Below are positions 1 through 24,000 of a stretch of DNA of 24,000 bases, piece after piece. Position 1 is the first letter of the stretch; every line of letters starts with the position of its first letter. The notes under the pieces are model-generated. The model worked only from the letters and a program-made list of their open reading frames with translations, was not told the origin of the DNA and ran no database searches. The translations under genes were made by a program, and so were the position numbers. The stretch comes from an uncultured Puniceicoccaceae bacterium. Its GTDB lineage: Bacteria > Verrucomicrobiota > Verrucomicrobiia > Opitutales > Oceanipulchritudinaceae. Where the stretch lies: positions 291,219-315,218 of the forward strand of contig CAWVVV010000002.1 of assembly GCA_963933835.1 (NCBI GenBank), written 5' to 3'.

Positions 1-1
1 T

Positions 2-253
2 CCGCCGATCAGTTCAACCAAAGCACTGACGGGTCACAGCCTCGGTGCAACCGGAGCCCAAGAGATCATCTACAGCATGCTCATGCTCAACAATGGTTTC
101 ATTTCACCCAGCGTTCACATCACCGAGCTCGATCCGCAGGCCGAAGGCTTCCCGATCGTGCGCGAATACCGTGAGGCATCGCTGCGCACGGTGATGTCCA
201 ACAGCTTCGGGTTTGGCGGCACGAATGCATCGGTCGTTCTCAGGTCCATCTAA
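2..253 (+). CDS. fabB: 3-oxoacyl-[ACP] synthase I-like (KAS), C-terminal fragment; the gene runs off the left edge
   Basis: Frame 2 is open and reads ...[79 protein letters not shown], with stop TAA at 251-253. The GHSLGA and [10 protein letters not shown] motifs are the conserved KAS C-terminus. The IYS-LMLxxGF segment resembles my recollection of E. coli FabB more than FabF. Confidence 0.8.
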
Positions 254-594
254 TGGAACCAAGAGTCAGCAGCGAGCGGGGGAATTACGCACTGTCGTTA
301 TTTGCTCTGGTCGATCGAAGTAAAGTTGACGACGCTAATCAGCAATTGCCGGAGCTCGCAGAGCAACTTCAGGCCTATCTGGGCGGAAACATGGGCATCG
401 AAATTTTGGATAGTCGGATCGAGCAACTTGGCGGAGACACCTACCTTGTGCTCAACGGCGTTGCGGGACCTTCCATTCCCGCTCTCTTCGCTTTGTGCGA
501 TGTGCAAAAGACCCAGCTTTTCCGTTATGAACGCGATGATTCAGATTCTGCTACTTTGACGCCGCTCGCGGTCGATCCTTCTGGGGGTAATTAG
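253..594 (+). CDS. hypothetical protein (113 aa), translationally coupled to the KAS gene
   Basis: ORF-track entry. Its ATG overlaps the upstream stop (TAATG at 251-255). Codon usage looks like that of neighbouring genes. I recognised no motif. Confidence 0.5.
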   Translation: MEPRVSSERGNYALSLFALVDRSKVDDANQQLPELAEQLQAYLGGNMGIEILDSRIEQLGGDTYLVLNGVAGPSIPALFALCDVQKTQLFRYERDDSDSATLTPLAVDPSGGN

Positions 595-634
595 CCTCAA
601 TTGCATGAAGCAACGTAGAGTTTTCGAAAACAGC

Positions 635-663
635 TTGACGGAGCTTTTTACAGGGGCATATTC
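635..663 (+). promoter_or_regulatory. candidate sigma70-type promoter for tRNA-Gln
   Basis: TTGACG at 635-640, a 16-nt spacer, then CATATT at 657-662. This places a start site a few nt upstream of the tRNA 5' end at 676. Pattern match only. Confidence 0.35.
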
Positions 664-675
664 CGCGTCTCTTTT

Positions 676-749
676 AGGCCTATGGTGTAATGGTAGCACA
701 GAGGTTTTTGGTATCTTTAGTTGGGGTTCGAATCCCTGTAGGCCTGCCA
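676..749 (+). tRNA. tRNA-Gln (anticodon UUG), 74 nt with encoded CCA
   Basis: Hand-folded cloverleaf. Acceptor AGGCCTA/TAGGCCT (7 bp). D stem GTGT/GCAC with loop AATGGTA. Anticodon stem GAGGT/ATCTT with loop TT-TTG-GT. 4-nt variable region. T stem TGGGG/CCCTG with loop TTCGAAT. Discriminator G plus CCA. Confidence 0.85.
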
Positions 750-771
750 TTTTTTGAAGTTTTGAAAGTAA

Positions 772-800
772 GGCTGCTCCGAAAAGAGCGGCTTTATCTT
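772..800 (+). terminator. candidate intrinsic terminator after tRNA-Gln
   Basis: Stem GCTGCTC (773-779) pairs with GAGCGGC (786-792): 7 bp including one G-U pair. Loop CGAAAA. Followed by TTTATCTTTCT. Confidence 0.45.
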
Positions 801-890
801 TCTATCCTTAGTGGGTAAGCGCTTTTCGCCGCTTGACAGCCGAAAGACTGCCCGCTGTTTTCCTCCATTCAATTTTAAATATTACCCGCT

Positions 891-1031
891 ATGATGCCAA
901 CCTATCGTCCCTCTAAGCTAAAGCGTGCGCGCAAATTTGGCTTTCGTGCCCGCCGTGCTACCAAAAGTGGCCGCAAGGTTCTCCAAGCTCGCCGCGCTCG
1001 CGGACGCAGCCGCCTCTCGGCGTCTGTCTAG
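891..1031 (+). CDS. rpmH: 50S ribosomal protein L34
   Basis: Not in the ORF track (46 aa). Hand translation gives [46 protein letters not shown]. The pattern xxPSxLKRxRxxGFRARxATKxGRxVLxxRRAKGR is diagnostic of L34. It sits immediately upstream of rnpA, the near-universal arrangement. Confidence 0.95.
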
Positions 1032-1036
1032 TCTGG

Positions 1037-1444
1037 TTGGCTGGCGTATCTGCCATGCGCTTTAGGCGCGAACAGCATATTAGACGCACCACTGAATTCT
1101 CAGTCGTGCGCACTCAGGGAAAGCGTCGAGATTGCGGCGCTTTTTTTGTGCACCTACTCCGAACAGAGCAGAAAGAGGGCTTAGGGCTGAGGAGAGTTGG
1201 CGTTGTTGCGTCTAAGCGCGTGGGCAACGCAGTAGAGAGAAACCGGGCAAAACGGCTACTACGGGAGGCCTTCCGCCACGAAATCGAAGAGCTGCCCGCG
1301 GGTTGTGATCTCGTTTTGACTGCTCGCCGCTCGATTCTTAACTTTGATCTCGAAACCTGCCGCCGCCGCTTAGTCACAGCGGTGAAGCAACTGGGCAAAC
1401 AAAACCACTTGTCTGAAGAGACGCATAAGGAGCGAGAGCAGTGA
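1037..1444 (+). CDS. rnpA: ribonuclease P protein component
   Basis: Basic protein of about 130 aa carrying the RNR motif ([15 protein letters not shown]), located directly after rpmH. The start is ambiguous: TTG at 1037 or in-frame ATG at 1055 ([11 protein letters not shown]...). Confidence 0.9.
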
Positions 1445-1773
1445 AAGAGGGCGCCCCTTCGCGGAAGCGGCGACCACTGCATCTTTGGCCTGCGTTCGTC
1501 CTACTAGGATTCTACCGTTGGATTATCTCTCCGGTCATTCATGCCTTTGCTCCCGGTATGGGCTGTCGATATCAGCCTAGCTGCTCAGCTTATGCGGGCG
1601 AGGCACTTGATCGCTTTGGACTCTTGCGTGGCAGCTGGTTGGCGCTTCGTAGACTCTCTGATTGTCATCCTTTTGGGCACGCTGGTCCCGACCCAGTGCC
1701 GAAGACTTGGCCAGGCTGGTGGGCCCGTCGCCGTCACTATTTTGGCAAAACTGGCACAGAGAATGAAATCTAG
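1441..1773 (+). CDS. yidD: membrane protein insertion efficiency factor YidD
   Basis: YRWIISPV...[47 protein letters not shown] matches the YidD signature (CRFxPSCSxYxxEA...RxxRCHP...G.DPVP). The GTG start overlaps the rnpA stop (GTGA). It has a longer C-terminal tail than typical YidD. Confidence 0.9.
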
Positions 1774-1832
1774 GCCCGTTCTGGTTGCCAAGTTGCCCCA
1801 GAACCCTCCTGATCCTCCGTTTTAAATTTTTC

Positions 1833-3713
1833 ATGGATAAGAAGAACACACTTTTAGGCACGATTTTCCTCATTGCTGCCCTTGGTTTGATGTATTGGAA
1901 CTCCAAGCAGATGGCAGAGGCCCAGCGCCGGGCCGCGGAGGAGGCTGCTGCTAACCCACCTGTCATCGAGGCTCCTGCCGAAGATAGCGCTGCGCCATTT
2001 TTCGGCTCTCCAGCGACGATCGTCAGTGATGTTCCTGGGATGTTACAAGAGGTTGTCCCGCCGCCAGCTCCAACGTCGGACGAGGTCACAACCGTCATTG
2101 GCAACTCGTATTTCGAGGCGACACTCACATCGCTTGGCGGCGCAATCAAGACCGTTGCCCTCATCGCGCGCGATGAGGATGGCGAGTTTGTCTACCCGAT
2201 CGAGCTGGATTCGGAAGAGCCCGTTGTGCTGCATGCCCTCGCAGAGACACTGCCCTTTAGCCTTTCGCAGTTGAGCGGAAATGACTTCCGTCCGCTTGCG
2301 CTTGATTTTGCTCTGATTGAGTCATCGTACGATCGCGTTGTATTTGAAACCTCACTACCGCAGGGCTTGGTCATTCGCCGAACTTATGAGTTGGTCGAAG
2401 GCGAAGATGGGACCCCGGCAGACTATACAATCCGCCACACACTCACGGTCTTGAATCCAGGCACAACCGACTTTGATCTGTCGGAATTGTATTTGAATAT
2501 TGGGACGGCCGCGCCGACCAATGCCGACCCTTACGGTATGGACCTGAACGCCTCGGTCAATGTCGATGGCAAGTATAAGAACATCGCCGCGAGTAAGTTT
2601 AAGAGCAGCTTCTTTTCCAGCGCCAAAAAGCGTGTCGAGCGCACTGGATCGATCAAATGGGCGGCGGTTAAGAATCAATTTTTCACCTCCATCGTTACAC
2701 CAGAGACACCGGGTAACAGCCTCCTCTCGCTTCCGGTGAAGTATCCGACCCCACTCAAATCGCGGAAGCCGTCGATTGGGATCACCTCGTTTATTGAGTT
2801 CGATTTTGATCTCGTGATGGCAGGCACCTCACAGAGCTTGGTAATGGATTACTACTCGGGGCCAAAAGACTTTAACCGTCTCAAGCAGATGGGTGCCAAG
2901 CAGGAAGACGTCATGCACTTCGGCTGGTTCATGGGCATGTTCCTCGGGATTATTGCCTTTGTCGGGAAGGCTCTCTTTAGCCTCCTCAGCTTTATCCACG
3001 GCCTGATTGGCAACTGGGGTTTCGGGATCATTTTAATGACCTTGGTTGTCCGCCTCTTGCTTTGGCCTTTGACCGCCAAGGCGGCGCGCTCTTCGAAGCG
3101 GATGCAAGAGCTGCAAAAGCCAATGGCCGCGCTCAAAGAGAAGTTTAAAGACAGCCCTCAGAAGCAGCAGCAGGCGACCCTTGAGCTTTTCAAGAAGCAT
3201 AAGATCAATCCACTTTCAGGCTGCTGGCCGCTCCTGCTGCAATTCCCGATCTTCATCGCGATGTTTAATCTTTTGCGGAATACGTCGGACCTTCGCTTCG
3301 CTGAGTTTCTTTGGATTACGGACCTTTCGATGCCGGATGCGTCGATCCCGCTGGGAGACTTTGCCCTCGGTCCGATTAAGGGTGCGATCAATGTTCTTCC
3401 GTTTATCTGGCTCGTTAGCATGTGGTTCCAGATGAAGATGATGCCGCAGCCGTCGGTTGATAATGCGCAGGTAAAGATCATCAAATACATGCCTTTCATC
3501 TTTTTCCCGATGACCTATTTCTTCTCGAGCGGCCTCGTTCTCTACTGGACGACGACAAATGGCTTCTCGATTTTCCAAGCCTGGATGACGAAGCGGAGTA
3601 AGGATTCCGAAGATATTGCGATCGAAGCGGAGATCCTCGAGAGTGAGGAGAAGAAGACCGTCTTGAAGACAGGTCCGATTCCGTCGAAGAAAAAGAAACG
3701 CAAGAACCCCTAG
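1833..3713 (+). CDS. yidC: membrane protein insertase YidC (626 aa from ATG 1833)
   Basis: N-terminal TM (MDKKNTLLGTIFLIAALGLMYW), a large periplasmic domain, then the conserved 60-kDa insertase core (GFGIILMTLVVRLLLWPLT...MQELQP...GCWPLLLQFPIFIAMF...LPFIW...YWTTTNGFSIFQ). The track ORF begins at TTG 1785. ATG 1833 is the more plausible start. Confidence 0.95.
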   Translation: MDKKNTLLGTIFLIAALGLMYWNSKQMAEAQRRAAEEAAANPPVIEAPAEDSAAPFFGSPATIVSDVPGMLQEVVPPPAPTSDEVTTVIGNSYFEATLTSLGGAIKTVALIARDEDGEFVYPIELDSEEPVVLHALAETLPFSLSQLSGNDFRPLALDFALIESSYDRVVFETSLPQGLVIRRTYELVEGEDGTPADYTIRHTLTVLNPGTTDFDLSELYLNIGTAAPTNADPYGMDLNASVNVDGKYKNIAASKFKSSFFSSAKKRVERTGSIKWAAVKNQFFTSIVTPETPGNSLLSLPVKYPTPLKSRKPSIGITSFIEFDFDLVMAGTSQSLVMDYYSGPKDFNRLKQMGAKQEDVMHFGWFMGMFLGIIAFVGKALFSLLSFIHGLIGNWGFGIILMTLVVRLLLWPLTAKAARSSKRMQELQKPMAALKEKFKDSPQKQQQATLELFKKHKINPLSGCWPLLLQFPIFIAMFNLLRNTSDLRFAEFLWITDLSMPDASIPLGDFALGPIKGAINVLPFIWLVSMWFQMKMMPQPSVDNAQVKIIKYMPFIFFPMTYFFSSGLVLYWTTTNGFSIFQAWMTKRSKDSEDIAIEAEILESEEKKTVLKTGPIPSKKKKRKNP

Positions 3714-3755
3714 TAAGCGAACGGCGCTTACGACCAATCTCCCACCCACCGAACC

Positions 3756-4508
3756 ATGTCTGGACACAGTAAATGGGCAACGACCAAGCGCCACAAGGCA
3801 GTCGTCGATGCCAAACGCGGCAAAATCTTCAGCACCCTTTCCAAGGACCTTACCTTAACGGCCCGTAATGGCGGAGGTGACCCAGAGTTCAATCCGCGCC
3901 TGCGCACGACGATCGTCAAAGCCAAGGCGGCAAACATGCCTGCGGACAATATCGACCGCGCGATCAAGAAAGGCACGGGCGAGCTTCCCGGAGTTGAATA
4001 CAGCGAGTTGCTCTACGAAGGTTATGGTCCCGGCGGCATTGGTATCATCGTCGAAGTGACGACGGACAATAAGAACCGCGCCGCCAGTGACGTGCGTTCT
4101 ACTTTCACCAAAAACGGCGGTAATCTCGCGACCCCCGGTGCGCTTCAGGCGTTTTTCAACCATCAGGGCCAGTTCCTCATCGCGGCCGATAAAACGAACG
4201 AAGAGCAGCTCATGGAAGTTGCCCTCGAAGCCGGTGCGGAAGATATCATCGATAACGGCGACCACTTTGAGGTGCGCTCGCCGATGGGTGAATACGACAA
4301 CGTCGCAACCGCGCTGGAGGCTGCCGGCATCGAATCAGGGAGCAGCGAGCTTGCCTACATCCCGAGTTCGTTGAACGCGATTACGGATAAAGACATGGTG
4401 GCTAAAGTCCTTCGCCTGACCGAAGCTCTCGACGATCTCGACGATGTGCAGAATGTCTTCGATAACAGTGAGATCGCGCCAGCGCTGCTCGAAGATAGCG
4501 ACGCTTAG
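3756..4508 (+). CDS. yebC: YebC/PmpR-family DNA-binding transcriptional regulator
   Basis: MSGHSKWATTKRHKAVVDAKRGKIFSTLSKDLTLTARNGGGDPEFNPRLRTTIVKAKAANMPADNIDRAIKKG is the highly conserved YebC/TACO1 N-terminus. The 250-aa length is typical. Confidence 0.92.
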   Translation: MSGHSKWATTKRHKAVVDAKRGKIFSTLSKDLTLTARNGGGDPEFNPRLRTTIVKAKAANMPADNIDRAIKKGTGELPGVEYSELLYEGYGPGGIGIIVEVTTDNKNRAASDVRSTFTKNGGNLATPGALQAFFNHQGQFLIAADKTNEEQLMEVALEAGAEDIIDNGDHFEVRSPMGEYDNVATALEAAGIESGSSELAYIPSSLNAITDKDMVAKVLRLTEALDDLDDVQNVFDNSEIAPALLEDSDA

Positions 4509-4533
4509 TAGACAGCCGCCCTCTGGGTGCTAT

Positions 4534-5178
4534 TCAGCGATAGCTGGCAGTGGCTCGGGTAGATCCAAAGACGTAACTCAGTACACCTGGGTTCACGACG
4601 ATTTCGGATACCTGGGTCGTGTTACTTAGAGTAGCATCAACCGACGTGGTGACTAAAAACGGCATTGGGATTTCGTCGACATAACGGTAGTCGCCGTATT
4701 CGACGGTGACTGAATTTGGACCCTCTGCTTCGGCGCTCTTGAAGGAAATGTCTCTTTGCGTGCATAGAAAATGCCCTGCGTTGATCGTCATCTTGTCGAC
4801 GTAGCGCCCGCTTCGGCGCTCGATCACATAGGGGGCATCGCTGTCATCGCTGCCTGCAGGTAAAAGGGCTAATGCTCCCTCGCGCCAAAGCGAATCACTG
4901 AAGGGCTTCAAGGTCATGAGATCGATTTCGATCAGGATCCGATCGAGACCATCGAGCCGACTGTATTGGGTTGCTCCGTGGGTGATCTCAATCCGCCGCC
5001 AGATGTCATCCCCATTGGAGCCAGCCGTCATGGTGTAGCCTTTTGTTTCATACAAATAGCGGATGTGATCTGGAGTCCTAAAAATTACGGTCGAGTTGAT
5101 TCGATCGGTCTTGTCGTCTCGGTGAATAGTGACTTTCCCGGCACGCCGTAAGGTCTGGATGTCCGTGAGTCTTTGCAC
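4534..5178 (-). CDS. hypothetical protein (214 aa), beta-rich; possibly a LolA/RseB-like fold (weak guess)
   Basis: ORF-track entry. GTG start preceded by GGAGG (reverse complement of 5181-5185). No motif I can name. Convergent with yebC. Confidence 0.55.
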   Translation of the reverse strand: MQRLTDIQTLRRAGKVTIHRDDKTDRINSTVIFRTPDHIRYLYETKGYTMTAGSNGDDIWRRIEITHGATQYSRLDGLDRILIEIDLMTLKPFSDSLWREGALALLPAGSDDSDAPYVIERRSGRYVDKMTINAGHFLCTQRDISFKSAEAEGPNSVTVEYGDYRYVDEIPMPFLVTTSVDATLSNTTQVSEIVVNPGVLSYVFGSTRATASYR

Positions 5179-5204
5179 GCCTCCGTGCGCTTTGAGTGCA
5201 CGCC

Positions 5205-5471
5205 TTATGACTCTTCTTGCAGGTCTAGGCGTTCACCGTTGTTGGGTGTATCAAAGAGTTGATTCTCTGGCCGTGTTGAATACGCGAGAATCTCTGCCTC
5301 AGTGAGTACTTCTTTGGCAACAAAGCCGGTCTCTCCTGGGCCTTGAAGAACCTTCACGATGATGAAAAACCCACCCACTAGCATAACCATACCACAAAGG
5401 ATACTTCCGAGTTGGTAGAGTAGGGCGTGATTTCTTAAGTGATTGTGGAATTCCTCTTTAGATGCCATCAC
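5205..5471 (-). CDS. small single-pass membrane protein (88 aa)
   Basis: ORF-track entry with one strong hydrophobic helix (LLYQLGSILCGMVMLVGGFFIIV). It ends 26 nt upstream of the 214-aa gene on the same strand, so the two are probably co-transcribed. Confidence 0.5.
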   Translation of the reverse strand: MMASKEEFHNHLRNHALLYQLGSILCGMVMLVGGFFIIVKVLQGPGETGFVAKEVLTEAEILAYSTRPENQLFDTPNNGERLDLQEES

Positions 5472-5609
5472 CCACTACAGGTATCCAGTTTCTCGGACTC
5501 GGCAAGGCCTTGCTTTGGCGCGCTTTTTGATCGCTGAAAGGCTCCCTCATCGACTGGCTGTGGAATTCGAGCAAATGCGGGGGGTTGACGCGTTCGCTAT
5601 ACTCTTACT

Positions 5610-6480
5610 GTGCGAATGAAATATATAAACAAAGCAGCTTTGATATTGGGGCTCTGGGTTGCGTCGGGAGCCGGTCTTGATGCGGCCGTCCTAAAGGTCG
5701 CGGTTTCGTTACCGCCACAGGCCGAAATCGTTCGGGCTGTCGGTGGAGAGCGTGTCGAGGTGACTGTTGTGCTGCCGGCAGGGGTAGGGCATGAGTCCTA
5801 TTCGCCGCGGCTTAGAATGCTGCGCCGAGTGGCGATGGTTGATCTCTACTGGGCGACGGGGGGTGGGTTTCGAACGGATCTGGCTTCCTAAGCTTTCTGC
5901 CTCCAATCCAGCCTTAGAAATCTTTGAGTGGACGGCTGTGGCCTGTGAGCATACGCACCATGATCATGCCGAGCATGAGGACCTCCATCGCTGGCTAGAT
6001 ATCGCAGCGGTTGAAGAGGCAGGAGTACTTTTAGCCGAGCAAATGACGCGTCTTGATCCGGCCGGAGCTGCCCTCTATGCGAAAAATTCTCGGGCCTTTT
6101 CGGCTCTTTGTGCTGAGCTCAAGGCTGAGTTAAAAGACCTCTTTGAGCCCCACCAAGGGCGTCGCTTTTATGTCTACCATGGCGCTTTTGGCTATTTTGC
6201 GGAGGCCTTTGGTTTGGAGCAAGTGGCCCTTGAGAGCGAAGGCCGTGAGCCCTCCCTTCGTGGCCTGAGCAATCTCATTACGACGGCGCGTGCCGACGGC
6301 GCTCGCTTCGTTTATATACAGCCACAAATACAGGCTCCATCGGCCCAGCGACTTGCTGAGGCGATCGGGGCTGAACTCATTGTTTTGGATCCTTTAGCGG
6401 AGCAATGGGCGTCCAATCTCCGTTCGATCGCTCAAACCATGGCGGATGGATTCGCCGCTGCCCCGAAATCGAAAGAATGA
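5610..6480 (+). pseudogene. znuA: ZnuA/TroA-family (cluster 9) periplasmic zinc-binding protein, interrupted by a +1 frameshift
   Basis: Two track ORFs (5610-5891 and 5791-6480) together make one binding protein. Signal peptide (M)KYINKAALILGLWVASGAGLDA, then ...LPAGVGHESYSP...VDLYWATG // GVGFERIWLPKL..., a His-rich loop EHTHHDHAEHEDLH, and ...FYVYHGAFGYFAEAFGL... Deleting one G from the G6 run at 5858-5863 yields the continuous LYWATGVGFERIWLPKL. The start is GTG 5610 or ATG 5616. Confidence 0.8.
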
Positions 6481-7235
6481 CCGCCGCGATTGAATTCAAA
6501 GAGGTAGCGTTTGCCTACCGACAACGTCAGGTGCTGGAGGGCCTTTCATTTAGCATCTCCCCGCACGAGACGGTCTGTTTTGTCGGACCCAACGGAGGGG
6601 GGAAATCGACCGCGCTAAAGCTGATGCTCGGCCTCCTCAGTCCGCAAAAAGGCAGTGTCCGTATCCTTGGCAAAGCGCCGCGCCGCGCTCAACGCCGGAT
6701 TGGCTACATGCCTCAAAGTTTAGAATTTGATCCGCTCTTTCCCCTGACAGTCAAAGATGTCGTGCTCGCCGGGCGTTTGAACGGAATGCGCCCCGGGTTT
6801 TACTCCCGCAATGATCGGCTGATCGCTGCTGGCTGCCTTGATGAAATGGAACTCAGCGGAGTCGCTGAGCATCCAATGGCTGAGCTCTCAGGAGGCCAAC
6901 GTCAGCGGGGTTTGATCGCTCGTGCGCTCGCGGTAGAACCAGAGATCCTCTTGCTCGATGAACCGACGGCGATGGTCGATGCCCATCTTGAGACACGGCT
7001 TCTGGAGAAAATTCGGAGCCTCCACCGCCAGTTGACGATTGTATTGGTTTCTCACGACGCCGCGTTCGTCTCGTCCTTAGTCGAACGTGTTTTTTGCGTT
7101 AACACCACCGTCACTGAACATGCCGCCGAGGGTTTGACGGCGGAGACGATGCATGCGCTCTACGGCGACGCGGTCCAAGTCGTGCGCCATGATCACGACT
7201 GCGCTCACGATCACGGGGAGGGCGGCCATGAGTGA
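6477..7235 (+). CDS. znuC: zinc/manganese ABC transporter ATP-binding protein (ZnuC-like), intact
   Basis: Walker A GPNGGGKST, signature LSGGQRQR, Walker B ILLLDEPT, H-loop SHD. The ATG overlaps the znuA stop (ATGA at 6477-6480). The track ORF start at 6405 is an upstream in-frame extension. C-terminal His-rich tail HDHDCAHDHGEGGHE. Confidence 0.9.
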   Translation: MTAAIEFKEVAFAYRQRQVLEGLSFSISPHETVCFVGPNGGGKSTALKLMLGLLSPQKGSVRILGKAPRRAQRRIGYMPQSLEFDPLFPLTVKDVVLAGRLNGMRPGFYSRNDRLIAAGCLDEMELSGVAEHPMAELSGGQRQRGLIARALAVEPEILLLDEPTAMVDAHLETRLLEKIRSLHRQLTIVLVSHDAAFVSSLVERVFCVNTTVTEHAAEGLTAETMHALYGDAVQVVRHDHDCAHDHGEGGHE

Positions 7236-8066
7236 CCTTTTCTCTGGGCCAAATGGCTTTTTATGGCTTGGGCTCTTGGTTGGACTGGGGGCAAGTTTTG
7301 CCTTTGGCAGCCTCGGCTCAATCATCGTCGCGAAGCGGTTGGGTTATCTCGCCGGTGCGGTGGCGCACGCGTCGCTCGGCAGTATCGGCGTCTGTCTTTA
7401 TGCTGAACGAGTATTGGGCTGGGCATGGGTGGATCCACTCTGGTGTGGAGCCCTCCTTTCAATGATTGCTGGTCTACTCATGGAGGTGATCCGGCGCGTC
7501 TCCCCAGAGCGCGAAGATACTTTGCTTGGCGCGCTGTGGGCGGTCGGGATGTCAGTCGGCTTGATCTGCCTTTCGCAGACCCCGGCTACGCAAATCCATC
7601 GAGCTATCTTTTCGGCAACTTGCTCTTGGTTTCGACCGGAGACTTGTGGCGTATCCTGATCCTCGATGCGATTCTCTTGGGACTGCTTGGCGCCTATTAT
7701 CCGATCTGGCAGGCCTCTGCTTTTGACGAGGAGTTTGCCCGCCTGCGCGGAGTGAAAGTGGAACTCTTTTCGGCCCTCTTTATTGCCCTTGTGAGCCTCA
7801 GTGTAGTCCTGCTCTTGTCAGTTGTTGGTCTGCTCTTGGTCGTGGCTTTGATGACGCTGCCAGCCTCGGCTGCTAGCCGGGTGACGAAGTCGCTTGGAGG
7901 TATGATGATCGGCGGTGTTGTGATTTGCGCCATCAGTGTGGTCTCGGGCCTAGCGCTGAGTTATGCCACCGATTGGCCTTCGGGTCCTTCGATCGTCATT
8001 TTTTCTGCCGTGATGTACTTCGCCTTTGCTCAGTTCGGGAGCTGGCGCAGCCGGCGGCAGGCATAA
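7228..8066 (+). pseudogene. znuB: ZnuB-like ABC-3 family permease, interrupted by a -1 frameshift
   Basis: Track ORFs 7153-7659 (real start ATG 7228, MSDLFSGPNGFLWLGLLVGL...) and 7425-8066 carry the N- and C-halves of one permease: ...GALWAVGMSVGLICLSQTP // GYANPSSYLFGNLLLVSTGDLW... One extra base in CCCCGG (7580-7585) would restore LSQTPGYANPSSYLFG. The ATG overlaps the znuC stop by 8 nt. Confidence 0.8.
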
Positions 8067-8093
8067 AAAAACCTCTCCGGTGACGGAGAGGTT
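8064..8093. terminator. bidirectional intrinsic terminator between znuB and the small basic protein gene
   Basis: Perfect 8-bp stem CCTCTCCG (8072-8079) / CGGAGAGG (8084-8091) with loop GTGA. It is flanked by A7 on the + strand, which is a T7 tract after the hairpin on the - strand. It looks strongest for the minus-strand gene ending at 8123. Confidence 0.7.
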
Positions 8094-8122
8094 AGTAAAG
8101 TATTTGGAAGCTGCCGAGCTGC

Positions 8123-8281
8123 TTACTCGTCTGGCAACGTCTTCTTCAAACCAAAGACGCCCTTTTCGGCATCCCAATCGCCGCGCTTGCGGAGCAAAGC
8201 AATACGCTCGAAGCGTTTGAGGACATTGCGCTTTTTCTTGGAGCCGCTTCCACCGGCACTGAAACTTGGATGTTGGGACAT
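8123..8281 (-). CDS. small basic protein (52 aa), conserved-looking, absent from the ORF track
   Basis: Hand translation of the minus strand gives MSQHPSFSAGGSGSKKKRNVLKRFERIALLRKRGDWDAEKGVFGLKKTLPDE*. An AAGGAG Shine-Dalgarno sits 7 nt upstream of the ATG, and the strong terminator lies 32 nt downstream. It resembles my recollection of the small basic protein family annotated in Verrucomicrobia and related phyla. The 250-aa track ORF covering this region (7950-8702) is an Arg-rich shadow frame. Confidence 0.75.
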   Translation of the reverse strand: MSQHPSFSAGGSGSKKKRNVLKRFERIALLRKRGDWDAEKGVFGLKKTLPDE

Positions 8282-8386
8282 GGTTGGATTCTCCTTGTTG
8301 AAAAGAAAAACGGTGAAAACACTCTGGAGAGAAGTCTAGAGCAAGGAAAAACGCGTTTCGTGGCGAATTAGTCTGCTCCCGCCGCC

Positions 8387-8926
8387 TCAACTGCTCTGCA
8401 TGCCTGGGTCTAGAATGCGGAGAAAAAACCAGACAAGGACCCCCGTTACCGACACGTAAAGCCAGATCGGATACGTCCAGCGAGCGACTGCCCGGTGGGC
8501 GTCGAAGCGCTTTAGGGCGGCAAAGCTCAGCGTATTGAGAACGAGAGGAAGCGCGATGACTGAGAGCAGGATGTGACTGATCAGGATGGCGAAATAGATC
8601 CCGCGCAGTGCGCCTTCGAGTGTCGTAGGGGTGTCCCCGTGAACCGTGTGGTGAACGAGATAGCCGCCGAGAAAAGTGCCCGAAGCGATCGTCGCCGCGC
8701 ACATCGAAATGCCATGGGCGCGCTTCTTGCCTTTCTTGATGAGGATAATCCCAAGGGTCAGAAAGGATGCGCTGGTGGCGTTACAGGCGGCATTGAAATG
8801 CGGAAGCCAGCTGAGCGCCCCTGCTTCGACGTCTTCGAGGTCGAAGAGGTAGATGAGCCAGATCAGCCCAAGGCAAATGACGGCACTGAGCCCGATGTTA
8901 ATCGCGATGAGAAGGCGGTTGGACAT
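8387..8926 (-). CDS. DUF420-family integral membrane protein (CtaM-like)
   Basis: 179 aa with four or more TM helices. Motifs: LPHFNAACNATSASFLTLGIILIKKGKKRAHGISMCAA..., YFAILISHILLSVIALPLVLNTL..., and HRAVARWTYPIWLYVSVTGVLVWFFL. These match the DUF420 pattern as I recall it. Confidence 0.7.
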   Translation of the reverse strand: MSNRLLIAINIGLSAVICLGLIWLIYLFDLEDVEAGALSWLPHFNAACNATSASFLTLGIILIKKGKKRAHGISMCAATIASGTFLGGYLVHHTVHGDTPTTLEGALRGIYFAILISHILLSVIALPLVLNTLSFAALKRFDAHRAVARWTYPIWLYVSVTGVLVWFFLRILDPGMQSS

Positions 8927-8959
8927 GGCGCGGTGGAGCTTAAGACGGCGGTGGAGGGT

Positions 8960-9877
8960 TTACGCCTCGTCTCGTATGATGAGATCGAAGGGGATGAATT
9001 GCTCGACCCCGTTGACTGAGAATTGAGCCCAGACTCGGTATTCGCCGGGCTCCTCGACGGAAAAGCGAAACTCCAGTCGCGGGTCTGCTGGGTCCGGAGC
9101 GACGCCGGGCAGTGCGGTCGGGTGAAAGTGTGCGAAGCCAGTGCGGTCTGAACTGAAGGCGACGAGGTGGGCGTAGGCATCCATGACCGGGTCGAGGGTC
9201 AGGCTTTCGTCGCCTTCGAGCGGATTGATTTCTAAGGTCAGTTCGATTGTTTCCCCGACGACGAGCTTGGATTCGGGGTAGTTCAACTTGGCGGGAAATG
9301 GCAGTGCCTCGATCGATGTCGCCGCGGTTTCAGATCCCTGTGCTGCTTCGACTTGAAATGAGCCGGCAAGGAGCGTGCGCTTGGCCGTCTTCAGCGGAAT
9401 GAAATCGAGATAGAAGTCGTAGCTACCTGCGCGCTGCGGGGTGTGGGTAAAGTGATAGCTGCCGAGAGCACCGCCATCGACCGGATGGAGGTGCTGGTAG
9501 TCCGCCAAGGCGTCGTCGATGATCATGGCGTGAATCCGCTCAGTATGGCTCACCGCGATGTCTTCGTAGGCCAGAGGACGCCCCGTCGAGGTCGCGAGCT
9601 GGAGGACGAAGGTCGTTTCCTCGCCGACCCGGGGCGTGCTGAGCGCTTCTAGCTTAAGCGCGACTGGATACTTCAGCTCGTCGAGATCGAAGAAGCCAAC
9701 TTCCTCGATTCCGCAGCCTTCAATCACGCCGGCATCATTGATGTAGGCGCCATAGTGAACGACTTCACAGGCTTCGACGGGAATCGAGCGCAGGCCTACG
9801 TAGGCGCCAAGGCAGGCGCTGGTCAGAACGAAGGTGGTGATCCACTGGCTTTTTGAAAACACAGCGCAATCACACAC
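8960..9877 (-). CDS. exported or anchored protein with two tandem beta-sandwich (YtkA/FixH-like) domains, each carrying an H-x-H-P motif
   Basis: N-terminal hydrophobic anchor (WITTFVLTSACLGAYVGL). There is an internal duplication. Domain 1: VGEETTFVLQL...RIHAMIIDDALADYQHLHP...GSYHFTH...GSYDFYLDF. Domain 2: VGETIELTLEI...AYAHLVAFSSDRTGFAHFHP...LEFRFSV...GEYRVWAQF. It ends 33 nt upstream of the DUF420 gene on the same strand. Confidence 0.6.
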   Translation of the reverse strand: MCDCAVFSKSQWITTFVLTSACLGAYVGLRSIPVEACEVVHYGAYINDAGVIEGCGIEEVGFFDLDELKYPVALKLEALSTPRVGEETTFVLQLATSTGRPLAYEDIAVSHTERIHAMIIDDALADYQHLHPVDGGALGSYHFTHTPQRAGSYDFYLDFIPLKTAKRTLLAGSFQVEAAQGSETAATSIEALPFPAKLNYPESKLVVGETIELTLEINPLEGDESLTLDPVMDAYAHLVAFSSDRTGFAHFHPTALPGVAPDPADPRLEFRFSVEEPGEYRVWAQFSVNGVEQFIPFDLIIRDEA

Positions 9878-9936
9878 GATACAGGGTGTAGATCAAGCCA
9901 CACAGCTCGATTTGGGCTGAAAAAGTGGCGTAACGG

Positions 9937-10302
9937 CTATTTCTGTGCCGCTTTGAAGACGCGTCGAGCGAGGCCAATGAGACGGCGCCCCGAAACACGG
10001 GCTTTAAGGCTCTCCCGCATCATGAAGCCATTGACGTATTTGTGCTGGTAGAAATCCACGTCCCCTCGCACATCGGATATTGAGATTTTATCCCCCGCTT
10101 GCTTGATCAGGAGGTATTCTGCGAAGAAGCTTTCGGGCCGCATTGGTCGAACCAAAGCTCGGAGAAAACGCGCATGCCAGAACAGCGTTTGTCTGAGGAC
10201 GCGTGGTTCAAATTCGTCCACCGAGCAGTCGTAGACTTTGCAATACGCGGTCCTGAAATCGATTTGATTTTCAGAAAGGTAAGCTGCAGCGGTGTTCGAC
10301 AT
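9937..10302 (-). CDS. hypothetical protein (121 aa)
   Basis: ORF-track entry with an ATG start, divergent from the flavoprotein gene. No recognisable motif. Confidence 0.45.
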   Translation of the reverse strand: MSNTAAAYLSENQIDFRTAYCKVYDCSVDEFEPRVLRQTLFWHARFLRALVRPMRPESFFAEYLLIKQAGDKISISDVRGDVDFYQHKYVNGFMMRESLKARVSGRRLIGLARRVFKAAQK

Positions 10303-10527
10303 GGGAAGTGAGCGTCTCGCTCATGGATAGCTGGCGGAGGATCGAGGAAGGGCTCAGGTTGAATCAACGGTTTGGGGGAGTAGTCCAAAAATAGAAGTGA
10401 GTTATCTTACGTCGCAGTATTGATCTTTCCTCAGGCGATGGCGAAGGAAAAAATTGTTCCTAAATTGTAAAAAAGCACTCTTCTTCCTCGTTTTACGACG
10501 ACTTGTCCAGTTCGATATGCGTGAACT

Positions 10528-11703
10528 ATGCAGCGTGGAGAGCCAGTTTTCAGTTTAGCCCTTATTGGAGCCGGGCCGGCCGGTCTGTCAGCCGTATTCA
10601 CCGCGCTGCAAAACGGTATCAGCCCGGAGCAAATCTGTCTTTGCGAGCGGGCAGACACACTTCTAGGCGGATGGCGCCACACCTCGGTTCCCATCATCGA
10701 GAGGATGGACCCCTCGGTGACTTGGCAGTCCGCGCAGGGCGGCCTGAACGACCACTCTTGGCTCGAGGCGCTTGATACCGAGTCGTCCGCTGTCTTCGAT
10801 GGTGGCTCCCTGGTTGCACTCCGGAAAACGCTCCTCGAGCAGCTTAATCGGGCAGGCGTGGCGATTCGCACCGGCGCCAAGGCTCTGGAGATTGGTCGCG
10901 ATTATAATAACGACTTTCGTGCGTGGTTTGAGAGTGGGGTGCCCATCACCGCCAAGCGCCTCATCATTGCGACCGGTGGCGGCAAAAATCACGGCTATCG
11001 CTGGGCCGAAGAAAAGTCGCTTTCGATTCAGCCCTTTCTTCCTGCCGGGATCAACCTGCGGCTCAAAGAATCGCGCAAACGAACGTGGGGCTCCCTCCCT
11101 CCGACCAAGGTTCAGGTCGGCCTCGCGTCGATGGACGATCGTGCCGAAGGCTCGATCGAGGGGCCACACCCATGGCTCGGCGGCACCGCTTTGACGCGTC
11201 TCAGCCTATGCGCCCCCGCCGCCCTCGCCGCCGCGAATTATAAAGGCTCGATCCAGATCAACTGGCTTTGCCGCGGGCAAGAAGGCGTTTCGTCCAAAGA
11301 GCTCATGCAGTTCCAGGAGCAGGCCGGCCGCAGGACGCTTGAAGAGTATCCATGGACGGGCTTGGAGAAGACGGTTTGGAAAACCCTCCTCCAGCGCGCC
11401 CGCGCCGAGCCCTCCGCGTTATGGCGTTCGCTCTCCCAGCGCGAGCTCCAGAACCTCGCCTCTCAGTTCACGCGCGCTCAGTTCAAATTCGAGGGCTATC
11501 GCCTCGACCGGATCGGGGGTCTCGCCGCCGGGGGTCTCGGCCTCGAGGAACTCGTCCCCGGCACCTTCGAATCAAAACGCGAAGCGGGCCTCTTCTGGAT
11601 CGGAGAGCTCGTCGATCTCCATGCCTCAGATCCCAACGCCAACCTCTGGCTCGCCCACCTCGCAGGCAAAAACGCCGCCGATGCCGTGGCCCATACTCTC
11701 TAA
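10528..11703 (+). CDS. FAD-dependent oxidoreductase, HI0933/YhiN-like (aminoacetone-oxidase family) flavoprotein, divergent member
   Basis: N-terminal dinucleotide fold LALIGAGPAGLSAVFTAL. Central IIATGGG. C-terminal GGLGLEELVPGTFESKREAGLFWIGELVDLHA..NANLWLAHLAGKNAA resembles the HI0933-family tail (GGV...tmeSk.vpGLYfaGEvlDvdg..GGyNlq.A..sG). Confidence 0.65.
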   Translation: MQRGEPVFSLALIGAGPAGLSAVFTALQNGISPEQICLCERADTLLGGWRHTSVPIIERMDPSVTWQSAQGGLNDHSWLEALDTESSAVFDGGSLVALRKTLLEQLNRAGVAIRTGAKALEIGRDYNNDFRAWFESGVPITAKRLIIATGGGKNHGYRWAEEKSLSIQPFLPAGINLRLKESRKRTWGSLPPTKVQVGLASMDDRAEGSIEGPHPWLGGTALTRLSLCAPAALAAANYKGSIQINWLCRGQEGVSSKELMQFQEQAGRRTLEEYPWTGLEKTVWKTLLQRARAEPSALWRSLSQRELQNLASQFTRAQFKFEGYRLDRIGGLAAGGLGLEELVPGTFESKREAGLFWIGELVDLHASDPNANLWLAHLAGKNAADAVAHTL

Positions 11704-11798
11704 ACACGCAGGACGATTCAACCCAACGCCAAGTGGATACAAGAGAGGCTGTCGCGGGACGACGGCAACAAACTGTATCATCCGACGTATTAGAAAAA

Positions 11799-12095
11799 TC
11801 ACTCGCTCATCTGAGCCATGATTTTTCCTACATGGGTAAGCACTTCTTCATGCTCTTTTGTCGGGCTGAAATCAATGAACTTCAGATCCTTGTCGACGAT
11901 GGCCGTATGGCCTGCTGGGGCGTAAAATACATCACCCTCTTCAAAGACTTCTTCGTGCCCATCATCGTAAATGAAACGAAACGCTCCCTTGAAAACGTAG
12001 CCCAAATGCGGGCAGTGGCAGCTGTCATTTGTGAGGCCTTTGAGCAATGGAGTGAAGTCAGTCCCTTGCGGGAGTTCATGGAAGTTTGCATCCAT
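11799..12095 (-). CDS. cupin-domain protein (98-aa ORF; probably the C-terminal part of a longer frameshifted gene)
   Basis: Cupin motif-2-like GDVFYAPAGHTAIV. Motif-1 region CHCPHLGYVFKGAFRFIYDDGHEEVFEEG. The ORF is N-terminally short for a complete cupin barrel. Confidence 0.65.
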   Translation of the reverse strand: MDANFHELPQGTDFTPLLKGLTNDSCHCPHLGYVFKGAFRFIYDDGHEEVFEEGDVFYAPAGHTAIVDKDLKFIDFSPTKEHEEVLTHVGKIMAQMSE

Positions 12096-12430
12096 GTTCC
12101 CGAATCCCCATCAAACAGAGTTCCTTCAATGGATAACACATCATTGCGGCTACGCTCTATTATGAACTCTTCTCGATCCCATGTTGAGTTGGGCAGCCCC
12201 TTGAAAAGGGAGCCATCAGTGGCTTCGCTGATTATTGTCGGCGAAGGCTGACCCAAGAAGTGTCTGACACCTGGTCTTGCTGCCGCGTCATCCGGAATGG
12301 GGTATTGAAGCGCTGAAATAGTAGATACCCTAAGTATTGCGATAGTCACTATCGATACGCAGATACCGACGATCGAAACAGTCACACATAGCTTCCGAGT
12401 ATTCATTCTACTATGAATTAAACGGAACAT
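11799..12430 (-). pseudogene. signal-anchored cupin protein, N-terminal (12430 to about 12110) and cupin (12095 to 11799) parts separated by a 1-nt frameshift
   Basis: Track ORF 11882-12430 starts 12 nt after the TrmH-family stop and has a hydrophobic anchor (LCVTVSIVGICVSIVTIAIL). It then runs 214 nt out of frame across the cupin ORF. In the cupin frame a TGA lies at 12111-12113, so any frame switch must fall in 12096-12110, which holds C3 and C4 runs. Adding one base there gives ...GTLFDGDSGNMDANFHELPQG... Confidence 0.45.
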
Positions 12431-12442
12431 GACCCCATTTTA

Positions 12443-13255
12443 TTATTTCGAGCGCTGGCGCACGGCTTCGAAGAGAGCGATGCCGGCGGTGACGCTGACG
12501 TTGAGGCTATCGGTGATACCCGACATCGGCAGCTTCGCGGGACGGCAGGGGGCCTCGAGCCATTCCTGCGAGAGCCCTTTGTCTTCGGGTCCGAGGACGA
12601 GCGCGGTGGGGGCCTTTAGGTCGATGTCCCAGAGTTGATCCTCGGCGTGAGGGGTCAGGGTGACGGGCTGGATGTGCTGTTCTTCAAGAAAGAGGAGGGC
12701 TTCAGCGCTGCTTGTTTCAACGATGGGGAGGTCGAAGAAAGCGCCTTGGGAGGCGCGGATGGCGTTTGGATTGTAAACGTCGCAGACGGCATCGCAGAGG
12801 ATGAGGGCATCGGCCCCGGCGGCGTTGGCCGAGCGCATGAGGGCTCCGAGGTTGCCAGGTTTCTCGACCCCTTGAGCGATTAGGAGAAAGGCGGGTTTAC
12901 TAAGAGTAAGGTCTTCGAGTGAGCGGGGGCGCTCGGGGGCGATGCCGAGGAGGCCATCGGGGTTTTCCCGGTAGGCGGCTTTGGCGAAGACGCTCTTGCT
13001 CAGTTGCACGACTTCGATCGAGCGTTCGCTGGCTTTCTCGACGAGGTCCATCGCATCCGGTCGCAGAAAGCTTTCGGGCGCAAAGAAGAGGGTGCTGAGT
13101 TCCCATCCGCTTTCGATCGCGCGCTCGAGTTCACGTTCTCCCTCGATGAGGAAGCAGCCCGCACGGCGGCGGTGGCGGGCGTCGCGCAGCCGGACAAGGT
13201 CTTTGACCCGTGGGTTTTGCAGACTGGTGATGAGATTGGGCGGCGAAGAAGACAT
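12443..13255 (-). CDS. SpoU/TrmH-family RNA 2'-O-methyltransferase (270 aa from ATG 13255)
   Basis: N-terminal substrate-binding region SLQNPRVKDLVRLRDARHRRRAGCFLIEGERELERAI. SPOUT motifs: GVEKPGNLGALMRSANAAGADALIL, NPNAIRASQGAFF, LVLGPEDKGLS, and IPMSGITDSLNVSVTAGIALFE. The 412-aa track ORF extends upstream into the opposite-strand gene, so the upstream part is rejected. Confidence 0.88.
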   Translation of the reverse strand: MSSSPPNLITSLQNPRVKDLVRLRDARHRRRAGCFLIEGERELERAIESGWELSTLFFAPESFLRPDAMDLVEKASERSIEVVQLSKSVFAKAAYRENPDGLLGIAPERPRSLEDLTLSKPAFLLIAQGVEKPGNLGALMRSANAAGADALILCDAVCDVYNPNAIRASQGAFFDLPIVETSSAEALLFLEEQHIQPVTLTPHAEDQLWDIDLKAPTALVLGPEDKGLSQEWLEAPCRPAKLPMSGITDSLNVSVTAGIALFEAVRQRSK

Positions 13256-13339
13256 CGGTGGGCTTGCTGATGAGTGAGGATAAAAACCCGCCAGCCGACG
13301 AGCTGATTTCGAGCGAAGATATGCGTCCTTGCCAGATAC

Positions 13340-14614
13340 GTGCGGAATGGCATCTTCCGCCGACAAGTTGGCCCTGCCAATTTCACTGCCACGATTGTGA
13401 GACTTCCGAAAAAATTCGTCCCCGAACCCTTTGCCTATCACGAGGAGGTAGAGCTGGAGATCAATGACCTGACAAACCTCGGTGAAGGCGTTGGCCGCAT
13501 CGACGATTGGGTCGTGATGGTGCCCTTTGCGCTCCCCGGTGAGCGTGTGAAAGCTCGCATCTGGCGGAACAAAACGAATTACTCCGACGCCGATCTCGTC
13601 GAAGTCCTGAAGGCCTCGCCGGATCGCGTCGAGCCACCCTGTGCGCTCTTTCAAGAGTGTGGCGGTTGTCAGTATCAGCACCTCAGCTATGAGGCGCAGT
13701 GGCGGTGGAAGACAGCGCAGATCGTTGAGCTCATGCGCCGTTTGGCGGGCTTGGAAATTGAAGTCCAGCCGTGCCGGGGTTCAACTGAGGCCTACGGTTA
13801 TCGCTCTAAGCTGACGCCGCATTACCAGCGGCCCAAAGATGGGAAAATGGGCCCGATTGGCTTTCTTCGCTATTCAAGTCGTTCGATCATCGATGTGGAG
13901 CAATGCCCGATTGCCCGCCCATTGATTAATGAACGGCTGACTGAAGAGCGCGCTCTTATGCACGCGATGCCACCTAAAAAGGGCAAGGGCGGCACACTCC
14001 TCCTGCGCGAAGGCGACGATGGGGTGACGACGGACAACAAAGACCTGCGCACGGGATCGGTGGGCGATAAGCGCTTCCAGTTCATCGCGGGGGAGTTTTT
14101 CCAGAACAATCCCTACGTTTTGCCGTTGCTCGTGGAGTACGCGCTCGACGAGTCGGAGAAGGGTGGAGAGCGCTATTTTGTCGATGCTTACTGCGGTGTC
14201 GGGGTCTTCGGAATTTGTGGAGCGGAGCGCTTTGAGGCGGTGGCCGGCATCGAGGTGAGTCCACCCGCCGTCGCGCTGGCACAAGCCAATGCGGCGCTCA
14301 ATGGGGTAAAAAACGCCGATTTTCTCATCGGTTCGGCTGAGGCGATTTTCGAGGAACTGAAATTCCCTGCCGCTGAAACGTGCGTTTTGATGGATCCACC
14401 CCGCCGTGGCTCAGACGAACTATTTCTTTCGCAGCTCGTTGCCTATGGGCCGAAGCGCGTCGTCTACGTCAGTTGTGGCCCCGATACGCAGGCGCGTGAT
14501 CTGCGCTACCTGATCGATCGCGGCTACCGTGTGGAGCGCATTCAGCCCTTTGACCTCTTCCCGCAAACTCGCCACATCGAGAACGTTGTCACCCTGGTAA
14601 AGGAACCAGCGTAA
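13340..14614 (+). CDS. RNA (uracil-5-)-methyltransferase, RlmD/TrmA (RumA) family with TRAM domain and Fe-S cysteines
   Basis: TRAM-like N-terminus (LEINDLTNLGEGVGRIDDWVVMVPFALPGERVKARIWRNK). Cluster cysteines CALFQECGGCQYQHLSY plus EQCPIA. SAM-binding fold DAYCGVGVFGI, then DPPRRG, and catalytic region YVSCGPDTQARD...FDLFPQTRHIENV. The start is uncertain: GTG 13340 or GTG 13397. Confidence 0.88.
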   Translation: MRNGIFRRQVGPANFTATIVRLPKKFVPEPFAYHEEVELEINDLTNLGEGVGRIDDWVVMVPFALPGERVKARIWRNKTNYSDADLVEVLKASPDRVEPPCALFQECGGCQYQHLSYEAQWRWKTAQIVELMRRLAGLEIEVQPCRGSTEAYGYRSKLTPHYQRPKDGKMGPIGFLRYSSRSIIDVEQCPIARPLINERLTEERALMHAMPPKKGKGGTLLLREGDDGVTTDNKDLRTGSVGDKRFQFIAGEFFQNNPYVLPLLVEYALDESEKGGERYFVDAYCGVGVFGICGAERFEAVAGIEVSPPAVALAQANAALNGVKNADFLIGSAEAIFEELKFPAAETCVLMDPPRRGSDELFLSQLVAYGPKRVVYVSCGPDTQARDLRYLIDRGYRVERIQPFDLFPQTRHIENVVTLVKEPA

Positions 14615-14738
14615 GCACTTTTTATGGGATGAAAGGCGATGAGCGCCCTCTATTCCATTGAAATGTCCGCGTTGAAACGCGGTTGCGTCGCAGCGGTAGC
14701 TACACCAGTATAATCCTAATTTTTTACGTCTAGCCTCT

Positions 14739-15248
14739 ATGCATCAGCTGATAGAAGACAACCTCACCTGCCTCGAGCAAGGCATCCAGTTTCTTGGATG
14801 CTTGCCTGCTGAGCTCTACACGACGCCTAGTACGGTGTGTTTTGGTAGCGCAATCGGAGGTCATTTTCGACATAACATTGATCACTACCAGCAGCTCCTC
14901 GACGGGATCGCGAAGGGCCGCGTGAACTATGATGCTCGCTCGCGAGATATCGAAGTGGAAACGCAGATCTCGGTGGCGATCGGCGCGCTTTGGTCGCTCA
15001 AGGGTGGGCTTTCCGCCCTCACGATTGAAGCCGACGACGGGACCGCGCTCGAAGTCATCATGGATGGCGGGGTTGAGGCGCAATCCACGCGTTCCAGCCT
15101 TTCGCGCGAACTCCAGTTTCTCATCAGCCACACGATTCACCACTACGCCTTGATCGTGACGATCTCGCAGACCCAAGACTTTGCTGAATTTCCGGCTGAT
15201 TTTGGGGTGGCTCCTTCGACGCTGAAGTTTCGCTCCCAATCAGCTTAA
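14739..15248 (+). CDS. DinB-like (DinB_2 superfamily) four-helix-bundle metalloprotein
   Basis: 169 aa with spaced histidine motifs GGHFRHNIDHY (N-terminal) and LISHTIHHYALI (C-terminal), typical of the DinB/YfiT-like His-triad fold. First gene of a tight operon. Confidence 0.6.
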   Translation: MHQLIEDNLTCLEQGIQFLGCLPAELYTTPSTVCFGSAIGGHFRHNIDHYQQLLDGIAKGRVNYDARSRDIEVETQISVAIGALWSLKGGLSALTIEADDGTALEVIMDGGVEAQSTRSSLSRELQFLISHTIHHYALIVTISQTQDFAEFPADFGVAPSTLKFRSQSA

Positions 15249-15251
15249 GCG

Positions 15252-15983
15252 ATGTGCACCGTTTCTTGGTCTATAGAAAAGGGCGGATATTGCCTATTCT
15301 TCAATCGCGATGAGCAGCTTACGCGCGCACCCGCTGAGGCGCCCATAGAGTGGGCCGATGAGGCAGGCATATTCTACGGCCCTAAAGATCCGGTCGGCCG
15401 CGGAACGTGGATTGGGGTTAATCCTCAGGGATGGACCTCCGCTGTCTTGAATTATTACGACGCGACTATCGAAGGGCTTGAGAAGCGCCCAAAGAGTCGA
15501 GGCGAATTGGTCAGGTCATTGGCACCGTTGACGGATAACCGACTTGTCAAAGCGGCGCTTTCGAAGCTGGCGAAGAAGGACTTCGCACCCTTTCACTTTT
15601 TGCGGGTTTCGCCCACCGGCGAGGGGAGCCTTTGGACCTCAAATGGCAAGAAATTGAGTGCGTCTGTCGTCGCGACGGAAAGCCTCCCGCTCACGACGTC
15701 TTCGGTCGATACCGAGCGGGTGACCGAGCGGCGCAAGGCGATCTATTCCTCCCTGAATGCGGGGGGCGCTACGTCGGCCGATTCTCTGAAGATGTTTCAC
15801 CGCTATTTTGATACTTCTGATCCCGCAGCGAGCGTGAGCATGCGCCGCGAAGATGCAGAAACGGTCAGCCTGTCTGAGATTTTCGTGAAGGCGAAGCTGA
15901 TCACGTTCGACTACCACGAACGAGCAGATGAAGGCACGGGGTTTAAGTCGCCGGTTAGCCTGAAGATTCAACGGATCAAATAG
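15252..15983 (+). CDS. NRDE-family protein (DUF833; bacterial homologue of eukaryotic TANGO2)
   Basis: Starts MCTVSW with Cys2, which is Ntn-hydrolase-like, and contains the eponymous FFNRDE motif at residues 16-21. Length 243 aa. It begins 3 nt after the DinB-like stop. Confidence 0.8.
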   Translation: MCTVSWSIEKGGYCLFFNRDEQLTRAPAEAPIEWADEAGIFYGPKDPVGRGTWIGVNPQGWTSAVLNYYDATIEGLEKRPKSRGELVRSLAPLTDNRLVKAALSKLAKKDFAPFHFLRVSPTGEGSLWTSNGKKLSASVVATESLPLTTSSVDTERVTERRKAIYSSLNAGGATSADSLKMFHRYFDTSDPAASVSMRREDAETVSLSEIFVKAKLITFDYHERADEGTGFKSPVSLKIQRIK

Positions 15984-15993
15984 AGCCGCGCGG

Positions 15994-18588
15994 ATGAGAT
16001 CGATTTGTCGCTGGGTTTGGGTCCTGTATTTCCTCCTCCTGGCAGCCTCTTATCTTGGGCAATGGATCGTATCTGACACCTCAGCGCTTCCGTCGGGTAT
16101 GCAAATCTTCGAGGTGCCCGAGCGCTTAGCATCCGGAGAACGAACAGGCCGCTTGATCAAGATGGCCACCTACACGAGTGGGCCCGATGAAGGACCCACG
16201 CTCGTTCTGATCCACGGTAGCCCCGTCGCTTCATCGGCGATGCGAGGCCTCAAGCGTGAATTGGAGAAGGCTCTGCCCGATTGGAGAATCCTTGTCCCGG
16301 ACATGCCGGGGCTGGGCGCATCAACGAGCGAAGTAACAGACTACTCGGTCGCGGCGCATGGCTACGCTGTCCTAGATCTGCTCGATGCGCTCGACGTAGA
16401 AGAGGCTCACCTCTTGGGCTACAGCATGGGCGGAGGCGTCATCCTTGAGGTCTCCCGGATCGCGCCGGATCGCATTGATTCATTGATCATGGCGTCGGCA
16501 ATCGGCGTTCAAGCGTATGAGCTTTTTGGATCCTATGAGCTGAACCATTCGGTGCACTGGATGCAGTGGGCCGCGCTGAAAGGCATCGATCTGCTCGTCC
16601 CGCATTTTGGATTCTTCGAGAAGCAGCCCCTGGATTTAGGCTACGCGCGTAACTTTTTGTATACGGATCAAAGACCCCTGAGCGAGGCACTCAAAAGCTA
16701 CGTCGGCCCGATGCTCATCCATCATGGCCGGGCGGATAACTTGATCCCGATCCAAGCGGCAAAGGAACACGCCCGCCTCGTGCCTCAAGCCGAGTTAGAA
16801 CTCTTCGATGGCGGCCACCTCGATGTGATTTCAAATCCGATGCGCTATGTGGCCCTGTTCGCCGATTTCGTTGCTCGTGCTGAGGCGGGTGAAGCGACCC
16901 TTCGAGCTGAAGCAAGCGCCGAGCGTATCAATGCTGCGGATCAGCCTTTTGTCAGGGACCGCAGTTGGCACTACGAGGGGTTAGCGCTCTTTATCGTCAT
17001 CAGTCTCCTCATGGCTGCGACGATGGTCTCGGAAGACCTGACTTGTATTGGCGGAGGCTTACTCGCGGCCAATGGTTTGATTTCACTCCCAGCAGCCGTT
17101 ATCGCGTGCTTCCTCGGCATCTTTATTGGCGATCTACTGCTCTACACGGCGGGGAGATCTCTGGGTCGGAGCGCGCTTTCTCGGAGACCAATGCGCTGGT
17201 TCGTTCGCCCAGAGGCTGAGAAACGCGCCGAGGCTTGGTTCGCGCGGCGCGGCGCGGTCATCATCTTGGTCTCTCGGGTTTTGCCCGGGACGAGGGCGGC
17301 GACCTATTTTACCGCGGGCGTGCTGAAGGCTCCTCTTGGACGCTTTCTCCTTTTCTTTGGGGTCGCGGCCGCGATCTGGACACCGCTTCTTGTCGGAGGC
17401 GCCAGCTTGATCGGGGAGCAGATGCTCAGAGTCTATGCTTCATACGAGGCCTATGCGCTCCCGCTTCTATTGGCGACGGGCTTATGTCTGTATCTGATCA
17501 TTGGATACGGAATACCTGCCTTGAGTTGGGGCGGGCGAAGACTGCTTTTGGGTAAATGGAGGCGCTGTACACGCTGGGAGTATTGGCCGCTCTGGCTGGT
17601 GAATGCACCGGTGTTTATCTACGTCTTGTGGCTTGTCCTTATTCGCTACCGCAAGCCGATGATCTTCACCCTTTCGAATCCCGGGATGCCGCACGGCGGG
17701 TTCATCGGCGAAAGCAAGGGGGATATCTTAGCGAGTATGCCAACCTTTGCCTCACATGTCATCCCATGGGACCGGTGTCCCGTAGGTGAACCGCTGGATG
17801 AGAGAATGGAACGGCTGCGTGCGATTCAGTCGAAGGGTCAGCCTTGGCCAATCGTGATCAAGCCCGACGAGGGTCAGCGTGGTCTTGGGGTGAGAATTGT
17901 TAAATCGGAAGAGGAGGCAAAGGAGACGCTTGGCCACTTGGATGAATCCCTCGTTCTCCAAGAGTTCGTCGATGGCCCTGAGTATGGAGTATTCTACTAC
18001 AGGTATCCTGAGGCTGAAAAAGGAGTGATCTCTTCGATCACAATCAAGCAATTGACCTCTGTGACGGGTGATGGGGAGCGATCGCTTGAAGATCTTATTT
18101 TGGCCGATGATCGCACTGTAGATCGAGCTACCTATTTCCTTGATCAGATGTCTGATGCACTTCTTGAGGTGCCAAAGTTAGGTGAGCGAGTGCCGTTGGT
18201 TGAGCTTGGGACACACTCTCGGGGTGCGACTTTTTTGGATGGAGCTCACTTATTGACAGACGAGCTGCTTGAGGCAGTTGAAAAGATTTCGCGCTCGTAT
18301 GAGGGATTCTACTACGGGCGCTTCGACTTTAAGGCACCATCAGAAGTTGCCCTTCGCGCAGGGCAGGGCCTAAAAATGATTGAGTTGAATGGTCTGACGT
18401 CAGAGCCGACCCACATTTACGCGCCGGGTGCGTCGCTCTTCACGGGGTGGAAGACACTCATGATCCATTGGCACATCGCGATTCGAATCGGGATGCAGAA
18501 TGAACGGGCAGGGATGAAGCCGTCGGCAGTGAAGGACTTTATTCACTGGTGGTGGCTGAGCTATCACCGCCAGAAAAACAAGGGCTAA
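15994..18588 (+). CDS. 864-aa tri-domain membrane protein: alpha/beta-hydrolase + DedA/VTT (SNARE-associated) membrane domain + ATP-grasp ligase
   Basis: N-terminal TM (WVWVLYFLLLAASYLGQWIV). Hydrolase (about aa 60-300): HG oxyanion LVLIHGSP, nucleophile elbow GYSMGG, later GRADNLIP and GGHLDV. DedA core (about aa 330-520): FLGIFIGDLLLYTAGRSLG and SRVLPGTRAATYFTAGVLKAPLGRFLLF. ATP-grasp (about aa 600-864): PIVIKPDEGQRGLGVRIV, LVLQEFVDGPEYGVFYY, VTGDGERSLEDLI, and GRFDFKAP...MIELNGLTSEPTHIY. It starts 10 nt after the NRDE gene. Confidence 0.8.
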   Translation: MRSICRWVWVLYFLLLAASYLGQWIVSDTSALPSGMQIFEVPERLASGERTGRLIKMATYTSGPDEGPTLVLIHGSPVASSAMRGLKRELEKALPDWRILVPDMPGLGASTSEVTDYSVAAHGYAVLDLLDALDVEEAHLLGYSMGGGVILEVSRIAPDRIDSLIMASAIGVQAYELFGSYELNHSVHWMQWAALKGIDLLVPHFGFFEKQPLDLGYARNFLYTDQRPLSEALKSYVGPMLIHHGRADNLIPIQAAKEHARLVPQAELELFDGGHLDVISNPMRYVALFADFVARAEAGEATLRAEASAERINAADQPFVRDRSWHYEGLALFIVISLLMAATMVSEDLTCIGGGLLAANGLISLPAAVIACFLGIFIGDLLLYTAGRSLGRSALSRRPMRWFVRPEAEKRAEAWFARRGAVIILVSRVLPGTRAATYFTAGVLKAPLGRFLLFFGVAAAIWTPLLVGGASLIGEQMLRVYASYEAYALPLLLATGLCLYLIIGYGIPALSWGGRRLLLGKWRRCTRWEYWPLWLVNAPVFIYVLWLVLIRYRKPMIFTLSNPGMPHGGFIGESKGDILASMPTFASHVIPWDRCPVGEPLDERMERLRAIQSKGQPWPIVIKPDEGQRGLGVRIVKSEEEAKETLGHLDESLVLQEFVDGPEYGVFYYRYPEAEKGVISSITIKQLTSVTGDGERSLEDLILADDRTVDRATYFLDQMSDALLEVPKLGERVPLVELGTHSRGATFLDGAHLLTDELLEAVEKISRSYEGFYYGRFDFKAPSEVALRAGQGLKMIELNGLTSEPTHIYAPGASLFTGWKTLMIHWHIAIRIGMQNERAGMKPSAVKDFIHWWWLSYHRQKNKG

Positions 18589-19709
18589 GGAAAGATGCCA
18601 CGCAGCTGTTTTGCTTTCGCGACGCGCTTGATCCCAAGGGTTTGAGCGGCTTCTCGCCGGGTTAGCCCTAAGCGCTCTTTTTGGTCTTCGACTTCAGCTC
18701 GGGCTTTGTCGAGGAGATCGAAGAGTCTTTGTAGAACCTTCTCGCGGGACCAAAAAAGGCTTTGCAAGCCTTGGACCCATTCAAAGTAAGAGACGATGAC
18801 GCCGCCGCTGTTGCAGAGGACATCGGGGATGATCTCGATGTCGCCGCGCTCTTCGATGATCTTGTCTGCTTCGGTTGTGGTGGGTCCGTTGGCAGCTTCG
18901 GCAAGAAAGCGGCAGTTTAGCTTGGGTGCGTTGTCTGCATCAATCACTCGCTCGAGAGCGGCCGGGACGAGGACGGTACACTTGAGGAGAAGAAGTTCTT
19001 CATTCGTGATCGACTCGGCACCTTCGTAGTCTTTGAGAGACCCATACGTATTGACGTGCCGGAGGGCATCGTGGACATCGATCCCTTTTGGATTATGGAA
19101 TGCGCCTGAGACGTAGCTGATACCGATGACGCGATAACCGTAGTCAACAAAACCAAGTGCGGCATTTGAGCCGACATTTCCGAATCCTTGAATCACGACG
19201 CGCGTTTGGACAGGTCGGATACGGTGGCTTTCAAGGTAGCGTTTCACGATATAGGCGACCCCGCGACCCGTCGCTTCTTCGCGTCCTTCTGAGCCACCAA
19301 TTTCAATCGGTTTACCGGTTACGATCGCTGGCGTTGAGCAGCCGATGATGTTCGAGTAAGTATCCATCATCCACGCCATGGTCTGTGGATTTGTGCCGAG
19401 GTCGGGTGCCATGATGTCGACGTTGGGGCCAACAAAAGGTAAGACCTCCTGCATGTAGCGGCGGGCGACGCGTTCGCTTTCCCTCAGGCTGAGTGCTCGG
19501 GGATCGATCGCAACACCCCCTTTGGCTCCACCGTAGGGGAGACCGACGAGGGCGCATTTCCAACTCATCCACATCGCGAGAGCCCCAACTTCACCAACCG
19601 TTACGGCAGGGTGAAATCGGACGCCGCCCTTGGTTGGCCCGAGGGCGAGATGATGCTGCACGCGATAGGCCTCCAGGCAACTGCTGAGCGTAATGGCTTT
19701 CGAGTACAC
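18585..19709 (-). CDS. gdhA: Glu/Leu/Phe/Val-family glutamate dehydrogenase, apparently missing about 50 N-terminal residues (possible pseudogene)
   Basis: YRVQHHLALGPTKGGVRFHP, catalytic-Lys region GLPYGGAKGGVAIDP, DIMAPDLGTNPQTMAWMMDTYS, VTGKPIEIGGSEGREEATGRGV, NAD fold VIQGFGNVGS, GGVIVSYFEWVQ, and C-terminal KRVAKAKQLRGIFP. Full-length relatives as I recall them have about 65 residues before GYRVQH; only 13 are present here. The reading frame opens at a TGA at 19725-19727, and the first start is GTG 19709. Confidence 0.8.
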   Translation of the reverse strand: MYSKAITLSSCLEAYRVQHHLALGPTKGGVRFHPAVTVGEVGALAMWMSWKCALVGLPYGGAKGGVAIDPRALSLRESERVARRYMQEVLPFVGPNVDIMAPDLGTNPQTMAWMMDTYSNIIGCSTPAIVTGKPIEIGGSEGREEATGRGVAYIVKRYLESHRIRPVQTRVVIQGFGNVGSNAALGFVDYGYRVIGISYVSGAFHNPKGIDVHDALRHVNTYGSLKDYEGAESITNEELLLLKCTVLVPAALERVIDADNAPKLNCRFLAEAANGPTTTEADKIIEERGDIEIIPDVLCNSGGVIVSYFEWVQGLQSLFWSREKVLQRLFDLLDKARAEVEDQKERLGLTRREAAQTLGIKRVAKAKQLRGIFP

Positions 19710-20498
19710 ATAGCGAATGATGCATCAAAGGCCGAAGCGGCTCTTAAAGAAGGTGTTAAGCCGGATATTGTTTGGGTCGCGGCGGAGCTTGGGGATGATG
19801 ATGGCTATGAAGTCCTTGAGAAGCTAAGATCATTAGATGATTTTGATAAGCTTCCTGCACTCGTTCTGACGTCTGCTTTTCAGACCAAGAACAGAGAGCA
19901 AGCTTCAAACGATGCACTGAGTTTACTCTTAGCGAAGCCTGCAAATCACCTTGTTCTTGAAGCGGGCTGCGAGGCTCTCCTCTTTGCAGATGGCCGCAAG
20001 ATGAACGAGTCAGATCATCAAGAAGAGGCTCCGTCATTAGAGCTCGATGACGAAGATTTAATTGAGGCGAAGGTACGAGCTGCTTTAACAAATTCTAACA
20101 GGCGCAGATTAACCAAGAGCCCATTCGTTGATTACAAAACGTATCTGCCCTTGGATGTGCTCTTAGCGGATTCCCATCGTGCTCGTGGCGCGACGACTCG
20201 ACGGGTCCTGAAGCATTTTAATAAGGCAACCAAGGTAGTTCAGAGTGCAAACGAAGTTCTTGATTCATTGGAGAATGCCTCTTTCGATTTGGTCATACTA
20301 TCGCATCCCTTGCTCGGATCTGAAGTGAGTCAAGTGACACGTCTAATCCACTAGAAATTGCCTGAAGGTCGCCGGCCAGTGATTGTGTCGATGGGGATTG
20401 ATTACCCTGAAGACTCCGTCGAGGCAGGCATCGATGACCATTTGAGGCTGCCGCTTTCTGTTTCGGCGCTAGGGCTACGCCTGATTAAGAAGGCGTAG
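19650..20498 (+). pseudogene. double receiver-domain (REC-REC) protein: 5'-truncated, both domains lack the phospho-acceptor Asp, and the second is interrupted by an in-frame TAG
   Basis: REC1: ...LQATAERNGFRVHIANDASKAEAALKEGVKPDIVWVAAELGDDDGYEVLEKLR...LPALVLTS...LLLAKP. The beta-1 strand with the acidic pair is absent. REC2: DVLLADSH...VVQSANEVLDSLENASFDLVILSHPLLGSEVSQVTRLIH-TAG-KLPEGRRPVIVSMGIDYPEDSVEAGIDDHLRLPLSVSALGLRLIKKA*. The TAG at 20352-20354 is in frame, REC homology continues for 47 more codons, and the final TAG is at 20496-20498. Confidence 0.7.
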
Positions 20499-20538
20499 CT
20501 AATAACTGGATACAGTGATCAGACGACAGGCGTTCGGA

Positions 20539-21966
20539 TCACTTAGCTGTTTCAGATATTCTGCTCTCACGGATAACCGTGATCCGTATTGTTCCCGGAT
20601 ACTGAAGCTCATCTTCGACGCGCCTCCGGATTTTTTTCGCGAGGCGACGAGCATCGAGGTCGTCGATCGCTCCAGGGTCTGCGATGATACGAATTTCTCG
20701 GCCTGCTTGCAGCGCGTAGGCTTCTTTGACCCCTTCGCAGGAGAGCGCGATACTTTCTAAGCTTCGAACTCGCTGAATGTAACCGTCCATGCTTTCGGCA
20801 CGTGCGCCTGGGCGCATCGAGCTCAGGCGATCTGCAGTGATGAGAAGTCCGACATAAGGGCTCTCGGCGGGTACTTCACAGTGGTGGGCAGCGACGGCGT
20901 TGAGCACGGTCGCATCTTCCTCGCCGTGCTGTTTGAGAAAGCTAGCTCCCGCGAGGGCATGGCTGCTGTCATACTCTTCGGTGAGGACTTTCCCGATATC
21001 GTGGAAAAGGCCACAGCGCTTCGCGATCTCGGTGTCTAAGCCCAGTTCGGCGGCGATGAGCGCGCAGATGTTTGCGACTTCGATGGAGTGGGCGAGCGAG
21101 TTTTGATTGTTCGCGAGGCGAAAGTGCATGCGGCCGAGGGCAGAAATAACCTCGGGGTGGATGCGCTTGAGGCGAAGGCGTTGAATCGCATTTTCACCAT
21201 AGGCGATGACACTGCGCTGAACCTCCTCGGTTGCTTTGGCGGCGGCCTCTTCGATCGTTACGGGATGAATCCGACCGTCTGCTATGAGAGACTCGAGGGT
21301 GATGCGGGCTATCTCGCGTCGAACGGCGTCGAAGGACGAAATGAGGACGGTTTCAGGCGTTTCATCGATCAGGATGGTTGTTCCCGTCGTCGATTCGAAA
21401 GCTTTGATGTTACGGCCTTCACGGCCGATAATACGCCCTTTCATATCTTCGCTCGGAAGCTTGATAATCGTAGCGGTGATATCGTGGTGAGGCTGTGCGG
21501 ATAAACGCTGAAGGGCGGCGACGAGAATGTTCCGAGCCTCAGCGTCAACTTCTTCGATCGAGCGCTTCAGGTAGTCCTCTTTCAGATCACGAACTTCATC
21601 GGCGCAGTCTTCTTCGACTTCGCGCCGCAGTGCTTGGCGCGCTTCATTGATGTCCATGTTCGCGATCTTGCGCAGGCGATCGCGGTATTTCTGAGCTTCG
21701 TCGCGGGCGTCGTCTTCGCGCTTTTCGGACGTCGCGATCTGCTCTTCGAGGTGAGTTCGCCTGTTTTCAAGTGCGGCGCGCCCAGTCGCCGTCGTCCGAA
21801 GGCCGGACTCGATTTCGATCTTCTTAACTTCGAGTTCCTGCCGCAGATCCTGTTCGCGCCGATCTGCACTCAAGGTCAGAGATCGGGTGGTTTTTTGATA
21901 AACCATCCAACCGACGCCTGCTGAGGCTGCCGCTGCTACAGATAATGCAATCCAAGTATCCACCAA
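20539..21966 (-). CDS. rny: ribonuclease Y
   Basis: N-terminal TM ([19 protein letters not shown]) and a charged coiled-coil. KH domain: [37 protein letters not shown] domain: [20 protein letters not shown]...GLFHDIGK. C-terminal end: ...[19 protein letters not shown]. The start is TTG 21966 or GTG 21963. Confidence 0.93.
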
Positions 21967-22083
21967 AAGTATATTAGAATGCGGGCACCGAGGTGCCGCG
22001 TGTAACGATAAATCGAATCTCTAGTCGGTTAAGCTGCTTGTTAAGTAACACCATACAAAGGCTGAGAGTGCTTTCAGTCAACT

Positions 22084-23823
22084 TTAGCGGAGCTCTTGAC
22101 CGGTGCCTGCTTCGACGATCTTGAAGTTCTCGACGTGGTAGGTGGGGTCCGCACGGAAGCTGAGTTTGACGCCATAGGTCTCTTCGATCTCGACGAGCAC
22201 GGCTTCGTCCTCGTGGCGCAGGCGTTCGAGGGCATGCGGGTGACAAAAGACGCGCAGCCAGGTTGGCTCTGCAGGCTTATCAGCCGGTGAATTGAGGCGG
22301 CGAATGACGCTCGTGAGGCGGCGCTGAATCTCGACACTCATCGTGCGGGAGCTCTTCACTGTTCCACGGCCACCGCAGTAGGGGCATGAACTGTAAAGTC
22401 CGCTTGAGACACTTTCTTTGTGTCGTTGCCGCGTCATCTGCATGATGCCGAGTTGTGAGATAGGGAGGACGTGGTTCTTGGCACGGTCTCGATCCATCTC
22501 CTGTTTCATCCGGCGGAAGACGGAGGAACGGTCGTTCCGATTCTTCATGTCGATGAAATCGAGAATGATCAGCCCACCGATGTTTCGTAGTTTGATCTGG
22601 CGCGCGATCTCGGTCGCCGCTTCCAGATTTACATCGAGAATGAAGTTCGAATTGTCGCTCTTATTTTTGTGCGCGCCGGTGTTCACATCGACGGCTACGA
22701 GGGCTTCGGTTTCTTCGATGACGATCTCGCCGCCGCTTGGAAGGGCGACTTTGCGGAGGAAGGTTTGCTCGATCTGTCGCTCGATATTGAAGCGCTCAAA
22801 AATCGGGATGTTCTCTTTGAAGACGGCGATCTTGCCACTGCTGCGCTTCGAAATGCGAGCGACGAGCTCGATCATTCGATCTCCGCCTTCCTGATCGTCG
22901 ACGAGGACGCGATCGATGTCCTCAGTTAGAAAGTCACGCACCGTGCGCTCAATGATGTCTGGCTCGGTGTAGACGCAGGCGGGCTGCTTCGCTTTGTCGA
23001 TGCGCTGTTTGATCTCTGCCCACTGGTTGAGCAGAATCGTGAGGTCGCGAACGAAATAGGTCCAGCGCTTGCCTTCACCCGCCGTGCGGATGATGACGCC
23101 CATGCCCTCAGGAATGGAGAGCTTTTTAAGGATATCTTTGAGGCGCTTGCGCTCCTTGTCGTCTTCGATTTTGCGGGAGACGCCACATTGGCCCTCGAAG
23201 GGCATGAGGACGAGGAAGCGGCCGGGAATGGCGAGGTTGGTCGTGGTCCGTGGTCCCTTCGTGCCGATCGTGCTCTTTGTGATCTGAACGACGATTTCCG
23301 AGCCGATCGGGTAGAGCTTCGGGATGTCCTTTAGCGTAACCTTGGACTTCTTCTCCTTCTGGTCATCGCTGCGCGTATCGCGGATAAATTCAACTGAGCT
23401 GTCTGCTTGCGGGAGGATGTCCCAGTAGTGCAGGAAGGCGTTCTTAGGCTGGCCGATTTCAACGAAGGCAGCTTTGAGGCCCGGCTCCAAGTTCTGGATC
23501 TTGCCCTTAAAGATGGCGCCGACGAGGCGATCGTCGCCCGCGCGTTCGAGTTCGAACTTTTCGAGCACTCCCTCATTGAGGACAGCAACGCGCCGCTCGA
23601 GCGGTTCGGAGTTAATGATGACTTCGCGGTAAGAGCGCTTTTCTTTCCGGATTTTCTCAACAAGGCGTTGGATGACCGGGCGTTCTTCGGCTCGGGCTTC
23701 CGCGTCTTTTTTCAGCTGATCGGGATCGACATCAGTGATGGCGACCTCCTCAGGACGTGCTTTGAGTTCAGCTTCTTGGTCGTCGGGAAGTTTGTCTGTG
23801 GTTTCTGCAGATGAAGAGTTCAT
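22084..23823 (-). CDS. rng: Rne/Rng-family endoribonuclease (RNase G/E catalytic-domain homologue, 579 aa)
   Basis: S1 domain [33 protein letters not shown]. Catalytic core LVAVDVNTG...[12 protein letters not shown]. Zn-link CPYCGGRG. It has an acidic or charged N-terminal extension of about 60 aa and no long RNase E scaffold tail. Confidence 0.9.
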
Positions 23824-24000
23824 GATGGGTACGGTCTATGGACCGGTTTTGGTAGCGGTAGCTCTCCATCTTCTTAGTTGTAAGCGTCTTTTCATAAGGG
23901 GACACGTCGTCTTGTTTGGCATTTACCAGCGTTCTCGGCGATGCCGGTGGACGCTTTGGATAATGCCTTGGAGAAAACAACAACTGAGAATAAAAGAGCC

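Follow-up and report, generated by a model that had tools for sequence, protein, structure and literature searches.

The ornithine-lipid pathway comprises the synthases OlsB/OlsA or OlsF and the tailoring enzymes OlsC, OlsD, OlsE and OlsG. The known tailoring families are hydroxylases and a methyltransferase, and none of the three proteins described here is known to belong to them. In related loci, OlsB/OlsA-like or OlsF-like genes share one array with a three-gene module, whereas no ols gene was found in the window (the whole 24-kb stretch of DNA analysed). Like OlsC, OlsD, OlsE and OlsG, the module would be an optional, lineage-specific addition acting on a finished or nascent aminolipid. 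Unlike theirs, its chemistry would consist of ATP-dependent ligation, Cys-Ntn catalysis, a DinB metal centre and a serine hydrolase.

The second described system is the MprF/LpiA pathway of aminoacyl-phosphatidylglycerol with its hydrolase (AcvB, PA0919). Here, a cytoplasmic head-group adder is joined to a lipid-translocating domain, and the lpiA-acvB operon encodes the synthase together with a periplasmic hydrolase that controls the level of the modified lipid; the module is predicted to have the same arrangement (PMC13197417 for MprF/LpiA). In contrast to MprF/LpiA, it has an ATP-grasp and a DedA domain instead of a tRNA-dependent transferase and the MprF flippase domain. A single polypeptide contains the ligase, DedA and hydrolase parts, whose substrate is probably an aminolipid and not phosphatidylglycerol. 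We regard this analogy as one of working principle and not of family membership. A third likeness is to the mycothiol system (MshC, MST, Mca), which also brings together a ligase, a DinB enzyme and an amidase.

Gene organization and conservation

The earlier note described three same-strand genes separated by 3 and 10 nt and preceded by a 124-nt gap, and the ORF list and the reading of the junctions confirmed this layout (Table 1). The DinB/TANGO2 junction reads TAA-gcg-ATG and the TANGO2/fusion junction TAG-agccgcgcgg-ATG. The stop codon of the fusion gene shares bases with the stop codon of a convergent glutamate-dehydrogenase-family gene. In the 124-nt upstream region, the promoter scan revealed no two-hexamer match on the + strand, the Rfam search no element, and folding no significant RNA structure (z-score −1.15).

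Table 1. Coordinates of the genes, domains and upstream features of the module in the window.
Feature	Coordinates	Strand	Description and basis
Upstream intergenic region	14615-14738	+	124 nt; upstream RNA methyltransferase gene ends at 14614
Candidate promoter −10 box	14709-14714		perfect TATAAT, 25 nt 5′ of the DinB ATG
DinB-like gene	14739-15248	+	169 aa; ORF list, junction reading
NRDE/TANGO2 gene	15252-15983	+	243 aa; ORF list, junction reading
Fusion gene (tri-domain membrane protein hydrolase-DedA-ATP-grasp)	15994-18588	+	864 aa; ORF list, junctions
N-terminal signal-anchor helix	16012-16071	+	residues 7-26; hydropathy, charge count; MRSICR before helix; N-terminus predicted inside
Alpha/beta-hydrolase domain	16072-16974	+	residues 27-327; PF00561, 90.7 bits, E = 1.5e-25; predicted periplasmic
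DedA/VTT membrane domain	16975-17514	+	residues 328-507; PF09335, 61.8 bits, E = 1.1e-16; hydropathy
Linker	17515-17667	+	conserved RGRRLL..WRRxTRWE(F/Y)WP motif and hydrophobic helix 532-550; alignment, charge, hydropathy
ATP-grasp ligase domain	17668-18585	+	residues 559-864; AlphaFold pLDDT 91.4, Foldseek; predicted cytoplasmic

The conservation of the neighbourhood, which the earlier note proposed to check in Verrucomicrobiota and other phyla, proved to be strong, with differing flanks. Among 80 DinB-seeded genome loci (81 with the window), chiefly from Verrucomicrobiota, TANGO2 accompanied the seed gene in 75, and the ATP-grasp gene did so in 69. Kiritimatiellia, Planctomycetota, Omnitrophota, Acidobacteriota, Desulfobulbaceae, Pseudomonadota and Spirochaetota contributed one or a few loci each. 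The gene order of the window is found again in the majority of 160 loci, which were fetched independently and belong to several phyla. Among 70 loci compared, the end of the DinB gene runs into the start of TANGO2 in 44, with an overlap of exactly 13 nt in 38, and the two genes overlap or almost abut in 64. In all six TANGO2-seeded contexts, a gene of 173-186 aa lies directly upstream of TANGO2; Pfam or tblastn confirmed it as DinB-like in four, and its size and position suggest the same in the other two. Of 32 ATP-grasp-seeded metagenome loci that reach 4.2 kb or further upstream, 25 had DinB and just 14 had TANGO2. TANGO2 is the most dispensable member of the module and not its core. In a gammaproteobacterial variant (L161), DinB-TANGO2 is accompanied by a multi-TM protein and a pair of soluble ATP-grasp ligases, and there is no ols gene.

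The window's three genes are best read as one operon, as the earlier note had proposed. The single transcription unit is supported by synteny across phyla and by DinB-TANGO2 translational coupling, together with a scan, in itself a weak test, that found no + strand promoter or terminator consensus inside the operon. The same synteny and coupling argue for the small dedicated pathway suggested at that time. It was also considered that three unrelated genes had been packed together by chance in a compact genome; the flanking genes of the window are housekeeping genes unrelated to the module, and short gaps are common in bacteria. However, the order is kept in several phyla despite differing flanks, the 13-nt coding overlap is conserved, and domain fusions occur (hydrolase-DedA-ATP-grasp and OlsA-DinB). 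The collected synteny data refute chance adjacency, to which we assign next to no probability. The adjacency of the upstream RNA methyltransferase gene to the module is not kept in other loci.

Predicted domains and conserved motifs

The first gene is predicted, from sequence motifs and a structural model, to encode a DinB-fold metalloprotein. The window protein scores below the Pfam threshold (E = 0.011), its homologues carry PF12867, and the family has 3758 cluster representatives at E ≤ 1e-10. The AlphaFold model (pLDDT 94.9) is matched best by DinB/YfiT four-helix bundles, with 3gor, 3dka, 2f22 and 1rxq at the top of the Foldseek results. The best matches are uncharacterised DinB proteins with a TM-score of ~0.6 and 10-17% identity; YfiT (1rxq), mycothiol S-transferase (8f5v), MDMPI (2nsg) and EgtB (8vig) are also among the structural matches. 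The alignment revealed the invariant motifs GGHxRHxxDHY (H42, H45, H49), YDxRxR, MD, RELQFLxSHTxHHYA (H131, H134, H135) and FGVAPST. The thiol transferases of this fold (YfiT/BstA, mycothiol S-transferase) have the same bundle with conserved histidines on helices 2 and 4. In contrast to their simple triad, the window protein has six invariant histidines and the family-specific motifs YDxRxR and FGVAPST.

The second protein matches PF05742 (TANGO2; E = 2.8e-16, 60.9 bits against a cut-off of 22.6). It carries Cys2 and N18-R19-D20-E21, and none of 73 orthologues departs from Cys2 or NRDE. The Ntn-type chemistry suggested by the earlier note fits this pattern and agrees with the 2026 crystal structure of human TANGO2, which is structurally a Cys-Ntn hydrolase akin to ceramidase, NAAA, bile-salt hydrolase and isopenicillin N acyltransferase and whose proposed substrates are fatty-acid derivatives larger than 500 Da (PMC13044924). 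The alignment to human TANGO2 (PDB 8sv7) spans the NRDE, GTW, NY and RGEL motifs, and Cys2 is also common to both, although the pairwise similarity is weak (E = 0.012). The human protein has been proposed to be a Cys-Ntn hydrolase and an acyl-CoA-binding protein, and a fatty-acyl amide or thioester substrate has been proposed for both the human and the bacterial proteins (PMC13044924, PMC11867700). In contrast to the human protein, the bacterial one is a predicted cytoplasmic operon partner of DinB; the enzyme activity of both is putative. From its motifs, we consider the window protein a putative Cys-Ntn amidase or acyltransferase.

A TANGO2 homologue of Shewanella, HtpA (SO0126), was reported to bind haem and to promote cytochrome c maturation (PMC10470608), and haem-b ferric-reductase-domain proteins are encoded in some related loci. 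The window protein could accordingly be an HtpA-like haem chaperone, with neighbours that are unrelated or serve cytochrome maturation. We find this very improbable, as ccm and haem-biosynthesis genes do not recur near the module and the invariant Cys2 and NRDE favour catalysis. Moreover, most bacterial homologues do not complement HtpA (PMC10470608), haem binding was nonspecific in the crystal-structure study (PMC13044924), and a 2026 eLife paper challenges the haem role.

In the fusion protein, the hydropathy profile and the positive-inside rule would place the hydrolase in the periplasm and the ATP-grasp domain in the cytoplasm, with DedA between them. The hydrolase contains the HGSP oxyanion motif and a catalytic triad of S144 (GYSMGG), D248 and H275, which is kept in 37-39 of 40 full-length homologues. 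Not all homologues have this domain, and a Spirochaetota MAG encodes it as a separate gene; homologues without it retain a TM segment or signal sequence at the N-terminus, ahead of DedA TM1. Conserved DedA residues are E347-D348, R428, P431-G432 and R434. The linker helix has positive charge on either side and is modelled by AlphaFold as a helix (model residues 13-31) with high pLDDT. Stand-alone homologues (335-440 aa) begin at the linker segment, which is predicted to be an interfacial or re-entrant membrane anchor replacing the usual ATP-grasp N-domain.

Cyanophycin synthetase, GshAB and D-Ala-D-Ala ligase use an acyl-phosphate intermediate to attach an amine to the carboxylate of an amino acid or peptide. 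These enzymes are the best structural matches of the ATP-grasp domain (E from 2.5e-11 to 1e-8), headed by the ATP-grasp domain of cyanophycin synthetase 1 (7wae, E = 2.5e-11) and followed by GshAB (3ln7, 3ln6) and the D-Ala-D-Ala ligases. In contrast to them, the fusion lacks the usual N-terminal substrate domain, having the conserved membrane-embedded segment and DedA instead, and its match to Pfam ATP-grasp families is weak (PF02655/PF08443, below cut-off), the fold being confirmed by structure comparison. Conserved residues include K623, G627-x-R629-G630, Q656, E663, D778, E797 and N799. Catalytic motifs are intact in all parts of the module.

The best NCBIfam matches of the DedA domain are UptA-type transporters of undecaprenyl phosphate (C55-P; 1.7e-16), as well as DedA, all below cut-off. 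DedA proteins are known as C55-P flippases (PMC12893004), D-Ala-D-Ala ligases are among the closest ATP-grasp folds, and lipid A genes (L041) or a PBP gene (L164) are occasional neighbours. The operon could on these grounds modify or recycle a C55-P-linked envelope precursor, with DedA as the flippase and a Ddl-like ATP-grasp extending a lipid-linked peptidoglycan or glycan intermediate by an amino acid. We consider this quite improbable: across the 160 loci, ols genes recur but mur, pbp and glycan-assembly genes do not, the OlsA-DinB fusion suggests an acyl lipid, and DedA members also move phosphatidylethanolamine (PMC10193950).

Aminolipid-synthase genes near the module

The commonest non-core neighbours were OlsB-like (PF13444; NCBIfam OlsB 4e-37), OlsA-like (PF01553; NCBIfam OlsA 8e-37) and OlsF-like (NF052615, 1e-112). 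They score below the NCBIfam equivalog cut-offs, so the amino acid of the associated lipid is not fixed by the family match. Where both flanks extend to 1.5 kb or more, 14 of 62 genome loci and 19 of 27 metagenome loci carry an ols gene no further than 1.5 kb from the module; among metagenome loci with long flanks, one is near the module in 13 of 15. Set 1, which represents the lineage of the window and is mostly Verrucomicrobiota, has adjacent ols genes in just ~23% of its loci.

A frequent co-directional array is olsB-olsA-dinB-(tango2)-(hydrolase)-dedA-ATPgrasp, which is complete with tango2 in, for example, L084, L090, L098 and L169. Sub-modules also occur: OlsBA with DinB only (L049, L057) and OlsBA with hydrolase-DedA-ATP-grasp only (L085, L094, L100, L149). 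An OlsA-DinB fusion protein is encoded on two independent contigs. OlsBA and OlsF are non-orthologous and both associate with the module, which suggests the lipid product as the shared element. The association with ols genes is a new finding; no paper linking the module to aminolipid synthesis was found in the literature.

The earlier note named two candidate roles, the first being turnover of an amide-linked membrane conjugate. It gained direct support, as genes of the OlsB/OlsA/OlsF type are seen most often among the real neighbours and some OlsA proteins are fused to DinB. The second, turnover of a low-molecular-weight-thiol conjugate, was supported only indirectly. It is consistent with DinB-family chemistry and with redox neighbours of related loci (DoxX, YHS, Rieske-ferric-reductase, glutaredoxin, rhodanese), but no thiol-biosynthesis gene recurs. 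In its fuller form, a thiol-based defence against electrophiles or oxidants, the ATP-grasp would build a cysteine-containing, possibly membrane-anchored low-molecular-weight thiol, DinB would be its metal-dependent S-transferase like BstA/YfiT and mycothiol S-transferase, and TANGO2 an S-conjugate amidase acting as Mca does on mycothiol. Most DinB-fold enzymes that have been characterised are metal-thiolate enzymes, the ATP-grasp is similar to the glutathione-synthetase part of GshAB, and the recurrent neighbours extend to a YHS (seleno)protein, ECF sigma/NrsF and MsrPQ-like proteins. We nevertheless judge this explanation unlikely: a cysteine ligase is also not recurrent in the examined neighbourhoods, DinB occurs with OlsBA alone, without the ligase, or is fused to OlsA, and the nearest DinB structures are as distant as described above. 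The DedA domain and the periplasmic hydrolase would be left unexplained. The redox neighbours, in turn, are not explained by a simple head-group-tailoring model.

Proposed role in aminolipid tailoring

It is likely that the module belongs to aminolipid metabolism. On balance, we favour the reading that the operon is an accessory module that tailors or turns over acyloxyacyl-amino-acid membrane lipids of the ornithine-lipid type, made by OlsB/OlsA or OlsF. The assignment of any single step within this reading is tentative. The membrane-anchored cytoplasmic ATP-grasp ligase would activate a carboxylate as an acyl-phosphate. In the simplest case, the amino-acid head group of the lipid would supply this carboxylate (its free alpha-carboxylate), which would then be coupled to an amine or amino acid; in the alternative case, a free amine of the lipid may receive the carboxylate of an amino acid. 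The DedA domain would transfer the lipid between leaflets, in the way that DedA proteins move phosphatidylethanolamine (PMC10193950) or C55-P (PMC12893004) across membranes. The periplasmic alpha/beta hydrolase would cut off the added group or an ester-linked acyl chain, setting the steady-state level.

The coupled cytoplasmic pair, metal-dependent DinB and Cys-Ntn TANGO2, may act on the N-acyl amide bond of the lipid or on an acyl or thiol donor, for turnover, editing or transacylation of the aminolipid. The ols company of the module provides a testable lead on the function of the TANGO2 family, whose human member is a disease protein. Further lipid and envelope neighbours of the module were LpxI/LpxB, MlaA and MMPL.

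Operon organization and conservation

Three genes coding for a DinB-like protein, a TANGO2/NRDE protein and a hydrolase-DedA-ATP-grasp fusion follow one another on the same strand. In the source database their products are named hypothetical, "NRDE domain" and "DedA/pimeloyl-ACP methyl ester...". The junctions, read directly from the sequence, are TAA-gcg-ATG between the first two genes (3-nt gap) and TAG-agccgcgcgg-ATG between the second and the third (10-nt gap). A 124-nt gap separates the operon from a TRAM/U5-type RNA methyltransferase gene upstream. Together with the ORF listing, these readings agree with the coordinates and spacings of an earlier note on this DNA, which had proposed a single operon.

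Features of the operon and its surroundings in the window
Feature	Position	Strand	Source
Gene 1, DinB-like, 169 aa	14739-15248	+	ORF listing
Gene 2, TANGO2/NRDE, 243 aa	15252-15983	+	ORF listing
Gene 3, hydrolase-DedA-ATP-grasp fusion, 864 aa	15994-18588	+	ORF listing
Antisense ORF, 169 aa (rejected as a gene)	14730-15239	-	
SpoU-type RNA methyltransferase ORF	12443-13681	-	called ORF
TRAM/U5-type RNA methyltransferase ORF	13340-14614	+	called ORF
tRNA-Gln (anticodon TTG)	676-749		

The base composition is uniform over the operon region, and the window flanks carry housekeeping genes (YidC, YebC, ZnuABC, RNA methyltransferases, RNase Y and RNase G). A scan for sigma-70 promoters and terminators found none on the forward strand inside the operon, and terminator-like matches were at background level (7 versus 5.1 expected); the sigma-70 consensus scan is a weak test and may not represent the promoter type of the host. 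Neither Rfam and tRNA scans nor the fold of the 124-nt leader (z=-1.15) gave a regulatory RNA, and the tRNA-Gln was the sole RNA gene detected in the window. At the 3' side, the stop codon of the fusion gene (TAA, 18586-18588) and that of a convergent Glu/Leu-dehydrogenase-family gene (18585-18587, minus strand) share bases in the sequence CTAA. This overlap at 18585-18588 leaves no space for an intervening terminator. The two called methyltransferase ORFs overlap by ~340 nt. Their Pfam domains begin at residue 156 (SpoU-type) and residue 35 (TRAM/U5-type), so the true starts probably lie inside the called ORFs, with the genes as divergent neighbours. The antisense ORF was rejected because it is a near-exact mirror of the DinB gene; the same shadow ORF was present in 41 other loci and is most likely a by-product of the DinB sense frame.

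The conservation of the neighbourhood was analysed by a DinB-alignment scan with one genome per species, from which 80 loci were fetched (set 1) and subjected to tblastn and unbiased ORF clustering. Of the 81 loci (the 80 fetched and the window), 75 contained TANGO2 and 69 the ATP-grasp gene, nearly always in the order DinB-TANGO2-fusion. The loci came from several orders of Verrucomicrobiota and from Kiritimatiellia, Planctomycetota, Omnitrophota, Acidobacteriota, Desulfobulbaceae and Pseudomonadota, and the genes flanking the module varied from taxon to taxon. For the reverse test the ATP-grasp domain served as seed and 80 metagenome loci were collected (set 2); among the 32 with at least 4.2 kb upstream, DinB was found in 25 and TANGO2 in 14. 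When contexts were seeded with TANGO2 (~35% identity), a 173-186-aa gene stood directly upstream in 6/6. Its DinB-like identity was confirmed in four contexts and was assigned from size and position in the other two.

The DinB stop and the TANGO2 start overlapped in 44/70 loci, by exactly 13 nt in 38, which on sequence grounds is conserved translational coupling. In many orthologues the same bases encode Cys-Ala-(Arg/Gln) at the DinB C-terminus and Met-Cys-Thr of TANGO2 (for example at 8001-8013 of the related locus L164). The overlap is fixed because these two ends share conserved coding bases. In the lineage of the window it has been lost, leaving the 3-nt gap and a DinB protein ending in ...SQSA. 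Synteny and coupling lend the operon good support; in it DinB is the core member and TANGO2 is facultative. The single-operon proposal was therefore right, and the neighbourhood check that the note had called for found the three genes syntenic in related genomes of several phyla; chance adjacency is excluded by these data. Two simpler rules were rejected. Mutual replacement of TANGO2 and the periplasmic hydrolase was not significant (Fisher p=0.55 in set 1, p=0.07 in set 2). The rule that TANGO2 is always accompanied by DinB has an exception: one locus (L081) has the arrangement TANGO2-DedA-ATP-grasp with an unrelated secreted protein upstream.

Domains and predicted topology of the three proteins

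The DinB-like protein of the window scored 16.6 bits with PF12867 (DinB_2), below the gathering cut-off of 24.8, and many orthologues at 50-70% identity carry this domain. A PDB sequence search with the DinB profile retrieved 3dka alone (E=0.04) and that with the ATP-grasp domain gave weak matches only, so structure prediction was needed for both. The AlphaFold model of the DinB protein (pLDDT 94.9) gave DinB/YfiT-type four-helix bundles as all of its top 23 Foldseek PDB matches, with a probability of up to 1.0 and TM values of 0.55-0.75. The subfamily comprises 3,758 cluster representatives at E<=1e-10 (50% identity clusters). Its motifs are unusually strong and include six invariant histidines, H42, H45 and H49 in helix 2 and H131, H134 and H135 in helix 4, which are putative metal ligands. 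A metal-activated thiol is typical of DinB enzymes, and the structural matches are consistent with this.

The second protein matched PF05742 over residues 1-213 with 60.9 bits (cut-off 22.6, E=2.8e-16). It has both M1-C2 and N18-R19-D20-E21, the latter aligning with N25-R26-D27-E28 of human TANGO2; in the orthologue alignment R19, D20 and E21 never vary and N18 is kept in 70/73. In structure, human TANGO2 belongs with the Cys-Ntn enzymes and resembles ceramidase, NAAA, bile-salt hydrolase and isopenicillin N acyltransferase (PMC13044924). From this work and from family membership we infer an alpha-beta-beta-alpha Ntn-hydrolase fold for the window protein. Since DinB and TANGO2 lack signal sequences, and TANGO2 requires a free N-terminal Cys, both should be cytoplasmic.

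Pfam and NCBIfam scans of the fusion protein revealed hydrolase, DedA and ATP-grasp domains only. The alpha/beta hydrolase (PF00561, 90.7 bits, cut-off 25.8) occupies about residues 60-300 and keeps its catalytic triad, with S144 in 37/40, D248 in 39/40 and H275 in 39/40 homologues. The DedA/VTT domain (PF09335, 61.8 bits, cut-off 33.9) occupies about residues 335-500, and at least 95% of 40 homologues share its E347, D348, R428 and R434. The UptA-like NCBIfam matches of this domain would fit a C55-P-linked cell-wall role of the operon, against which stands the lack of a recurrent cell-wall neighbour among the loci. For the ATP-grasp part, the Pfam matches stayed below cut-off (19.9 and 19.4 bits), with a weak signal near residue 610. 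The AlphaFold model of residues 521-864 (pLDDT 91.4) best matched the ATP-grasp domain of cyanophycin synthetase 1 (CphA1, E=2.5e-11), followed by the ATP-grasp half of GshAB and D-Ala-D-Ala ligases (Ddl). The nucleotide- and Mg-binding residues K623, D778, E797 and N799 are invariant. The usual N-domain is missing, and a conserved membrane segment stands in its place.

From hydropathy and charge counts, a signal anchor is predicted at residues 7-26 (N-in), with the acidic hydrolase domain (27-327) outside. Residues 328-507 are predicted to form the DedA helices and re-entrant segments, with the strongly basic loops 384-442 and 508-531 inside, where the ATP-grasp domain is also predicted to lie. 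The hydrophobic helix 532-550 is most likely interfacial, because basic residues flank it on both sides. The hydrolase domain is optional among homologues and is a separate gene in a Spirochaetota MAG. Homologues without it retain an N-terminal TM, a signal peptide or a short acidic tail ahead of DedA TM1, and these predicted segments agree with a periplasmic N-side of DedA. In one Pseudomonadota MAG (L072:12117-12761), a 214-aa ORF without family match separates the hydrolase-DedA and ATP-grasp genes, and TANGO2 is missing.

Association with aminolipid synthases and proposed function

Beyond the three core genes and the shadow ORFs antisense to them, the commonest neighbour of the module was an aminolipid synthase (ols), encoded as an OlsB-like N-acyltransferase with an OlsA-like O-acyltransferase or as a bifunctional OlsF-like protein. 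Where both flanks reached at least 1.5 kb, an ols gene lay within 1.5 kb of the module in 14/62 genome and 19/27 metagenome loci; it was present in 13 of the 15 metagenome loci with long flanks. As such a gene occurs about once per genome, chance adjacency was estimated at well below 1% per locus. Many contigs carried the one-strand array olsB-olsA-dinB-(tango2)-(hydrolase)-dedA-ATPgrasp; locus L169 has its complete form, olsB-olsA-dinB-tango2-fusion. Sub-modules were also found: OlsBA-DinB alone in Calditrichaceae and KSB1 MAGs, OlsBA with the hydrolase-DedA-ATP-grasp gene alone, and DinB-TANGO2 with OlsF and without the ligase. OlsA-DinB fusion proteins formed two cluster representatives, and one of them occurred on two independent contigs, followed by a hydrolase-DedA-ATP-grasp gene. 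Other envelope-lipid neighbours were occasional (LpxI/LpxB, MlaA, MMPL). OlsBA and OlsF make the same class of lipid by different genetic routes, and the association of both with the module suggests that the common factor is the lipid itself. The ols-like neighbours fell under the NCBIfam equivalog cut-offs, hence the lipid class was assigned without a specific amino acid. The 24-kb window has no ols gene; it differs in this from the related loci just counted as having one and from a known ornithine-lipid OlsBA/OlsF cluster, and its operon is consequently tied to the pathway by association and not classed as an ols cluster.

The note had named two candidate roles, turnover of an amide-linked membrane conjugate or of a low-molecular-weight-thiol conjugate. 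The ols neighbours and the OlsA-DinB fusion favour the membrane-amide branch, so that proposal was partly right. A thiol-based detoxification system would account for the DinB precedent and for the recurrent DoxX, YHS, ECF-sigma, glutaredoxin and rhodanese neighbours, and it leaves the OlsA fusion, the DedA domain and the periplasmic hydrolase unaccounted for. Haem trafficking, the role proposed for Shewanella HtpA (PMC10470608), is weakened by the invariant catalytic motif of TANGO2 and by the recent structural work (PMC13044924), and neither locus set has a ccm or haem gene among its recurrent neighbours.

We propose that the operon is an accessory module of acyloxyacyl-amino-acid lipid metabolism, and we infer the individual steps as follows. 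The membrane segment replacing the N-domain of the ATP-grasp part fits a lipid substrate that enters the active site from the bilayer. In each of the nearest ATP-grasp folds the activated group is a carboxylate of an amino acid or peptide, so in the simplest case the enzyme would couple an amine to the free alpha-carboxylate of the head group of the lipid, or vice versa. The DedA domain could then redistribute the lipid between leaflets, as DedA proteins do (PMC10193950, PMC12893004). The periplasmic hydrolase would be paired with a cytoplasmic head-group ligase as in lpiA-acvB, the lysyl-phosphatidylglycerol system, where such a hydrolase is encoded with the head-group synthase (PMC13197417). 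For DinB and TANGO2 only a class of reaction can be proposed. A natural candidate substrate of TANGO2 would be an N-acyl amino-acid lipid, with a mass of about 650-700 Da. In DinB, the activated thiol could be the phosphopantetheine thiol of an acyl donor.

Systems that tailor and turn over membrane-lipid head groups are known; what is new here is the set of parts and how they are arranged. The tRNA-dependent aminoacyl-PG synthase and flippase domains of MprF/LpiA-AcvB were not found in the fusion, which, judged by its domains, is an analogue of that system and not a member. The DedA-ATP-grasp fusion family revealed here, whose members have or lack a periplasmic hydrolase, appears to be the ATP-driven equivalent of MprF and its hydrolase. 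A full-text literature search found no paper connecting ornithine-lipid genes or olsB with ATP-grasp, DedA, DinB or NRDE proteins, and nothing on TANGO2 with DinB.

Loss of TANGO2 causes a severe human metabolic disease, and its function is disputed between haem trafficking, acyl-CoA binding and Cys-Ntn hydrolysis. TANGO2 binds acyl-CoA (PMC11867700), and human deficiency, as summarised in PMC13044924, is reported to raise lysophosphatidic acid and lower phosphatidic acid, a defect of the AGPAT step. A broader reading is possible, and we hold it to be rather doubtful: TANGO2 proteins would be catalytic Cys-Ntn amidases or transacylases of fatty-acyl lipids, partnering a PlsC/AGPAT-type O-acyltransferase (OlsA) and a DinB metal enzyme on N-acyl-amino-acid lipids or acyl-thioester donors, and the fusion would be a tRNA-independent cytoplasmic head-group adder, transmembrane lipid mover and periplasmic trimmer. 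If true, the bacterial operon would provide the first natural substrate for the TANGO2 family and a parallel with the lipid shift of the human deficiency, and the fusion would be a previously unrecognised tRNA-independent machine. The position of TANGO2 beside N- and O-acyltransferases of amino-acid lipids gives concrete candidate substrates, and the genomic context is a testable handle on the family. Genetically tractable hosts include Cerasicoccus, Luteolibacter and Pelagicoccus. The analysis also defined a large unannotated DinB subfamily, now with a lipid context. Aminolipids abound in marine and soil bacteria, and little is known about how they are modified.

Other neighbours in related loci

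In 3/80 genome and 7/80 metagenome loci the module is extended upstream by a fusion of a haem-b ferric-reductase-type membrane domain with a Rieske [2Fe-2S] domain, paired with a ~250-aa protein that has a twin-arginine signal, conserved Cys motifs and no Pfam or NCBIfam match (L136:2676-11037, L152:5073-10981, L072:6820-13705, L117:4456-10984, L165:3236-9923). A ~246-aa secreted protein with a zinc-peptidase-like HELAH (HExxH) motif, without Pfam or NCBIfam match, is encoded on the same strand after the ATP-grasp gene in 12/80 metagenome loci (L148:5283-6023 and 11 others).

Directly before DinB or after ATP-grasp there are often genes for a YHS-domain (seleno)protein of the periplasm (NF041384, 4.5e-50) and for a small membrane protein of the DoxX family (for example L128:435-1261, L053:9133-9965, L161:3221-4237, L169:9413-9820). 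YHS was present in 14 loci of set 1 and 5 of set 2, and DoxX in 8 and 18, respectively. An ECF sigma factor is often near these loci, and NrsF was found once. These neighbours suggest envelope- or redox-stress control; no paper was found on the YHS-DoxX pairing.

In Amphritea balenae, a gammaproteobacterium, the array at L161:3221-8798 comprises YHS, a DoxX-like protein, two soluble ATP-grasp ligases, a 442-aa multi-TM protein of no known family, DinB and TANGO2, with neither DedA nor an ols gene. One of the two ligases is cyanophycin-synthetase-like (7.6e-45). As this variant indicates, the DinB-TANGO2 pair may serve more than one kind of ATP-grasp product.

Follow-up and report, generated by a model that had tools for sequence, protein, structure and literature searches.

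The 24,000-nucleotide stretch of DNA analysed here (the window), from an uncultured Puniceicoccaceae bacterium, contained three consecutive genes on one strand, the last of which encoded an 864-residue protein combining an alpha/beta-hydrolase, a DedA/VTT membrane core and an ATP-grasp ligase (Table 1). The motifs quoted in an earlier sequence-only reading, which had proposed this fusion, were all found in the translation of the 864-aa ORF. One public gene call (P0001, 829 aa) started 35 codons downstream of the ATG at 15994. We favor this ATG as the start because the N-terminal hydrophobic helix was conserved across phyla and because an 864-aa call (P0388) existed in the same 90% identity cluster as P0001. 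Searches gave more than 300 homologues of full length (850-900 aa), with E-values down to 0, and relatives occurred in at least 589 species genomes of eight or more diderm phyla. The mean column identity across 30 diverse members was 51%, and the catalytic residues were invariant in all of them. The homologues, their spread and these residues confirmed that the ORF is a genuine gene of a widespread family and not a chance reading frame. The sequence-only reading knew of no characterized protein with this architecture, and literature searches likewise found no paper describing one; in a survey of DedA fusions, rhodanese and PAP2 are the only partners named (PMC10127716).

Table 1. Genes of the local operon within the window and features of the 864-aa protein (nucleotide positions count from the first letter of the window).
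Feature	Nucleotides	Strand	Residues	Basis or remark
169-aa DinB-fold-like protein (U169), first gene of the local operon	14739..15248	+		weak Pfam DinB_2 match, E = 0.011
243-aa TANGO2/NRDE-family protein, second gene	15252..15983	+		Pfam TANGO2, E = 2.8e-16
864-aa tri-domain protein	15994..18588, stop codon included	+	1-864	ATG-initiated ORF, full-length homologues
N-terminal signal-anchor helix, N-in	15997..16068	+	2-25	full-length model
Alpha/beta-hydrolase domain, predicted periplasmic	16099..16884	+	36-297	Pfam Abhydrolase_1, Abhydrolase_6
GYSMGG			142-147	hydrolase
Ser144	16423-16425	+	144	triad member
Family-specific cap motif YARNFxDxDQRPL			217-229	within hydrolase
Asp248	16735-16737	+	248	triad member
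His275	16816-16818	+	275	triad member
DedA/VTT membrane core	16969..17520	+	326-509	Pfam VTT_dom, model helix pattern
Re-entrant helix 1			330-359	Glu347, Asp348 at tip
Transmembrane helix			365-385	DedA
Lys/Arg-rich cytoplasmic stretch			386-417	DedA
Re-entrant helix 2			about 418-443	Arg428, Arg434 at tip
SRVLPGTRAATYFTAG			427-442	DedA
Transmembrane helices			448-470 and 488-509	DedA
Ligase membrane anchor	17527..17646	+		model helix positions
Basic amphipathic helix, WGGRRLLLGKWRRCTRWE			512-526	first part of anchor
Trp/Pro-rich hydrophobic helix			533-551	second part of anchor
ATP-grasp ligase domain	17662..18585	+	557-864	profile vs PDB, AlphaFold, Foldseek, invariant columns
Entry motif NPxxxxxGxxxExK			562-575	invariant
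VIKPDEGQRGLGV			621-633	ATP-grasp
Lys623			623	ATP-binding lysine
VTGDGERSLEDLI			690-702	ATP-grasp
RFDFKAP			776-782	ATP-grasp
Arg776, Asp778, Glu797, Asn799			776, 778, 797, 799	Mg/phosphate site
ELNG			797-800	ATP-grasp
C-terminal Trp-rich helix			846-863	ATP-grasp

A full-length AlphaFold model of the 864-aa protein (pLDDT 87, pTM 0.56, with only moderate inter-domain confidence) was read at the level of secondary structure. The hydrolase passed the curated cut-offs of Abhydrolase_1 (PF00561; 90.7 bits, cut-off 25.8) and Abhydrolase_6 (PF12697; 52.9 bits, cut-off 26.3). Its GYSMGG motif formed the nucleophile elbow (G-x-S-x-G), and the three triad residues, invariant in 30 sequences, followed model strands 138-143, 240-245 and 267-271, which is the canonical order. 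The best PDB sequence matches were meta-cleavage-product hydrolases and esterases (E = 1e-16), and the nearest relatives were generic, namely general esterases and depolymerases.

The membrane core passed the VTT_dom cut-off (PF09335; 61.8 bits against 33.9, residues 355-468). Two helix-break-helix elements (330-345/347-359 and ...426/434-443) and three further helices (365-395, 448-484 and 488-509) were found in the secondary structure of the model, giving the two re-entrant and three transmembrane helices of DedA/VTT proteins. In an alignment with E. coli YqjA, Asp348, Arg428 and Arg434 corresponded to Asp51, Arg130 and Arg136, and all three were invariant. The core shared these equivalents, the VTT domain and the helix pattern with COG0586 (YqjA/YghB and B. 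subtilis UptA), a subfamily with a signature of an acidic tip and two arginines, for which flipping of undecaprenyl phosphate has been proposed (PMC10127716). It differed from COG0586 in having enzymes fused on both sides, in a low score with the NCBIfam UptA model NF052604 (E = 1.7e-16, 60.8 bits, far under the equivalog cut-off of 250) and in the absence of the Glu39 segment (ENGLLP) of YqjA; the invariant Glu347 adjoining Asp348 may substitute for Glu39. An aminolipid would be a new specificity for proteins with this signature, which counts against such a substrate.

The ligase domain stayed under the Pfam cut-offs (ATP-grasp_3, 19.9 bits against 23.2; RimK, 19.4 against 21). The family profile matched PDB sequences of cyanophycin synthetase 2 (7ta5, E = 2.7e-7), cyanophycin synthetase 1 (E = 7e-7) and GshAB (E = 1.5e-6), and aligned ELNG with EINA of cyanophycin synthetase 2. 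An AlphaFold model of residues 557-864 (pLDDT 88) gave cyanophycin synthetase 1 (7wae) as the best Foldseek match (E = 1e-11, probability 1.00), with GshAB and D-Ala-D-Ala ligases (Ddl) next; the matches to these three (cyanophycin synthetase 1 being CphA1) had E = 1e-11 to 1e-8 and probability 1.00. Lys623, Gln656, Arg776, Asp778, Glu797 and Asn799 were invariant in 30 sequences. The ATP-grasp fold is thus established by profile and model comparison, with the cyanophycin-synthetase G domain and GshAB as its nearest matches, in agreement with the sequence-only reading, which placed it near cyanophycin synthetase and RimK. Cyanophycin synthetase and GshAB both join an amino acid to the carboxylate at the C terminus of a peptide; the ligase shared with them the VTGDG...L.ELI insert and the E-x-N Mg site, whereas identity was only 15-19%, the Mur-ligase-like M domain and the primer-binding N domain of CphA were lacking, and the substrate is presumably a lipid. 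Identity as a cyanophycin synthetase was rejected: only the G-like domain was present, with no Mur-ligase matches in Pfam or NCBIfam, and the likeness holds at the level of the domain only. In the model, the canonical N-terminal Rossmann-like subdomain was absent, and the stretch from the membrane helix to the central subdomain had only about 45 residues and one strand (592-595); profile positions 20-49 already aligned with Ddl residues 120-125. The membrane anchor occupied the position of the missing subdomain.

The orientation of the domains was read from charge bias, helix positions and a related protein. The signal anchor was preceded by Lys/Arg residues, with a mean net charge of +3.0 before and -0.9 after the helix in 30 sequences. 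Experimental accessibility mapping of YqjA places A20, S52 and V180 in the periplasm and V99, L117 and G217 in the cytoplasm (bioRxiv 10.1101/2021.10.18.464800); together with charge bias, this map would place the DedA loops of the tri-domain protein in the cytoplasm. With the helix map of the model added, the hydrolase most likely faces the periplasm. For the ligase, the net charge was +6.0 before and +1.1 after helix 533-551, and stand-alone ATP-grasp relatives began with the same anchor, preceded by only 17-30 residues with 5-6 Lys/Arg. We infer that this helix is monotopic or re-entrant in the cytoplasmic leaflet and, provided that it is monotopic, the ATP-grasp domain is most likely cytoplasmic. 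Against an aminolipid reading stand the generic relatives of the hydrolase, the moderate inter-domain confidence of the model and the length of this helix: with 19 residues it could span the membrane, in which case the ligase would face the periplasm. Pfam, the residues invariant in 30 members, the profile comparison with PDB and Foldseek thus bore out three real, apparently intact catalytic and membrane modules, among them the re-entrant DedA-like core, the absence of which would have spoken against the sequence-only reading; its suggestion that the hydrolase follows an N-terminal transmembrane helix and could face the periplasm agreed with the conserved N-in anchor, and hydrolase and ligase were predicted on opposite sides in an architecture for which the literature searches gave no described enzyme.

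Shorter relatives, with DedA and ATP-grasp or with the anchor helix and ATP-grasp, were found in the same kind of gene clusters. The ATP-grasp domain was the constant core of the family, the anchor helix was present in every relative whose sequence was read, and the ligase was repeatedly fused to the DedA lipid transporter. The hydrolase was an optional module, so trimming is not part of the core mechanism. Of the make-flip-trim module proposed earlier, making and flipping fit the domains and the predicted topology, but trimming falls outside the core, and the scheme as a whole is inferred.

The U169 stop codon lay 3 nt before the TANGO2-like gene, the stop codon of which lay 10 nt before the tri-domain gene. 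The U169 family profile gave a full-length match to the DinB-like protein 3dka (E = 0.018), with Arg44, His45, His131, His134 and His135 invariant. The TANGO2-like protein resembled Ntn hydrolases; it carried Cys2 at the N terminus and an NRDE motif (Cys2, Asn18, Arg19, Asp20 and Glu21 invariant), and its family profile matched human TANGO2 (structures 9bwa and 8sv7, E = 6e-19). Among 57 related loci whose upstream sequence extended for 4.5 kb or more, an OlsB-like gene was found in 41, an OlsA-like gene in 33, a DinB-like gene in 42 (also beside the shorter ATP-grasp architectures) and a TANGO2-like gene in 30 (and also in L087, L089 and L092); four of the 57 had none of these genes. By Pfam, the upstream neighbors were Acetyltransf_5 and PlsC-type acyltransferases or OlsF-like fusions of both, and their best NCBIfam models were OlsB (E = 1e-34 to 1e-51) and OlsA (E = 1e-37 to 1e-40), with the OlsB homologues scoring well under the ornithine-specific equivalog cut-offs. 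The usual order on one strand, a conserved operon, was OlsB, OlsA, DinB-like, TANGO2 and the tri-domain gene last. Loci of the shorter architectures agreed with this, with DinB-like, ATP-grasp, OlsB, OlsA (L081); DinB, TANGO2, DedA-ATP-grasp, OlsB, OlsA, where the stop codons overlapped the next start codons (L089); and DinB, ATP-grasp, OlsF-like (L091). L092 and L093 additionally carried an OlsC/LpxO-type hydroxylase. The 24-kb window held only the last three genes of the operon and no OlsB, OlsA or OlsF homologue, nor was one found near the genes of L083-L085; their absence from the window and from some loci counts against an aminolipid reading. Phospholipid, peptidoglycan, teichoic-acid and glycan-assembly genes were not recurrent beside the family in the loci surveyed. 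This context suggests OlsB/OlsA-type acyloxyacyl aminolipids (ornithine-lipid-like), and not phosphatidylglycerol or polyprenyl-phosphate-linked substrates; the lipid head group of the earlier proposal would then be that of an aminolipid, with a phospholipid or a carrier-linked substrate less likely.

On these grounds we give an even chance to the reading that the tri-domain protein acts last in a pathway to aminolipids of the ornithine-lipid type, in which the ATP-grasp domain ligates, DedA flips and the hydrolase remodels. In the inner leaflet, OlsB and OlsA homologues would make an N-(3-acyloxyacyl) amino acid. The ATP-grasp domain would then phosphorylate a carboxylate and couple it to an amine (amino acid, taurine or ammonia), extending or capping the head group. 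Since the cyanophycin-synthetase G domain, GshAB and Ddl act on the C-terminal carboxylates of peptides, the likeliest counterpart here is the free alpha-carboxylate in the head group of the lipid; which partner gives the carboxylate and which the amine is a putative assignment drawn from this analogy. The fused DedA would bind the remaining anionic group through Arg428 and Arg434 and move the product to the periplasmic leaflet, where the optional hydrolase could deacylate, trim or transfer the lipid. The TANGO2-like partner may handle acyl chains or act as an opposing amidase.

ATP-dependent transfer of taurine to the ornithine-lipid carboxyl group in cerilipin synthesis is an amine addition of the ATP-grasp type for which the gene is not known (PMC12971839), and the presumed addition of serine in Ser-Gly lipids is of the same type, its gene likewise not identified (PMC12746155). 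ATP-grasp ligation chemistry would fill this gap in the literature for carboxyl-linked aminolipid modification, though the tri-domain carriers seen here belong to phyla other than those of Gluconobacter and Bacteroides, and the product is putative. A broader claim, which we advance tentatively and hold to be on the doubtful side, is that the family supplies the missing class of ligases that modify aminolipid head groups with ATP, with the long form fused to the first dedicated aminolipid flippase and a periplasmic remodelling hydrolase. If true, the family would account for carboxyl-linked modifications, taurine-ornithine lipid (cerilipin) or peptide-headgroup aminolipids among them, the DedA di-arginine site would bind a carboxylate lipid in place of a polyprenyl phosphate, a self-contained make-flip-remodel machine would set envelope surface charge in many uncultured diderm phyla, and TANGO2/NRDE proteins would gain a defined bacterial lipid-metabolic context.

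MprF combines a synthase domain of GNAT-like fold, which uses aminoacyl-tRNA, with a flippase fold of its own. Like the tri-domain protein, it joins a cytoplasmic head-group enzyme and an integral-membrane flippase in one polypeptide, its modification can be undone by a periplasmic hydrolase, whether fused or separate, and the outcome is likely a change in membrane surface charge; the tri-domain protein differs in its ATP-grasp chemistry (acyl-phosphate intermediate), its DedA/VTT flippase and its aminolipid rather than phosphatidylglycerol context. Membership of the MprF family was rejected, since the aminoacyl-tRNA-dependent synthase and the MprF flippase domain were both absent from the Pfam and NCBIfam matches; the resemblance noted earlier stands as a functional analogy only. 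A module working in the MprF manner on a glycerophospholipid head group or an undecaprenyl-phosphate-linked intermediate, with tRNA-free aminoacylation by ATP-grasp, flipping by DedA and removal outside by the hydrolase, is unlikely. It would suit the predicted make-inside, trim-outside topology, the COG0586 hallmarks of the core, the UptA model as its best NCBIfam match and the proposal that the two DedA arginines bind a phosphate (PMC10127716), but the UptA score is far too low, MprF domains were not detected by Pfam, and the recurrent neighbors were OlsB/OlsA/OlsF homologues instead of genes for the substrates it requires.

Similarly improbable is an ATP-grasp domain acting before acylation in the style of an L-amino-acid ligase, making a soluble dipeptide or modified amino acid that OlsB would N-acylate, with the anchor merely co-localizing the enzyme and DedA exporting the lipid. 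The nearest relatives, Ddl and GshAB, do join small soluble substrates, and the OlsB homologues could accept an unusual amino-acid substrate because they score so far under the ornithine-specific cut-offs. Against this, a soluble dipeptide synthase needs no anchor, entry-motif helix or transporter fusion, whereas here a membrane-embedded helix and an invariant entry motif replaced the N-terminal subdomain, the anchor was kept even in minimal stand-alone forms, and fusion to a lipid transporter recurred.

The alpha-beta-beta-alpha arrangement is the fold of Ntn hydrolases, class II amidotransferases included. Human TANGO2 is described as having this fold in the report on its crystal structure (PMC12359130), and the TANGO2-like partner, of the same family and with its invariant Cys2 and NRDE motif, shared an operon with the ligase at roughly half of the loci. 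It could thus be a glutaminase supplying ammonia to a lipid carboxylate activated by the ATP-grasp domain, giving a cationic ornithine-lipid amide much as MurT/GatD amidates lipid II. We consider this amidation rather more improbable still: almost half of the loci lacked TANGO2, human TANGO2 binds the acyl chains of acyl-CoA through its NRDE pocket, with glutaminase activity not found reported in the same paper (PMC11867700), and an amidated ornithine lipid was not found in the reviews consulted. A turnover or salvage machine, in which fragments cut by the periplasmic hydrolase from aminolipids or exogenous lipids are returned by DedA and re-ligated by ATP-grasp, or else a fusion of unrelated housekeeping domains, would agree with the esterase and depolymerase relatives of the hydrolase and with the view of DedA proteins as bidirectional, scramblase-like carriers (PMC10127716), but is highly improbable given that ATP-grasp is the constant core, the hydrolase is dispensable and linkage with biosynthetic acyltransferases is tight across phyla.

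For the hydrolase of the proposed aminolipid pathway, OlsI offers a comparison by description, not by sequence. It is the alpha/beta-hydrolase-fold O-acyltransferase of the OlsH/OlsI ornithine-lipid pathway (PMC12493201), so the fold can serve as an acyltransferase in aminolipid synthesis. OlsI is a separate protein assayed in cell-free extracts and presumably cytoplasmic, whereas the hydrolase here is predicted to be periplasmic, and most tri-domain loci already encode an OlsA-type O-acyltransferase.

The open reading frame of the target comprised 864 codons with an ATG start, and all motifs quoted in the sequence-only reading were found in its translation. A public JGI/Tara call of the identical protein (P0001, 829 aa) started 35 codons downstream, at Met36 (16099), leaving out the conserved N-terminal membrane helix; this start was rejected in favour of the ATG at 15994, and a second caller gave 864 aa (P0388). 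Pfam analysis revealed matches to Abhydrolase_1/Abhydrolase_6 on residues ~68-290 and a VTT (DedA) domain on residues 355-468, both well over the curated cut-offs; membership of the target in the alpha/beta-hydrolase and DedA/VTT families is genuine, with most, not all, of the hallmarks of COG0586 present. The ATP-grasp domain scored under the curated cut-off of each Pfam ATP-grasp model matched (ATP-grasp_3 and RimK, E ~8e-4), and therefore the last 308 residues of the family members were aligned (A2) and the alignment was used as a profile against the PDB sequences. The top match was cyanophycin synthetase 2 (7ta5, E = 2.7e-7), followed by cyanophycin synthetase 1 (E = 7e-7) and the ATP-grasp half of GshAB (E = 1.5e-6), with D-Ala-D-Ala ligase also found. 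The AlphaFold model of the domain was confident (pLDDT 88, pTM 0.85), and Foldseek returned the same ranking, with 7wae first (E = 1e-11), then GshAB, CphA2, and many Ddl structures, at probability 1.00 throughout. Both searches bore out the proposed likeness of the segment VTGDG...LEDLI to the cyanophycin-synthetase/RimK-related group. The M and N domains of cyanophycin synthetase were missing from the target, so it is not a member of that enzyme family. With two domains placed by Pfam and the third by the PDB profile search and AlphaFold/Foldseek, the tri-domain protein was confirmed.

A search of 5.8 billion proteins showed over 300 relatives of full length (820-920 aa) that share the architecture; their annotations read only "alpha/beta fold hydrolase" or "DedA/pimeloyl-ACP methyl ester carboxylesterase". 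At least 589 carriers were found in a scan of one genome per species, in groups including Verrucomicrobiota, Acidobacteriota, Gemmatimonadota, Planctomycetota, Rhodothermales/Balneolales, Calditrichota, KSB1, and Desulfobacterota; the closest named relatives belonged to Opitutales, within Verrucomicrobiota. Nearly all carriers were MAGs, and the sole cultured species seen was Fodinibius salsisoli (L049); the cluster memberships of ten family members yielded no name of a cultured organism. Several cluster-bearing MAGs (L018, L021, L023, L024, L034, L036, L042) were labelled Heliobacteriaceae or Heliomicrobium (Firmicutes), labels that look doubtful because the loci resemble those of Acidobacteriota members. 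Thirty diverse members, aligned at a mean column identity of 51%, shared the following invariant residues: in the hydrolase, Ser144, Asp248, and His275; in the DedA core, Glu347, Asp348, Asp380, Arg428, and Arg434; and in the ATP-grasp domain, Lys623, Gln656, Arg776, Asp778, Glu797, and Asn799. The invariance of these catalytic and core residues points to selection on all three modules as active units.

Genes of the window and segments of the target protein
Feature	Window position (nt)	Strand	Residues	Detail	Basis
tRNA-Gln	676-749	+		anticodon TTG
ZnuA-like ORF	5791-6480
ABC ATPase	6405-7235
ZnuB-like ABC-3 permease, two ORFs	7153-7659 and 7425-8066	+
DinB-like gene	14739-15248	+		169 aa	ORF listing
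TANGO2-like gene	15252-15983	+		243 aa	ORF listing
Target gene	15994-18588	+		864 aa	ORF listing
Glu/Leu/Phe/Val dehydrogenase gene	18585-19709	-
Ahead of first helix				mean net charge +3.0	30 sequences
N-terminal helix			2-25		AlphaFold model
Past first helix				mean net charge -0.9	30 sequences
Hydrolase			36-297	triad after strands 138-143, 240-245, 267-271	AlphaFold model
Helix-break-helix			330-345 / 347-359	Glu347-Asp348 at break	AlphaFold model
Long helix			365-395		AlphaFold model
Charged segment			386-417	mean net charge +4.2	30 sequences
Basic helices			400-426		AlphaFold model
Second helix-break-helix			...426 / 434-443	Arg428...Arg434 at break	AlphaFold model
Two helices			448-484, 488-509		AlphaFold model
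Charged segment			471-487	mean net charge -0.5	30 sequences
Charged segment			510-532	mean net charge +6.0	30 sequences
Basic amphipathic helix			512-526		AlphaFold model
Trp/Pro-rich hydrophobic helix			533-551		AlphaFold model
Charged segment			552-566	mean net charge +1.1	30 sequences
ATP-grasp			from ~557		AlphaFold model
C-terminal helix	18529-18582		846-863	basic, Trp-rich

The full-length AlphaFold model had a pLDDT of 87 and a pTM of only 0.56, and therefore the packing of the domains was uncertain. The charge pattern of the segments supports one single orientation of the target. In the alignment with E. coli YqjA, residues Asp348, Arg428, and Arg434 were equivalent to Asp51, Arg130, and Arg136, respectively, and the equivalent of Ala20 was at ~331. 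A cysteine-accessibility map of YqjA showed A20, S52, and V180 to be periplasmic and V99, L117, and G217 to be cytoplasmic (bioRxiv 10.1101/2021.10.18.464800). The topology was assigned from the charge bias, the alignment, and this map together: the N-terminus is predicted to be cytoplasmic, the hydrolase periplasmic, the DedA core in the orientation of YqjA, and segment 510-532 cytoplasmic. Since the ATP-grasp domain uses ATP it must be cytoplasmic, and helix 533-551 would then be monotopic or re-entrant, which is a predicted step. A true transmembrane span was unlikely for this helix, as it would either expose an ATP-dependent enzyme to the periplasm or reverse the orientation of three segments that are strongly basic. 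Stand-alone relatives support the predicted cytoplasmic location and a non-spanning helix: they begin with a 17-30-residue tail bearing 5-6 Lys/Arg, after which this hydrophobic helix and an RYRG-type motif lead into the ATP-grasp domain.

In the model, the membrane helix was connected to the central ATP-grasp subdomain by only ~45 residues with a single strand, and positions 20-49 of the A2 profile already matched Ddl residues 120-125. The domain is therefore a divergent ATP-grasp member that appears to lack the canonical N-terminal subdomain, a part of Ddl-type enzymes that contributes to binding of the carboxylate substrate. The place of this subdomain was taken by the membrane anchor together with an invariant motif, N562-P563...G569...E573-x-K575, an arrangement suggesting that the ATP-grasp substrate arrives from the membrane; synthesis of a soluble precursor by this domain is a less likely alternative. 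The C-terminal helix of the target was basic and unusually Trp-rich (FIHWWWLSYHRQKNKG), a character kept only among the closest relatives, and looks like a putative second interfacial membrane-binding element.

The target gene was preceded on the same strand by the TANGO2-like and DinB-like genes, with gaps of 10 and 3 nt. The 243-aa protein belonged to the TANGO2/NRDE family (Pfam E = 2.8e-16; profile against human TANGO2 structures E = 6e-19), and Cys2 and the NRDE motif were invariant among these proteins. The 169-aa protein was a remote relative of the DinB fold (Pfam DinB_2 E = 0.011; 3dka E = 0.018 over the full length) with His45, His131, and His135 invariant in its family. To define the wider context, all ORFs of 80 related loci were clustered and re-searched with HMMs, and counts were made on the 57 that had 4.5 kb or more of upstream sequence. 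The results showed a ~270-aa protein (C2) in 41 of the 57 loci, a ~265-aa protein (C3) in 33, the DinB-like protein in 42, and the TANGO2-like protein in 30, with none of these in four; the commonest order, on one strand, was C2, C3, DinB-like, TANGO2, and target. C2 matched Pfam Acetyltransf_5 (E = 1.4e-26) and C3 was a PlsC-type acyltransferase; in some loci both types of domain were joined in a single OlsF-like protein of ~620 aa. The top NCBIfam models were the ornithine N-alpha-acyltransferase OlsB for C2 (E = 1e-34 to 1e-51) and the lyso-ornithine-lipid O-acyltransferase OlsA for C3 (E = 1e-37 to 1e-40), at scores under the equivalog cut-offs, so the amino acid used may or may not be ornithine. 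By a rough estimate, <1% of random genes would be expected to have an OlsB gene within 8 kb. Two further neighbourhood clusters, C8 and C9, were rejected as longest-ORF artefacts, being antisense ORFs over the DinB-like/TANGO2 genes in GC-rich loci.

A full-library profile search at E <= 1e-30 yielded 1537 clusters (50% identity) of ATP-grasp relatives, in three architectures: the full form of 850-900 aa, DedA plus ATP-grasp of ~520-620 aa, and anchor helix plus ATP-grasp of ~327-390 aa. The shorter forms were found in repeated contexts: DinB-like, ATP-grasp, OlsB, and OlsA in L081; DinB_2, TANGO2, DedA-ATP-grasp, OlsB, and OlsA with overlapping stops and starts in L089; DinB-like, a 92-aa ORF, DedA-ATP-grasp, and TANGO2, with an OlsB/FeeM-type gene next in the reverse orientation, in L087/L088; DinB, ATP-grasp, and an OlsF-like gene in L091; and a 188-aa ORF, TANGO2, ATP-grasp, OlsB, and OlsA in L092/L093. 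No Ols gene was found near L083-L085, which represent one lineage. The 164-aa ORF of L081 and the 199-aa ORF of L087 resembled the 169-aa DinB-like protein by the motifs RH..DYD.R.R...RE.QF..SHTVHHYALI..DFG.APSTL, as judged by eye, and the DinB-like genes of L089 and L091 gave weak Pfam DinB matches. Architectures and contexts together make the membrane-anchored ATP-grasp domain the core that is always present in an aminolipid-cluster module, with DedA a frequent fusion partner and the hydrolase optional. An Asp_Arg_Hydrox gene of OlsC/LpxO type (PF05118, 10811-11713) followed the ATP-grasp/OlsB/OlsA genes of L092/L093 at a distance of a few genes; its family also contains LpxO and the ornithine-lipid hydroxylase OlsC, and it reinforces the ornithine-lipid character of that cluster.

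The evidence from comparative genomics is strong. The sequences establish the domain identities, the conserved catalytic residues, the operon linkage, and the charge-bias topology; the mechanism built on them is a proposal. The family probably takes part in an OlsBA-type pathway, and the chances of the entire four-step scheme of synthesis, ligation, flipping, and remodelling are about even. In this scheme, the OlsB and OlsA homologues would produce an N-(3-acyloxyacyl) amino acid in the inner leaflet. On the cytoplasmic leaflet, the ATP-grasp domain would form an acyl phosphate, most likely at the free alpha-carboxylate of the lipid, since the C-terminal carboxylates of peptides are what its nearest relatives activate, and would then join the activated carboxylate to an amine so that the head group is extended or capped. 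The DedA core would flip the product, with the di-arginine tip binding the remaining anionic group and the acidic tip coupling to protons, a mechanism that has been proposed for the COG0586 subfamily (PMC10127716). In the periplasm, the Ser-Asp-His domain would deacylate, trim, or transfer the lipid; OlsI, an alpha/beta-hydrolase, is an O-acyltransferase in planctomycete ornithine-lipid synthesis (PMC12971839), and by analogy the predicted periplasmic hydrolase could also be a transferase.

The sequence-only reading had proposed an MprF-like make-flip-trim protein acting on a lipid head group or a carrier-lipid-linked substrate. This reading was supported in part, and the gene context redirected the substrate from phospholipid to aminolipid head groups; a phospholipid or carrier-lipid target is a less likely alternative. 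MprF combines a synthase and a flippase with a periplasmic hydrolase as antagonist, and the logic of the target is similar; since the MprF domain was absent, the likeness is an analogy, not membership. We infer that the target is both a lipid-modifying enzyme and a flippase, assembled from parts other than those of MprF and acting on another lipid class. Glutamine-dependent amidation through the TANGO2 partner, as a Cys-Ntn protein, is a less likely alternative to the scheme. The NRDE pocket of human TANGO2 binds the acyl chain of acyl-CoA (PMC11867700), which fits a lipid-handling role of the bacterial partner without defining that role. A salvage role is a further, unlikely alternative to the OlsBA-type scheme.

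The literature searched, in combinations of DedA, ATP-grasp, aminolipid, TANGO2, and DinB, gave no description of the target protein, in agreement with the initial view that the architecture was uncharacterised; architecture and inferred function are new to that literature. The only DedA fusions in a 2023 survey were to rhodanese and PAP2 (PMC10127716). By one estimate, about half of the bacterial species sequenced have genes for aminolipids such as ornithine lipids (PMC12971839). The ATP-dependent taurine transfer to the ornithine-lipid carboxyl (cerilipin) is without an identified gene in a 2026 review (PMC12971839), as is the ligation of dipeptide and tripeptide head groups (PMC12971839; PMC12746155). 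The serine-ligation gene of Ser-Gly lipids was left unidentified in a 2025 study of B. dorei, in which Pfam-based ligase searches gave no result (PMC12746155). The ATP-grasp domain of the target was under all matched Pfam cut-offs, and therefore it is missed when genomes are mined for such ligases with Pfam. The main text of the 2026 review does not contain "flippase" and has "transport" only inside a reference title (PMC12971839), so the crossing of the inner membrane by aminolipids appears to be an open question. The target family is a concrete, clonable candidate for both head-group ligation and inner-membrane transport, with a predicted mutational map that assigns Lys623, Asp778, and Glu797 to ligation, Arg428 and Arg434 to transport, and Ser144 to hydrolysis. 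If the scheme is true, the substrate range of DedA proteins would widen past the polyprenyl-phosphate versus phospholipid debate, ATP-grasp chemistry would be seen directly on a membrane lipid, and the TANGO2 family, which is linked to disease, would gain further evidence of a lipid-related function. Bacterial TANGO2/NRDE homologues were located in OlsB/OlsA operons of many phyla (L087, L089, L092, and about half of the related loci L001-L080); as the biochemical role of human TANGO2 is debated, their conserved place among lipid genes is separate evidence hinting at a function in acyl lipids.

In the window, a promoter and terminator scan of 14400-19000 gave counts near those of shuffled sequence. 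The dehydrogenase gene was convergent with the target, overlapping its stop codon by 4 nt, and no convincing terminator was found between the two. The ABC ATPase was rejected as a linked partner, being a generic ABC_tran match present at few loci with varying distance and strand. The two ZnuB-like ORFs overlapped in different frames, one matching positions 7-109 of Pfam ABC-3 and the other 112-254; this split indicated a frameshift, so that either the gene is a pseudogene or the assembly is faulty there. The ZnuA-like ORF matched its profile from position 55 only and looks N-terminally short as called. The tRNA gene was the sole RNA-family match in the window. Directly 3' of the target homologue, on the same strand, seven loci (L024, L031, L033, L034, L042, L058, L066), mostly labelled Acidobacteriota or Heliomicrobium/Heliobacteriaceae, encoded a ~245-aa protein with a signal-peptide-like N-terminus, an HExxH motif, and a weak Peptidase_M48 match (E = 0.0018), which may be a further periplasmic accessory. 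In eight others (L015, L020, L032, L039, L057, L074, L075, L077), a ~349-aa fusion of a ferric-reductase-like transmembrane domain and a Rieske [2Fe-2S] domain headed an extended cluster and preceded the OlsB-like gene; its next neighbour was often an unannotated protein (~260-277 aa) with a membrane anchor, and the two may form a lipid-oxidising pair.
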